Shown here in pieces: positions 1 to 64,000 of a stretch of 64,000 nucleotides of DNA (position 1 is its first letter; every line of letters starts with the position of its first letter). A program made the translations under genes and the position numbers. A model generated the notes under the pieces. It was not told the origin of the DNA, did not search any database, and worked only from the letters and a program-made list of their open reading frames with translations. Source of the DNA: Obrimoposthia wandeli (taxonomy: Eukaryota); NCBI GenBank assembly GCA_977020255.1, contig CDROCS010000506.1, positions 2,480,001 through 2,544,000 of the forward strand. Direction: 5' to 3'.

Positions 1-57
1 GCGTTGTTTAGAGAAAGCCAGAATAGCGAAAAAATTAAATGTTACGGTGTAAACAGA

Positions 58-1029
58 TTAGATAATATCGATGCTTTGATCTATTAGCGCATCAATATCA
101 AGTGCTTTAGTGACTATGTTGTGTTCAATCCCAGTGACTGGATCAGTAAACTCGAGCTGTTGCGCTAATAACTGTAATGGCTGTTCAAAGTTATCATCAC
201 ATCGGTCTAATAGTGTTGGGTATAAGCGGTCGTTTACCAATGGCATACCTAAACTATCCATGTGCAAGCGCAATTGATGTGTCTTGCCCGTAATGGGTGA
301 CAATCGAAATAGTCCAAATTCACCTTTCACTTCAATCAAGTCAATTTCAGAATGACTATTCGCTTCGCCGTCGGTAATTTTCATGGTGAAACTTGGTTCG
401 CCTTTTACAATTTTATTTTTTACCGTCCAATGCAATGGTAACGCGAGTTCACCTTGTTGTTGCTGTTGGCGTAACTCGGGTGTTAAACGGGCTATTGCTT
501 GGTAATGTTTGGTGATATTGCCATGTTTAAATAAGTCATGGTACAGAGAACGCTGTTCTGGCTGCTTTGATAGCAACATAAGCCCTGCAGTGGCACGATC
601 AAGTCGATGGGCAGTTACCAGTGTTTCTATTCCAGTTTTTATTCTTAGGCGGTTAACCAAACATTCATTAACGAATTGACCACTTGGACTGACCGCTAAG
701 AAATGAGGCTTGTAAGCAACTATGATGTTGTCATCTTGGTAAATAACGTTTTCTGCAAAAGGTACCTTCTTCTCTACCGTCACCTCGCGATAATAATAAA
801 CGCGCTCACGTGGTACGAATGCACAATCTAGGGTGATTAAACTGCCATCACGCCAATGCACTTTGCCATCCATAATACGCTGTTGCCATACCGAAGCATC
901 AATCTGTTGAAAGTGATTGCTGAGGAAACTAAAAACGGTGGGCTTATCCGTTACGTTTTCAGGTAAGACGATGTGGGAAGCATGGGTGGCGCGAACAGTA
1001 GACATAAAATTAGAAACTCGTTGAAACAC
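58..1029 (-). CDS. RluA-family pseudouridine synthase
   Basis: 323-aa ORF with catalytic HRLD motif (AHRLDRATAG), YKPHFL, PITGKTHQLRLH and QLLAQQLEF motifs typical of the RluA family. Confidence 0.9.
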   Translation of the reverse strand: MFQRVSNFMSTVRATHASHIVLPENVTDKPTVFSFLSNHFQQIDASVWQQRIMDGKVHWRDGSLITLDCAFVPRERVYYYREVTVEKKVPFAENVIYQDDNIIVAYKPHFLAVSPSGQFVNECLVNRLRIKTGIETLVTAHRLDRATAGLMLLSKQPEQRSLYHDLFKHGNITKHYQAIARLTPELRQQQQQGELALPLHWTVKNKIVKGEPSFTMKITDGEANSHSEIDLIEVKGEFGLFRLSPITGKTHQLRLHMDSLGMPLVNDRLYPTLLDRCDDNFEQPLQLLAQQLEFTDPVTGIEHNIVTKALDIDALIDQSIDII

Positions 1030-1200
1030 AAATATGATAAGCGAGGAGTGTAGCTGAAATTATCGTTTAATTCACTCTTCTCGTCGCGCAGAAATACCAT
1101 ATGATCTTATCTAGTGTTGTGTCGAATACACAACATCATAACTTTACTATATTTTAAGCGAATACAAATGGCTTGAAATCATTTCTATTCTCGCTTTGTT

Positions 1201-2142
1201 ATGTTGGTCAATGCTCAGGAGTATGTAGTGTTATTTATTATTACGCTGATTTTAATTGCTAGCCTTGGTTATTTAGCGCAAACCACTGGGTTATGTATGG
1301 TCAAAGGCGCTAATCAAGCCATTAAAGGTAAACCGATGTTTTTAGCCGCCATTCTACTCAGCGGAACATTTTCTTGGCTGCCTTTATTAATTGCTAACGT
1401 GACTTTAGGTCTGGGTACGCAAGTCTCACACCAAGCTACCTGGTTTTCGGCTGTTGGTGGATTATTATTTGGTTTTGGCGCGGCAGTAAATCAAGGTTGT
1501 GGTGTATCGACAGTTAGTCGCTTGACTCGTGGAGAGATGGCGATGATGGTGACAATTTTTGGTTGGTTAACAGGTTGGGTTTTGCTTGCCTCGTTTATTG
1601 ATAAAGTCGAAAGTGAGGTTTATATCCTGCCGCAAAGTATGCATTTAATGGGACTGGCGGTATTGTCGATATTGTTAGTTGCCGCTTTGTTTCGTTTCAA
1701 TAACGATAATAAAAAACTGTGGTTGTCGATGTTAAGTATTGGCATGATGGCGAGCATGGTATTTTTGTATGAGCCACACTGGACGCCAAGCGGGCTACTT
1801 AAAGATATTAGTTTGTTCGTGTGGTACGGGAATGAGCAACAATGGCCGTCAGCAGAGCGATTTTTATTGATACTTAGTTTAATCTTGGGAATGCTTATTG
1901 CGGCTATTTTTACTCGGGCATTTGTTTTCAAATGGATGAAGATAAGACAAGCTGTGAGACATTTATTCGCAGGAATACTGATGGGTATGGGTGCTGTACT
2001 GGCCAGTGGCGGTAATGATACGCAGTTGTTGTTAGCTTTACCGGCATTTTCACCAGCAGGGCTCATTGCTGTACTTTGTATGCTGCTTGGTATTTATGTA
2101 GGTGGTGTAGCGTCGAACATGACGGTGTTGAAAGTTAATTAA
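1201..2142 (+). CDS. YeeE/YedE-family (sulfur transport) membrane protein
   Basis: 313-aa polytopic membrane ORF with GLCMVKG, GCGVS and GGND motifs in a duplicated arrangement typical of YeeE/YedE. Confidence 0.75.
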   Translation: MLVNAQEYVVLFIITLILIASLGYLAQTTGLCMVKGANQAIKGKPMFLAAILLSGTFSWLPLLIANVTLGLGTQVSHQATWFSAVGGLLFGFGAAVNQGCGVSTVSRLTRGEMAMMVTIFGWLTGWVLLASFIDKVESEVYILPQSMHLMGLAVLSILLVAALFRFNNDNKKLWLSMLSIGMMASMVFLYEPHWTPSGLLKDISLFVWYGNEQQWPSAERFLLILSLILGMLIAAIFTRAFVFKWMKIRQAVRHLFAGILMGMGAVLASGGNDTQLLLALPAFSPAGLIAVLCMLLGIYVGGVASNMTVLKVN

Positions 2143-2220
2143 GGGAATATTAGGTCGGTAGGCGTTTGGTTACTTGCCTAACTATTTGACTAAATTAGTC
2201 ATTCAGTTTATTACAGACAT

Positions 2221-2251
2221 AAAAAAACACCTGATGTTTCCATCAAGTGTT
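2221..2251 (-). terminator. Intrinsic terminator downstream of the tRNA 3' end
   Basis: Minus strand AACACTTGATG-GAAA-CATCAGGTGTT followed by T-tract: 11-bp stem with one G-U pair and a GNRA loop. Confidence 0.8.
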
Positions 2252-2259
2252 CTAAAATT

Positions 2260-2305
2260 TGGTGGACCCTCCCAGACTTGAACTGGGGACCTGCCGATTA
2301 TGAGT
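2260..2305 (-). pseudogene. 3' fragment (46 nt) of tRNA-Ile2 (CAU), from anticodon loop to CCA
   Basis: Reverse complement reads ACTCATAATCGGCAGGTCCCCAGTTCAAGTCTGGGAGGGTCCACCA: canonical T-arm, acceptor 3' strand and CCA, with no D-arm or 5' half adjacent. Confidence 0.85.
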
Positions 2306-3088
2306 AAGGGGAAGCGACCACTGAATTGAATGACTGTAAGGTAATGTTGAAATGATGGATTAAGCAAACTCAGATTACAGGGGTAAATGAGTTAATAAAC
2401 ACAATAGTAAAACGAAAAGACCGGAGAACGACCGGAAGCTTTTTCTGTGTCCTTTGTTTCTATGCTTGGAAAGGTTGGTACTGAGGAGCTAAGAGGCACA
2501 CCCCCGAAATCAATGAACACCATCGTAAGCCTAACAAGCAAATCGCCACAAGAACCCGTACTTTGGCGCGCTGAGGTGGCACCACGGCGACAGCCTACCC
2601 ACAAATTCATGCTCAGTTTATTTTCAATTCGAGCTGCACTAACTCAGTCGAGAAGTGAAATTAAAATGAGTATGTAATACGCTTCGCGACAGGCGGAAAC
2701 GGCAGAGAGGGCTAATGAGGCTAAGCAATGGCGAATTTTTTATGAAAATTCTGCAGCATTTTAATTCTAGAGTAAAAGATTACTCGATGATTGATTTTGG
2801 TTTAGTAGGTTAACTAACAATGCTCACTGTCGGGAGAGGCAAATGTGGCGAGGAATGGATTTACTCCTAGTTGGCTATGAGTAAGTCACCCTGTATGAGA
2901 ATATTTTGATTGGTCTGTTTTACTTCGTTTATCCTAACGCAAATAATTTAATTGTGATATTGCTACTGGAAAACCTTATATCTGCGAAGTTATAGCTCGA
3001 TAGTTTAAATTAGAAATAATCAGTATCAAAACAATCAAGGCGATGGATTATACTCGGCAGTTTTGGTTTTAAGTTTGCTCTATATGGT

Positions 3089-3321
3089 CAGGGCAAACGG
3101 ATCTTAAATAAAAAAACTAGTTTGTTTAATGAACATCTATGCTCAAAAATAGTAAAACGGGAGGCTGGACTTTAGTCCAGTCGGTTATAAAGATGGCAGG
3201 ACTGAAGTTCTGTCTCCTAAAAATACTGTCTTTGTAGCTAAAAGTGCACATTATGAATTAAATATTGCTGTTTTGACTATTAATCAAACTTAATCAGTAC
3301 GATTGAGGCCCGCTTGCCCTG
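3089..3321. mobile_element. 233-bp MITE with CAGGG termini (ISAs1-like) and 10-bp target site duplication
   Basis: Left end CAGGGCAAACGG; right end reverse complement CAGGGCAAGCGG; flanked by perfect TCTATATGGT at 3079-3088 and 3322-3331; no ORF. Confidence 0.75.
3160..3217. repeat. Inverted REP-like doublet (REPIN/BIME-like)
   Basis: GGAGGCTGGACTTTAGTCCAGTC followed by inverted GGCAGGACTGAAGTTCTGTCTCC; each is a GGAG tetranucleotide plus a short palindrome. Confidence 0.6.
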
Positions 3322-3414
3322 TCTATATGGTTCGTTTACCTCGACACACCTTGCGAAATGTGTAATTAGTCATAATAAGAATATCCCAAGTCTTTTCCTG
3401 TGCTATTAATGGTA

Positions 3415-4208
3415 AAGTTATTACACCAAGTTACATTGTGGCGTTTGCGTCTTAACACTATCCCGAAGCTAGTTGACGGTTCGTTGAATCATTTAACGGG
3501 TATTATGGTAAATTAAGGGTTAATTCATTTATTAAATTGAGAATAATATTTTGCTAAACATCTGGGTAAATGTTTCGACCCAATTGAATGACAAGTACCT
3601 GTTATTCAATTCTTTATATTACCAACCATCGTGTTAACCCAGATGAACTGTTTCTTCTTGACACTTTTTGACCCATCTCCTGTGACGATGCTGAAATGCT
3701 CAGATTCTGCTTGTCATCCCGATCTTTAATTACCGCATGATTTTTTGCTTCATTCTCTAGACTGAATTATATGAAACCCCAACTTGACGTTTAAGTGAGA
3801 ATGTGGATTTGCCTGTTTTAGATTTAGTTGTTAATAAAACGCTTAAAACAAAATGTTAAAGATAACTTTGAATGTTCAAATATCGTATTAGCGGTTACTG
3901 ATGTCTGGTGACGACAGAGATTACATTGATATACCTTTCTTGATTTCAATGAATAATAACGATTAGAAAAACATGGAGGACAGACAAAAACTATCAGGCC
4001 ATTTCTAATTGAAAAGAGCCTCAATACATTGTTTTTCTGAACCGTCACCTCTGAATATTGCGAGTAAACCATACCCATGTTGATGCTGAATTTGATTATT
4101 GATCATAACCGTCGTCCTCACAAAGTATCACTATAAATGTAGCTTAATAGTGAGTTGAATGTAGCTTAATAGTGAATTAAAAGTGGCTGAATTAAGTGGG
4201 TAATCATT
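3415..4208 (-). pseudogene. IS1595-family transposase relic (zinc ribbon and C-terminus retained, central core largely missing)
   Basis: FVCPPC..RYYSLKSRKVYQCNLCRHQTSVTANTIFEHSKL zinc ribbon (3824-4078); downstream fragments LKRQVGVSYNS and WVNTMVGNIKN..GTCHSIGSKHLPR with stops and frameshifts; ends approximate. Confidence 0.75.
4136..4175. repeat. Tandem 18-bp repeat (period 22)
   Basis: AATGTAGCTTAATAGTGA at 4136-4153 and 4158-4175. Confidence 0.85.
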
Positions 4209-4452
4209 TCACCTTTTTGATGTGATATACAAATGTTGGATAACCCTCTGAAATAAAACTTTAACTCACGATTTAAATCATGTTTTCCTGGTTAATTAAA
4301 TAATTACTTCGTAGCCATTGGTTATATAATAATTCCTAATTTTAAGTCTTTTTGTAACAAGTGAAATTCACAGATGTAAGATTAATATAAATTATTAAAA
4401 CAAGTTTCTTCTACTACTTAACTATTTCGTTCAATAAAGGTAATAAAATAAA

Positions 4453-5022
4453 ATGAAAAAAAGAAAGGATACTCTAATCATGCTCCTTGTGGGCTTTGCT
4501 CTGTTATTTACGTCAACAAGCCAAGCCACAGAACTGAATTGGTATGCAAAAGGCTTGCAGGCTGAATATGCAGGCGATTATCAACGTGCGATAGATAATT
4601 ATATCAAATCAGCCAATTCGGGTGTCAAAGATGCCAACTTCGCGGTTGCTCGCTCATACCAAGCGATTGGTAATGAGCAAGCCAGTTTAGAGTGGTTTAT
4701 TAAAGCCGCTAATGTAGGCGATAAATTTGCACAGTACGAGACAGCTTTGATTTATCTAAAAGGTAATTCAGCTACAGAAGCTGATCAGCTAATAGCGTTA
4801 AATTGGTTGACCTTAGCGGCAAAAGCTAAGCATGGTGAGGCTGCTTATGAATTGTTTAAAATTGATCCAAATGTACGCTGGTTAAAAATCGCTGCAGAGC
4901 AAGGCGTTCAAGTCGCAATGTCAAGCTTATTCGATGCCTATACGCAAGGCCTATACGGAGCAGAGGTTAATTTGTTCCAAGCTCAACATTGGGCTAAGCG
5001 CGCTATTGATTCTCAGGAATAA
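4453..5022 (+). CDS. Secreted/periplasmic Sel1-like repeat (SLR) protein
   Basis: 189 aa; signal peptide ending SQA; repeated A..WF.KAA..G...AQY..A..YL.G motifs. Confidence 0.85.
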   Translation: MKKRKDTLIMLLVGFALLFTSTSQATELNWYAKGLQAEYAGDYQRAIDNYIKSANSGVKDANFAVARSYQAIGNEQASLEWFIKAANVGDKFAQYETALIYLKGNSATEADQLIALNWLTLAAKAKHGEAAYELFKIDPNVRWLKIAAEQGVQVAMSSLFDAYTQGLYGAEVNLFQAQHWAKRAIDSQE

Positions 5023-5033
5023 GGAATAAGTAA

Positions 5034-8000
5034 ATGAAATATATTTTTAAATGGCTGACTGTTCCCCTATTTGCCTTATTTTCGACCTATATACACGCGG
5101 CACCCAGCGTCTCAGTGGTATTTGTCCTAGATGAATCTGGCAGTGTTTCTCGCTCAAACTTTGATCTTCAAACTAAAGGTTTTCAAGAAGCGCTCACAGC
5201 ATTACCACTTGATGGATCAGTAGAAGTTTCTGTTATTGGTTTTTCTTCGTCTAACAGCACCATCGTCGATAAAATGGAACTGACATCGGCAACACTCACT
5301 AGCGTAAGTGATGCGCTCGCTAATAATTATAAAAATAGTGGTGGGACCAATATGAGTGGCGCCATTAACAGCAGTGCTGGGATTTTACTGGGTAGCACGG
5401 CACCATCTAAAGTTATTTGTTTAGCAACTGATGGATCGCCAAATAGCCAATCATCCGCTACATTAGCGGCAAATAATGCCAAGAATAGTGGTATTTCTTT
5501 GACTCCAGTAGGAATTGGACTAGGTACATCTGGCAAAAGTTTCTTGGATAGTATTGCCTCTATTCCACCCGTACCCAATCCAGGGGATTTCACAGACTTT
5601 GCAACAGTTGTTACCAATGTTTGTGTCGGTGTTACAAAAAGTGCGCTTAATATAGCATTAACTCCAACTAGCGTTGATTTTGGGGTATCTCAAGGCAGTG
5701 GACAGTCTCAATGTAGTCAACAAGAGTCAATCAGCTTAACCAACCGCAGCAATCAAATCGTGAGTATCACTAACATATCCATTCAAGGGGAAGATGCTGA
5801 AAACTTTCAACTACTAACCGCCTTGGGTCAGTCTTTTGATAGTCTAACTTTTCCAAATAACTTACCTGGGTTATATAACACGGCACTTGAGGTTAAATTA
5901 TCTCCTTTATCAACGCCTGCTGATAGTACCTATGATGCAAGCATTGTTGTTTCAGCCATTGATGAAAATGGTATCAGTGGTGATTTTTCTGCTACATTAC
6001 AAGCCCCAGTCGGTAATGCCTGTTTAACTTTCTCAGCTTGGGATGCACAACAAGTTATCGGAACAATCGATGAAAATAGTGTTCCTTATAATAAATCAGG
6101 TAATATTCTTGCTGATGACAAAGGGAAATTTACTGAGAGTCAATTAGAAAATGGTAAGCGTGTTGGCTTGGTGACTGATGGTAATGCTCGTTTATTACTC
6201 ACATCCACTACGTCAGTTATCAAAGGTAAGATGCGCTTTGAAATTATCACACCTTCAAGAACTGAAGCAAGACTCGGCACATTAGATTATTCAAGTAACA
6301 ATGATGGCAGTACTTTTGTTGATGTTGATCTCTCAGTTAATACTAATGGCGAAGGTCAAGCAAGTGCCATTTTACGCGCTGGAGAGTACTTTCTTGGTAC
6401 AGCAGGTGAAAAAGAAGTTGCCTTTTCCATACGTAGTTGTTTACTGGATGATCAAAATGTCTGTACTTCAGTTGAGCAACAAAAAACGTTTAGAGAACGA
6501 CGAGCTCCTGTGGTGTTGATCCATGGATTATGGGCGAGCCCTGACTCTTTTAATGGTGAAGAAAAAGGTGTTTTTAAAAGTGCAGTGCCTGGCTTATTTG
6601 ATGAGCTTTCCAAAAATGGGTTAAGAGAAGTTGGTACGATTAAATACAATAATTATCAAGGTCCAACCGCCACCATGCCTGCTAGTTCAAAATTACTATC
6701 AGGGGAGATAGATACACTTTGCGATAAACTGATCTACAATGATCAGTTCGCCTGTACCAGAGCTGATCTAGTCGGACATAGTATGGGTGGTCTAGTTGCC
6801 AGAAAATTTATCGAAGATAACAACCACTATCGCGACACCCGAAATTTCCAACAAGGTGCGGTAAGAAGACTTATTACGCTTGGCACTCCACATCTAGGCA
6901 GTGGTTTCGCGAGCCTATTAATGGGGCGAGACGATTCAGGTATTCGATCTTGTATCCGTGATGAGCGACTGTTGGTTAAAGATGAAGGCTTTACAGTCCC
7001 ACTAGTTAATGAACAAGGTGATGTCCAAGCCACTATCATTAGAGAGTTGCAACCTAGCGAAGAGATGACTGAAGTTGAAAAAGAGGCAGGTTATGAAGTG
7101 CTAGCGAATGGCTATTCTTTCGTAAATGTAGCTACAAGCGGTTTAGCTAAGATAGGAAACCAAGTAGTTACAGATAAAAATGGCGCCATTAATTACCTTG
7201 CTCTCGGTAGTGCTGGATTAAACTACTTAAACAATAATCAGCAAGCGGTTCCTACCGTAGGTTTGGTGGGTAACATTGGAAACAACCTTTTATTTAATGG
7301 CTTTAGAGGCAGGCACATTGAAAAGGTTCTGAGATATACAGGGTGTGTTGCCGATGATTTATTCTTAGGAGAAGATTCAGATGGTGTAGTTGCCTTATCT
7401 AGCGCTAGAGGTAGGTTAGGTAGTAGTTATACCCAAGAATTCCCCTCTGTACAACACACTGGTATGGGGACAAATCAAGGGGTAATAGATTGGGTGCTAG
7501 ATATTATTGACATGCCACTTACCAAGTACTCCAAAATTGTCATGAACGCAAAATCGAGAGAGCTAAAATTTATGATCAGTAAGAACAATCTACCGTCATT
7601 AAAAAATAAGCCAGTGAAGAAGACACTTCTTTCAAATACTCTACTTGACAAAGTAGGGGAATTTGTAAGGAGCTCGGCTCTTGCAATGATAGGTATCAAT
7701 ACTGCTTACGCGCAAGATATCGATAGCTTACAGATATCTGTGAGTAACTTAACTCCCGTTGGAGGTGAAGAAATAACTATTTCACTTGATTCATCGAGTG
7801 ATGGTTTAGAATCAATTGCCCTGCAGGGGGATGGTATTGATCTTATCGATGAAACAGCGCCATATAGTTGGACAACAACAGTCCCTAATAATGCTGTAGG
7901 GAAATTCCAGTATTCTGTTGCAGCCATCTCTGAACTAAATATATTAACCTCCAATACTGTTGAAATCACCGTTGCTATTGATGCCTCAGAAATTCGATCA

Positions 8001-8996
8001 ATTCTATTCGACCCAGCAGATCGGATCGTATTGCATCCTGGTCGTAGCCAACAATTAAAATTAGTTGGTCAAGGTAACGATGGATTCAAACGCGACTTAA
8101 CTGCAAGTGCGCTTGGTACAACATATTCAGAAAATATTGTATCAGGCTTAACCGTTACAGTAGGTGATAGCGCTGTTTTTAGCATCGACTCAGAAGGAAA
8201 TGTGTATGCTCAAGAGCCTGGAGAAGCTGAAATCGTAGCTAGTTTTGGTACACTAAGTGCTATTCGTAGAATATTGGTGGTTTCGGCCGAACCTGACGAC
8301 GCAGATGGAGATGGACTAACAGACTCCCAAGAGCAATTATTAGGAACTGATAGGTTTAATCCGGATAGTGACGATAACGGAATTCAGGATGATATTGAAG
8401 TTGGCAGTAACCCTGATGCAGCTTTGGATTCTGATGGCGATGGCATCATAGATGCGTTAGAAAGCGATACTATGGTGGTTGAAGACGAAAATGGATTACA
8501 TATATCCATTAAAACATCGGCAGGCAAAATTACCAGTGCATATAGTCAGCCATTAGCTGATTTACCAGCTCGCTCTGGGGAGCTTGACCTGATCACCATG
8601 CCACTAGGAGCACTGGGGTTTTCCGTTGAAGAGCTAAATGATGGACAAGCTATCGACGTTTCCCTGACGTTTGAAAATATACCAGCAGGCATCGATAGTT
8701 ACTTAAAATATGGTGCACAATTACCACAAGGAGATCAAGCAAACTGGTATGAATTTACTGATTTTGATCTAGAAGGTAATACAATTACTCTTCATTTAGT
8801 GGATAATGCATCTGGTGATTCTAATCCGATATCAGGTGTAATCAGTGATCCTGGTGGCCCTGGTGACAAGCCTAATCCAACACCTGTGCCAACACCTAAT
8901 GTAGAAAAAGATAGTGGTGGTAGTGTGGGTGTATGGGGATTGGTATTCTTAATGTTGGTGGGAATGAGGAAGTTTAAAGTTAAGAAGCAAGCCTAA
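5034..8996 (+). CDS. 1320-aa multidomain surface protein: signal peptide, VWA, Ig-like, alpha/beta hydrolase (lipase-like), Ig-like, Ca-binding DxDGDG repeats, choice-of-anchor-U-like domain, GlyGly-CTERM
   Basis: VFVLDESGSV MIDAS and LATDGSPN; VLIHGLW, GHSMGG nucleophile elbow, TLGTPHLGS, SDGVV, QHTGM; DADGDGLTD and DSDGDGIIDA; C-terminal SGGSVGVWGLVFLMLVGMRKFKVKK. Confidence 0.85.
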   Translation: MKYIFKWLTVPLFALFSTYIHAAPSVSVVFVLDESGSVSRSNFDLQTKGFQEALTALPLDGSVEVSVIGFSSSNSTIVDKMELTSATLTSVSDALANNYKNSGGTNMSGAINSSAGILLGSTAPSKVICLATDGSPNSQSSATLAANNAKNSGISLTPVGIGLGTSGKSFLDSIASIPPVPNPGDFTDFATVVTNVCVGVTKSALNIALTPTSVDFGVSQGSGQSQCSQQESISLTNRSNQIVSITNISIQGEDAENFQLLTALGQSFDSLTFPNNLPGLYNTALEVKLSPLSTPADSTYDASIVVSAIDENGISGDFSATLQAPVGNACLTFSAWDAQQVIGTIDENSVPYNKSGNILADDKGKFTESQLENGKRVGLVTDGNARLLLTSTTSVIKGKMRFEIITPSRTEARLGTLDYSSNNDGSTFVDVDLSVNTNGEGQASAILRAGEYFLGTAGEKEVAFSIRSCLLDDQNVCTSVEQQKTFRERRAPVVLIHGLWASPDSFNGEEKGVFKSAVPGLFDELSKNGLREVGTIKYNNYQGPTATMPASSKLLSGEIDTLCDKLIYNDQFACTRADLVGHSMGGLVARKFIEDNNHYRDTRNFQQGAVRRLITLGTPHLGSGFASLLMGRDDSGIRSCIRDERLLVKDEGFTVPLVNEQGDVQATIIRELQPSEEMTEVEKEAGYEVLANGYSFVNVATSGLAKIGNQVVTDKNGAINYLALGSAGLNYLNNNQQAVPTVGLVGNIGNNLLFNGFRGRHIEKVLRYTGCVADDLFLGEDSDGVVALSSARGRLGSSYTQEFPSVQHTGMGTNQGVIDWVLDIIDMPLTKYSKIVMNAKSRELKFMISKNNLPSLKNKPVKKTLLSNTLLDKVGEFVRSSALAMIGINTAYAQDIDSLQISVSNLTPVGGEEITISLDSSSDGLESIALQGDGIDLIDETAPYSWTTTVPNNAVGKFQYSVAAISELNILTSNTVEITVAIDASEIRSILFDPADRIVLHPGRSQQLKLVGQGNDGFKRDLTASALGTTYSENIVSGLTVTVGDSAVFSIDSEGNVYAQEPGEAEIVASFGTLSAIRRILVVSAEPDDADGDGLTDSQEQLLGTDRFNPDSDDNGIQDDIEVGSNPDAALDSDGDGIIDALESDTMVVEDENGLHISIKTSAGKITSAYSQPLADLPARSGELDLITMPLGALGFSVEELNDGQAIDVSLTFENIPAGIDSYLKYGAQLPQGDQANWYEFTDFDLEGNTITLHLVDNASGDSNPISGVISDPGGPGDKPNPTPVPTPNVEKDSGGSVGVWGLVFLMLVGMRKFKVKKQA

Positions 8997-9005
8997 AGTG
9001 AATAT

Positions 9006-9030
9006 AGGCAATCGGTCTTCCGGATTGCCT
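9006..9030 (+). terminator. Hairpin downstream of the VWA-lipase gene
   Basis: AGGCAATC-GGTCTTCCG-GATTGCCT inverted repeat; no clean U-tract. Confidence 0.45.
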
Positions 9031-9256
9031 GGTAGGGCAGATGCCTTTATTAAAAATTAAAACCACATCCTGTGGGCGTGGTCATCAGCTTCAGGCTATA
9101 CCTGGAGCTTCTACTCATGCTATTAACCTATTTAGTTGTCTCCACAACAAAAAAGAAAAGTGTTTTTGGTTTGTAGTCATAGCCTTTTATTATGTGCGCA
9201 CAAAATGACTATTATATTAAGTAGTGAATTATCCATACACGTTTGGGCAACGCCAC

Positions 9257-10785
9257 CTAGCTACGCTTAATATTCCATGGCAGTAACGCGTCAATATCAT
9301 TTGGTTTTTCAGCAATCTGCTGTAAGCAGCTTGCGATATAATCATGCACGATGAGATTATTCGCTTTCGCTGTTTCAACCAAACTATATAAAATGGCACT
9401 CGCGTTCGCACCTGTATTGGTGTACGAGAACAACCAAGCCTTACGCCCTATCACAAAGGGCTTTACTGCCCGTTCTGCGCGATTATTGTCAATGCTCAAT
9501 CGACCATCTTCAAGATAGCGCTGGAATTTTTCAAATTGATTTAAGCTGTAGCTAATCGCTTCGCCAAGTTTGCTTTTGGGTGGGATTTTTTCTTTGTGTT
9601 CGATGAGCCAGTCATATAATATTTTCACAATCGGCTTGGCTTGTAATTGCCGAATAGTAAATTTTTCTTCGACTGACTTTCCTTTAATACGTTTTTCTAT
9701 TCCGTATAACTTACCAATTAAATTTAATGCGACATCCACTTTCCCTGTTTTCTTTTTGCCTTGCACCTTTTTTACATCGATGAATTTACGGCGGATATGC
9801 GCAAGACAGGCAACCAATGTTGCTTGCGTTGATTCATAAGCTTTATATCCATCAACGTGCATGTAACCTTGGTAACCATCAAGAAAATCAATTGCACATT
9901 GGGCTCTACGACTATTATGATAATCGAATAACACTATATTGGTGTTACTGCCTAATGCATCTGTTCCACAGCAATATACCCACATATAGCTTGTCGCTTT
10001 TTCTGCTTTGATTACTTTTAGTGGCGTCTCGTCCGCATGTATCGCTGGCTCTGCGAGCAATGTTGTTTTCAAGCGCATGTATAAAGGTTCAAGCAATGCT
10101 GCACAGCGTAATATTGACGACTCAACTCAATACCGATGTCGATCAACATTGTTTCTTGTCGGTAAAGCGGTAAACCAAATTGATATTTACAGGTAATAAT
10201 TTGGCTTAGCAAACTCGCGGTTGCAATACTTTTGGGGATCGGCGTGGCTGGCATCGGCGCCATTTTGATGTGACTTTCAATGCCATTGTTTTCACAATGT
10301 CGACAGGTATATTTCGGGCGAATAGTTTTGATGACTTTAATATGAGCAGGTACAAACTCAAGGGTTTCGCTGCTGCTCTCGCCCATTTTATGCAACGGAT
10401 TATGGCAACAATCACATGTTTTATCCGTGTCATCAATATCAACGATAACTTCTTTTCGAGGTAGTTCAGGCGGTAGTGGTTTGCGCTTTGGTTTTACTTT
10501 TGGCTCTGTTTTCTCTTCAGTCGTTACGCTTGCTAATAGCTGCTCGTCTTGTTCATCAAGCGTCATTTCAGCTTCATTGAAGACTTCATCAGAACCTGGC
10601 ATCTTTTCTGATTTTTTACCGTATTCGTTAGCCAGTTTTATATTATAACGTTCGAGTAATTCTTGATAGATAGCGTCTTTTTCATTAAGTTCTTCATCTT
10701 TTTTCATGATAACAGCCTGCAACTCAAGCAGCATTTTCTTGAGTTGTTCAGGGTCGTCTGGTAATACGTTCGCATCAAGTTTCAT
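9257..10785 (-). pseudogene. tnpC: IS66 TnpC transposase split by frameshift(s) near 10070-10220
   Basis: N-part 10069-10785 (leucine zipper, CDCC/CRHC zinc finger) and C-part 9257-10096 (HADETPL, CLAHIRRKF, IDNNRAERAVK, DALLPWN). Confidence 0.85.
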
Positions 10786-10895
10786 CTGCTCATTTTAGCA
10801 AACTTATCAAAATGATACCGCACTTGACGGTAATGAGTATAAGGGGAGAGCGTCAACGATCGTTGACTACTCAGATATGACAAATTCCGATCGCG

Positions 10896-11243
10896 TTAGA
10901 TCATCGATTGATACTGTAATTCTTGGTGACCAAGCACATCAAATCCTGATAGCAGCCACTTAAATTGTTCATCCGTTAATTCAAACTCATTGCAATCGAT
11001 GTTACTCGGCCATTTGAACTTTTGCTTTTCGAGGCGTTTATACCAAAGCGCAAAACCAGTCTTATCCCAATATAGTATTTTTAGTTTGTCTTTGGCTTTA
11101 TTACAAAACACAAACAACTCACCCGTGTAAGCGTCACGATTAAGCTCATCTTCAACAATGGCTGCTAACCCGTTTATTGATTTACGAAAATCGACGAAAT
11201 CACGATGTAAAAAAACGGCGGATGGTTCAATAAAGGATTGCAT
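10896..11243 (-). CDS. tnpB: IS66 accessory protein TnpB
   Basis: VDFRKSINGL, LFVFCNK..DKLKILYWD..GF.LWYKRLE motifs. Confidence 0.92.
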   Translation of the reverse strand: MQSFIEPSAVFLHRDFVDFRKSINGLAAIVEDELNRDAYTGELFVFCNKAKDKLKILYWDKTGFALWYKRLEKQKFKWPSNIDCNEFELTDEQFKWLLSGFDVLGHQELQYQSMI

Positions 11244-11541
11244 TAGCTCAACTCACGCAGTATTTGAGCCAAGTATGTTGCGGGTGTTGTTGCAGGCAAA
11301 CTGACGTTTGCCTTACCAACCGAGAGTGTGATTGGCTGTTGCTGCTCTTCAACAAACTCTATCTGCTGCGTTACTTTAGCGCGAATAAAACTGTTGGTCG
11401 TTAAGCCTAGTTTTTTCTTGAAAGCATAGAAGCTCGACGTTGGTAATTGATGTTGCTGACAGTAATCTAAAACAGTTAACCCACTGGTTTGTTGATTTTG
11501 TATGAGGGTCTGCCATTGTGTTTATTGCGCGTTATTTTCAT
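11243..11541 (-). pseudogene. tnpA: IS66 TnpA (HTH) with a 1-nt frameshift near the start
   Basis: ATG at 11541; shifted frame reads QWQTLIQNQQTSGLTVLDYCQQHQLPTSSFYAFKKKL...QILRELS; stop overlaps the tnpB start (TAATG). Confidence 0.75.
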
Positions 11542-11589
11542 TGTTATTTCCTTTTTTTGGCTTGGAAATAACATAACTGAGATCAGAAA

Positions 11590-11853
11590 TTAGATGAAGG
11601 TGTGGTTGGCCAGACGCTTACAATTCTTCTCACGCTTAGTAATGCGATAGCCGTCGACGCCGACACGAGAAACATCCGAAAGTGAGGAAATCATCCAGAG
11701 TTCGCATTCGAGTTCAGTCCATGTGGATTGAGCTTCTTCTTCGGTATTGAATGGGGCTAGTAAATGTTGCTTGAGTTGTTCTAATAAAACAGGGGTGATT
11801 GGTAGGGTATTAAGATCTTTCCAGTTTGTAATTTTAAGCATGATTAACTCCAT
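11590..11853 (-). pseudogene. Small hypothetical gene interrupted by IS66
   Basis: ORF runs into the IS66 IRL; its last residues (CKRLANHTFI) are encoded by the IS end. Confidence 0.5.
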
Positions 11854-11897
11854 GAAATTGATATCATGAAGTTAATATGTATTTAAAATGGCTTTTG

Positions 11898-12942
11898 TTA
11901 CGATTCCGTCCCTGTAAGTTGCAAACTAGCCACATCGGTAATAATCATCTGTAATTTTTCTTTGATTTTATGCGATAGGATATATGCAGAGTCTTCAGAG
12001 GAAGTAACTAAACCTTTTCTTTCCATTACCATTAAAGTACCACGCACTTTTTCAATAGGGTACTGTGTTGAAGCGACTTTTAATGTCTGTGGAGAGTACG
12101 GTGAATTTGATAGTAATTGAATTAATATTAAATATATAAATTCGATTTCCGTTTTATGGTAGGCAAAATTAAAATCGAGTTGGAATTCTTTCGCTAACCA
12201 CATCTGTGTATTATGTTTACCCGTATTTGATGAAATATGTTTAAGAACCTGTCTTGAAACAAACTGCGGAGGGTTAGTTGAATTTCCAATTTCATCATTA
12301 ATGACAAACTCGCCATGACTTGACGTTGGGGTGTTATTTACCGCCTCACCTTTCAATTCCTTACCATATCCATATCCACGATTATTTTTAATATACGGGT
12401 TTTCTTGTGTTAGATCATGAGTCTCTTTACTAATTATTTCAATGTTTCTTAACCCTTCAATTTCATCTTTAAGATTACGTATTTCGCTCTTATGCTCAGT
12501 CTTAACGCCCTTAATAGCGATTCGCATTTTTTCTTTATGTTCTTGCGTCATTATTGAATAGTTATTTACATACTTTGTTCTTAGACTTTCTAGGGTCGTA
12601 TTTAGATAACTCCATATACCAGTCGATAGATTTGAAATCAAAGGAGCTAGGAATAAATAAATAAAGAATAGAGGCTATTAGTGGGAACCAAAGCAAACTG
12701 TTATAGTTCGTTATTAATGCGCCATTAGCGTCATCTAATATTTGATATATCCCTTTTAAATATTCAATTTTCTTTGCTGTGCTTTCATCACTGAAGAAAA
12801 AATAAAAAACAGATTCCCAGTTAAAAATTAACCATGAAAAAAGGAACGCACCACCTAGGGGGTTATTAAATCTATAATTTGTATTTTGGAGTAATGATTG
12901 AAGTGGGGTCACCAATTTATCAATATAATCTTTCATGCGCAT
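11898..12942 (-). CDS. Hypothetical membrane protein (2 TM, coiled coil, C-terminal wHTH-like), split into two ORFs by one frameshift near 12640-12655
   Basis: Overlapping ORFs 12562-12942 and 11898-12641 join into one continuous protein (..SILYLFI / PLISNLSTGIWSYL..). Confidence 0.6.
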
Positions 12943-13640
12943 CCATAGGTTAGTAAAGAACTAAATATATAATTACATCTTACCACCTAATCATCAGATA
13001 CTTAACCAACACCTAAATCTTAGTTCGCTGGGTCTGTCACATTAGTCAGGCCCTGAATCACCTCATCATGCCTTACACTCACTGATCTCTAGAACTAATC
13101 ATTTCACCCAATTCGTTGACGGTGTCGACGCTCCTGTAACATGCCTGTCTTAGCCATTAAATCTAGGCTAAATATAACCAAACTTTTACATTTTCCTCGA
13201 CGGTGACGACGGTAATTTAAGGTTGATCATTAGATGTATTCGACGACGCCGTCACTAGGTTGATTTTATTTTTTGAATTATATTTCAGACTGATTTGGCT
13301 GGCGATTCTATTCACTCAGTTTTCCACTCTAATCACTATCGGATTGCCCCCTAAAATCCCCCGTAACTGCAGAACTAACGATATGAGCATGAATACCAAT
13401 CTGTGAATTAATGGCTGGTTCTAGCTGGCTGAGTTCAGTAGGGATTCGATTAAGTGAATAGCATTGAGATATTAATAGTTTATTGTGATGAGGTTACGCT
13501 AATGAATATGGTTAGTGATATTTAATATGAGATTACTGAGGGAAATATAGTGCGGTGAAAACTTGATTAGGATTTTTGATTGAGCAGATGGAAAGGGCGT
13601 TAAAGTGATTCAGTTAATACCGGACATAGACAGGCGTTAC

Positions 13641-13729
13641 TTTATTACAGGTATAAAAAAACACCTGATGTTGCCACCGCGTTTTAAAATTTGCGCCCCA
13701 GACCTGAACTGCACCTGCCGATTATGAGT
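13641..13729. repeat. Right direct repeat of island (attL-like)
   Basis: Imperfect copy of 2207-2305; identical core ACCTGCCGATTATGAGT. Confidence 0.8.
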
Positions 13730-13760
13730 CGGATGCCTAAACCAACTGAGCTATGCGCCT
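13690..13760 (-). tRNA. ileX: tRNA-Ile2 (anticodon CAU), sequence degenerate or garbled in this assembly
   Basis: TAGCTCAGTTGGT..GCATCCGACTCATAATCGG; position downstream of rpoD as for E. coli ileX; the left fragment shows G68/G69 (TilS determinants); acceptor and T arms here do not fold properly. Confidence 0.65.
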
Positions 13761-13941
13761 GATTCAAACGTTCTTACGACGCTTTGGGCCGGAGAAAGTA
13801 TATAAGTATAGTTTCTGTGTGTTCAGGTCATATTCAATAACTTAGACAAGCAACCAACTAACTGTTCAATTATTCACGAAGATACTGCGTAAGCCCCACT
13901 AGTGCCAGATAGCACATTATTATTCATTTTATTGTAGGCAT

Positions 13942-13976
13942 AAAAACACCTGATGTCAAGCTATCAGATGTTTTTT
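13942..13976 (-). terminator. rpoD terminator
   Basis: AAAAACACCTGATG-TCAAGC-TATCAGATGTTTTTT imperfect inverted repeat just after the rpoD stop. Confidence 0.7.
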
Positions 13977-14003
13977 AATGCAGAAGAGTATCTAACGATT
14001 CAA

Positions 14004-15832
14004 TTACTCGTCTAAGAAGCTACGTAGCTGTTCGCTGCGGCTAGGATGACGTAATTTACGTAATGCCTTCGCTTCAATCTGACGGATACGCTCACGCGTT
14101 ACATCGAACTGTTTACCCACTTCTTCAAGTGTGTGATCCGTATTCATATCGATACCAAAACGCATACGTAGCACTTTCGCTTCACGGGCTGTTAGGCCTG
14201 CTAGAACGTCGTCTGTCGCGCCTTTGCTGCCATCTTTGTCGCAGCGTCAACTGGTAAAGAAAGCGTGGTATCTTCAATGAAATCGCCTAAAGTGTGAGAA
14301 TCTTCATCGTCACCGATAGGCGTTTCCATCGAGATAGGTTCTTTAGCAATCTTCAATACTTTACGAATACGATCTTCTGGCATCATCATGCGCTCAGCCA
14401 ATTCTTCTGGCGTTGCTTCACGGCCCATCTCTTGCAGCATTTGACGCGAAATACGATTCAGTTTATTGATTGTTTCAATCATATGCACTGGAATACGGAT
14501 TGTACGTGCTTGGTCAGCAATAGAACGCGTGATTGCCTGACGGATCCACCAAGTAGCGTAAGTTGAGAATTTGTAACCACGACGGTATTCAAACTTATCT
14601 ACGGCTTTCATCAGACCGATGTTACCTTCCTGGATTAAATCTAGGAATTGTAGACCACGGTTGGTGTATTTTTTTGCAATCGAAATTACCAGACGTAAAT
14701 TCGCTTCAACCATTTCTTTTTTCGCACGGCGGGCTTTCGCTTCACCAATACTCATACGACGGTTGATGTTTTTGATCTGAGAAATAGTCAGACCAGTAGT
14801 GTTCTCTACTAATTTCAATTTGTTGATGCAACGGCGTACGTCAAAATCGATACGTTGTAATGCTTGCGCATAAGGTGCCGCTGATTGTTGTGCTTTTTGG
14901 AACCATGCGCCATCAGTTTCGTGACCCGCAAATGCTTCTACGAAAGCTGCTTTTGGCATTTTACATTGTTCAACACACATCTTGATTACAAGACGTTCTT
15001 GCACACGTACGTGATCCATCATGTCACGCATGTTATTTACAATGCGATCAAATTGTTTTGGGATCAGACGGAAAGTACGGAATACTTCACCTAGCTTTTC
15101 AACATGTAGACGTGTTTTAGGATGTTCTAAACCGTCTTCTTTAATGCCTTTTAGTAATGCTGCATGCAGTTTACGTAACTCGGTGAACTTTTCAGCTGCT
15201 TCTTCAGGATCAGGCCCTTTATTGCCTTCTTCCTCTTCTTCGTCATCATCGCTATCAGACTCAAGCTCTTTGCTTGGTAATTCTGAGCCGATATGTGTTG
15301 CTGTTGGTGCTACATCGTCCGCATTCGGATCGATGAAACCAGTGATGATGTCGCTTAAGCGAGCTTCTTCAGCAAGGAACTTGTCGTATTGTGCTAATAA
15401 CGAGTTAATTGCTTCTGGGTATTCTGCTACGGCAGTTTGTACCGCGTAGATACCTTCTTCAATACGTTTTGCAATTTTGATCTCGCCTTCACGAGTCAAC
15501 AGCTCAACAGTACCCATCTCACGCATGTACATGCGCACTGGATCGGTAGTACGACCAATTTCAGATTCTACAGAAGCAAGCGCGGCTGCTGCGGCTTCTG
15601 CGGCATCATCATCAGGTGCAGTGGTATTTTCTGCCATCAATAGGTCATCTGCATCAGGTGCTGTTTCTAGCACTTGAATACCCATGTCATTGATCATTTG
15701 AATAATATCTTCAACCTGATCTGAGTCCACAATATCTTGTGGTAAATGATCATTTACTTCGGCATAGGTCAGGTAACCTTGTTCTTTACCTTTAGCTACA
15801 AGAAGTTTTAATTGTGATTGAGGGGATTCCAT
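14004..15832 (-). CDS. rpoD: RNA polymerase sigma-70 factor RpoD (apparent 1-nt frameshift near 14230, likely sequence error)
   Basis: Regions 1.1-3 in ORF 14201-15832; region 4 ([24 protein letters not shown]...RSFLDE*) continues in another frame to the stop at 14004. Confidence 0.95.
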
Positions 15833-16080
15833 AGAATACTTCCACTCCGGTGACGTGGTTCAAAGATACAGACGCAAAAGCACTGCAAACAAAGCAGAGT
15901 AGTGCTAACGGTGCTTTTTTTCAGTACTTGGTTGGTATAATTATTGTATCGTGCACGTAAACATAACGGCGATGCCGTGTTATATTAGGCGAAAACTTTC
16001 AACTCAGCGTTCTGAACCGATTTAATTCGGCTCTTTTTGTTAGATCTTAAATGGGGCTTAATGAATCGGATTTCAAGCCA

Positions 16081-17820
16081 TTATGACGATTTTAATTCAT
16101 CTAAAATGCTTTTATACTCCAAACGCTCAGATTTGCTTAAACCACCTTGCGCTATTTTTAATTGTAGTTCACCGAAACGCTGTTCGATGACTTGGGTCGA
16201 AAGAACAAATAATGTATCGAAAAACTCAGCTTCAACCGCGTCATCTGCGCCATGATCCCACACCGCCAGCTTTATCAGTGCTTTCTGCTCTGGTGTATCG
16301 CGCCAATACTCTAATAATTGTGCTGTACTTATTTGATCGCTACTGTTTGTTTGTGCTAACAATTTTAATAAAATATTGATACCCGGTAATTTTAATTGCG
16401 GTAAATCATCGAATATTGGTAGGTTAAAACCAATGTGCGGATTTTGCAATAATAGACCAATAGCGCGACGTATCGGTGTTATTTGGATCGCTTTTTTAGT
16501 TGGCTTTGTCGTGGCTACGGCCGTAAACAGTTTATTTAGCTTAGTTTCATCCCAGCCTAAGAAACGTGCTAGTTTTTTCAGTACGATGCCACGGTAGAAA
16601 CCGTCGGGCATTTTTTCAATTAGCGGTTTGGCTTGGCTGGCTAATTTACTGCGTCCCGCATCGGTATGGATCTCAATATCTTGACTTAAACGGGCAAATA
16701 GAAAATCCGGTAATGTTTGGGCATCTTTAAACAGTTGCTCAAGTGCGTCTTTACCTTGGTTACGGACAAGTGAATCAGGGTCTTCGCCATCGGGTAAAAA
16801 TACAAAGTTGAGTTCTTTACCATCACGTAATTGCGGTAAGGCATTTTCGAGTGCGCGCCAGGCGGCATCACGACCGGCTTTATCACCGTCGTAACAACAA
16901 ATTACTTGATTGGTATTGCGGAACAAGGTCTGCATCTGATCGCCAGACGTAGAAGTACCCAATGACGCAACAGCATAATCAATGCCAAACTGCGCCAAAG
17001 CCACCACGTCCATATAGCCTTCAACCACCACAATTTGGGGGATCTCTTTATACGCTTGGCGTACTTCGTATAAACCATAAAGCTCTTTACCTTTATGGAA
17101 GATCGGCGTTTCCGGTGAATTCAGGTATTTGGGTTTTTCATCGGTAAGTACCCGGCCACCATAACCAATCACCCGGCCACGCTTATCGCGGATCGGGAAC
17201 ATCACGCGTTCACGAAAACGATCGTAACGACGTGATTTATTTTCGTTCTCGGTTAATACACCCGTGGTGAGTAACTGTTCTTCGGTGTGTTTGTCACGGC
17301 CAAAGCGTTTTAAGACGTTATCCCAACCTGGGGCTGCGTAACCAATGCCATATTTAGCAATCACTTCCGCTGTCAAACCACGTTGTTTTAGATAGTCGTT
17401 AACAACTTTTTTGTTTGGATGCTCTTTTAATTGGTATTGATAAAAGCGCGTGACACTTTCGAGCAGTTCGTAATAATCTTTACGCTCGGGTGCTGTCGGG
17501 CCGTTATTATTACCACCTTCTTCTCTGGGGACTGTAACACCATAAAAACCCGCTAGATCTTCAATGGCTTCGACAAATTCAAGGTTGTCGTATTCCATTA
17601 AAAAACCGATGGCATTACCGTGGGCACCACAACCAAAGCAATGATAGAACTGCTTGTCTTGGCTGACAGTAAAAGAAGGGCTTTTCTCATTATGGAACGG
17701 GCAGCAAGCCTGGTAGTTTTTACCTGCTTTTTTAAGCTTTACGCGTTTTTCGACGATATCTACGATATCAGCTCGACCTATCAAGCCATCGATAAAGTCG
17801 CGAGGTATTCTACCGGCCAT
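16081..17820 (-). CDS. dnaG: DNA primase
   Basis: CPFHNEKSPSF zinc finger, DRFRERVMFPI, KYLNSPET, TOPRIM VVVEGYMD and CYDGD motifs. Confidence 0.98.
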   Translation of the reverse strand: MAGRIPRDFIDGLIGRADIVDIVEKRVKLKKAGKNYQACCPFHNEKSPSFTVSQDKQFYHCFGCGAHGNAIGFLMEYDNLEFVEAIEDLAGFYGVTVPREEGGNNNGPTAPERKDYYELLESVTRFYQYQLKEHPNKKVVNDYLKQRGLTAEVIAKYGIGYAAPGWDNVLKRFGRDKHTEEQLLTTGVLTENENKSRRYDRFRERVMFPIRDKRGRVIGYGGRVLTDEKPKYLNSPETPIFHKGKELYGLYEVRQAYKEIPQIVVVEGYMDVVALAQFGIDYAVASLGTSTSGDQMQTLFRNTNQVICCYDGDKAGRDAAWRALENALPQLRDGKELNFVFLPDGEDPDSLVRNQGKDALEQLFKDAQTLPDFLFARLSQDIEIHTDAGRSKLASQAKPLIEKMPDGFYRGIVLKKLARFLGWDETKLNKLFTAVATTKPTKKAIQITPIRRAIGLLLQNPHIGFNLPIFDDLPQLKLPGINILLKLLAQTNSSDQISTAQLLEYWRDTPEQKALIKLAVWDHGADDAVEAEFFDTLFVLSTQVIEQRFGELQLKIAQGGLSKSERLEYKSILDELKSS

Positions 17821-17976
17821 ATGTACCTAACTAATGAGTGTGGAGATGATTGATAATATTAATGACAGCAACAATTACAATTACAGTAAATACGTGACTT
17901 ATTTAAGTTGAATAAATCAGTTATGTACTGGCATCGATATAAGACTGCGTTATAAATTTTATGGGTATTTAAAAGC

Positions 17977-18012
17977 AAACAAGCCGTGACTCTAGGAGTT
18001 CACGGCTTGTTT
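17977..18012 (-). terminator. rpsU terminator
   Basis: AAACAAGCCGTGA-N10-TCACGGCTTGTTT perfect inverted repeat. Confidence 0.75.
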
Positions 18013-18096
18013 ATAGGCGTATCTTCAGCAGATTAAGTCAGAGACTTGCTCAGTGGGATAAGCCTAAATGCATACAGTATTTATACTAATCAGGGA

Positions 18097-18419
<323 letters not shown>

Positions 18420-18523
18420 TTAAATGTAAAGAATAATAACTTGTCGCTAGGGAAATAAGTATAATTTGGCGCTGGAGAAAAAGCCATTGCACAGGTACTA
18501 TTGTCGAGTCATGTTTAAGGTGA

Positions 18524-19576
18524 ATGAATAAAATGCGCGTAATAGGAATAGAAACATCATGTGATGAGACCGGCATTGCAATTTATTGTGATGAACAAGG
18601 GCTAATGGCTCATCAACTTTATAGCCAAGTAAAACTGCATGCCGATTATGGCGGTGTCGTACCGGAATTAGCGTCACGTGATCATGTGCGTAAAATTATT
18701 CCACTGATTAAAGCAGCGTTGGTAGAAGCGGGCTGTACTAAAGATGATATTGACGGTATTGCTTATACTACCGGTCCTGGTCTGGTTGGTGCATTAATGG
18801 TGGGTGCGACGGTTGGCCGTAGTATCGCCTATGCATGGGATGTTCCGGCATTAGGCATTAACCATATGGAAGGTCATATGTTAGCGCCAATGTTAGAGGA
18901 TGAAACCCCTGACTTTCCGTTCTTAGCCATGTTGGTATCGGGCGGTCACACGCAAATAGTCCGTGTTGATGGTCTGGGTCGATATACCTTGTTAGGTGAG
19001 TCTGTTGATGACGCGGCTGGTGAAGCATTTGATAAAACAGCGAAACTACTGGGTTTAGATTACCCAGGTGGACCTCGTTTATCGGCATTGGCTGATAACG
19101 GTGTCGCAGGACGTTATAAGTTCCCGCGTCCAATGACAGATCGCCCAGGCTTAGATTTTAGTTTCTCTGGATTAAAAACTTTTGCTGCAAATACGATTGC
19201 TAAAGAAAGAAAATTAGCTGAAGAAGCGGGTGCAGATGGCATTGATGAACAAACGCGTGCGGATATTGCCTTTGCATTCCAAGACGCTGTGGTTGATACC
19301 ATTTCCATTAAGCTAAGACGAGCAATCAAAGAAACCGGCATTCGACGTCTGGTTGTTGCTGGTGGCGTGAGTGCGAATAAATACTTACGCATCAAATTAG
19401 CTGAAATGATGGTGAAGCAAAACGGTGAAGTTTTCTATCCGCGTATTGAGTTCTGTACCGACAATGGTGCGATGATCGCTTATGCCGGTTTACAACGTTT
19501 ACGCCACGGTGGTGATGACAGCTTAGAGATCACGGCTCGTCCGCGTTGGCCATTAGATCAAATGGATGCGATATAA
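18524..19576 (+). CDS. tsaD: tRNA N6-adenosine threonylcarbamoyltransferase TsaD (probable start 18533)
   Basis: [36 protein letters not shown] motifs; divergent from rpsU. Confidence 0.97.
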
Positions 19577-19637
19577 GTCATAACTATTTGATTTTTTAGT
19601 TGTCATACTTACTTAAATGGGTAAATTTGAACAACAT

Positions 19638-19671
19638 AAACCAGACTATCGGTAGGTAGTCTGGTTTTTTT
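19638..19671 (+). terminator. tsaD terminator
   Basis: AAACCAGACTA...TAGTCTGGTTTTTTT. Confidence 0.75.
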
Positions 19672-19768
19672 ATAACTACAAATCAATAGCGCGAGTTAAT
19701 TTGGCTAAATACTATTTTAAATTATAATAAGATATATTATCTAAACACTTCTAAGGAAACCGTTAATC

Positions 19769-20260
19769 ATGAAAGTAGCAGCATTGAGAATGACCGTCGC
19801 AGCAGGGATTATGGCTTTATTATCAGCATGTTCTAGTCAAACTAACATTGAAAGTGATCTCGACATTAGTGGCGCTCCGGACTGGGTGAATATCGGCACG
19901 CAAACGGTCGATGATGATTCTGGTCGTTTATTACACGGTGTGGGCATGTCAAATGACATTGCTGACCAATCCTTACAAAAATCTGTCGCTGATAACCGTG
20001 CTCGTGCTGAAGTTGCGCGTATCCTAGCAACATCGGTTGATGCTATGCAGGCGGATTATACTGCCGCAGCCAATGGCGAAGTCAGTGCCAATGTAGAACG
20101 TGAAATTAAAGCGAAAACTAAATTAGCACTCAATGGCGTTAAAATTATTGGTCGTTGGAAAAATCCAGAGAATGGCGATATTTATGCCTTTGCTGAATTA
20201 GACCTGTCTGATCTGGATGCGGCAATTAAGCGTGCGACAGCGTTAGCACCACAGCAGTAA
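19769..20260 (+). CDS. LPP20-like lipoprotein
   Basis: Lipobox LSAC; GAPDWV, ADNRARAEVA, L.GV.IIGRW.NP..G.IYA pattern. Confidence 0.7.
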   Translation: MKVAALRMTVAAGIMALLSACSSQTNIESDLDISGAPDWVNIGTQTVDDDSGRLLHGVGMSNDIADQSLQKSVADNRARAEVARILATSVDAMQADYTAAANGEVSANVEREIKAKTKLALNGVKIIGRWKNPENGDIYAFAELDLSDLDAAIKRATALAPQQ

Positions 20261-20314
20261 TGGTATTGATTAAGTGTTTGTTAATTTTATTAAATTTAAG
20301 AAAGGAAATGATCA

Positions 20315-20917
20315 ATGAATAAGTTGTTAAAATTAGTATTGGGTTCGGTTTTAGTATCGACGTTAGCGACCGGTTGTAGCACCTCTGTTGAGCGTGTTGA
20401 TGCGGGTCAAACTGTCGATTTAAGTGGTGCGTGGAACGACACTGACTCACAAATGGTGGCACAAGAAATGATCAGTGATGTGTTAGCACGTCCTTGGTAT
20501 AACAAGTTCACTGCGAAAACGGGTCAAGCACCTTCTGTGATCGTCGGTACAGTGCGTAACTTAAGCCATGAACACATCAATACCAAAACCTTTGTTAACG
20601 AAATGGAACGTGAGCTAATTAATAGCGGCCAAGTTGAGTTTGTCGCATCAAGTGATGAGCGTACTGAGATCCGTGAAGAGCGTATTGACCAAGATTTGAA
20701 TTCAACTGAATCAACACGTAATGCAGCGGGTCAAGAACAAGGCGCTGACTTTATTCTGAAAGGTCAGATCAATACCATTATTGATACTGCAGATAGCGAG
20801 CAAGTACGTTATTACCAAGTTGATTTAAGCTTAATCAGCCTAGCGGATAACCGCAAGGTATGGGTAGGTCAGAAAAAACTGAAGAAATTAGTGTCTAACG
20901 GTAAACTACGTTATTAA
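20315..20917 (+). CDS. LpoB-like (penicillin-binding protein activator family) lipoprotein
   Basis: Lipobox ATGC; VRNLSHEHINT, GADFILKGQI, YYQVDLSLISL..NRKVWVGQK. Confidence 0.75.
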   Translation: MNKLLKLVLGSVLVSTLATGCSTSVERVDAGQTVDLSGAWNDTDSQMVAQEMISDVLARPWYNKFTAKTGQAPSVIVGTVRNLSHEHINTKTFVNEMERELINSGQVEFVASSDERTEIREERIDQDLNSTESTRNAAGQEQGADFILKGQINTIIDTADSEQVRYYQVDLSLISLADNRKVWVGQKKLKKLVSNGKLRY

Positions 20918-20923
20918 TAGGTC

Positions 20924-22507
20924 GTGATGAAAGCTGTATTAACATTTTTACGTTCGCGGCGTTATCTCGCTGTTATTGGGTTTAGTTTATTGCAAGGTTG
21001 CTCAATGCAGCAGCATCAGCTAAACGATTTGGCACAAACATTAGATAACGGTAATGCGAGTCAAGTATTGTCCGAAGTTGCGCAACGGGAATACCCAGAG
21101 CGCGATCTCGCCCAATATAAACTGACACTCGGTTTGTTACGTGCTGTGAATGGTGATTTTGCTGGTGGCATTAATGAATTGCAGGCCGCTAAAACGGCAA
21201 TAAACCAACTGCAAGCGTTAAGTATTAGCGAAAACATTGGGGCGGTAACGGTCAATGAAACCTTGCGTAGTTATACCAGTACAGCCAGTGAACGGATGTT
21301 ATTACAGCAATTATTGATCTTATCTTACTTGATGGAAGATGATCTTGATGGTGCGCGGGTTGAAGTCTTGCAAATGCAAGAATTAGCCAAAAGCTTACCG
21401 GACAATGGCCTGTCAGGGCTAGTATCAAGTAGTTATTACTTGGGTGGTTTGGTGTATGAACTCGGTGATGAAACCGATAGTGCCATGATCAGTTATCGTC
21501 AAGCCTACCAAATAATGAAAACCAGTAAAGTCGCGATACCGTTGGTATTACAAGACAGCTTATTACTGGCGTCAAAGCAGTTGGGGCTCAGATCTGAACA
21601 TGAAAAATATGTACAAGAATTTGACCATGACGTAAAGCCGTTAGATCGAAATAAAAGCCAGCTGGTTTTAGTGTATTGGGGCGGCGTTGTGTCGGCCAAG
21701 CAACAGCAATACATGAGCGTATATGCTCCAAGTTTGGGTTATAACATTTCCTTGGCGCTACCTTACTATGCCAAGCATTATGTCAAACCGGTACCTTGGC
21801 GTTTTACCGTGTTAGGAAAAACGGCTGAAACCGAAATATTTGATGATGTAAACTTATTGGCGCGTGCCGATCTGGAAGCTGAATCAGCGGCGATTTATGC
21901 TGCCGCTTTAGCACGGGTTATTATCAAGCAAACCGCATTACACGAAGTACAAAAAAAGGACGAGGACGGATTAGCGACCTTGTTATTGAATATTACCAGT
22001 ATGATCAGCGAAATGGCGGATGTACGTAGTTGGAATATGCTACCGGCCAGTATTCAAGTACAACGTCTAACACTGGAACCTGGCACTTATTATTTACAGC
22101 AACCGAGCCTAACTCAAGGCTTTTCTGTTACGGATATCGCGCCGATAATTCCGATATTAACGACGCCTGAGTTAGTCGCGCCAGTATTGGTGAATGCCAC
22201 GGCAAGTATTGCAGATGATATTGCAGAGAGTGCCGCCAAGTCTGATAACGGTTTAAGTTTACCGCCATCGAATACGGCGCTAGCAGATGCTGCTAACAAC
22301 TCAGATACTATCAGCTCCGATATTAGTAACTCAGATACGACTAGCTCAGATACGATTAACTCAGAGTCAGTTGCGATGACCAATTTCGGTAATGTGCCAA
22401 CGGCTGTTACGGTCGGAACGGATCCTTTGTTGTTAACACCAGGGAAAACCGTTTTACTGTTTTATTCAAGTGCGGCTAAAAAAGCATACACCCCCTTATC
22501 ACCTTAG
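20924..22507 (+). CDS. TPR-like lipoprotein (COG3014-like) with a low-complexity C-terminal insertion
   Basis: Lipobox LQGC; ARVEV, AMISYRQAY, ADVRSWNMLP motifs; SDT-rich repeats near the C-terminus. Confidence 0.65.
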   Translation: MMKAVLTFLRSRRYLAVIGFSLLQGCSMQQHQLNDLAQTLDNGNASQVLSEVAQREYPERDLAQYKLTLGLLRAVNGDFAGGINELQAAKTAINQLQALSISENIGAVTVNETLRSYTSTASERMLLQQLLILSYLMEDDLDGARVEVLQMQELAKSLPDNGLSGLVSSSYYLGGLVYELGDETDSAMISYRQAYQIMKTSKVAIPLVLQDSLLLASKQLGLRSEHEKYVQEFDHDVKPLDRNKSQLVLVYWGGVVSAKQQQYMSVYAPSLGYNISLALPYYAKHYVKPVPWRFTVLGKTAETEIFDDVNLLARADLEAESAAIYAAALARVIIKQTALHEVQKKDEDGLATLLLNITSMISEMADVRSWNMLPASIQVQRLTLEPGTYYLQQPSLTQGFSVTDIAPIIPILTTPELVAPVLVNATASIADDIAESAAKSDNGLSLPPSNTALADAANNSDTISSDISNSDTTSSDTINSESVAMTNFGNVPTAVTVGTDPLLLTPGKTVLLFYSSAAKKAYTPLSP

Positions 22508-22545
22508 TTATTCATGAGCGGCCGCCCACCGATTAATGTGGGCGT

Positions 22546-23580
22546 GTGCTTAAGTCACGGTTTGTTACAGGACACGACAACATGATCAATAAATTATTTT
22601 CTACCAGTTTAATTTCTGCCGCTGCCATCTTAATGAGTGCTTGTAGCAGTACGCCTGAGCGTCCCACTTGGTTAGATGGCGCAGATGTTAATTATCCTCA
22701 AAACGTCTATTTAACCGCGTCTGGTCAAGCTAAAACCAATAGTGTTGCCGATAACCGCGCATTAGCTAATTTAGCCAAGATATTCGAAGTGTCGATTGCC
22801 GATGAAAGCATTGATTTTAGCGAAGCCAATATCAGTCAAAGTAATGTTAGTGGTACCACGGTCCGTCAGGTGGATAATAAGCAAACCTTATCGCGCTTTG
22901 TAAATACCCAAGCCCAGCAAGTATTGCAAGGCACCAGTATTGTCGAACGCTGGCAAGATCCGGTGACGGGTCAACAGTCTAGTCTGGCTGTGATGAAGAA
23001 AGCGCCAGCTGCTGCATTGTTCATGCAGTCGATACGTGCCGCAGATGAGCAAACAAGCGCTGCAGTGAAGTATGCCGAGCAACAAGCACCAAACCCACTG
23101 ATTGCCCTTAGTGCATTAGAAAGTGCCCGTGAGCGTCAGATCACACGCTTAAATGATAATAATAATCTGCGCGTAGTGACTGGCAACGACATCAATGTGG
23201 AATACTCGGTAGAAACCTTAACGCAGATGATTAAAAGTCGCTTAGCGGCATTATCGTTTGCAACGGCAGCAACGGATGAACAAGCGTTATTATCGTTGCA
23301 AAGTGGCGCCGCTGAAGTCGGCGTACAGCTTAAAGATGATAGCCAATACAAATTAGTACTCACCTTGGATAAAGGGGCTGTAGAGCAACGTCAGGCGTGG
23401 TATTGGTTACAGGGTAACGTTGTCTTGAATGTGATGGATGGTACCAAGAGTATCGCGAATAAACGCTGGCCCTTTAAGATCTCGGCGCAAAGCGAGCAAT
23501 TATTAGAACAACGACTCGCGGTTAAGCTAAATAAGGCACTGCCGGGTTATGTTTATCAAGTATTAACCCCAAAAATGTAA
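22546..23580 (+). CDS. LPP20-like lipoprotein (probable start 22582)
   Basis: Lipobox MSAC; PTWL, YLTASG, ADNRALANLAKIFEVSI pattern. Confidence 0.7.
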   Translation: MLKSRFVTGHDNMINKLFSTSLISAAAILMSACSSTPERPTWLDGADVNYPQNVYLTASGQAKTNSVADNRALANLAKIFEVSIADESIDFSEANISQSNVSGTTVRQVDNKQTLSRFVNTQAQQVLQGTSIVERWQDPVTGQQSSLAVMKKAPAAALFMQSIRAADEQTSAAVKYAEQQAPNPLIALSALESARERQITRLNDNNNLRVVTGNDINVEYSVETLTQMIKSRLAALSFATAATDEQALLSLQSGAAEVGVQLKDDSQYKLVLTLDKGAVEQRQAWYWLQGNVVLNVMDGTKSIANKRWPFKISAQSEQLLEQRLAVKLNKALPGYVYQVLTPKM

Positions 23581-23626
23581 GCTAGCTTTACTTTTTACCG
23601 CTTAGTCTGACTCGTTTTTAAGATAT

Positions 23627-23663
23627 AAAAAAGCCAGCCCTGATAAATCAGGGCTGGCTTTTT
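23627..23663. terminator. Bidirectional terminator between the lipoprotein operon and fis
   Basis: AAAAAGCCAGCCCTGAT-AA-ATCAGGGCTGGCTTTTT. Confidence 0.85.
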
Positions 23664-23689
23664 ATTACATTACGTTCAGGCAATAAAGC

Positions 23690-23989
23690 TTAGTTCATGC
23701 CGTAACGTTTTAGTTTCTTCCGAAGAGTACCACGGTTGATGCCCATCATCACAGCTGCACGGGTTTGGTTACCGCGCGTATACTGCATAATGATATCTAG
23801 CATTGGCGCTTCAACTTCTGCTAATACCAAGTCATAAAGGTTTTCTACGTCTTGGCCATTTAATTGTGCAAGGTAATTTCGTAGTGCTTGTTGGACAGAA
23901 TCACGTAATGGTTTCTGTACAATTTGCTCAGCTTGTTGCACGGTTGCAGAAGTTGTTAAGGCACTAGGAGCCAGATTTTGTTCAAACAT
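23690..23989 (-). CDS. fis: DNA-binding protein Fis
   Basis: PLRDSV...[27 protein letters not shown]. Confidence 0.98.
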
Positions 23990-24004
23990 ATATTGCTCTT
24001 CTCG

Positions 24005-24970
24005 TTAGCTTAAATCATCAAAATATTTCATTAATGCAAGGTGTTGTTCCGCAGAACTATCCAATGCATTAAAGCTTTTACGAAACTCAACACCATTAGT
24101 CTGGTGTTGTATGTACCAACCGACGTGTTTGCGCGCAAATCGAACGCCTTTAAACTCACCGTAAAACTGGTGTAGGTTTTCGACATGTTGCAAAATGACT
24201 CGGCGAACTTCATCAGCAGTTGGCACGGGTAATTTTTCACCTGTTTTAAGATAGTGATTTATTTCCCGAAAAATCCAAGGATTACCTTGAGCTGGACGTC
24301 CGATCATCAGACCGTCAACACCCGTGTACTCAAGTACCCGTTTAGCTTTTTCTGGGCTATCGATATCACCATTTGCGATCACAGGAATGCTAATGCTAGC
24401 TTTAATCGCTTTTATAGTGTCGTATTCTGCATTGCCCTTGTACAGGCAAGCGCGAGTACGACCATGAACCGCGAGGGCTTGTATTCCAGCTTGCTCGGCG
24501 ATTTCAGCTATCTCTATACCATTGCGATGTTCTGGATCCCAACCGGTACGTATCTTTAGTGTTACCGGAATATCAACAGCGTTTACTACCGCATCCAATA
24601 TCCGTTTCACTTGTTCCGGGTGCTGCATTAATGCAGAACCAGCAAATTTCTTGTTCACTTTTTTCGCTGGACAACCCATGTTGATATCAATGATCTGCGC
24701 ACCATTTTTTACATTATGCTGTGCAGCTGCTGCCATCAACTCTGGATCTGCTCCTGCTATTTGCACGGAACGGATCCCGGTTTCGCCAGCATGATCCATG
24801 CGCTGTAACGATTTTTCTGAAGACCAAACTCGAGGGTTACTCGATAACATCTCTGACACAGCCATACCAACACCCAAATCACGACAAAGTTGACGGAAAG
24901 GACGATCGGTTACACCAGCCATCGGAGCCAAGAATAATTGGTTATCCAGAAGATAAGGACCTATTTTCAT
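24005..24970 (-). CDS. dusB: tRNA-dihydrouridine synthase B
   Basis: LAPMAGVTDRPFR, DINMGCPAKKV, AVHGRTR; upstream of fis; start taken at MKIGP. Confidence 0.96.
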   Translation of the reverse strand: MKIGPYLLDNQLFLAPMAGVTDRPFRQLCRDLGVGMAVSEMLSSNPRVWSSEKSLQRMDHAGETGIRSVQIAGADPELMAAAAQHNVKNGAQIIDINMGCPAKKVNKKFAGSALMQHPEQVKRILDAVVNAVDIPVTLKIRTGWDPEHRNGIEIAEIAEQAGIQALAVHGRTRACLYKGNAEYDTIKAIKASISIPVIANGDIDSPEKAKRVLEYTGVDGLMIGRPAQGNPWIFREINHYLKTGEKLPVPTADEVRRVILQHVENLHQFYGEFKGVRFARKHVGWYIQHQTNGVEFRKSFNALDSSAEQHLALMKYFDDLS

Positions 24971-25296
24971 CTGTTGCGGCTCATTTGCTCTAAGGCGGCG
25001 TATGTTACGCATTTTTCACCCGAGTTAAAAGGTTAATAATTAGACTATTGAATATTTTTTTAGTTAAAATCATTAAATAGTCAAAAAAACACCTCTAAAT
25101 CAAATTATAACAACAGATAATCGAGCTAAAGTGCTTATTCTTCAATTTTCATTGAAGTTAAATGAGAAATTGAGATAGCGTGTATTTTAGCCTGATTAAT
25201 TACCGTTAGCACGTTTTTTACGTGTTTACTGTTTATTTAATCTACACAAGCCTAATTTTTGCATTTGCTTATGTAGAGTAAACAGTATGGGTAATA

Positions 25297-26178
25297 TTAT
25301 TTGATTTGGCCGTTTAATCGCGCCCATTCATCAGACAGTGTTGGTTCATCCATGATGCAGTGTTGACGATAAATTTCGTTCAATTCTGCTGCTTGGTGAT
25401 CCAAGATGCCTGATAATGCGATTTTACCACCTGGCTTTAAGAAGCTAACGATAAGCCCTGATAGCTCACGTAGCGGTGCTGCAAGGATATTTGCAACGAC
25501 CACATCGGCTTTGATGCCTTCAGGTTGATCAGCGGGTAAGTACAATTCGATTTTATCGGCAACGCCATTACGTTCAGCGTTATCACGACTTGCTAGGATT
25601 GCTTGTGGGTCGATATCAACACCGATGACACGCTTTGCGCCTAATTTAAGTGCTGCGATAGCTAAGATGCCTGAACCACAACCGAAATCGACAACTGTTT
25701 TGCCTGTAAGATCTTGGCCATCTAACCATTTAAGGCATAATGCTGTTGTTTGGTGGGTACCGGTACCAAATGCTAAACCTGGATCAAGCATCACGTTAAC
25801 CGCACTTTCATCCGGTACTGGACGCCAGCTTGGGCAGATCCACAGACGTTCGCCAAATTGCATAGGGTGGAAGTTTTCCATCCATTCGCGTTCCCAGTCT
25901 TTGTCTTCGAGTATTTCTAATTTGTAGCGGAAATCTGGACCTAATACCTTGGTTTTTGCTAAAAACGCTAAGATCGGCTGCATGTCTTTATCAGCCTCAA
26001 ACAAACCAGTTACATCAGTATCACCCCAAAGTAGAGTTTCACCTGGCAATGGTTCAAAGATTGGCGAATCTTGTGAGTCCATAAATGTGACTGCACTTGC
26101 GCCTGCACCAGATAGCATATTACCTATCTTCTCAGCTGTTTCTTCGCTAGCATTAATTTTTAATTGGATCCAAGACAT
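25297..26178 (-). CDS. prmA: Ribosomal protein L11 methyltransferase
   Basis: [32 protein letters not shown] motifs. Confidence 0.97.
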
Positions 26179-26592
26179 CTATTTTCTCTCAGTTATTTCG
26201 TGGGCGTAATTGTACGCATCTAAGCTATAAGACACCATCGGTTAATGGTAATTAAATGCAAATTTATATTTTTTATTGCGTTAACCACATCCTGTGAAGG
26301 CCTACAGTCGAGCGTTTGTTATTAAGCTGTTATTTAAATTAGTCTCATACTGACGTAGTGCTCGACAAATTTATGCGTTATCATTTGTTTTTGGTTATGC
26401 ACTGCCATGTTTATTGCGCTACTTTTAGAGTATAAGCTCTACTGTTGATTGCTAAGATATAAACATGACGGTGTGTACAGTTTTTGAATGTATTACCCCT
26501 CGCTGTTTAATTATCTGATATTAATAGTTTAGTTCGTTGCTATATTTATATGAATAACGTACTTCACTACGGCGTGCTCTTAGGAATAAATA

Positions 26593-27932
26593 ATGAAAAT
26601 AGTTTTTTATGGCGTAATAACTGCCATTGCTTTGAGTTGTAATGTACAAGCCGCCGCTATCGATTTTTCTGCGGCTTGGTATCAAGTGGCGCAGAAAAAT
26701 GATGCGCTACTGGCAAAAAAAGAACAAGTGAAATACTCTGAAGCATTACAAGATGCGGCTAAATCACTGTATTTACCGAGTGTTGATATTACCGGTTCCT
26801 ATACCCATTTTGATAAGCCGATCCGGATACAAGCCTCAGAGGGTTAACTGGGCTTCCCATTCTTTTAATCTTCCATTAACCAATCAAAACTTTGCCCATT
26901 CGTCATTGAATGCAGTATTGCCGATTTATACTGGTGGGCGTATTACTGCGGCACAAGACATTCGCCAAGCGCAAGTCGATGAAGCACAAAGTAATTACAA
27001 CTTAGCCACACGCGCTACCTTTACCCAGTTAGTGCAGTACTATTTTGGGGTGGTGTTATCGGAACAGGTTTATCAAGTACGCCTTGATGCGGTAGATGCG
27101 TTGGCCGATCACCTCAATCATGCAGTGAAATTAGAACAACAAGGTCAGATTGCGAAAAGTAGAACGTTTGATGGCGCAGGTATCGTTAGACAAAGCGCAA
27201 ATTGAAGCGCAGAAATCATTACGTGATTATGAGATCGCTAAATTAGCGTTAACCAAAATGCTCAAGCAGCAAGAGTCTGTACTGCCGACTACGCCACTAT
27301 TTGTGAATAATAGTGTGACGTCGGTGACTCCGTATTTAACTAAAACCTTAACTGATCATCCGGGTATGGCGATCTTAAATGCCAAGCGTGAACAAGCTAA
27401 AGGTTCGGTAAAAATGGCGTCGGCCAAACATTTACCTGAAGTCATGCTATACGGCAATTATAATTTGTATTCTGATGACTCGGCGATGGGTGAATTGCTA
27501 CCCGAGTGGATGGTGGGCGTCGGGGTGCGAATTCCTATTATTGAACGCTCGGGTACATCGCAAGAAGTGGTCGCAGCAAAAAGCTCAGTGCGTCAGGTGA
27601 ATTTATTACAGCTGCAAATGCAGCAAGACTTGACGATCTTGGTAGAAAAAACCTATGCGGAAATGAGCCAGGCATTAGAAGAATACAATTCATTGGCATC
27701 AAGCCAAGCCTTGTCAGAAGAGACCGTGGTACTGCGTCAAAAGGCCTTTAGCCAAGGTTTATCCACTTCATTGGAAGTGGCTGATTCGCAATTATATGCC
27801 ACCAGTATTCGGGTTCAACGTCTGTCTGCAAGCTATAACTATGTTAAATCGCTGGCGCAATTATTATCTGTGAGTGGCGAGATTGATCGCTTCATGGACT
27901 ATCTACAAATCAATGGTATCGAGGTTAAATAA
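26593..27932 (+). CDS. TolC-family outer membrane efflux protein, broken into three frames (frameshifts near 26845 and 27160; error or pseudogene)
   Basis: Fragments 26593-26847, 26753-27205 and 27150-27932 give signal peptide, LYLPSVDI, LPIYTGGR, YFGVVL and GLSTSLEVAD segments of one OEP. Confidence 0.8.
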
Positions 27933-28931
27933 ATGAGTAAAGTTAAGACAGGCATCATTGCGGTAGTCGTGCTAGCTATTATCGGCTGGTTAGTATTTGA
28001 ATTTAACAAGGCGTATGAGCCTAAAGCTATCTTGTTACAAGGTCAGATTGAAGCCGAGCAATATAATGTTTCTTCTAAGATCCCAGGACGTATTGCGTCT
28101 GTGGATGTGAAGAAAGGTGAGCGAGTGAGCCAAGGGCAATTAATTTTCTCGTTAGCGAGTCCTGAACTCGATGCCAAGCTGGTGCAAGCAAAAGCAGGTC
28201 GTTCAGCAGCGACTGCCATGCGCGAACAAGCTGAAACTGGTGCCCGTGAGCAGCAAATTATCGCCGCGAAAGATCAGTGGAAAAAAGCGCAAGCCGCAGC
28301 GCAGTTGATGGAAAAAACCTATCAGCGCGTGGATAATCTTTATAATGACGGTGTATTGCCAGAGCAAAAGCGCGATGAAGTATATACCAAATGGCAAGCG
28401 TCGAAATATACCCAAAATGCGGCTTATCAAGGTTACCAAATGGCGAGAGAAGGCGCACGTAAAGAAACCAAACAAGCGGCTATAGAGCAAGAGCGTATGG
28501 CACAAGGTGTTGTTACTGAAGTCGAGTCATATACCAAAGATACTAAACAATATGCTCTGCGTGATGGTGAGGTAGTACAAATCTTATTGAAAGAAGGTGA
28601 ATTAGCGCCGACTGGTTTCCCTGTGGTGAGTATTGTCGATATCAACGATAGTTGGGCGGTATTTAATATCCGCGAAGATTTATTACCAAGATTGACAAAA
28701 GGCACGCTATTAACTGCACGTATCCCTGCGATTGGTGATGCGACGTTCCAGTATGAAGTGACGCATATTGCGGTGATGGGTGATTACGCGACTTGGCGTT
28801 CGACCGATAACGCTAAAGGTTTTGATTTACGCACTTTTGAGATTGAAGCAAGACCGGTTCAACCGATTGCCGATCTGCGCGTGGGTATGAGCGTACTCGT
28901 TGAGCTGGCCCCGTCAGCCACTGCGCAGTAA
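27933..28931 (+). CDS. HlyD-family membrane fusion protein
   Basis: N-terminal TM, SSKIPGRIA, VKKGERV lipoyl-like halves, coiled coil, LRVGMS. Confidence 0.9.
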   Translation: MSKVKTGIIAVVVLAIIGWLVFEFNKAYEPKAILLQGQIEAEQYNVSSKIPGRIASVDVKKGERVSQGQLIFSLASPELDAKLVQAKAGRSAATAMREQAETGAREQQIIAAKDQWKKAQAAAQLMEKTYQRVDNLYNDGVLPEQKRDEVYTKWQASKYTQNAAYQGYQMAREGARKETKQAAIEQERMAQGVVTEVESYTKDTKQYALRDGEVVQILLKEGELAPTGFPVVSIVDINDSWAVFNIREDLLPRLTKGTLLTARIPAIGDATFQYEVTHIAVMGDYATWRSTDNAKGFDLRTFEIEARPVQPIADLRVGMSVLVELAPSATAQ

Positions 28932-28937
28932 GTTGGT

Positions 28938-30149
28938 TTGATGATGCGTTCATTCATTACTCAGATCAAAGCGGTTTGGCAGCGTGAGAATAGCTTGATA
29001 TTGGCATCGAAATGGCAATTATCACTGGTGACTTGGTTGCCGTTAGCTTGCATGTTGCTGATATACGCTATTTTTTCACAAGGTATTCCGCGTGATCTTG
29101 CGGTCGCGGTGGTTGATCAAGACCACAGTCGAATATCACGTAACTTGGTGCGTTATATTGATGCGAACCCTTCACTTGCCGTGACCCACCAATTGACCAA
29201 CCTGGCCGAGGGTAAAGCCTTGATGCAACGCGGTGAAGTGTATGCGGTGGTGCAAATACCGCGTGACTTTGAAAAAAAAATATATCTCGCGATGACACCG
29301 GAAGTCAGTACTTTTTACAATGCCCAATATGTGCTTATTGGTAAGTTGGTATCGTCTAATATGGCGAAAACATTTGCTACCTTTAACGCCAAAATTGATG
29401 CAGTCAAAACCCTGGCGAGTGGTGGTAATCTGGCGTTAATCAAAGGTACGATAGCCCCAATTTCGACCCAGGTTAATCCGCTTTATAATGTCTCGACCAA
29501 TTATGTGCCATTTTTGGTGACGGCTGCCGTTCCGGCATTATGGCAAATCTTTGTGTTGGTTTCGGTGTTACTCGCATTTGGGTCGGAATATAAAAATAAT
29601 ACCCAAGCGAATTGGTTTCAACGTGCTGATGGTGCAGTCGTGAGTGCGGTGATAGGCAAGTTATTACCCTATACCTTGTTATCCGTGGTACATGGTTTGT
29701 TGTTTTTAAGTTTCTTTTACGGTTATTTGAGTATGCCAATGCATGGCAACTGGGGTTACTTATTGTTAATTCTGATCGTGGCCGTATTAGCGGGGCAGGC
29801 TATCGCTCTATTGATCTTTACCTTGACCATGAATCTGACGCAAGCGATTAGCATGGGGGCGGCGTATTCGGCACCTGCATTTGCCTTTATCGGGGTGACT
29901 TTCCCTGCTGAAAGTATGCCGCTATTAGCACAAATATGGCGCGCACTATTACCCATCACTCATTATATGCAGTTACAGATTGGTCAGGTGAATTACGGTC
30001 AGGGCTTTATGGCTTTGTTGCCGGAATTAATGGCGTTAGGGTTATTTACCTTAACCTTCGTGGTGGCGATAGCGCGTATAAAGCGCCATCGTGATAGCGC
30101 GTTGTTAGCAGATAAAAAAGTGACTTCAGCGGGGCATGAAGATGAATAA
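28938..30149 (+). CDS. ABC-2 type permease (YbhS/YbhR-like)
   Basis: VAVVDQDHSRISR, PLYN...YVPFL, P.THY motifs; TM1, periplasmic domain, then 5 TM. Confidence 0.85.
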   Translation: MMMRSFITQIKAVWQRENSLILASKWQLSLVTWLPLACMLLIYAIFSQGIPRDLAVAVVDQDHSRISRNLVRYIDANPSLAVTHQLTNLAEGKALMQRGEVYAVVQIPRDFEKKIYLAMTPEVSTFYNAQYVLIGKLVSSNMAKTFATFNAKIDAVKTLASGGNLALIKGTIAPISTQVNPLYNVSTNYVPFLVTAAVPALWQIFVLVSVLLAFGSEYKNNTQANWFQRADGAVVSAVIGKLLPYTLLSVVHGLLFLSFFYGYLSMPMHGNWGYLLLILIVAVLAGQAIALLIFTLTMNLTQAISMGAAYSAPAFAFIGVTFPAESMPLLAQIWRALLPITHYMQLQIGQVNYGQGFMALLPELMALGLFTLTFVVAIARIKRHRDSALLADKKVTSAGHEDE

Positions 30150-31308
30150 ATTCTTAGTATTGGTGGTGCTCGAAATTAAAAGCATTTTTGCCGACCGTAG
30201 TATTCTATTAACCATGTTTGGCGGCATTATCATGTACTCGCTCTTGTATCCTCTGCCGTATTCTCAGCAGGTATCAAGAGATGTTGAAATTGTGGTGATT
30301 GATTATGATCGCAGTTCGGTCAGCCGTGAGTTGATCCGCATGGTTAATGCGACCCCTGATACCCATATTGCTGGGCAGGTTGATTCAGTTCGTGATGCCG
30401 AGGCGTTAATTGAGCAAGGGAAAATTAAAGGTTTTTTGATTATTCCTCAACATTTTCGTCGCGATCTGTTGATGAAAAAACCGGTGACGTTATCGCTCGG
30501 TGGTGATGCCAGTTACTTTATGACGTATTCAACCATTGCATCCGGTATCTTGAAAGCAGGCGGGACATTGTCGGCGCAGATTAAAGTGGCGAGATTAACC
30601 GTCGAGAAAGAAAGCATCTTGTTAGCGAAAGAGCAATGGCAACCAGCGTCGTTAAACCTACAACCTGTGTTTAATCAGGGTAACGGCTATTTAGATTATG
30701 TGGTGCCCGCGGTGTTTATTTTTATCTTGCAGCAAACATTATTAATCGTCAGCGGTATTTTATCTGGCAGTCAAAATGAACGTTCACGGGCTAAAGAACA
30801 GGGTTATTGGTTAACGGCCTCGCCGACATTATTGTTATTGGCGCGTTGTCTGGTATTTTTAAGCCTGTATTTGGTGTTTAGTTTGTATTATTTCGGTTTT
30901 GCATTGGATATTTATGGGGTGAACCGACTCGCTGCGGCGTTGGATATTCTTAAACTATTAGTGCCATTCTTACTGGCGGTTGTCTGTCTTGGTGTTGCAC
31001 TAGGGCAATTGTATAACCAGGCGGAAACTGCCACACAGGTGATTCTGTTTAGCTCTATGCCCGTCTTGTTTAGCAGTGGTTTTATTTGGCCGATTAGTGA
31101 AATGCCGACTTGGCTGGTGGCGGTGTCGCAATTATTCCCAAGTACAGCCGCTATTCAAGGTCTGTTGCAGTTAAATCAAATGGGCGCTGATTTTGAGATG
31201 GTCCATCATTTTCAAACCCAGTTGTTAATCCAAGGATTTGGTTATGCTGTATTAGCGATTATCTTGCTGACTTACAAACAGCGTAAATATAGACTTAGCG
31301 CGAGTTAA
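30136..31308 (+). CDS. ABC-2 type permease (YbhS/YbhR-like)
   Basis: VVIDYDRSSVSR, PVFN...YLDYVVP, SGFIWP motifs. Confidence 0.85.
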   Translation: MKMNKFLVLVVLEIKSIFADRSILLTMFGGIIMYSLLYPLPYSQQVSRDVEIVVIDYDRSSVSRELIRMVNATPDTHIAGQVDSVRDAEALIEQGKIKGFLIIPQHFRRDLLMKKPVTLSLGGDASYFMTYSTIASGILKAGGTLSAQIKVARLTVEKESILLAKEQWQPASLNLQPVFNQGNGYLDYVVPAVFIFILQQTLLIVSGILSGSQNERSRAKEQGYWLTASPTLLLLARCLVFLSLYLVFSLYYFGFALDIYGVNRLAAALDILKLLVPFLLAVVCLGVALGQLYNQAETATQVILFSSMPVLFSSGFIWPISEMPTWLVAVSQLFPSTAAIQGLLQLNQMGADFEMVHHFQTQLLIQGFGYAVLAIILLTYKQRKYRLSAS

Positions 31309-31388
31309 TATCTCGCCTAAATAATTACCTGATTAGCTCGCGTTGTCACGATTTAGCTTCCATACTTTACTTGTAGAAAAAGTATTTT

Positions 31389-31910
31389 ATGGAGGCTAAA
31401 ATGAGTATGGCAACCAAAGTTGGCCAGTTTTTAGCGAGTCACAACATCGACTTTAGTTTAGTTAAACATCGTCACACCGCAAGCTCGTTTAATTCTGCCC
31501 TGTCTGCACACGTCCCGAGTTCACAAGTCGCCAAAGCGGTGATTTTGCGTGATATTGGTGGCGATTATTTAATGGCCGTTGTACCCGCAAACAAGCATGT
31601 ATTAATTGGTGAAATTAATCGGCAAACGGGTAAGCAATATTATTTATTGGCTGAGCATGAACTGGCAATACTGTTTCAAGATTGTGAGCCAGGGGCAATC
31701 CCATCATTAGGACAGATCTATGGTATGGATATGTTGGTGGACGATATGTTGTTCGAGCAAGACCAGCTATTTATGGAATCGGGCGATCATATGAATCTGA
31801 TTAATTTAGATAAACGCCAGTTTGGTAAAGCAATGGGTAGTTTACCGCATAGTCATATTAGCGGTTATAGCTTTAAAGAAGGTCCCTTGTTTGAACGTCG
31901 CGACCTTTGA
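31389..31910 (+). CDS. YbaK/ProX-family aminoacyl-tRNA deacylase
   Basis: QVAKAVIL, DCEPGAIP, ESGDH motifs. Confidence 0.8.
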   Translation: MEAKMSMATKVGQFLASHNIDFSLVKHRHTASSFNSALSAHVPSSQVAKAVILRDIGGDYLMAVVPANKHVLIGEINRQTGKQYYLLAEHELAILFQDCEPGAIPSLGQIYGMDMLVDDMLFEQDQLFMESGDHMNLINLDKRQFGKAMGSLPHSHISGYSFKEGPLFERRDL

Positions 31911-31963
31911 TTACAGAGGGCTGTAAAAACCAAGGTTAACAGAAGTAAAAAATCAACAGTAAC

Positions 31964-31993
31964 AAAAATGGGCACCTCTGAGGCGCCCATTTT
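31964..31993. terminator. Bidirectional terminator between ybaK-like gene and mscS
   Basis: AAAATGGGC-ACCTCTGAGGC-GCCCATTTT. Confidence 0.7.
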
Positions 31994-32028
31994 ATTATCG
32001 TTCACTCACTATTATCACCCGCTAACGA

Positions 32029-32868
32029 TTAGCTTGCAGGTGGTGTAGGGTTACCTTGTACATGCAAATCTAATTGTGGGTAAGGGATGGCAATACCGGC
32101 AGCATCAAGCGCTAATTTTAGCTCTTCTTGCATGCTGAAGTAAGCGCCCCAGTAATCGGCCGTTTTCACCCAAGGGCGCACTGCGAAATTAACTGATGAA
32201 TCCGCTAATTCTAGAATACCGACCGTGTAGTCAGGATCCTCTAGGGTAAATTCGTTGTTCTTGATCACCTCGATTAAGATCGCTTTCGTTTGCTTAATGT
32301 CCGCGTCATACGATACGCCAACCACAAGGTCTAAACGACGTTTACCCAGTGCCGAGTAGTTCGTAATTGTGCCATCCATGATTGCTGCATTTGGCGCAAT
32401 AATCACTTTATTATCAGGGGTGATTAAACGTGTTGAGAAAATAGTAATTTCATCAACTGTACCAGATACACCTGCGGCTTCGATGTAATCACCGATACGA
32501 CAAGGGCGGAAGATAACGATTAATACACCAGCGGCAAAATTCGATAATGAACCTTGTAGCGCAAGACCTACGGCTAAACCTGCGGCACCAATAACAGCAA
32601 CCAGTGATGCAGTTTGCACACCAAACTGACTTAGCGTTGCGATCACGGTGAAAGCAAACACCACACTCCAAGCCATGTTACCAATAAAAGACGCAACGGT
32701 TTTATCAATATTACGTTTAAGTAATAAGCCTGAGGTTATTTTTTTCATCACATTGGCAAGGTATTTACCAACGATAAAGATCACTAATGCCATCAGTATT
32801 TTGGTACCGTAAATGGTAGCAAGCTCTGGCGCTTGTACGAGTAATTGTTCGAGATATTCCATGGACAA
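32029..32868 (-). CDS. mscS: Small-conductance mechanosensitive channel
   Basis: GAAGLAVGLALQGSLSNFAAGV, TPDNKVIIAPN, IPYPQ motifs. Confidence 0.93.
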   Translation of the reverse strand: MSMEYLEQLLVQAPELATIYGTKILMALVIFIVGKYLANVMKKITSGLLLKRNIDKTVASFIGNMAWSVVFAFTVIATLSQFGVQTASLVAVIGAAGLAVGLALQGSLSNFAAGVLIVIFRPCRIGDYIEAAGVSGTVDEITIFSTRLITPDNKVIIAPNAAIMDGTITNYSALGKRRLDLVVGVSYDADIKQTKAILIEVIKNNEFTLEDPDYTVGILELADSSVNFAVRPWVKTADYWGAYFSMQEELKLALDAAGIAIPYPQLDLHVQGNPTPPAS

Positions 32869-33115
32869 ATTCCTATCATTTTGAATGTTAAATATGCGTA
32901 TACCTGCATAAGGTATTCTAGACTATATTAGTCAGCGTTTTTTGATATGTTACATTATTTCTAATACATGACAAAGCACAGTCTATTTAATGCGTTAAAG
33001 TGATGGTTTAGGTGCTTATATATGCGATAACTATATGCGATAAAAAAGCCGACAGGTTATTATCGACGTTTATTTCTGGCGATTTTTGGCGCTTACAGTG
33101 AACCATTATGGATGT

Positions 33116-33823
33116 TTATTGTTGGCGAGTTGCTTGCGCTTCAATCGTCACTGCATCATGACGCCAGTACTCCAGATCGCAATCCAATAATTGGCCATGT
33201 TGATCATAATTAACGCGTTCTATATACATAGCGGCGCAGCCTGACGTGGCACGTAATGGCGCCGCGGTATCAGCCACTAATGACGAAGAACGAATACGAT
33301 AATGAGTTTGTTGATAAAGGGTGTCGTAGTGTTGTTGATAGATATCGGTTAATGACGCCGACAGATCGTGACTCAGCAAATTAGGCAGCCGTTCAGGTAA
33401 CACATAATTAGTCACTAATACCACAGGGCGTTCATCTAAATAACGCAGGCGGTGAATACGGATCACGGCTGTCTGCGGTGCTATCTGTAATAACTCGGCA
33501 ATATGCTTATCGGCCGGCACTATCGTGGCACTGATTAATTCTGTTTTTGGTGTGCGTTGTTGGCTGAGGGCTAAATTATGAAAATTGGTGGTATTGGTCG
33601 GATCATAGCGTAATGGTGTTGGGGAAATAAACCAGCCGCGACGGTCTTCACGGTAAATCCGCCCTTCTGATTCTAATAACGATAATGCCTCACGCAGAGT
33701 CACGCGGGTGGTATTGAAATCCTCTGCTAGTTTACGCTCTGACGCTAACTTCTGTCCTGATGAAAATAATGAACCGGATTCTATCTGCAGTAAAATTTCT
33801 TGTTTTATTTTTAGGTATTGCAC
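33116..33823 (-). CDS. phnR: GntR/HutC-family phosphonate utilization regulator PhnR
   Basis: SERKLAEDFNTTRVTLREAL wHTH, UTRA domain ending EYWRHDA; located in the phn cluster. Confidence 0.85.
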   Translation of the reverse strand: MQYLKIKQEILLQIESGSLFSSGQKLASERKLAEDFNTTRVTLREALSLLESEGRIYREDRRGWFISPTPLRYDPTNTTNFHNLALSQQRTPKTELISATIVPADKHIAELLQIAPQTAVIRIHRLRYLDERPVVLVTNYVLPERLPNLLSHDLSASLTDIYQQHYDTLYQQTHYRIRSSSLVADTAAPLRATSGCAAMYIERVNYDQHGQLLDCDLEYWRHDAVTIEAQATRQQ

Positions 33824-33912
33824 AACAGCCTCTGATACTAGGAAATTAACCTGCTACTGGGTTATTGTTTTACACAATAGCAGATAGATGCTTAATTTGA
33901 CGTATTAGGTAA

Positions 33913-35631
33913 TTATTTTTGACGCCAAGCTTGGGTTCTTTTATTAATAAATGACGCGGCAATTAAGTGGATCACTTTCGCCAGTGCTGCGGTGACTAAG
34001 ATCATCACAGCCATCGCGGCTGCAGAACCTGTTTGTCCGGCATCATCCATGTTTAATACCGATACCGAGGCTGGAATTGTATCCGTCGCATATAAAAATA
34101 CCACGGCTGATGTAGTGGTTAATGCGTTGATAAACAAATAAGCGGCGATATCCATGATTGCTGGCGCACAAATCGGTAGGGTGATAACAAAGAATGATTT
34201 GTATTGTGGCATTTTAATGGAAGCTGAAATCGCTTCAATCTCTGCGGGCAATTGTTTTAACGCCGTTAATGCAGTCATGTGACCGACGGTGTAATAATGC
34301 ACCACGGTATTAATCACCAGTAATATCATGGTTGCATACAGGCCATTAAGTGGATTATTGATATCGTTGAAAAAGAAGATATAACCCAAACCTAATACGA
34401 TACCTGGTACGGCCATTGGAATAATGGTGATCATTTGCAGCAGTTGACGAATCGGACCAAAGCCACGGCCTTTTTCGATAACGTAAGCACCAATAAAGAT
34501 GATCACTGTACCGAATATAGCCACCCAAGTCGCTAATGTCAGTGAGTTAAAGTAAGGGCTCCAACCATAAGTACTGACTTCACTAAAATTATAATTGTTG
34601 AAACTTAAACTTAAGTTCCATGGCCAAAATGTCACGAATGACGCGTAGATTGCCATGCCAATAACAGCCAGGATTGCCAGCGCAATTGTGCTACAGAATA
34701 ACAAGCAAATACCATCACGTACTTTATGTGGTTTAGGGATGTAAGCAACAGAGCGTGAATCAAATAAATTTTGTTGTTTGCGTTGCACATGGCGGTCAAT
34801 TATAAACGCCAATACCGCAGGTAATAACAGCAGAACACTGGTTACCGCGCCCATGGCAAAATTTTGTTGACCTACTACTTGTTTGAAAATATCCGTTGCT
34901 AATACATTATAGCTACCGCCGATCACTTTTGGTACACCAAAGTCACAGACCACCAAGGTAAACACTAAGATCAAGGTGCTGATTACGCCATACTTTGCTG
35001 CCGGTAAGGTCACCATGAAAAATGTTTTAATTGGGTGGGTTTTTAATACGGTTGCGGCTTCATATAAACGTGCATCGGAAGTACGTAGCGCCGTGGTTAA
35101 GATCATCAATGCATGGGGGAAAGTCCAAAACGCCATGCCGATGGTAATACCGATAACCCCATAAATAGATGCGCCGCCCAGTAACTCTTTGGCAATACCT
35201 TGATTACCAAACAAGTAAATCAAGCTGATCGCAGGCAGTAATGACGGTGCTAAGATTGGTGCTGAACCGACAATTTGAAATAAGGTTTTAAAGGGCATGC
35301 AACTACGGGTTAACGCATAGGCATAACTGAAAGAGAGTACGCCGACAATCGCTGTTGTGATTAAACCAACGGTCACGGTATTGGCAATCGAGTGCAACAT
35401 GGCACTGGATTGGAAATATGCCGTGAAATTGCTTAACCCAATGAAGTTACCATTTAGATCTTGGACACTTTTAGCAAACATCGTCAACATAGGCGCAAGA
35501 ATGAAAAAGCCCATCAGCACGGTTAAAATAATTAAGATACCGCCCAGCAACGCGCTATCTCGACTAAATGACAGACTTAATCGTTGTAGATAGTTTGGCG
35601 TCGCCAGCTTTTTATTGATGCTTGTGTCCAT
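33913..35631 (-). CDS. 2-aminoethylphosphonate ABC transporter permease (fused double permease, PhnU2 type)
   Basis: 572-aa duplicated BPD_transp domains, LYEAA motif; cluster context. Confidence 0.85.
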   Translation of the reverse strand: MDTSINKKLATPNYLQRLSLSFSRDSALLGGILIILTVLMGFFILAPMLTMFAKSVQDLNGNFIGLSNFTAYFQSSAMLHSIANTVTVGLITTAIVGVLSFSYAYALTRSCMPFKTLFQIVGSAPILAPSLLPAISLIYLFGNQGIAKELLGGASIYGVIGITIGMAFWTFPHALMILTTALRTSDARLYEAATVLKTHPIKTFFMVTLPAAKYGVISTLILVFTLVVCDFGVPKVIGGSYNVLATDIFKQVVGQQNFAMGAVTSVLLLLPAVLAFIIDRHVQRKQQNLFDSRSVAYIPKPHKVRDGICLLFCSTIALAILAVIGMAIYASFVTFWPWNLSLSFNNYNFSEVSTYGWSPYFNSLTLATWVAIFGTVIIFIGAYVIEKGRGFGPIRQLLQMITIIPMAVPGIVLGLGYIFFFNDINNPLNGLYATMILLVINTVVHYYTVGHMTALTALKQLPAEIEAISASIKMPQYKSFFVITLPICAPAIMDIAAYLFINALTTTSAVVFLYATDTIPASVSVLNMDDAGQTGSAAAMAVMILVTAALAKVIHLIAASFINKRTQAWRQK

Positions 35632-35632
35632 G

Positions 35633-36748
35633 TTATACCTCTACCGCAGATGTATTGGTTGTTGCTGATTGATTTAATTTACGTGGGAAAATGTGGCTGA
35701 ATTCATTGCTATAACGAATGCGGCGAAACTCACCATTATTCAGCCCGAGCGATCTTACTTCACGAATTGGCACATCGATTTTAATCATCGGGGCATTCAT
35801 TTCCCCGATTAACTGACAATCGGTGCGCACATAAGTCCCTTGGAATTCCATCGCTTTTATTTGCACGGGTAAGTCTTGTTTGTCTTCACTAAATTGGATG
35901 TCTTCAGGGCGTACGGCCAAATCAAACAGGTCACCACGCTTTAAGGACTCTTTAGGTTTTGGCAGTAGGGTTTCGGCAATACGAATTTGCTCATCGCTGA
36001 CCACTGAACTGGCAATGAAATTCATGTTACCCACAAATTCGGCAACAAAACGCGATGCTGGTTTATCGTAAATTTCTTGTGGGGTACCGACTTGTTCAAT
36101 CACGCCGTGATTCATCACCACAATACGGTCAGCCATTGCTAAGGCTTCTTCTTGATCGTGGGTTACCATGATAGTGGTGATACCGAGCTTACGTTGTAGG
36201 GTGCGAATTTCTTCTCTTAAGTGAGAGCGTACTTGGGCATCGAGTGCTGAAAGCGGTTCATCGAGTAATAATAATCCGGGTGATAAAGCTAATGCTCTTG
36301 CCAGTGCCACACGTTGTTGTTGGCCACCGGATAATTGGCTTGGATATTTAGGTGCCGAATCGGATAAACCGATAATGCCAAGCCAGTGATTAACGATATC
36401 GACCGCTTCGGCGACTGATTTACCTTGGTTGTGTAAACCAACACTGATATTTTCGGCAACCGTTAAGTTGGGGAATAGCGCATAAGATTGAAATACAATG
36501 CCGAAATCACGTTTCTCTGGCGGTAAGAATGTGGTGTCTTTACCGTCTTGTAAAATAGACCCTGACGTTGCTAAGTCGAGGCCTGCAATGGCCCGAAGTA
36601 GGGTGGTTTTACCACAGCCAGATGGGCCTAAAAAGCAGATGAACTCGCCTTGATTGATCTGCAACGATATATCGTTTAATGCAGTGAAATTGCCGAATTT
36701 TTTAACAAGATTATTGATATTGAGATACGTGTTCATCTGACTACTCAT
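35633..36748 (-). CDS. 2-aminoethylphosphonate ABC transporter ATP-binding protein (PhnT2 type)
   Basis: GPSGCGKT, LSGGQQQR, LLLDEP, TOBE C-terminus. Confidence 0.9.
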   Translation of the reverse strand: MSSQMNTYLNINNLVKKFGNFTALNDISLQINQGEFICFLGPSGCGKTTLLRAIAGLDLATSGSILQDGKDTTFLPPEKRDFGIVFQSYALFPNLTVAENISVGLHNQGKSVAEAVDIVNHWLGIIGLSDSAPKYPSQLSGGQQQRVALARALALSPGLLLLDEPLSALDAQVRSHLREEIRTLQRKLGITTIMVTHDQEEALAMADRIVVMNHGVIEQVGTPQEIYDKPASRFVAEFVGNMNFIASSVVSDEQIRIAETLLPKPKESLKRGDLFDLAVRPEDIQFSEDKQDLPVQIKAMEFQGTYVRTDCQLIGEMNAPMIKIDVPIREVRSLGLNNGEFRRIRYSNEFSHIFPRKLNQSATTNTSAVEV

Positions 36749-36756
36749 AAGTAAAT

Positions 36757-36768
36757 TGGACTATACCA
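36757..36768. promoter_or_regulatory. PhnR (HutC-type) operator upstream of the ATPase gene
   Basis: TGGACTATACCA near-palindrome matching the TGGT(N4)ACCA HutC-family pattern; recurs at 38018 and 38240. Confidence 0.65.
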
Positions 36769-36786
36769 GTATGGTAGGCAGAGTAA

Positions 36787-36804
36787 GTGACAGTTTGATG
36801 ACAA
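36787..36804 (-). promoter_or_regulatory. PHO box (PhoB site), internal promoter before the ATPase-permease-phnR genes
   Basis: Minus strand TTGTCAT-CAAA-CTGTCAC versus consensus CTGTCAT-N4-CTGTCAY. Confidence 0.75.
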
Positions 36805-36977
36805 GAGGGGCTTTTTACGCAGGCTTTACATTTATTGTGGGTAATTTAAGGTATTAATTTCACAGCCGATGGCGGGGTTGTTTGAGGTGTTAATAATAGT
36901 CTGGAAACGACTAAGCTAGGCGTTATTTCTAACTCCTAGCTTGGTTATGTGTCACGCTTAAATTGTGTGGTTAGCGG

Positions 36978-37985
36978 TTATTTTGCTTCAGATTTTGAAT
37001 CAAACTTTTCTGACCAGGTATGTAATACTGCTTTACGGTCATCGGCCATTTTACCAAAGTCCATTGCGACCATCGCGTCTTGAACATTTGGATAGTTCGT
37101 CACGGCTTTGCTTACGTCTTTATGACCAACAAGCGCATATGATTCGTTATATAATTCGTTGGCTTGTTTTGAGATTGACCAATCAATAACACGCTTGGCT
37201 GCTGCTGATGGTTTTACCAGCCCTACTGCTTCTGATTCCCAACCGATACCGCCGTCTGGCAAGATCACATCAAGTGGCGCGCCTTGGGTTTTTAATTTAG
37301 CGCCACGTAATGCCATAGACACCCCGATAGCCACTTCGCCCATGCCTGCTTGTACACAAGGTTTCGAGCCAGAATGGGTGTAATGCGCAATGTTGTTATT
37401 CAGCTTGGTCATGTAGCTCCAGCCTTTATCTTCACCCATAGTTTGTAACCATGCCGATACTTGCATATAACCAGTGCCTGATGAGGCCGGGTTTGGCATT
37501 GCGATGTGACCTTTGTAAATGGGTTTAAGCAGGTCATCCCACGATGTCGGTTTTGGTAAGTTGTATTGTTTCGCGACGTATTCGTTAAAGCAGATGGCAT
37601 TGAACCAAGCGTCATTGCCATACCAGGCTTTGTTTTCTTCAGGGTCGATCATGCTAGTACGCAGGTTCTCGACACCTGCTGGTGAGTAAGGCTTTAGGAT
37701 ACCCGCGTTTTTAAGTAATGCCATTGATGAACCGGCTAGGCCCCAAACTACTTCTGCCCGCGGGTTATTTTTTTCGGCTAATAATTTTGCCGTCATGATG
37801 CCTGTTGAGTCGCGCACCCATTTGATATCGATATCTGGGTTTTCTTTTTCAAAGGCAATTTTATATTTTGCTAATACATCTGTTTCAAAGGCGGTGTAAA
37901 CCACCACGGCTTCTGCGGCAAATACTGGTGCAGTAAATAAAGCGCTTAGGGCAGCGATAGAACCTATCATCCAACGTTGTTTCAT
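36978..37985 (-). CDS. 2-aminoethylphosphonate ABC transporter substrate-binding protein (PhnS2 type)
   Basis: Signal peptide MKQRW..AVFA, VRDSTG, PNPASSGTG, HSGSKPC; start at 37985 rather than the 38216 ORF start. Confidence 0.88.
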   Translation of the reverse strand: MKQRWMIGSIAALSALFTAPVFAAEAVVVYTAFETDVLAKYKIAFEKENPDIDIKWVRDSTGIMTAKLLAEKNNPRAEVVWGLAGSSMALLKNAGILKPYSPAGVENLRTSMIDPEENKAWYGNDAWFNAICFNEYVAKQYNLPKPTSWDDLLKPIYKGHIAMPNPASSGTGYMQVSAWLQTMGEDKGWSYMTKLNNNIAHYTHSGSKPCVQAGMGEVAIGVSMALRGAKLKTQGAPLDVILPDGGIGWESEAVGLVKPSAAAKRVIDWSISKQANELYNESYALVGHKDVSKAVTNYPNVQDAMVAMDFGKMADDRKAVLHTWSEKFDSKSEAK

Positions 37986-38017
37986 TCGGTAACTCCAAAA
38001 ATTATTGACGGTTGATA

Positions 38018-38031
38018 CTGGTCTGTACCAG
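38018..38031. promoter_or_regulatory. PhnR operator upstream of the SBP gene
   Basis: CTGGTCTGTACCAG near-palindrome. Confidence 0.65.
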
Positions 38032-38061
38032 ATTTGTTGGGAATGATAATAGAGTTGTTTT

Positions 38062-38090
38062 ATGACAATAATATGACCGCTTAATGGCAG
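38062..38090 (-). promoter_or_regulatory. Extended PHO box (three 7-mers at 11-bp period)
   Basis: Minus strand CTGCCAT-TAAG-CGGTCAT-ATTA-TTGTCAT. Confidence 0.7.
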
Positions 38091-38239
38091 TTTTATTAAT
38101 TTATTTATCTTATCGATTCTTATAACGCCGACTCTTTCTCCGAATTTTTTCTCGAATGCTGGCGAATATGAAGCTTTTGTGAATTCTGCTGTTGGGCTAT
38201 TTACCCAGCTAGTCATCCACTGCTAGAGTTCTAATCAAC

Positions 38240-38251
38240 TGGTATAGTCCA
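38240..38251. promoter_or_regulatory. PhnR operator upstream of phnW
   Basis: TGGTATAGTCCA, exact reverse complement of the 36757 site. Confidence 0.65.
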
Positions 38252-38252
38252 A

Positions 38253-39371
38253 ATGGAAGCAGAGATGAAAAACGAATATTTATTACTAACACCGGGTCCA
38301 CTTTCTACTACAACAAGTGTACGAGAAGCCATGCTAAAAGATTGGTGTACTTGGGATGATGAATATAACAAAGACATTGTTGAAGTTATCCGAGCTAAGT
38401 TAGTGCAACTAGCAACCCCACAAGCGGGTTATACCAGTGTATTGATGCAAGGCAGTGGCACGGCATCAGTAGAAGCGACAATCGGCAGTGTCATTCCTGC
38501 TGATGGCAAACTGCTGGTGGTTGATAACGGTGCTTACGGTGCCCGTATCGCCCAGATTGCCGATTATTTAAATATTGCTTGTGACGTTATTGCCCCAGGT
38601 GAAACGGCGCAACCAAGTATTGCTGAAGTCGAAGCGAAATTAATCGCCGATGCCAGCATTACCCATGTCGCGATTGTGCATTGTGAAACGACAACAGGCA
38701 TGTTAAATCCGATTGATGAGGTTATTCAGCTAGCGAAACAGCACGGTAAGATCGTTATCTTGGATGCGATGTCGAGCTTTGGTGGCATCCCGCTGGATGT
38801 GGCTGAATTAGGCGTTGATTTCCTGATCAGTTCTGCCAACAAATGTATTCAGGGTGTACCGGGTTTTGGTTTTGTTATCGCCCGTCAAAGTGAATTGGAA
38901 AAATGCAAAGGACTAGCGCGCTCATTAACGCTGGATTTGTATGACCAATGGCATTGTATGGAAGCAAATGGCGGTAAGTGGCGCTTTACGTCACCGACTC
39001 ACACGGTACGTGCATTCTACCAAGCATTATTAGAGCTGGAAGAAGAAGGCGGCATTGTCGCGCGTCATCAACGCTATCAAGAAAATCAAACCACGTTAGT
39101 TGCGGGTATGGCGAAACTGGGTTTTGCTACGCTACTTGATGCGTCATTACATTCACCAATTATTACTTCGTTCTATTCTCCAACACACAGTGATTACCAA
39201 TTCAAAGCATTTTACGATTGCCTGAAAGAACAAGGTTTTGTTATCTACCCAGGTAAGGTATCCAACGCTGATTGTTTCCGTATTGGTAACATTGGAGATG
39301 TGCATCCAAGTGATATCCAACGTCTATTAGTGGCGATGAAAACAGCGAAGTATTGGGAGCTAACTGCATAA
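38253..39371 (+). CDS. phnW: 2-aminoethylphosphonate-pyruvate transaminase (probable start 38265)
   Basis: [42 protein letters not shown]. Confidence 0.95.
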
Positions 39372-39483
39372 TTAATACCATGTTAAGACAATCGTTAACA
39401 CAGATATACACAATTATTCATACATAAATTAATGCAATTATGAATAACATTATTAATAAATAGTTACTTGGGAAAATATCATT

Positions 39484-40326
39484 ATGGCTAACATCGCACA
39501 AGATCAGTCAGTAAAGCTTAACCACGTTCAATCTGTCATTTTTGATTGGGCGGGCACTATCGTTGATTTCGGTTCATTTGCCCCAACGACTATTTTTATT
39601 GCCGCATTTAAAGCGCAGTATGATTTTGACATTAGCTTAGCAGAAGCGCGCGTGCCAATGGGGCTGGGTAAATGGGATCATATTAAAGCGGTATCGGAAT
39701 TACCGGCTGTCGCAGCACGCTGGCAGGCGCAGTTTGGCACTACTATCAGCAAGGCTGATATTGATGCGATTTATGACACATTCATGCCATTACAAATGGC
39801 TAAAGTAGGCGAACACGCAGACCCAATTCCGCATGCACTAGATGTGGTTAATGGGTTGAAGCAGCAAGGCGTTAAAATTGGTTCATGTTCTGGTTATCCA
39901 CGCGTGGTCATGGACAAGCTAATACCGATTGCGGCAGAGAAAGGCTATGTGCCAGATTGTGTTGTCGCAACGGATGATTTACCAGCGGGCGGTCGCCCAG
40001 CGCCTTACATGGTGCTTAAGAATGTTATTGATATGGCAGTGACGGATGTTGGCGCTTGTATCAAGGTTGATGATTCAGTTCCGGGTATTGAAGAAGGCCA
40101 TAATGCTGGCATGTGGACTGTGGGTCTATTGTTATCAGGTAATGAAGCCGGTTTAACACTCGCTGAATACCTTGCTGCAGACGACGCGACATTACACCAA
40201 GCACGTGAAAAAGCCCGTGACCGTTTTACCCCCTTTAATGCCCATTATTTGGTTGATACTATTGCGGACTTACCACAAGTCGTTGCCGATATTGATGCTC
40301 GTTTAGCCGCTGGCGAACGTCCATAA
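39484..40326 (+). CDS. phnX: Phosphonoacetaldehyde hydrolase
   Basis: HAD motif FDWAGTIVDFG, GKWDHI Schiff-base Lys, KVDDS. Confidence 0.95.
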   Translation: MANIAQDQSVKLNHVQSVIFDWAGTIVDFGSFAPTTIFIAAFKAQYDFDISLAEARVPMGLGKWDHIKAVSELPAVAARWQAQFGTTISKADIDAIYDTFMPLQMAKVGEHADPIPHALDVVNGLKQQGVKIGSCSGYPRVVMDKLIPIAAEKGYVPDCVVATDDLPAGGRPAPYMVLKNVIDMAVTDVGACIKVDDSVPGIEEGHNAGMWTVGLLLSGNEAGLTLAEYLAADDATLHQAREKARDRFTPFNAHYLVDTIADLPQVVADIDARLAAGERP

Positions 40327-40409
40327 TCACTAAACCTTAAACCTTAAACCTTGATAGCTAGCCACATGGTTAGCTATTTTTTTACATTAAAATAAAAACT
40401 ACACCGAGT

Positions 40410-41879
40410 GTGATCATGACTAAGCAGCCTGAGTTTCAACCTTTTTGGTTCCAGCAAGCAATGGATCTTGAAGCGGACTACCGCAATAATGTGCCTCCAC
40501 AAACGCTAACGGCAGATACTGTCGCCGACGTGTGTATTGTCGGTGGTGGTTATACAGGGTTATGGACTGCGATCCAGCTCAAACAGCAGCAACCAACACT
40601 GGATGTCATGATCATAGAGAAAAGTCTCTGTGGTAGTGGGGCATCAGGACGTAATGGTGGTTGCATGCTGACGTGGTCGACGAAGTATTTGTCGATGCAA
40701 CGTTTGTATGGTGAAGCGCAGGCGGTTGAGTTGGTCAAAGCATCAGAGCAAGCGGTGGATGAAATTGAAGCCTTTTGTTTAAAGTATCAAATTGATGCGG
40801 AGCTACGTCGTGATGGCACTTTGTTTACTGCCACCAATACCGCACAGACTGGTGGTTTAGACGCGACATTAGCGGCGTTAGATAAGCATGAATTAAACAG
40901 TTGGCAGGCATGGCAAGCGCAGAAAGTACAACAGCATGCGGGTTCTAAATTACACCAAGCAGGGCATTTCTCTCCGGTTGCGGCGAGCGTGCAACCGGGT
41001 AAATTAGCCCGTGGTTTAAAGCGTGTAGCCGAGCAACTCGGGGTGCGTATTTATGAAAATACCCCGATGTTAGCGATTAAGGATAATTCGCTAAACTCGA
41101 TTAACTTAAGCAATAGCACTCAGGACACCAAGCATAAAGTGGTGATTAATACCCCGCAAGGCACTATATATGCGACTAAATCAGTGATGGCGCTGAATGC
41201 TTGGATGTTAGAACAATTCCCGCAATTTAAAAATAAAATTGTAGTGGTGTCTTCAGACATGGCGATCACTAAACCGATACCTGAAAAGCTAGCTAAAATG
41301 GGCATAACTGACGGTAAAACGGTATTGGATTCTCGCACCTTTGTGCATTATTACCGCACGACGCCAGATGGTCGCTTGATGTTAGGTAAGGGCGGAAATC
41401 ATTTTTCTTATGGTAATACAGTGAGACCTTTATTTAACAAACCGACGCGTTATAGCAAGTTATTACGCGAGTCGTTTGATAAATTATTTCCGTCGCTGGT
41501 GGATGAAGAATTTGCAGTGACCTGGACTGGCCCATCGGATCGCTCTGCGACTGGCTTACCATTTTTCGGCAAAATTGAGGACTCTGGCAATATTTATTAT
41601 GGCTTTGGTTATTCCGGTAGTGGCGTTGGCCAAACTTGGATTGGCGGCAAGATCTTAGTCTCCATGTTGCTCGGCAATAATGATAAGTGGAGTAATAACG
41701 GTTTAACCACTGGGCCTAAGGGCAGCTTTCCACCTGAACCGGTACGTTGGATAGGTACTATGCTGGTGCGTAACGCCATTCGCCGTAAAGAACGTTGTGA
41801 AGATAATGAAACGACGCCTTTCTGGTTCGATAAGCAGTTGGCTAAGTTTGCTAACGCAGCCGGTAAAGCAGATAAGTGA
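40410..41879 (+). CDS. FAD-dependent aminophosphonate oxidoreductase (DAO family)
   Basis: IVGGGYTGLW, GASGRNGG, GYSGSGVG, PPEP; directly after phnWX. Confidence 0.8.
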   Translation: MIMTKQPEFQPFWFQQAMDLEADYRNNVPPQTLTADTVADVCIVGGGYTGLWTAIQLKQQQPTLDVMIIEKSLCGSGASGRNGGCMLTWSTKYLSMQRLYGEAQAVELVKASEQAVDEIEAFCLKYQIDAELRRDGTLFTATNTAQTGGLDATLAALDKHELNSWQAWQAQKVQQHAGSKLHQAGHFSPVAASVQPGKLARGLKRVAEQLGVRIYENTPMLAIKDNSLNSINLSNSTQDTKHKVVINTPQGTIYATKSVMALNAWMLEQFPQFKNKIVVVSSDMAITKPIPEKLAKMGITDGKTVLDSRTFVHYYRTTPDGRLMLGKGGNHFSYGNTVRPLFNKPTRYSKLLRESFDKLFPSLVDEEFAVTWTGPSDRSATGLPFFGKIEDSGNIYYGFGYSGSGVGQTWIGGKILVSMLLGNNDKWSNNGLTTGPKGSFPPEPVRWIGTMLVRNAIRRKERCEDNETTPFWFDKQLAKFANAAGKADK

Positions 41880-41923
41880 TCTAGCTGTGTTTCTAAAAAC
41901 TTTTTTACTAAATAGTTGTTAAT

Positions 41924-41960
41924 AAAAAACCCAAGACGAGTAAATCGCTTGGGTTTTTTT
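41924..41960. terminator. Bidirectional terminator between the phn operon and accC
   Basis: AAAAAACCCAAG...CTTGGGTTTTTTT. Confidence 0.8.
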
Positions 41961-42003
41961 GATCTTCAATGAGCTTAACGCTTATCTAGCACTGATTTAG
42001 TGC

Positions 42004-43362
42004 CTATTTTGCATCTTGCGCTTTCAGCGCTAATTTCTTCTCTAAATAATGGATGTTAGTGCCACCATTTTGGAAGTTTTCATCTTTTAAAATTTCAAGA
42101 TGCAGTGGGATATTAGTCTTGATACCATCAATAACCATTTCGCTTAATGCATTACGCATTCTGGCGATCGCTACGTCACGATTTTCACCGAAAGTAATTA
42201 ACTTACCGATCATTGAATCGTAGTGCGGTGGTACTTTATAACCCGCATAAACATGCGATTCCCAACGAACACCAAAACCGCCAGCGGCATGGAAACGTTT
42301 GATTTGACCAGGACTTGGAATAAATGTCACTGGATCTTCAGCGTTAATACGGCACTCAATTGAATGGCCGGTTAAACGAACTTCATCTTGTGATATCGTT
42401 AATGGCATACCAGCAGCAACACGTAACTGTGCTTTGATTAAATCAATGCCAGTAACCATTTCTGTGATGGTATGTTCAACTTGAATACGGGTATTCATTT
42501 CGATGAAATAGAATTCGCCATTTTCATACAAGAATTCGAACGTACCCGCACCACGGTAGTTGATATCAACACAGGCACGGCTACAACGTTCACCAATATG
42601 GCGACGTAGATCAGCGGTAATCCCCGGTGCTGGTGCTTCTTCAACTACTTTTTGGTGACGACGTTGTAATGAACAATCACGTTCACCAAGGTGGATCGCG
42701 TTGCCTTGACCGTCAGCCAATATTTGAACTTCGATGTGACGTGGGTTTTCTAGGAATTTCTCCATGTAAACCATGTCATTGCCAAAGAATGAACCGGCTT
42801 CGTTACGCGTTAGCGCAATAGAGTCAAGCAAGTCTGCTTCTTCATGAACCACACGCATACCACGACCACCGCCACCACCGGCAGCTTTAATAATGATCGG
42901 GTAACCGATGCGCTTAGCAATTTTCTTATTACGTTGTGCGTCAGTATCAAGTGGACCATCAGAACCTGGAACACAAGGTACGCCGGCTTTTTTCATTGCC
43001 GCAATCGCAGATACTTTATCGCCCATTAAACGAATAGTTTCAGCTTTAGGACCGATGAAAATAAAACCAGAATGTTCAACTTGTTCAGCAAAATCAGCGT
43101 TTTCAGCTAAGAAACCATAACCAGGGTGAACGGCAACCGCGCCCGTGATCTCTGCTGCACTTAAGATAGCTGGTACATTTAAATAACTGTCTACAGCCGC
43201 TGGTTTACCAATGCAAACTGTCTCATCAGCTAATAATACGTGTTTTAATTCACGATCTGCTGTTGAGTGAACGGCAACAGTTTTGATGCCTAATTCTTTA
43301 CAAGCGCGAAGAATACGTAGTGCAATTTCGCCGCGATTGGCGATAACAACTTTATCCAACAT
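42004..43362 (-). CDS. accC: Acetyl-CoA carboxylase biotin carboxylase subunit
   Basis: [35 protein letters not shown]. Confidence 0.98.
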
Positions 43363-43376
43363 TGTAAACTCCGTCG

Positions 43377-43826
43377 TTATTCAATGATGAAAAGAGGTTC
43401 ATCAAACTCAATAGCTTGACCGTCTGTCGCTAGGATAGCTTTCACTACGCCGGCTTTATCTGATTCAATTTGGTTCATCATTTTCATTGCTTCTAAGATA
43501 CAAAGTGTATCGCCAACATTTACTGTTTGGCCAATCGCAACAAAAGGTGCAGCACCTGGAGATACTGCATTATAGAAAGTACCAACCATAGGAGAACGAA
43601 CTTGATGGCCCGCTACTTCTGCTGGTGCAGCTTCAACTGCAACCGTTGGTGCCGCTGCGATTGGTGCTGCAGCTACTGGCGCTGGAGCATATTGCATTTG
43701 TGCCGGAGCTGTGCTGCTAAAACGATTGATTCGAACCGACTCTTCACCTTCAGAAATTTCTAATTCTGCAATGCCAGATTCTTCAACAAGTTCAATCAAT
43801 TTTTTAATTTTACGAATATCCATCAT
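43377..43826 (-). CDS. accB: Biotin carboxyl carrier protein
   Basis: [17 protein letters not shown] biotinylation motif. Confidence 0.98.
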
Positions 43827-43836
43827 AATCTCTTTA

Positions 43837-44295
43837 TTATTTGTTGTTAGTTTGCTTTAGCTGTTTGACAGCAGAAAGCAGTGCAAATTCATAACCATCA
43901 GCACCGAATCCACAAATAACGCCCTTGGCGACATCTGACAGATAAGAGTGATGACGAAATTTTTCTCGTGCGTGTACATTAGAGAGATGTACTTCGATAA
44001 ATGGGATTGAAACCCCTAATAATGCATCTCTAATCGCCACGCTAGTGTGCGTATATGCCGCTGGGTTGATAATGATAAAATCAGTATTGCCCATTGCCGC
44101 ATGAATATGATTAATGAGCTCGTGCTCTGCGTTGGATTGTTCATGGCGCAGATCAATAGCGTGCTCAGTTGCAACATCGGTCAAATGTTCTACAATGTCA
44201 CTAAGTGTTTGATAGCCGTAAGTCTCAGGTTCTCTTTTACCTAAAAGATTTAGATTCGGTCCATTGAGTAACAATATTCTTGATTTGTTCGACAT
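43837..44295 (-). CDS. aroQ: Type II 3-dehydroquinate dehydratase
   Basis: [30 protein letters not shown]. Confidence 0.97.
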
Positions 44296-44641
44296 ATTGC
44301 TTCCATTGTCTGGTAAAATGACACTAACTTCGTAAATACTGCTTACATTGTTAGCCTTTCTGAAAACTCCAATTGTAGATGTTTATAAAATACAATTGTT
44401 GCTAATTCTCTACACATTATATGATTTTCGGAGAATATAACAGCATTTGACTGGTCTTATCTGATATTTTATTAAAGTTTAAACTCTAAGTAAAACCTAG
44501 CGCACATTATCAATTGGCTGAATGTCGGCGAGTTGGTGACGGGGATTTAAAACGAAAAAAATCGATGTAACTAAGGCGAAAGTTACACCGATAAAGGTTA
44601 ATCAAGCGCTAGCGGACAATTGCCCACTAACGGTTTTTATT

Positions 44642-46588
44642 TCAAGCTTCTTGTTTCTCGGCAATTAAAGTATCAACCACACTAGGGTCTGCTAGTGTTG
44701 AAGTATCACCTAACGAATCGGTGTCATTGGTCGCGACTTTACGTAAAATTCGACGCATGATCTTACCTGAACGCGTTTTTGGTAATGCCTGTGTCCAATG
44801 TAAAGTATCAGGTGTTGCAATCGCACCAATTTCACTACGAACCCATTGTTTCACTTCTGCAAGCAAGGCTGCATCAGGTTCTTCACCCGCATTCAGCGTC
44901 ACGTAGGCATAAATACCTTGGCCTTTAATGTCGTGTGGTACGCCGACAACGGCCGCTTCCGCAATTTTACTGTGCGACACTAGCGCACTTTCAATTTCAG
45001 CTGTACCCATACGGTGACCAGATACATTCAGTACATCATCGACACGACCGGTGATCCAGTAATAACCGTCAAGATCACGCTTCGCGCCATCACCAGTGCA
45101 ATACATGTTCGGGAATGTAGAGAAGTAAGCTTCCTCAAATCGATCTTCATCGCCGTAAATACCGCGCATTTGGCCAGGCCAAGAATCTAGAATAACTAAG
45201 TTACCTTCATTCTCACCCTCCAATATCTTGCCTTCATTGTCTACTAGCGCAGGGCTAATGCCAAAGAATGGGCGGGTTGCGGAACCAGGTTTTAGCATCG
45301 TTGCACCAGGTAGCGGCGTAATTAAAATACCACCCGTTTCGGTTTGCCACCACGTATCAACAATCGGTGTTGATGCGTTACCGATGGTGTTGTAATACCA
45401 CTGCCATGCTTCAGGGTTAATGGGTTCACCTACCGAGCCCATTAAGCGTAATGAGGTACGTTTGGTGCCTTTAATCGCATCGTCACCTTTCGCCATCAGT
45501 GCGCGAATGGCTGTTGGTGCTGTATAGAGCGTTGTCACTTGATGTTTATCTACAACTTGGCTCATACGTGCCGTATCTGGGTAATTTGGTACACCTTCGA
45601 ACAATACCGTGGTTGCGGCATTCGCCAGTGGCCCATAAACTAAATAGCTGTGACCGGTGATCCAACCGACATCGGCGGTACACCAGAATACGTCTGTGTC
45701 TTGATGATCAAAGACATATTTAAAGGTCATTGTGGCATAAACAAGGTAGCCACCTGTGGTGTGTAATACACCTTTTGGCTTGCCAGTAGAACCAGAGGTA
45801 TAAAGGATGAATAATGGATCTTCGGCATTCATTGCTTCAGGTGCACATTCAGTTGGTTGGTCTTTAACGACATCATGCCACCAAAGGTCACGGCCTTCAT
45901 GCCAAGCGATATCTGCTTTAGTGCGTGCGAAGACAATGACATTGTTAACAGTGGTCACTTGTGGTTTAGCTAACGCGGTATCAACGCAATCTTTTAAGCG
46001 AGTAATACGGCCAGCACGTACACCTTCATCGGCAGTGATGACTAATTTAGCGCCACAGTTATCAATACGGTCAGCCAGTGCTTCAGCGGAGAAACCGGCA
46101 AATACAATCGTGTGCACGGCACCAATACGGGTACAAGCAAGCATCGCAATCGCGGCTTCTGGCACCATTGGCATATACAGACAAACGACGTCACCTTTTT
46201 GAATGCCTTGGGCTTTTAACGCATTAGAGAATTGGCATACTTTTTCATACACATCTTGATAAGTTAATTTTTCAGAATCTTCTGGGTTATCGCCTTCCCA
46301 AATAATCGCGGTTTTGTTGGCGTTATCTTTTAAGTGACGATCAAGACAGTTTGCTGAGACATTGAGTTGGCCGTCTTGGAACCATTTAATGTCGACACTA
46401 CCAGGTTGGAAACTGGTGCTTTTAACTTGGCTATAAGGTTTTATCCAATCTACGATGTGGCCTTGCTCGCCCCAAAATGCTTCAGGGTCGGTAATTGAAT
46501 GCTTGTACATGGCTTGATAAGCACTGTCATTTAATAAACTGTTTTGCGCAAATTCTGCAGGTACCGGATATAGTTTAGTGTCGCTCAT
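44642..46588 (-). CDS. acs: Acetyl-CoA synthetase
   Basis: [31 protein letters not shown]. Confidence 0.97.
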
Positions 46589-46884
46589 TGTTCTTCCTTA
46601 ATAATATTAAATTCCTTGTCCACATCTGGATGTAAGCATCTTTTATCGAGAGTTATGTTTACATCTGCTGTGAATAAAAATGCCATGGTCGCTAATATCT
46701 AGCAATACGACTTTAGTATTAATGATAGTTTTTTGTGATGATTTTGCTTTAATACGTAATTTTTTTTGATGAAACTGCGGCTAGATCATCATAATATTTT
46801 ATTGATAAATAGCGATTATCTATTACTAAGGGCGTAGAATGTCGCTCATTATTGGACTGATATTTCATTATTTAGGGATTAAAT

Positions 46885-48027
46885 ATGGGCTTTGCACTGC
46901 CATCATCAATATGGATGGGATTTTATTATGCTTTTTTCTTCGGGGTGTTTGGTATTCTGCTGCCGTTCTGGTCGCTATGGCTAAAAGGCGAAGGTATTTC
47001 TACAGAAATGATCGGCAGTATGCTGGCATTTGCATTGGTTGCTCGTTCTGCTGGCGCCTTATTATTGACCCGGAATTTAGTCTCTACAGCCTCGTTATTA
47101 ACTCGCGTTCAACGCTTAAGTCTCACGGCTATGGTGGCTTTTAGTGGTTTTTATTTCCTCGATAATGTCTACGCGATCTTCTTATTGGTGATCTTAACCA
47201 ATTTTATTTTTTCGCCTTTAATGGCTTTAGGCGAAGCCATTGGTGCCAAGTTAGTACGCTACAATAATATGGATTATGGCAAAGTACGCTTGTGGGGCTC
47301 GATTGGTTTTATGCTATCGAGTGCATTAACGGGTTTTCTTGTCGAAAAATTTGATCATAAAATTATTCTGCTGTCGATTATCGTTGGTTTGGGGATCTTA
47401 TTTTTTCTTACCATCACACCGGCTAAGAATATGCCTGAAGGTCAAAGCGCAGCGAGTAAACCCAGTTCTGGTATTTTGACGATATTAAAGCGTCCGGCAT
47501 TCTGGCCATTTTTAGCGATTACGTCATTATTACAGGGCGCGCATGCGGCTTATTATGGTTTTGGTGCAGTGTACTGGCAAGATATCGGTATTAGTGAAAC
47601 CTACATCGGTTATTTTTGGAGTGTCGGCGTTGTCGGTGAGATCTTCTTCTTGGCTTTTGGTAAACGCTTCTTTGGTAAAATAAGTATTGCCACGATGTTT
47701 GCCATCGCAGCAGCAGGTAGCGTACTTCGTTGGACCACATTAGGTTACGCTGTTGATGTTGCACCAATCATGGTGTCACAGTTATTACACGGGGTGACGT
47801 TTGGCGTTGCACACATGGCATCAATGCGTTACATGTCTGAATGTGTCAGTGAAGAAGATGCGGTCGCGACACAGTCTATCTATGCGGCGCTGCCATTTAG
47901 TCTCGCTATCGCTATGCTGACCTTTGTATCGGGATTATTTTATCCAATAGTTAAAGAAGATATCTTTATTTACATGGCGATTGCTGTCCTACCGGTATTG
48001 GTATTGGTCCGTAGTAAACATATCTAG
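46885..48027 (+). CDS. HcaT-like MFS transporter
   Basis: LPFWSLWL, DYGKVRLWGSIGF, AAYYGF, QLLHGVTF. Confidence 0.8.
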   Translation: MGFALPSSIWMGFYYAFFFGVFGILLPFWSLWLKGEGISTEMIGSMLAFALVARSAGALLLTRNLVSTASLLTRVQRLSLTAMVAFSGFYFLDNVYAIFLLVILTNFIFSPLMALGEAIGAKLVRYNNMDYGKVRLWGSIGFMLSSALTGFLVEKFDHKIILLSIIVGLGILFFLTITPAKNMPEGQSAASKPSSGILTILKRPAFWPFLAITSLLQGAHAAYYGFGAVYWQDIGISETYIGYFWSVGVVGEIFFLAFGKRFFGKISIATMFAIAAAGSVLRWTTLGYAVDVAPIMVSQLLHGVTFGVAHMASMRYMSECVSEEDAVATQSIYAALPFSLAIAMLTFVSGLFYPIVKEDIFIYMAIAVLPVLVLVRSKHI

Positions 48028-48108
48028 GCTAGCTACGTAGTCATATAAGCCTCCGACAAGGAGGCTTATTTCAATAAACGAGTACGGCTGTTTCTGCTGT
48101 GTTGCCTA

Positions 48109-49977
48109 TTACACGATGAACTTACTTAGAATGTTTTCTTGTTCTCGTACATTTTCGGTTTGAATCTTCATTGCTATATTCGCGTCATTAGCCCCTTCAG
48201 AAACTTGCACAGAAAAATCTTTAATTTTTAAAGTATTGGAATTAATTTCTTCTGCCACTAAGCTCTGCTCTTCTGCCGCTGAAGCTATTTGCATATTCAT
48301 ATCAGTGATGCACTGTATTGCATCTCGAATACGTTGCAGGGCATAGTTTGCTTCTAACGCTTTATTGACGGTACTTGCCGCACTTTCTTTACTTAACCCC
48401 ATAGCTTTGACCACTGAGCTTGTACCAGACTGAAGTTGCTCAATCATAGTACGTATTTCCATGGTAGATTCTTGTGTTCTTTGCGCAAGGCTTCTAACTT
48501 CATCGGCAACGACAGCGAAACCACGGCCTTGCTCACCTGCACGTGCCGCTTCAATCGCAGCATTCAGTGCCAGTAGATTGGTTTGGTCTGCTATATCGTT
48601 AATCACTTGTAAAACCGTCGCGATACTACCAGTGGCATTTTCTAATGATTTAACTTCGGCGACTGCCTCATCGATACGACCCGAAAGTTCATTGATAGAC
48701 TCGGTGGTATTATTCACAATCGAGGTGCCTTGTTGAGTCGCCTCATCAGCCTCTTGAGCTGCAGCAGCTGCGCCTTGGGCATTACCCGCCATATCCGTTG
48801 ATGTTGCCGCCATTTCATTCATCGCGGTTGCTAACTGCTCGAGTTCTTCAAGCTGATTTTGCATGGCTATTGTCGCGCCTTCCGAACCTTGAGCTGTCGC
48901 TTCAGCATTCTGCAAAATTTCGCTGCCAATCGATTTAAGTTGGGTGATCTGACCTTGTAAGTTTTCTGTAAAAACATTAAACCCAGAAGCAAGGATAGCA
49001 AACTCTTTATCAACATCCGTTTTGAGACGTTGCGTTAAGTCGCCATCTCCAGATGCTACATCTTGAATCGAATCACTTAAGAAACCCAGTGGTCGCATCA
49101 ATTTAGTAATCAATAGTAATAAAATAATAATACTTATAATCAGCGCGAAAACTGTAAATATTATCGATTCTGTACGCATTTTTGCCACCGAAGCAAAGGC
49201 GATATCTCGGTCAAGAGCGACACCAATAAACCAATCTTGATTCGGTACTTTGACAAAATCAAAAACAAACTCGGCACCGTTTATATCAACAGATTGGGCT
49301 TCTTGTTTAATTTCAATATTTGCTTGATAAGAGGTAAACGCTTTACCATTTTTATCTTTATCTGGGTGAGCAATTGTTGCGCCATTACTATCGACAATAA
49401 ATAGATAACCAGCATCAAATAGATCGACATTATTGACAAGTTCTGCAAGCCCTACAAGACTAACATCAAAAAATAACGCTCCCATAAATTGACCATTTTT
49501 GTTAAGCGGGGTGGCGATAGAAATCAAAATATCATTGGTTACAGAATCTGCATACGGCGCGGTGACAATAAGATCATTGGTGTTTTTTGCATCTTTATAC
49601 CAAGGGCGTTGGCGTGAGTCCCACGACGATCCTGGATCCCAACTCGCACTGCCTGAAATTGCTTTGCCATTAATATCTAAACCACCACCGACGAGTAGAA
49701 ACGGTTTACTAAGGGCTGGTTGTGCTAATGCGCTCTTGATTGCAGCGGGTGACAAGTCTTGCTGAGCAATCTCGGTGACATAGCGCGCAATATCTTTACG
49801 CCCTTCCATTTCAGCGACAACGTTATTTTTTACACTTTGCATTATATCGTCAATGCTGTGTTCAATCGTACTCTCAAGTTCTGACTGAACAGTCATGACC
49901 TGCTTTGCCGAGAGCAAGCTAACCGTCGTTATAATTAAAATGGAAGACGCAATAACAATTTTGTGGCTAAATTTCAT
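48109..49977 (-). CDS. Methyl-accepting chemotaxis protein with dCache sensor
   Basis: [48 protein letters not shown]. Confidence 0.93.
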
Positions 49978-50231
49978 ATAATTCCCTTTTAAGTGCTCTC
50001 TTTACAGAACTATTTTTCAGATACTTGATATTAAATATGGTATTTAAGATCTAATTTACGATCAATTCACCGCATTTATCAAATTAATGTGGCGAGAATG
50101 AGAGCTGGGTTTCGATGTTTATTATTTTATCGACAACCCAGAAAAATCAACTCATATAGTGATGCGTAGACCTGCCGTAAAGGAGTAAGTCTTATTAGGT
50201 AATATTGAGTTTAGTGACATTATTTACAGTA

Positions 50232-50690
50232 TTATTGGCTAATAAATGTTTTTGTCATGGGTGGGTAGCATAACCCTGCCACTGCACAACCTTGATAGTG
50301 AATGATGACTTCACTTTTGGCTGCTAGCTCGGCAATGGGCACTGACAACTGTAACTCGTACTGAAAAATTTCCACATCGCCAAAATATTCATCATGATAA
50401 TCTTTACCTGCAGGCAAGCCTTGGATCGTGTGTTCATTACCATTAATGCTAACACGCAGTTTGTTCTTATATAAATAATAACCGTCGCTAATTTGCCAGA
50501 ACACATTGAGCTGTTGGCCTTGCTGCAATTGCGAAAATACAAAGGCTTCTTCGACAGGTAAGAATGCCGGCGGGCTTTGTTGTTTATTGGCAAATAGGCT
50601 AAAATTATTATTGGCGAATACGGGTATTGTGCTTTGCAGTGCGAGGCTACTGGCTAATAATAGGATCGATTTTAGGTTCATTTTTTCCAA
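50232..50690 (-). CDS. Stand-alone DsbD N-terminal domain protein
   Basis: Signal peptide, FLPVEEAF, WQISDGYYLYK, QGCAVAGLCYPP; stop immediately after the domain. Confidence 0.8.
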   Translation of the reverse strand: MEKMNLKSILLLASSLALQSTIPVFANNNFSLFANKQQSPPAFLPVEEAFVFSQLQQGQQLNVFWQISDGYYLYKNKLRVSINGNEHTIQGLPAGKDYHDEYFGDVEIFQYELQLSVPIAELAAKSEVIIHYQGCAVAGLCYPPMTKTFISQ

Positions 50691-50892
50691 CTTTATGGTG
50701 TTTTAGTTGTCTTAATTACACTGTCTGCCAGTTAGTATTATGGACTATCTATTAGGCGAGAGCTTGAAAATGGGGCTAATGCCCTTATGTTACTTTATAT
50801 CATAACCGTTTTTTACGGATTTTGTAGATAAGTGCATGACAAGATTATTGCTTGTTATACTGTCTACCCCAACTGAATTTTGAGAGGTTAAT

Positions 50893-51429
50893 GTGTTAGG
50901 TCGTTTATTTTTCCTGTTTACTGCGATGACATTAATTGAAGTGTATGTACTAATGTCGATAGGCTCGTTATTAGGTGCAGAACTGACTATTGGTATTATT
51001 ATTTTAACTGCGTTTGCTGGTTCGTATTTAGTACGTAGCCAAGGCGTACAGACGGTGCAAAAATTACAAGCACGTTTAGCAGCGGGTGAAGCACCGGGAC
51101 AAGAGATTGTTGAAGGCATTATGCTACTTGTATGTGGTGTATTACTGGTTACCCCAGGTTTTGTGACTGATGCGTTAGGTTTGTTAGTCTTAACACCACA
51201 CATTCGTGGCCGTTTAGCTAAAGCCATTATCGCCCAGTACAAAGATCGTATTATTCCGCAATCGACGTTTACGGGTAATGCGCAAGGTTTCAGCTATTCA
51301 TCAACGCATTCTTCAAGCGAGTCATCACCATTTCAACAACCGCCAACGGCAGATAGCCAGGCTAAAAATGACGGTGCTATCGAAGGTGATTTTGTTGAAG
51401 TAAACCGCGATGATAATAAGCTTAATTAA
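50893..51429 (+). CDS. fxsA: FxsA membrane protein
   Basis: IEVYVL, LLVTPGFVTDALG, IEGDF motifs. Confidence 0.9.
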   Translation: MLGRLFFLFTAMTLIEVYVLMSIGSLLGAELTIGIIILTAFAGSYLVRSQGVQTVQKLQARLAAGEAPGQEIVEGIMLLVCGVLLVTPGFVTDALGLLVLTPHIRGRLAKAIIAQYKDRIIPQSTFTGNAQGFSYSSTHSSSESSPFQQPPTADSQAKNDGAIEGDFVEVNRDDNKLN

Positions 51430-51452
51430 TAATCGATAAACAAATACATACC

Positions 51453-51484
51453 AAAAGGCGCGGTCGAAAGATCGCGCCTTTTTT
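51453..51484 (+). terminator. fxsA terminator
   Basis: AAAAGGCGCGGTC-GAAA-GATCGCGCCTTTTTT. Confidence 0.8.
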
Positions 51485-51610
51485 GATCTTGCTTCGCTTG
51501 GTATAACTTATACTACTCCGCTATTGGTAAGCCTTGCACAGCTATGGTATTTATTAGGTATATAAAAAGTGGCTAGTCGAGATGGCTGGCGTAGTAGCTA
51601 AGGATATAGA

Positions 51611-52414
51611 ATGACTGGACAAACAAGACCAACAACAGAAAATGAGCTACAGGCCATAAGTCAGACAGGGAAAGTGATTTTGGTAGGCTCGGGTCCAGGT
51701 GATCCAGACTTACTCACCGTTAAAGCATTACGTCTATTACAACAAGCTGAAGTGGTTGTACACGACCGCTTGGTATCGGATGAAATCATCGCGTTAATCC
51801 ATCCCGATGCAGAATGTTTTTTTGTCGGCAAGCAAGCGGGCTATCATTGTGTCCCACAAAGCGGGATTAACGATCTGTTGGTTAAGCTAGCTTTGCAAGG
51901 CAAACAAGTGATCCGTTTGAAAGGGGGAGATCCGTTTATCTTTGGCCGTGGTGGCGAAGAACTCGAAGCCTTATTACCGTTCAATATACCTTTTGAAGTG
52001 GTGCCGGGTATCACGGCCGCGTCAGGCTGCGCTGCATACGCAGGGATCCCGCTGACTCATCGCGATTATACTCAAGGTGTGCAGTTTATTACCGGGCATT
52101 TAAAAGATGATGCGCATCAGCTAGATTGGCCGTTACTCGGAAAATCCACCAATACCTTAGTGTTTTATATGGGCTTAACCCAAAGCAGTGGTATTGCGAG
52201 CAACCTTATCGAGCACGGTATGGATGTAGATATGCCGGTGGCGATAGTGGAAAAAGGCACGAGTAAACAGCAGCGTACATTGCGCGGTTCATTAAAAGAT
52301 CTTGGTGATCTTGCCGCCCAAGCAGAAAGTCCGTCATTGATTATTATTGGTGGGGTAACGCAGTTGGCCAGCAAGTTAGATTGGTTTAGTGCCACGCTTA
52401 ACAGTGGTGAATAG
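51611..52414 (+). CDS. cobA: Uroporphyrinogen-III C-methyltransferase
   Basis: [39 protein letters not shown]. Confidence 0.92.
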
Positions 52415-52521
52415 CGCCATATAAAAAGAAGGTAATAAACAGGGTTATGCTAAACCAACTATCTGCAAGTTCAGTATAACCCTGATGACTTTTGTGTTTA
52501 CTAAAAGTGTAAGTTTAAACT

Positions 52522-53136
52522 CTAACCTAAACTTTGATAGCCTCGCACAAATAGACGCACAGAACGTTGTAAATAATGATTAATTTCCTGCTCTGTTAAC
52601 GACTCTTCAATATTAAACTCTAATCGTGTCCACTGCTCACCTTTAATGATCGCCAGTAATTGAATGGCGGCTTCACGGCAGTCTTCGATATCCAACTCGC
52701 CACGGCGATGATACTCGGCTAAACAATTGGCTAATTTATCGATAACAAATAGCGGGCCGGCTTCAAAAAACAATCGAGATAAGTGCGGGTGGGCAACACA
52801 CTCGGCTGCGCAAGTGCGATGTACGGCCATAGAGTCAGCTGATGTGATCATGGTAAAAAAGCCTTGTGCGAATAAGGTTAAAGTTGATTCAACAGGCCCT
52901 AGATTCTCAGGTAATAATTCGCTTACGCCCAATAATTCGCATTTATAACTGATGGCGGTAATAAATAACTCATCTTTATTACCAAAATGGCTGTAAACCG
53001 TCTGCTTAGAAACCCCTGCGAGTTTGGCGATGAGATCCATGCTGGTGGCTGCATAACCATGCTGGGTAAATTGCACTGTTGCTGCATCAAGTATTTGATT
53101 TCTTTTCAATTCACTTTTTATTCTAGGTTTAATCAT
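52522..53136 (-). CDS. TetR/AcrR-family regulator
   Basis: IAKLAGVSKQTVYSHFGNKDELF HTH; divergent from the RND operon. Confidence 0.92.
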   Translation of the reverse strand: MIKPRIKSELKRNQILDAATVQFTQHGYAATSMDLIAKLAGVSKQTVYSHFGNKDELFITAISYKCELLGVSELLPENLGPVESTLTLFAQGFFTMITSADSMAVHRTCAAECVAHPHLSRLFFEAGPLFVIDKLANCLAEYHRRGELDIEDCREAAIQLLAIIKGEQWTRLEFNIEESLTEQEINHYLQRSVRLFVRGYQSLG

Positions 53137-53209
53137 CTATTCACACCGCTAATAATTGCACATACATTTTTGTGACTAAATGTTGTATTTAAGTTAAATT
53201 TATTCAAAA

Positions 53210-53266
53210 TAGACTGTACGGTCCAGTTTGGTTTTGCTATCTTCTTGGCTAGACTGTTGAGTCTAG
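53210..53266. promoter_or_regulatory. Paired candidate TetR operators
   Basis: Perfect palindrome CTAGACT-GTTG-AGTCTAG (53249-53266) and degenerate copy TAGACT-GTAC-GGTCCA (53210-53225) in the tetR-RND divergent spacer. Confidence 0.65.
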
Positions 53267-53291
53267 TTTAGAAAAGGCCGAAACAAAAGCT

Positions 53292-54530
53292 TTGCGTGGG
53301 AAAGTGCGTAAAAAAGGGATATTGATTATGTTTAGAAAGAGTTACCTATCTGTACTGCATACAAAATCAGCACAATGGATAAGTATATTGCTATTTCCGC
53401 TCACGCTGCAAGCGTGCGGTGATGTTGTTGCTGACGAAACGCAGCCTGTGTCACAGTATTTACAGGCCAGTAGTGAACATTTAACACTACAAGACAGTTA
53501 CCAAGTCGAAAATAAATTTGTTGGTAAGGTGATTGCGCAACAAGATGCTAATTTAGGGTTTGAATTTGCCGGCATCATTAAAACCCTGCATGTGATTGAA
53601 GGGCAGCAAGTGAAAAAAGGCCAATTGTTGGCAGAGCTTAATACCGAGTTACTCTTAATCGAACGTAACCAGCTCGAAGCACAACTGCAGCAAGCGGAAG
53701 CCGAATTTGATTTGATCCAAGCCAATCTATCGCGTTTAAATTCATTGAGTAAGCGTGGTTTTACCTCAGAACAAAATATCGATGAGTTGTCGTCGCAAAA
53801 ACGTGTCATCGCAGCTAATATCCGCAGCACCTCATCAGGGCTGGATGCAAGTCAGTATCGTATTGATAAATCAAAACTGTTAGCGCCGTTTGATGGCATT
53901 ATCAGTAGCCGTCAAATTGCCCAAGGTGAAGTGGTTGCCGCGGGGTCTACAGCATTTAGATTGTTGCAAACCGGAGCCTCAGAAGTGACGGTTGGCGTGC
54001 CGGCTAGTTTTATTAAGCAGATTAAGGGTAAGGATCATCAGCTCGAGATCGCGGGTGCTAACTATCCAGCCACTTTATTAAGTATGGGTAATGAAGTGGA
54101 TACGGTGACGCGAACCATTAGCCTGCGTTTTGCATTAGCGGATAATAGTCCAGTTTATAATGGTCAACTGGCCTACCTAGCGTTGTCTCAAGCATATCAA
54201 CAACCGGGTTATTGGATCCCATTAAGTGCCATCACAGATGGGGTACGCGGAATGTGGAATATCTACACCTTAGATCAAGATATAGCGCAGCGGGATCTTG
54301 ATGATCCTACCGCTCTGGCACCGGCATTGTTTCAATTAAAAAGCACCACGGTGACGGTATTACATGCCACCGCAACAGCGGCTTATGTACAAGGTGATTT
54401 GAAGAGTAATCAAGCTTATGTTAATGCCGGTATTCATCGCTTTGTGCCGGGACAACGCGTAACGCTTAGCCATCAGCAAGCGTTTGCTAATAAAGCGGTT
54501 GGCGACAGTGTGTCGGAGAATAAAATATGA
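53292..54530 (+). CDS. RND efflux periplasmic adaptor (probable start 53328)
   Basis: Lipobox-like LQAC, GFEFAGII, VKKGQLLAEL, LLAPFDGII. Confidence 0.9.
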   Translation: MRGKVRKKGILIMFRKSYLSVLHTKSAQWISILLFPLTLQACGDVVADETQPVSQYLQASSEHLTLQDSYQVENKFVGKVIAQQDANLGFEFAGIIKTLHVIEGQQVKKGQLLAELNTELLLIERNQLEAQLQQAEAEFDLIQANLSRLNSLSKRGFTSEQNIDELSSQKRVIAANIRSTSSGLDASQYRIDKSKLLAPFDGIISSRQIAQGEVVAAGSTAFRLLQTGASEVTVGVPASFIKQIKGKDHQLEIAGANYPATLLSMGNEVDTVTRTISLRFALADNSPVYNGQLAYLALSQAYQQPGYWIPLSAITDGVRGMWNIYTLDQDIAQRDLDDPTALAPALFQLKSTTVTVLHATATAAYVQGDLKSNQAYVNAGIHRFVPGQRVTLSHQQAFANKAVGDSVSENKI

Positions 54531-57500
54531 TCAAGGCGTTTACTGAAAATAATCGCCTGATGGCACTGCTGATTATTTTGTTAATCGTGGCGGGGCTGGG
54601 CGCATTATCAACGCTACCGCGCACCGAAGATCCACGGATCACTAATCGGATCGCCAGTGTGTTGACGTTATTGCCAGGAGCCAGTGCCGAACGGGTTGAA
54701 GCTTTAGTCACTGAAAAAATTGAGCAGAAGTTACGTAAACTCGCTGATATTAAACGTATAACCTCAACATCACGAGCGGGTATTTCAATTGTGCGACTCG
54801 AATTGCATGATAGCAACTATGATCCTGTGCCGGTTTGGTCTCGAGTTCGAGATCTACTTAATGATGTCACTAATGAGTTGCCTCCATCAGCGATAGCACC
54901 ACGATTAGAAGATGACCGTGGTTACGCCTATACACAGTTGATAGCGGTAAAATGGCAGGGTGATAGCGCTGTCGATCTCACCACGTTAGGACGTTATGGT
55001 AAAGAATTACAAAACCAGTTAAAGGTGATTTCAGGTACTGATATTGTCAGTTTGTTTGGTCGTGGTGAAGAACAAATATTGGTGGAAATAGATAAACATT
55101 TAGCGGCGAATTTGTCGTTGTCGACACAAGCTATTTCCAACATTATTTTAGCGGCCGATGCCAAAGTCTCTGCCGGTAATATCATTAATGATTATAATCA
55201 AATGCAGATCGAAGTTGCCGGATCGTTTGATTCTGTCGATAGGATCCGTCAGATCCCATTGCTTAGTGACAGTAAAGGTGGCGTGGTTCGCTTAGGTGAT
55301 ATTGCTCAGATCAGTAAAACATTACAGTGGCCAGCACAAGAGATAGCCTTGGTTGATGGTCAGTATGCTGTCGTCGTATCAACGCGTATGTTACCTAATT
55401 TACGTATTGATAAATGGAGTGCTGAGGTTGATAAAATCGTTGCTGGCTTCAATTTACAATTACCGTCGTCATTAACCACTGAAGTGTTGTTTGATCAATC
55501 ACAATATACCGAAGACAGACTGCAAGGACTGGTGGAAAACATCTTAATTGGTTTCTCTATCATCGCGCTGGTGTTGTTAGTTACCTTAGGGTGGCGTGCG
55601 GCATTAATTGTTACCTTGTCTTTACCACTAACCGTGCTGTTTACCTTAACGGTGATGAAGTATTACGGTTTACCTATTCATCAAATGTCGGTAACGGGTT
55701 TAGTTGTCGCACTTGGTATTATGGTGGATAACGCGATTGTAATGGCCGATACCATTCAGAAGCGTCGCCAGCAGGGGTTAACGGCGAGTGTTGCGGTGCA
55801 AGGCGCGATTAAGCATTTATGGTTACCGTTATTAGGCTCAACTTTAACGACGATATTGGCCTTTATGCCGATAGTGATGATGCCGGGTCCATCGGGTGAG
55901 TTTGTCAGTGGTATTGCGTTAAGCGTTATCTTTGCCTTAATCGGTTCGTATCTGGTTTCGCATACGATTGTTGCCGGTCTATCTGGGCGTTTTCTGGTTG
56001 GGTCTTCGCAAAATGAAGTTAGGCAAAGTGGTTCGACAGAAGGGCAATCAGTACCAGCAGCAACTTGGTATAATAACGGCATTGAATTAGCAGGGTTAGC
56101 CAAGTCTTTTCGCCAATCACTAGTATGGGTATTAGCGAGACCTAAACTCAGTATTGGTTTGGTGTTTATCTTACCGTTAAGTGGTTTTATATTAGCGAAG
56201 CATTTGGATGAGCAGTTCTTTCCGGCATCAGATCGTGACATGTTTCATATCGAACTATTCATGCCAGTGCAAACCAGTATTATCGCCACTGAAGCCATGA
56301 CCAAAACCATCAGTGATTTGTTGGCCCAGCAGCAAGGGATCAGCAAAGTACGTTGGTTTATTGGTAACAATGCCCCGTCGTTTTATTATAACTTGATGCC
56401 GAATAAAGACGGTGCCCAGTATTATGCCCAAGCGATGGTCACGGGTGATAGCTTTCAGCGTGTCAACGAGCTGATCCCGTCATTGCAAATACTGCTTGAT
56501 GATGCGATCCCACAAGCGCAGATATTGGTGCGTAAATTAGAACAGGGTCCTCCCTTTAGAGCGCCTATCGAGTTACGCCTCTTTGGTCCTAATTTAGATA
56601 CTTTAAAAACCTTAGGAGATGAAGCCAGACGGATCTTAATCGGTACGCAAAATGTGATCCATACACGCGCTACCATCCAACCTGGATTACCAAAAATATG
56701 GCTGAAGATTAACGAAGATGTTAGTCAATTAGCCGGTTTAACCCTGACGGATGTAGCAACACAATTACAGTCGACGTTACATGGCACGGTGAATGGCTCG
56801 ATTATCGAGGGTACTGAATCGGTGCCTGTACGGGTACGTATTGCGAATGATCAGCGCAGTAGCTTGTCTGATCTTGCTAACATCAGCCTGAGCTCGCCGC
56901 AATCTCAAGGCAGTATTCCGCTGGTGGCATTAACTGAATTAGCGTTAATGCCGAGTCGTGGCGCTATCCCACATCGTGATGGTGTGCGGGTTAATACGGT
57001 TGAAGGTTACTTAGTTTCAGGGGTATTACCCTCGACAGTGTTGAGTGAGTTTTCGGCGCGTTTAAGCAGTGAGAACTTTGTGTTACCGCCGGGTTACCGT
57101 ATGGAGTTTGGTGGTGAATCTGCTAAGCGTAATGATGCGGTAGGTAATCTGTTAGCCAGTGTTGGCGTGATCATGATGTTATTGATTATTATCGTGGTGC
57201 TGTCATTCAACTCATTCCGCTTGGGTGGGGTGATCGTATTATCTGCGATTCAATCGGTAGGTTTAGGACTACTCAGTGTTTACGTGTTTAATTACCCGTT
57301 TGGCTTTACCGTTATTATTGGTTTGCTCGGCCTAATGGGGCTTGCGATTAATGCGGCGATTGTGATTTTAGCAGAATTAAAATCAGATCCAAAAGCAGTT
57401 GCCGGTGATAGCGATGCGATTATCAATGCCATCACTAGCTGTACAAGACACATTACCTCGACGACGATCACGACAGTGGGTGGCTTCTTACCACTTATCT

Positions 57501-57649
57501 TAGCGGGTGGTGGTTTCTGGCCGCCATTTGCGATTGCTATCGCGGGTGGTACGGTATTAACGACGTTATTATCGTTTTACTTTGTACCGGCAATATTCGT
57601 GTTGATGAGTCGTAAAAGACCCTTTGAAGTGACCGCTGTCGCTGCTTAA
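54527..57649 (+). CDS. RND efflux permease (AcrB/CusA family)
   Basis: 1040 aa, ALGIMVDNAIV, RHITSTTITTVGG. Confidence 0.93.
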   Translation: MIKAFTENNRLMALLIILLIVAGLGALSTLPRTEDPRITNRIASVLTLLPGASAERVEALVTEKIEQKLRKLADIKRITSTSRAGISIVRLELHDSNYDPVPVWSRVRDLLNDVTNELPPSAIAPRLEDDRGYAYTQLIAVKWQGDSAVDLTTLGRYGKELQNQLKVISGTDIVSLFGRGEEQILVEIDKHLAANLSLSTQAISNIILAADAKVSAGNIINDYNQMQIEVAGSFDSVDRIRQIPLLSDSKGGVVRLGDIAQISKTLQWPAQEIALVDGQYAVVVSTRMLPNLRIDKWSAEVDKIVAGFNLQLPSSLTTEVLFDQSQYTEDRLQGLVENILIGFSIIALVLLVTLGWRAALIVTLSLPLTVLFTLTVMKYYGLPIHQMSVTGLVVALGIMVDNAIVMADTIQKRRQQGLTASVAVQGAIKHLWLPLLGSTLTTILAFMPIVMMPGPSGEFVSGIALSVIFALIGSYLVSHTIVAGLSGRFLVGSSQNEVRQSGSTEGQSVPAATWYNNGIELAGLAKSFRQSLVWVLARPKLSIGLVFILPLSGFILAKHLDEQFFPASDRDMFHIELFMPVQTSIIATEAMTKTISDLLAQQQGISKVRWFIGNNAPSFYYNLMPNKDGAQYYAQAMVTGDSFQRVNELIPSLQILLDDAIPQAQILVRKLEQGPPFRAPIELRLFGPNLDTLKTLGDEARRILIGTQNVIHTRATIQPGLPKIWLKINEDVSQLAGLTLTDVATQLQSTLHGTVNGSIIEGTESVPVRVRIANDQRSSLSDLANISLSSPQSQGSIPLVALTELALMPSRGAIPHRDGVRVNTVEGYLVSGVLPSTVLSEFSARLSSENFVLPPGYRMEFGGESAKRNDAVGNLLASVGVIMMLLIIIVVLSFNSFRLGGVIVLSAIQSVGLGLLSVYVFNYPFGFTVIIGLLGLMGLAINAAIVILAELKSDPKAVAGDSDAIINAITSCTRHITSTTITTVGGFLPLILAGGGFWPPFAIAIAGGTVLTTLLSFYFVPAIFVLMSRKRPFEVTAVAA

Positions 57650-57735
57650 TTGTGAATAGCGGTAAAGTGTCACAAAGCATTGGACAGGCTGTTGCAAGGT
57701 TTGTAAGCAATCGCTGTAAACATTAATTGTGTGAT

Positions 57736-57778
57736 AAAAAAATCCCCGTTACTGGTTATGACAGTAACGGGGATTTTT
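57736..57778. terminator. Bidirectional terminator between the RND operon and aspA
   Basis: AAAAATCCCCGTTACTG...CAGTAACGGGGATTTTT. Confidence 0.8.
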
Positions 57779-57840
57779 GTTTAAACAGTTACTTTTTTAG
57801 TAACTAGCTTTAATAAATAGCGTTATGAAGTCGGTTTTAA

Positions 57841-59292
57841 TTAAACCGCTTTAGGAAAACGTTGCGCTGTGTATTTTGGATTCATTAAGTTTTCGATAGA
57901 GAATATCTCATCTAATTCCGCTTCAGACAGTAAACCTCGCGCCAATACCACTTCACGTACGCTCTTACCTGTTTCAGCACAGATCCGACCGATAGTATCG
58001 CCTTCATGATGACCAATGAATGGGTTTAAATAAGTGATAATACCAATTGAATTTAACACGAAGTCTAGGCATACCTTGCGATTAGCGGTAATGCCTTTCA
58101 CACATTTATCTTGTAGCGTGAAGCAGGCATTTTCTAATAACGACAATGATTCAAACAGGCATTGGCCAATCACAGGTTCCATTACGTTTAATTGTAATTG
58201 ACCCGCTTCAGCAGCCATAGTAATGGTTAAATCGTTACCACATACTTTAAACGCCACTTGGTTAACTACTTCAGGGATAACTGGGTTTACTTTGGCTGGC
58301 ATGATTGATGAACCGGCCTGCATTTCTGGTAAGTTAATTTCATTCAAGCCGGTGCGTGGACCAGAAGAAAGCAGGCGTAAATCGTTACAGATCTTAGATA
58401 GTTTTACCGCTAAACGTTTTAATCCGCTCGACAACATCACATAAGCGCCACAGTCAGAAGTGGCTTCCACTAAATCTTCTGCAGGTACAAATGCATGACC
58501 TGTAATTTCAGCTAGTTTTTCAATCGCGAGTGCAGAATAGCCCACTGGCGAGTTTAAACCGGTACCGATTGCTGTTGCGCCGAGGTTGATTTCAAGCAGT
58601 AATTCTTGGCAACGTTTGATGCTCTTGATTTCTTCTCTTAAGGTAATACCAAACGCACGGAACTCTTGACCTAATGTCATCGGTACCGCGTCTTGTAACT
58701 GCGTACGCCCCATTTTTAATACGTCATTAAATTCAGCTGACTTGGTTAAGAACGTTTCGCTTAATGACGTTAACGCGATTAATACAGCGTTAGAGCGTTC
58801 AAACAAAGCCACGCGGAAACCAGTCGGGTAAGCATCATTGGTGCTCTGACTTTTATTCACATGATCATTAGGGTTAATGTGGCTGTAAGCACCTTTCGTA
58901 TGACCCATTTGCTCTAAGGCGATATTGGCTAATACTTCATTAGTATTCATGTTTACCGATGTGCCAGCACCACCTTGGAACGCATCAACTGGGAACTGGT
59001 CATAAAAATGCTCGGTGGCGAGTAGGGTGTCACAAGCCTTCACAATCGCTTCGCTAATATGTTCTGGAATAGTGCCTAAGATACCGTTGGCTAATGCTGC
59101 CGCTTTTTTGGTTTTAACCATGCCGCGTACAAATTCAGGACAGTCACCGATTTTCTCATTACTGATGTGGAAGTTTTCCATCGCTCTTAAGGTATGAATA
59201 CCGTAATAAGCGTGTGCTGGTATTTTTTTAACACCTAATAAGTCAGTTTCTAAACGGGTTTCTTGAGTAAAATCGGTTGCTAATACAGTCAT
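57841..59292 (-). CDS. aspA: Aspartate ammonia-lyase
   Basis: [28 protein letters not shown]. Confidence 0.96.
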
Positions 59293-59530
59293 CAGTACAC
59301 TCTGCTATTTGATTGTAATGTAGGGGAAATACAAAAATTTATGTGCGGATAATACGTGGTATTTTTGGCAATAAAACGGCTTTAGATCACCTTTCTAAAT
59401 AAAGTTTTAAGAATGCTAAATATATTTTATTTTTGCCTAGGAAACAGCAAGCTTGGTGGATTATTAGTGCATATTCGACCTGTAAATTTGGTCTTTAGGG
59501 GCGGATCCATTAACACTGGTGAATTAGCTG

Positions 59531-59544
59531 ATGATCTATATCAA
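59531..59544. promoter_or_regulatory. FNR-like site in the aspA-MCP divergent spacer
   Basis: ATGAT-CTAT-ATCAA, one mismatch to TTGAT-N4-ATCAA. Confidence 0.45.
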
Positions 59545-59678
59545 TGTTTGTGAGCGACTTAAAACAAAAACATTATGCCAAGATTGTTTTTATGTTAATT
59601 TCACGCTGACAGTTATTTACACTTGATTGCAATTATTTACGTTGACGTGTCGCTAGTTTCTGGAGAAATGAAACCCTA

Positions 59679-61751
59679 ATGAAAATGACTATTAAGATTA
59701 AATTAATCGCAACCGTGTGTGTTGCATTACTGGCTGTGAGCAGCTTCTTTATTATCAGTGTGTTGAATATTGAAAAGTCAGTACTTGCAGAAGAAAAGTA
59801 CAATGTCAGTGCTCAGGTTGAGAGTGTAATCAAAAATAATCTGCTGGGACAAGTTGATACGATCACGCTGTCTCTTGCCAATCTTTATGGGCAGTCTAAA
59901 GATGAAAATATAAAAACAGAGTTACGTACTGAGATCACTACGTTTAAGCAGACAATTACTAAGATGTATGAGGCGAGTGATTCGCACGAAGCAGCCAAGT
60001 TGAATATTTTTGCTTTCATTAATAATTACCAATGGGGTAATGGTCGGTATATCTTTGCCTATGATGCCGATACCGTCACGTATGTAGCTCATGGCGAGAA
60101 TCCTGATGCTATCGGTCGTAATAGTTATGACGCTACCGATGTAAAAGGTACTTTCTACGCTCGAAATATTGTGTCATCGGCCAAAAAACAAGAGTTCGGT
60201 ATTAGCCGTTACACTTTTGCTAATCCCGCGACCCAAAAAATGGAAGACAAGCTGTCGGTATCATTTTACTTTAAACCGTTAAATATTGTTGTCGCCACCG
60301 GTGAATATATTAGTACCTTAAAACAAGGCAAGATTGATACGGCGCTGAAGAATATTATAGCAGCTAGATATGGCAAAAACGGCTATTTTTGGATCCAGGA
60401 CAGTAAAGGTAAGATCCTTGCGCACCCGAAACAAGAGCTTATCGGCAAGACACTTGAAAGTACTACACTGGCGGTTAAAAGTTTAGCGGGCAAGACGGAG
60501 ACTTTTGTACGTATAACGTATGAGAATCCATCGACGAAGCAATTCGAAACTAAAATTGCTTATGTGCGTAAAATTATGCCTGATTGGGGCTGGACTATCG
60601 CTACCGGTGCTTATGAAAGTGATGTTACTTCGATCCAAGAACGTTTAACCGATGCAACTGAAGCGATCTTTGCTACCGAGGTGTCTAATAGTCTCGGCTT
60701 TGCAGCCGTATTATTTGTGCTGTCGGTGTTGGCATCTATTTGGGTGGTGAACAAGATAGTTAAAGAGTTAGTCGTGTTGAAAACACGTATAGATACACTG
60801 TCTACTGGCGAAGCTGATTTAACTTCGCGCCTTGTCATAATCTCCGAAGACGAAGTGGCTGATATTAGCCATTCGGTAAATACCTTTATCGGTTATCTGC
60901 AATCTATGATGTTGGAAATTTCACAGGCTTCGGGGCATATTACCGACGGTATTCAGCAGATTCATGCACAATCAGAGCGTAACAGTCTGGCACTAAACAA
61001 CCATACTGCAGAAACCGAACTTGCTGTTACTGCCATTACAGAAATGAGTACGACGGCTGATATCGTGGCGCAAAATGCGGTGCAGACAGCAGCGAATACT
61101 CAGAGTGCGACAGATGAGGGTATGGCCTCTAAGATAACCGTAACAGAAGCATCGAACAGTGTTATGGCTTTGGTTACTGAGATGGAAACGGCGTCAGATA
61201 GTATTCACACCATGAATAATAATACGCAGCAGATCGCTACCGTATTAGAAGTTATCGGCGGCATTGCCGATCAAACTAATCTGCTTGCGCTTAATGCGGC
61301 TATTGAAGCGGCTCGTGCTGGTGAACAGGGACGTGGTTTTGCGGTCGTGGCGGATGAAGTGCGCTCCCTTGCAGCTCGTACGCAAGACAGCACCGCTCAA
61401 ATTAATGAAATGTTGACTACACTGCGTCGTGATGCCTCTATTGCTGTTGATGTGATGGACGAGACTAAGCAGAGTTGTGAACAGGTTGCAGACAATGCCT
61501 CACGAGTTGCCGAGAGCTTAGATATTATGACCGAGTCAATTGTGGTTATTAATGATCTGAGTACGCAAATTGCGACAGCATCAGAAGAACAAAGTTCGGT
61601 CACCGAAGAGATCACTCGTAACATGCATACCATTCAGGGGATGGTGCAGGAGTTGACGGCAAATGGACAGGAAACCACAGCAAGTACCCAAAACTTGGCT
61701 ACGGCAAATGAACAGTTGGCTGCACTGGTCAATAAATTCAAGCTGTCTTAA
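59679..61751 (+). CDS. Methyl-accepting chemotaxis protein with two Cache_2-like sensor modules
   Basis: [12 protein letters not shown] and GYFWIQD..ILAHP modules, HAMP, MA signature. Confidence 0.92.
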
Positions 61752-61822
61752 TCGTTAATTTAGCCCTCTTTCGTGGAGGGCTATTTAGTTAATTGTGCTT
61801 GAATCGTCATGCCGAGAGAGGA

Positions 61823-63196
61823 TTATGTATCAGCTGTCGGTACTACCCCAAGTTGTAATTCATGACGCAGTTCTAGCTGTAATCGCTGGGCATAATACAA
61901 AGCTAACAAACCGACTAATACGTTGGCGCTGGCGATACCAAAGAAGATACCTTTCTCACCATAATAATGACCACCGATACTCGATAGGCTAATGATTAGC
62001 AGTGAACGCAGCACGCTAAGCGTCAATGCTGACATTGGTCGGTTAAAGCCGTTTAAGCTCGACGCCACCGCCATCATAATGCCTTGCATCGCAAACGATG
62101 CTGGGATGATATAAAGGTAGAGCGATAGATGACCGATCACTGCCACATCATCACTGAACAAAGTCGCGATATACGGCGCGGTTAAGGCAATAAGCAGGTA
62201 AATAACCAGTTGTGAGATTAATGCATAACGGATCGCGAGCTTGATCGCGGTTAAACAACGTTGTGGGTTATTGGCTGATGAATTTTGCGCGATAAAAGGC
62301 GAAAGCATAGAGCTCACCGCGATCATACCGATTAATAAAATCGCTTCCATGCGAGTACCGGCACCGTAAGCAGCAACCGCTGTCGTGCTAAATGCCGCCA
62401 GCTGCCACATGACAAAAGCATTGTTGACTGGACTCAGCATATTCGTTAAAGACGCTGGCATACCAATCGCAGCAATCTTACGCCAATTTTTAAGCATGTT
62501 AGCGAGGTTTGGTCTGGTTAATAACAACAGTTGTTCACGATAGCGCAATAGGTATATCGCCACCGCAAAGGTAATTAACCACGACAGACCAGAGGCAATG
62601 GCAGCACCTTTAACGCCGAGTTCAGGAAACGGGCCAAGTCCAAAGATTAATAACGGATCGAGCAGACCATTCATGAAACCAGCGATGATCATGACTCTGC
62701 TGGGGGTTTTGGTATCACCGGTAGCCCGGATGGCGGCATTACCCACCATAGGGATGACTAAAAAGGGGATCGCGACATACCAATAGAACATATAATCTTG
62801 GATGTAGACCATCAAGGTATCACTGGCACCAAGTAGTCTGAATAACGGCTGTATACTGTTAATGCCAATGGCGGCAACGATGAGTACCGTAGTCAGTGCT
62901 AACAATAGACCGTCGGAAGTTAACCGCGCGGCATCTTGGTGCTGACCTTGACCTAATAAACGCGCTAAACAAGCAGATAAACCCGTGCCTAACCCCATGG
63001 CTAATGCCGAGACAAAAAAGGTCACCGGGAAGGTAAAGCTGATCGCGGCTAATGCCTGCGTACCCAGCAAGCTGACAAAATAAGTATCCACTAAGCTAAA
63101 GCCAAGCACGGCTAATAAACCGTAACCCATAGGCACGGCCATCTTTGTCATTACCTGAGAAACGGGAGCGGAGAGCAGGCCGTGTTTATCTTTCAA
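61823..63196 (-). CDS. MATE-family efflux transporter
   Basis: VDTYFVSLLG, RATGDTKTP, LDPLLIFG, GVKGAAIAS. Confidence 0.9.
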   Translation of the reverse strand: MKDKHGLLSAPVSQVMTKMAVPMGYGLLAVLGFSLVDTYFVSLLGTQALAAISFTFPVTFFVSALAMGLGTGLSACLARLLGQGQHQDAARLTSDGLLLALTTVLIVAAIGINSIQPLFRLLGASDTLMVYIQDYMFYWYVAIPFLVIPMVGNAAIRATGDTKTPSRVMIIAGFMNGLLDPLLIFGLGPFPELGVKGAAIASGLSWLITFAVAIYLLRYREQLLLLTRPNLANMLKNWRKIAAIGMPASLTNMLSPVNNAFVMWQLAAFSTTAVAAYGAGTRMEAILLIGMIAVSSMLSPFIAQNSSANNPQRCLTAIKLAIRYALISQLVIYLLIALTAPYIATLFSDDVAVIGHLSLYLYIIPASFAMQGIMMAVASSLNGFNRPMSALTLSVLRSLLIISLSSIGGHYYGEKGIFFGIASANVLVGLLALYYAQRLQLELRHELQLGVVPTADT

Positions 63197-63400
63197 TGCT
63201 ACCTACCTAAAATACCTAAAGTGCGTTTGGTCTTTTGTTTTTGCTAAATCTAGCGAAAATTTTATCGGGCTATTTTACGCTTTTCTTCGTCAACCAACAG
63301 CTTTGTGTTGCACTTTTACCAGACATTTACACTTCTATATGTGGATACAATCTAAAAACTGCTATTTAAGGTGCGAATTTAGTAACTATTTTTAGCTTTT

Positions 63401-63431
63401 CCCTTGAGTTGGAAAGCAGTTGCCCCGATAT
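63401..63431 (+). promoter_or_regulatory. Sigma-32 heat-shock promoter of groESL
   Basis: CCCTTGAG (-35) and CCCCGATAT (-10) resemble the CTTGAA/CCCCAT consensus. Confidence 0.7.
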
Positions 63432-63507
63432 ATTATGCCATAGTCATGGTATTGGTAAATAACCGACCATTGATATTCGCAACATGTATTCTTTAGGAGA
63501 TCTTCAA

Positions 63508-63798
63508 ATGACAATTCGTCCACTACACGATCGTGTGATCGTTCGTCGCCAAGAACAAGAAACTAAATCAGCAGGCGGTATCGTGCTTACTGGTGCATCA
63601 GCATCATTATCTACTCGCGGTGAAGTTATTGCTGTTGGTAACGGTCGTTTAATTGATAGCGGTGAAGTACGTCCTTTAGCAGTTAGCGTTGGCGATACAG
63701 TTATTTTTAATGAAGGTTATGGCGTTAAAGCTGAAAAGATTGATGGTAAAGAAGTTTTAATCATGAGCGAAGCCGATATTTTAGCTATCGTTGAATAA
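63508..63798 (+). CDS. groES: Co-chaperonin GroES
   Basis: [20 protein letters not shown]; AGGAG RBS before 63508. Confidence 0.98.
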
Positions 63799-63854
63799 AT
63801 CTTAGTATTTATTTTTGATAGACCTAAACCCATAAATTAATAGATCGATATTAA

Positions 63855-64000
<146 letters not shown>

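Follow-up and report, generated by a model that had tools for sequence, protein, structure and literature searches.

Several described systems resemble parts of the operon analysed here. VesB and other GlyGly-CTERM proteins of Vibrio cholerae carry a Sec signal and end in a Gly/Ser motif, a hydrophobic helix and a basic tail; for VesB, processing by rhombosortase and a T2SS route to the cell surface have been shown (PMC6219818). In the JDVT-CTERM/MrtJ system (Haft, bioRxiv 10.1101/2023.06.07.544157), an Rce1-like intramembrane protease adjoins the JDVT clients; neither Sel1 nor VWA turned up in a term search of that preprint. The LipA–Lif/LipB pairs (PDB 2ES4, 9G8U) and the "T2SS chaperones" of Harding et al. 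2016 (PMC4713064) combine a lipase exported by Sec and T2SS with a small accessory gene that adjoins it and is co-expressed. Among T6SS pairs, Tle4–Tli4 (PDB 4R1D) contains a hydrolase of the PGAP1-like GxSxG fold, and the phospholipase PldB is neutralised by the periplasmic Sel1-repeat proteins PA5086–5088 (PMC13736854). A complete DxSxS...T...D metal site characterises the MIDAS-type VWA adhesins (Plasmodium TRAP, Toxoplasma MIC2, mussel PTMP1, and integrin I domains). No earlier description of a module combining Sel1 with a VWA-lipase was found in the literature.

Such a module is present in the window, the whole stretch of 64,000 nucleotides that was analysed, and its host is a marine Moritella bacterium. 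Gene 1 (4453..5022) encodes a Sel1-repeat protein and gene 2 (5034..8996) a VWA-lipase protein; both ORFs, with all features described for them below, are on the plus strand and agree with the preliminary description, as does the gap of 11 bp between them (5023..5033), where an AAGGA ribosome-binding site overlaps the stop codon. In relatives the junction is often a 4-nt overlap, which indicates translational coupling. The two-gene unit is rare but conserved.

The operon was acquired horizontally. It had been assigned to a genomic island, and the boundaries of this island can now be given: two partial copies of tRNA-Met(CAU) bracket about 11.4 kb, a stretch that is missing in Moritella sp. F3 between the rpoD-tRNA and an RluA-like gene. 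The rpoD-distal end is marked by a displaced 3' half of the tRNA with a terminator (2204..2305, minus strand; 96% identity to Moritella sp. F3), and the rpoD-proximal end by a degenerate full-length copy beside rpoD (13641..13765, minus strand), which ARAGORN did not call; the two have a 17-bp identical core in common. Within the island lies an IS66-family element (9257..11243, minus strand) with TnpB at 10896–11243 and a transposase split into two ORFs (9257–10096 and 10069–10785). Upstream of the operon, AT-rich non-coding DNA contains a remnant of an IS1595-type transposase, comprising the zinc-ribbon part only (3824..4078, minus strand).

The 189-aa product of gene 1 has a Pfam Sel1 match (E 3.4e-12) and a signal peptide at residues 1–25 (nt 4453–4527), with a cleavage-type site between SQA and T; the mature protein would be about 164 aa in length. 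A cleavable-looking signal peptide is found at the N-terminus of all 14 Sel1 orthologues, and the protein is predicted from its sequence to be Sec-exported, soluble, and periplasmic. The C-terminal Glu (E189) is near-invariant among the orthologues and absent from at least one of them (L048). The AF2 model (pLDDT 91.5) is a Sel1 solenoid of ten helices. When this model was compared with known structures, PA5087 (Tli5) appeared at rank 38 with TM 0.44, and generic Sel1 proteins were nearer; the model points to a generic Sel1 fold that is not Tli5-like. The gene 1 product has no similarity to Lif, Sel1 being the sole match detected in it.

Gene 2 encodes a modular protein of 1320 aa, presumably surface-exposed, which consists of a VWA-lipase head, a stalk and an anchor. 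Its Sec signal peptide (residues 1–22, nt 5034–5099) is followed by a VWA domain (aa 28–182, 5115..5579; E 5e-16) with a complete MIDAS site (D33, S35, S37, T105, and D133). The nearest solved sequences are VWA domains of the adhesin type, from PTMP1, TRAP, MIC2, and a Bacteroides aerotolerance-related membrane protein (4jdu); unlike in the MIDAS-type adhesins, the VWA domain shares its polypeptide here with a lipase and with bacterial sorting modules. Next come two beta-sandwich spacer domains (aa ~205–482, 5646..6479), the second of which always accompanies the hydrolase, also in VWA-less relatives. The lipase-type alpha/beta hydrolase is of the PGAP1/DUF676 type (aa 483–835, 6480..7538; model pLDDT 90.4), with oxyanion residues H497-G498 and the set S583 (GHSMGG), D783 (SDGVV), and H808 (QHTG). 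All MIDAS, catalytic, and oxyanion residues are invariant in the alignment of 28 gene 2 homologues. A fold comparison placed Tle4 at rank 24 (Z 17.4), with many ordinary lipases at Z 18–21, and Tle4 is not among the best 60 profile matches. Among the solved sequences and folds nearest to the hydrolase are foldase-dependent lipases of Burkholderia, Pseudomonas, and Acinetobacter (E about 1e-8, Z 18–19). Judging from the model, the hydrolase resembles a wide range of lipases about equally well; Tle4 is a clear structural relative among them, not the preferred match.

A linker (aa 836–894, 7539..7715) comes behind the hydrolase. In split, short-form relatives the head is anchorless, and a separate secreted protein carries the stalk together with the anchor. 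Residues ~869–894 of the linker match the signal peptide at the N-terminus of this separately encoded stalk protein in an alignment and are therefore a fossil signal peptide, the trace of a head–stalk gene fusion. The stalk (aa 895–1083, 7716..8282) is homologous to cadherin/Big-type stalk proteins of the relatives. Asp-rich TSP3-type calcium-binding repeats (aa ~1084–1143, 8283..8462), a choice-of-anchor U domain (aa 1187–1277, 8592..8864; 59.1 bits, cut-off 32), and a GlyGly-CTERM sorting signal (aa 1294–1315, 8913..8978; 16.9 bits, cut-off 15.5) complete the protein. Pfam and profile matches and the alignment bear out the architecture proposed for the two proteins in the preliminary description (Sel1, Sec signal, VWA/MIDAS, Ser-Asp-His set, choice-of-anchor U, and GlyGly-CTERM). 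Two of its elements stand in part: the D-rich calcium motifs are visible in the sequence, with a TSP3 match under the Pfam cut-off (E 0.0044), and the stalk called Ig-like has no Pfam match in the gene 2 product, its support being the homology to the relatives' stalks.

The C-terminus of the gene 2 product has the three elements named above for VesB, and both machines belong to the same bacterium: rhombosortase (162.7 bits) and the T2SS secretin GspD (549.8 bits) are encoded on the same contig as the operon, which makes the suggested rhombosortase/T2SS surface route plausible. The likeness would extend to a hydrolytic enzyme at the cell surface. The cargo is different, being a 1300-aa VWA-lipase-stalk protein with a dedicated Sel1 partner gene, whereas VesB is a protease. 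The sorting signals also vary: JDVT-CTERM was found in 10 of the 28 orthologues, IPTL-CTERM in three, and GlyGly-CTERM in three, while others rely on a separate anchored stalk. At least one JDVT orthologue (L017) has an Rce1-like intramembrane protease immediately downstream, as in the system described by Haft; in the window, gene 2 has swapped this signal for GlyGly-CTERM, and no sorting protease adjoins it at the locus. The Sel1–head unit stays constant while the sorting signal and anchor arrangement change among relatives.

The preliminary description had considered that homologues might usually lack the Sel1 neighbour. This is not the case: 12 of the 13 VWA-bearing loci, in unrelated flanks, have a Sel1 orthologue as their immediate upstream neighbour, and the gene is missing from all three relatives without an intact VWA domain (Fisher p about 0.007, shared ancestry ignored). 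The VWA-bearing exception (P0023) has a 770-aa N-terminal extension. One relative without the gene (L029) branches within the clade that carries Sel1 (100/96 support). Its GHSMGG and SDGVV motifs and its catalytic His are retained, its VWA domain and MIDAS have degenerated, and neither a Sel1 gene nor a remnant was detected in the 5.7 kb upstream. This co-loss represents one lineage, whose contig terminates within the gene. Among 12 pairs, Sel1 distances track VWA distances (r 0.77, partial 0.71), with an intermediate value for the intervening beta-sandwich (r 0.65) and a lower one for the hydrolase (r 0.42, partial -0.01); this could simply reflect physical linkage, as the Sel1 gene adjoins the VWA-coding end. 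Taken across the relatives' sequences, the Sel1 gene appears to follow the VWA domain and not the hydrolase.

This distribution bears on the possible roles of gene 1. One reading, raised in the preliminary description, is an effector–immunity pair. On this view the lipase would damage the membranes of competitors or hosts, and the periplasmic Sel1 protein would block its active site and so shield the producing cell and its sister cells, in the way Tli proteins act on Tle and Pld effectors. The gene for the Sel1 protein, which is predicted to be periplasmic, indeed comes first and is closely coupled to that of the hydrolase; the PldB precedent and the structural relationship to Tle4 fit as well, and some loci of the module lie on mobile islands beside toxin–antitoxin genes and insertion sequences. 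We nevertheless consider this unlikely. Gene 2 has Sec and surface-sorting signals, no vgrG, hcp, or PAAR gene was found in any of the loci read, and neither the hydrolase nor the Sel1 protein is particularly like Tle4 or Tli5, respectively. Each of four carrier genomes has exactly one Sel1 orthologue, and no orphan immunity-like copies were found there or in the family of Vibrio sp. MA40-2, where the single positive among 401 genomes is the carrier itself. The L029 hydrolase, moreover, is intact without a Sel1 gene. A role as chaperone during transit, also raised in the preliminary description, fits better.

A further reading, to which we assign a still lower probability than to immunity, is a foldase analogue, in which the Sel1 protein would be a steric chaperone that the lipase domain needs for its folding in the periplasm, ahead of export by the T2SS, like Lif/LipB of family I.1/I.2 lipases in function and with a different fold. 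The hydrolase is close to foldase-dependent lipases by structure and profile, and dedicated chaperones adjoining T2SS substrates are an established class, with Acinetobacter lipB upstream of lipA (PMC4713064). However, the Sel1 solenoid is unrelated to Lif or CpaB, and its probably cleaved signal peptide contrasts with their typical membrane anchor; VWA-less relatives that bear the hydrolase, L029 of the same clade included, have no Sel1 gene, and the close coupling of translation is more in keeping with a partner at a 1:1 ratio than with a catalyst that is recycled. Export of the Sel1 protein with the head, to which it would stay bound outside as an adaptor to the target or between free head and anchored stalk, seems to us the least probable reading. 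Something must join the anchorless short-form head to its separate stalk and anchor, and Sel1 and TPR proteins are frequent adaptors, but fused forms, which require no such link, retain the Sel1 gene to the same degree.

The explanation we favour, with about as much confidence as doubt, is that the acquired operon encodes a cell-surface adhesin-lipase and, for the periplasm, its own dedicated escort or cap, which follows the head with the VWA domain. The gene 2 product would be exported by Sec, and its GlyGly-CTERM helix would retain it in the inner membrane; rhombosortase would presumably cleave it, with lipid modification, and the T2SS would then carry it to the cell surface. Tethered there by its C-terminus, with the Ig-like domains, calcium repeats and choice-of-anchor U region extending the head, it would display at its distal end an adhesive VWA domain of the MIDAS type and the lipase-type hydrolase with its Ser-Asp-His set; by way of the metal site the head would attach to a target, where it would cleave ester lipids. 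The gene 1 solenoid, whose synthesis translational coupling would hold in constant proportion to that of the head, would most likely bind the VWA-bearing N-terminal head during periplasmic transit, keeping it soluble, non-adhesive or inactive until export. In this bacterium, the Sel1-repeat protein is thus most likely a substrate-specific secretion chaperone or inhibitor rather than an immunity protein against neighbours.

The two open reading frames of the operon, whose coordinates agree with those of the preliminary description, occupy 4453-5022 (gene 1, 189 aa) and 5034-8996 (gene 2, 1320 aa) of the plus strand. They are separated by a gap of 11 bp containing an AAGGA ribosome-binding site. 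The gene 2 product starts with a signal peptide, followed by a VWA domain (PF00092, E 5e-16), two beta-sandwiches, and an alpha/beta hydrolase of the PGAP1/DUF676 type (PF07819, 33.2 bits with a cut-off of 24.3); the domains from VWA to hydrolase are referred to below as the head, and the C-terminal remainder as the stalk and anchor. Asp-rich TSP3-like repeats are visible in the sequence at scores under the Pfam cut-off. A choice-of-anchor U domain (NF041766, 59.1 bits versus a cut-off of 32) is placed just ahead of a C-terminal sorting signal that differs among the homologues. In the alignment of 28 homologues, the residues of a functional MIDAS (D33, S35, S37, T105, and D133) are invariant, as are H497-G498 (oxyanion), S583 (GxSxG), D783, and H808 of the hydrolase, and eight cysteines are conserved. 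This invariance indicates selection on both active sites throughout the family. The solved sequences nearest to the VWA domain belong to eukaryotic adhesins, namely mussel PTMP1, TRAP, and MIC2. The predicted topology of the gene 2 product is a C-terminal anchor, then a stalk, then a distal enzyme and MIDAS domain, as in an adhesin that brings an enzyme to its target.

The structural model of the hydrolase (pLDDT 90.4) has a lipase-type fold, with Z scores of 17-21 to many lipases. By profile, the closest solved sequences are the Burkholderia family I.2 lipases (E ~1e-8), followed by PhaZ7, and the best Foldseek matches are family I lipases. VIA-align gave a plateau comprising BlEst2 (Z 21.1), Legionella PlaB (19.1), the Burkholderia, Acinetobacter, and Pseudomonas lipases (~18.9), and LCAT (17.3). 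The T6SS lipase effector Tle4 lies within this plateau at rank 24 (Z 17.4), and the ranking revealed no specific likeness of the gene 2 enzyme to the Tle family. The modelled fold points to a lipase, esterase, or phospholipase; neither Tle4 in particular nor a given substrate can be read from it.

A GlyGly-CTERM signal (TIGR03501) was detected at aa 1294-1315, with 16.9 bits against a cut-off of 15.5 and 23.9 bits in the genome scan. The contig of the window (C506) also encodes a rhombosortase (TIGR03902, C506:202771-203223, 162.7 bits, cut-off 84) and, about 38 kb upstream of the window, the T2SS secretin GspD (C506:2442020-2443780, 549.8 bits, cut-off 351). The rhombosortase/T2SS machinery displays VesB on the surface of Vibrio cholerae (PMC6219818); given the two genes on this contig, display machinery of the VesB type is available. 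No T6SS families (vgrG, hcp, PAAR) were found among the called genes of 13 related loci or within 10 kb of the operon. A T6SS effector would be expected to have no Sec signal, whereas the gene 2 product has both a Sec signal and a sorting signal.

When 5.8 billion proteins were searched by word index with the gene 2 product, 39 matches were returned, about 30 of them with the VWA-plus-hydrolase architecture. The best relative is only 69% identical, so gene 2 fits an accessory gene better than a gene of the core genome. The relatives are named at NCBI only as 'choice-of-anchor U domain-containing protein' or 'VWA domain-containing protein'. When 185,579 species genomes were scanned, the architecture was found in two Thiotrichaceae MAGs, Candidatus Thiomargarita nelsonii, Vibrio sp. 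MA40-2, one gammaproteobacterial MAG, and one Chlorobium MAG. The VWA-lipase family is rare and patchily distributed.

Three kinds of C-terminal signal were found among the 28 homologues: JDVT-CTERM (10), IPTL-CTERM (3), and GlyGly-CTERM (3). Directly 3' of one JDVT-CTERM copy (locus L017), an Rce1-like sorting protease is encoded, an arrangement described by Haft for JDVT clients (bioRxiv 10.1101/2023.06.07.544157). Short-form relatives of 850-880 aa end right behind the catalytic His, and in these cases the next gene encodes the stalk as a separate protein, which is equipped with a signal peptide and an anchor of the GlyGly or JDVT type. Residues ~869-894 of the window protein align to the signal peptide of the separate stalk protein (E 2e-79, alignment from its residue 4), which indicates that the fused long form is a head-stalk fusion carrying a fossil signal peptide. 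In the Candidatus Thiomargarita nelsonii copy (L030:6805-8936), an insertion of ~2.1 kb separates the second beta-sandwich from the hydrolase, and the Sel1 match contains a TGA codon; the insertion may be a mobile element or an intron, or the gene may be a pseudogene. The apparent split between the VWA domain and the hydrolase at the related locus L042 was discounted as gene-order evidence: the second ORF has no signal peptide, and the gene is therefore probably disrupted.

The assembly is mixed and comprises 6912 contigs totalling 1.35 Gb, of which the one containing the window exceeds 2.5 Mb. The DnaG encoded on this contig shares 95% identity with its Moritella sp. F3 counterpart. The gene order in F3 is tsaD, rpsU, dnaG, rpoD, tRNA-Met(CAU), and an RluA-like gene, with no inserted segment between the rpoD-tRNA pair and the RluA-like gene. 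In the window, a full-length, degenerate copy of tRNA-Met(CAU) was recognised beside rpoD by comparison with F3 (~13765-13641, minus strand), and positions 2305-2204 (minus strand) are occupied by a clean 3' half with its terminator, which shares 96% identity with F3. The two copies are ~11.4 kb apart and have in common an identical 17-bp core beginning in the anticodon loop. The operon had been proposed to lie in a genomic island, and this is borne out by the tRNA 3' direct repeats at both ends and the lack of the segment in F3. Besides the operon, the island contains an IS66-family element (9257-11243, minus strand), whose TnpB is intact and whose transposase is broken into two overlapping ORFs, along with a remnant of IS1595, AT-rich non-coding stretches, and a pair of ORFs that match nothing. 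The latter overlap (247 and 126 aa; 11898-12942, minus strand) and occupy the rpoD-proximal end, the expected position of an integrase; no integrase is recognisable beside the tRNA, and Pfam gave no match to these ORFs at E 0.05. The island has an old, decayed appearance. An IS66 transposase fragment is also located just upstream of the Sel1 gene in one module copy of Vibrio sp. 1069 (L021).

Rfam and ARAGORN found nothing in the window, and the tRNA remnants were recognised by eye and by comparison with F3. Neither tRNA-Met(CAU) copy is intact by ARAGORN, and the rpoD-side copy is mutated in the acceptor, D, and T arms. This can be explained either by the death of the tRNA gene or by an error of the assembly at this place. 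The rpoD gene (14020-15832, minus strand) is frameshifted near 14210: the 543-aa ORF breaks off behind region 3, and the sequence of region 4 runs on in another frame to ~14020, while F3 rpoD is intact (608 aa). Since rpoD is essential, an assembly indel error is most likely, and other frameshifts in the window, such as that of the IS66 transposase, may also be artefacts. A gene encoding a sulphur-transport membrane protein (PF04143; 1201-2142, plus strand) separates the RluA-like gene from the displaced tRNA half; the corresponding site of F3 lacks this gene, which represents a second insertion/deletion difference just outside the island. At 19769-23580 (plus strand), an LPP20 lipoprotein, an LpoB-like protein, a 527-aa protein without matches, and a second LPP20-like protein are encoded, and this cluster is conserved in F3. 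LPP20 genes also flank the module at L017, a locus of a Thiotrichaceae MAG; a link was judged probably coincidental because the window cluster is core genome common to F3. A scan for promoters and terminators in the window gave sites no commoner than expected by chance, and an exact-sequence cluster look-up found none of the window proteins in the collection.

The gene 1 product has a signal peptide at its N-terminus and a Pfam Sel1 match (E 3.4e-12). Its AF2 model (pLDDT 91.5) is a solenoid of 10 helices, which fits generic Sel1 proteins best (TM 0.7-0.77), among them HcpC (TM 0.77), LpnE, and LceB. PA5087 (Tli5), a Sel1-type immunity protein of PldB, ranks only 38th in the fold comparison (TM 0.44), and by profile its E value is 1e-6 versus 1e-46 for EsiB. 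Thus, neither comparison revealed a specific likeness to the known Tli family. Pfam and NCBIfam give Sel1 only, with no homology to Lif (PF03280), and Lif chains are absent from the fold matches of the model. In all 14 Sel1 orthologues, small residues are found at positions -1 and -3, immediately ahead of a conserved NWYA motif, which suggests that the signal peptide is cleaved; a Lif-type foldase would be expected to keep an uncleaved membrane anchor. A profile search with the Sel1 alignment among 1.84 billion representatives yielded 202,913 matches, mostly long multi-repeat Sel1 proteins, and no usable orthologue census; the census was made by whole-genome searches instead. A word search with the Sel1 protein retrieved only 5 close relatives, and the remoter orthologues were drawn from the loci.

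A Sel1 orthologue (175-280 bits, family HMM) is located immediately upstream in 12 of the 13 VWA-bearing loci with visible upstream DNA. The Sel1 and VWA-lipase genes often overlap by 4 nt, and the flanks otherwise have nothing in common. The 4-nt overlaps in the relatives and the 11-bp gap here provide the adjacency to, and co-expression with, a T2SS substrate that would be expected of a T2SS chaperone. The sole exception is P0023, a protein of 2160 aa from a Chlorobium-type MAG, which has an oxidoreductase gene upstream and a 770-aa extension ahead of the VWA domain (L049:1040-3350). This extension is partly HEAT-like and helical. A fused Sel1 domain was considered and rejected, as the Sel1 HMM gave no match; the extension might substitute for the Sel1 partner. 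In each of four carrier genomes, exactly one Sel1 orthologue is present; in the family of Vibrio sp. MA40-2 (401 genomes), it occurs in the carrier alone. No orphan Sel1 copies were found in either set.

All three relatives without an intact VWA domain, namely the protein P0030, a Synergistota protein, and the locus L029, lack the Sel1 gene. In the maximum-likelihood tree of the beta-sandwich-plus-hydrolase core, L029 is nested in a clade of high support (100/96) that also includes the window copy and three further copies with a Sel1 gene. The L029 hydrolase shares 46% identity with that of the window and retains GHSMGG, SDGVV, and the catalytic His, while the VWA domain of this locus has shrunk to ~100 residues and the MIDAS Asp is gone. 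No Sel1 remnant was found in the 5.7 kb upstream of L029, where trpC, osmC, and AT-rich DNA are located. Across 12 pairs, the Sel1 distances correlate with the VWA distances (r 0.77, partial 0.71), whereas the partial correlation with the hydrolase distances is -0.01 when VWA is controlled for. This lends weak support to the Sel1 protein following the VWA domain, though physical linkage could give the same pattern.

We favour the view that the Sel1 protein is dedicated to the head and escorts or caps it during periplasmic transit, since the protein is soluble, periplasmic, translationally coupled, without orphans found, and follows the VWA-bearing head; this view may equally prove right or wrong. 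The Sel1 protein would then presumably bind the head, with the VWA domain as the putative binding site. The preliminary description had placed the pair among candidate effectors and inhibitors, and protection against the lipase, as interbacterial or self-immunity, has a good precedent in Sel1-type PldB immunity (PMC13736854). The lack of a T6SS context at the loci read, of any special likeness to Tli5, and of orphan copies in the genomes searched makes such a function unlikely, however. The kinship of the hydrolase with lipases, together with the precedent of T2SS chaperones (Harding 2016, PMC4713064), would instead fit a Lif-like foldase; the Sel1 fold, the probably cleaved signal peptide, and the L029 locus all misfit this role, and we consider it quite doubtful. 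That the Sel1 protein serves as an extracellular adaptor appears improbable.

A bolder version of the cap, which we put forward tentatively, is that the Sel1 protein represents a new type of 'safety cap', which would act in the periplasm on a specific substrate, a MIDAS adhesin, within a mobile module with swappable anchors. The cap would attach to the VWA domain on its metal-site side, perhaps via the near-invariant Glu at the C-terminus of the Sel1 protein, and the adhesin-lipase head would stay silent until T2SS or sortase-like export. The Sel1 protein would co-evolve with the VWA domain and not with the enzyme. The unit would consist of the Sel1 cap, the VWA-lipase head, and an interchangeable stalk and anchor, either fused or separate and of the GlyGly-, JDVT-, or IPTL-CTERM type, and would serve marine and sulfur bacteria as a mobile, plug-and-play device at the cell surface, either a weapon or a means of feeding.

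Surface-tethered T2SS cargo and C-terminal sorting signals are an active field, in which few clients have known functions or helpers. A full-text literature search found no description of the Sel1 and VWA-lipase architecture or pair, and a term search of the JDVT paper by Haft (bioRxiv 10.1101/2023.06.07.544157) found no mention of Sel1 or VWA. The single parts of the module are all known already; together they would make up a surface-sorted T2SS cargo with a dedicated helper. The module is compact, conserved, and mobile, and combines one enzyme-adhesin head with three sorting signals, a fused or separate stalk, and the same small partner. If the partner is a lipase inhibitor, Sel1-type immunity would be extended beyond the T6SS. 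The lipase itself may also attract interest in the field of cold-active marine enzymes. If the Sel1 protein is a true VWA-directed cap or chaperone, it would represent a class of secretion helper unlike the membrane-anchored Lif and CpaB types, and a tractable system for studying what stops adhesive or lytic cargo from doing damage in the periplasm.
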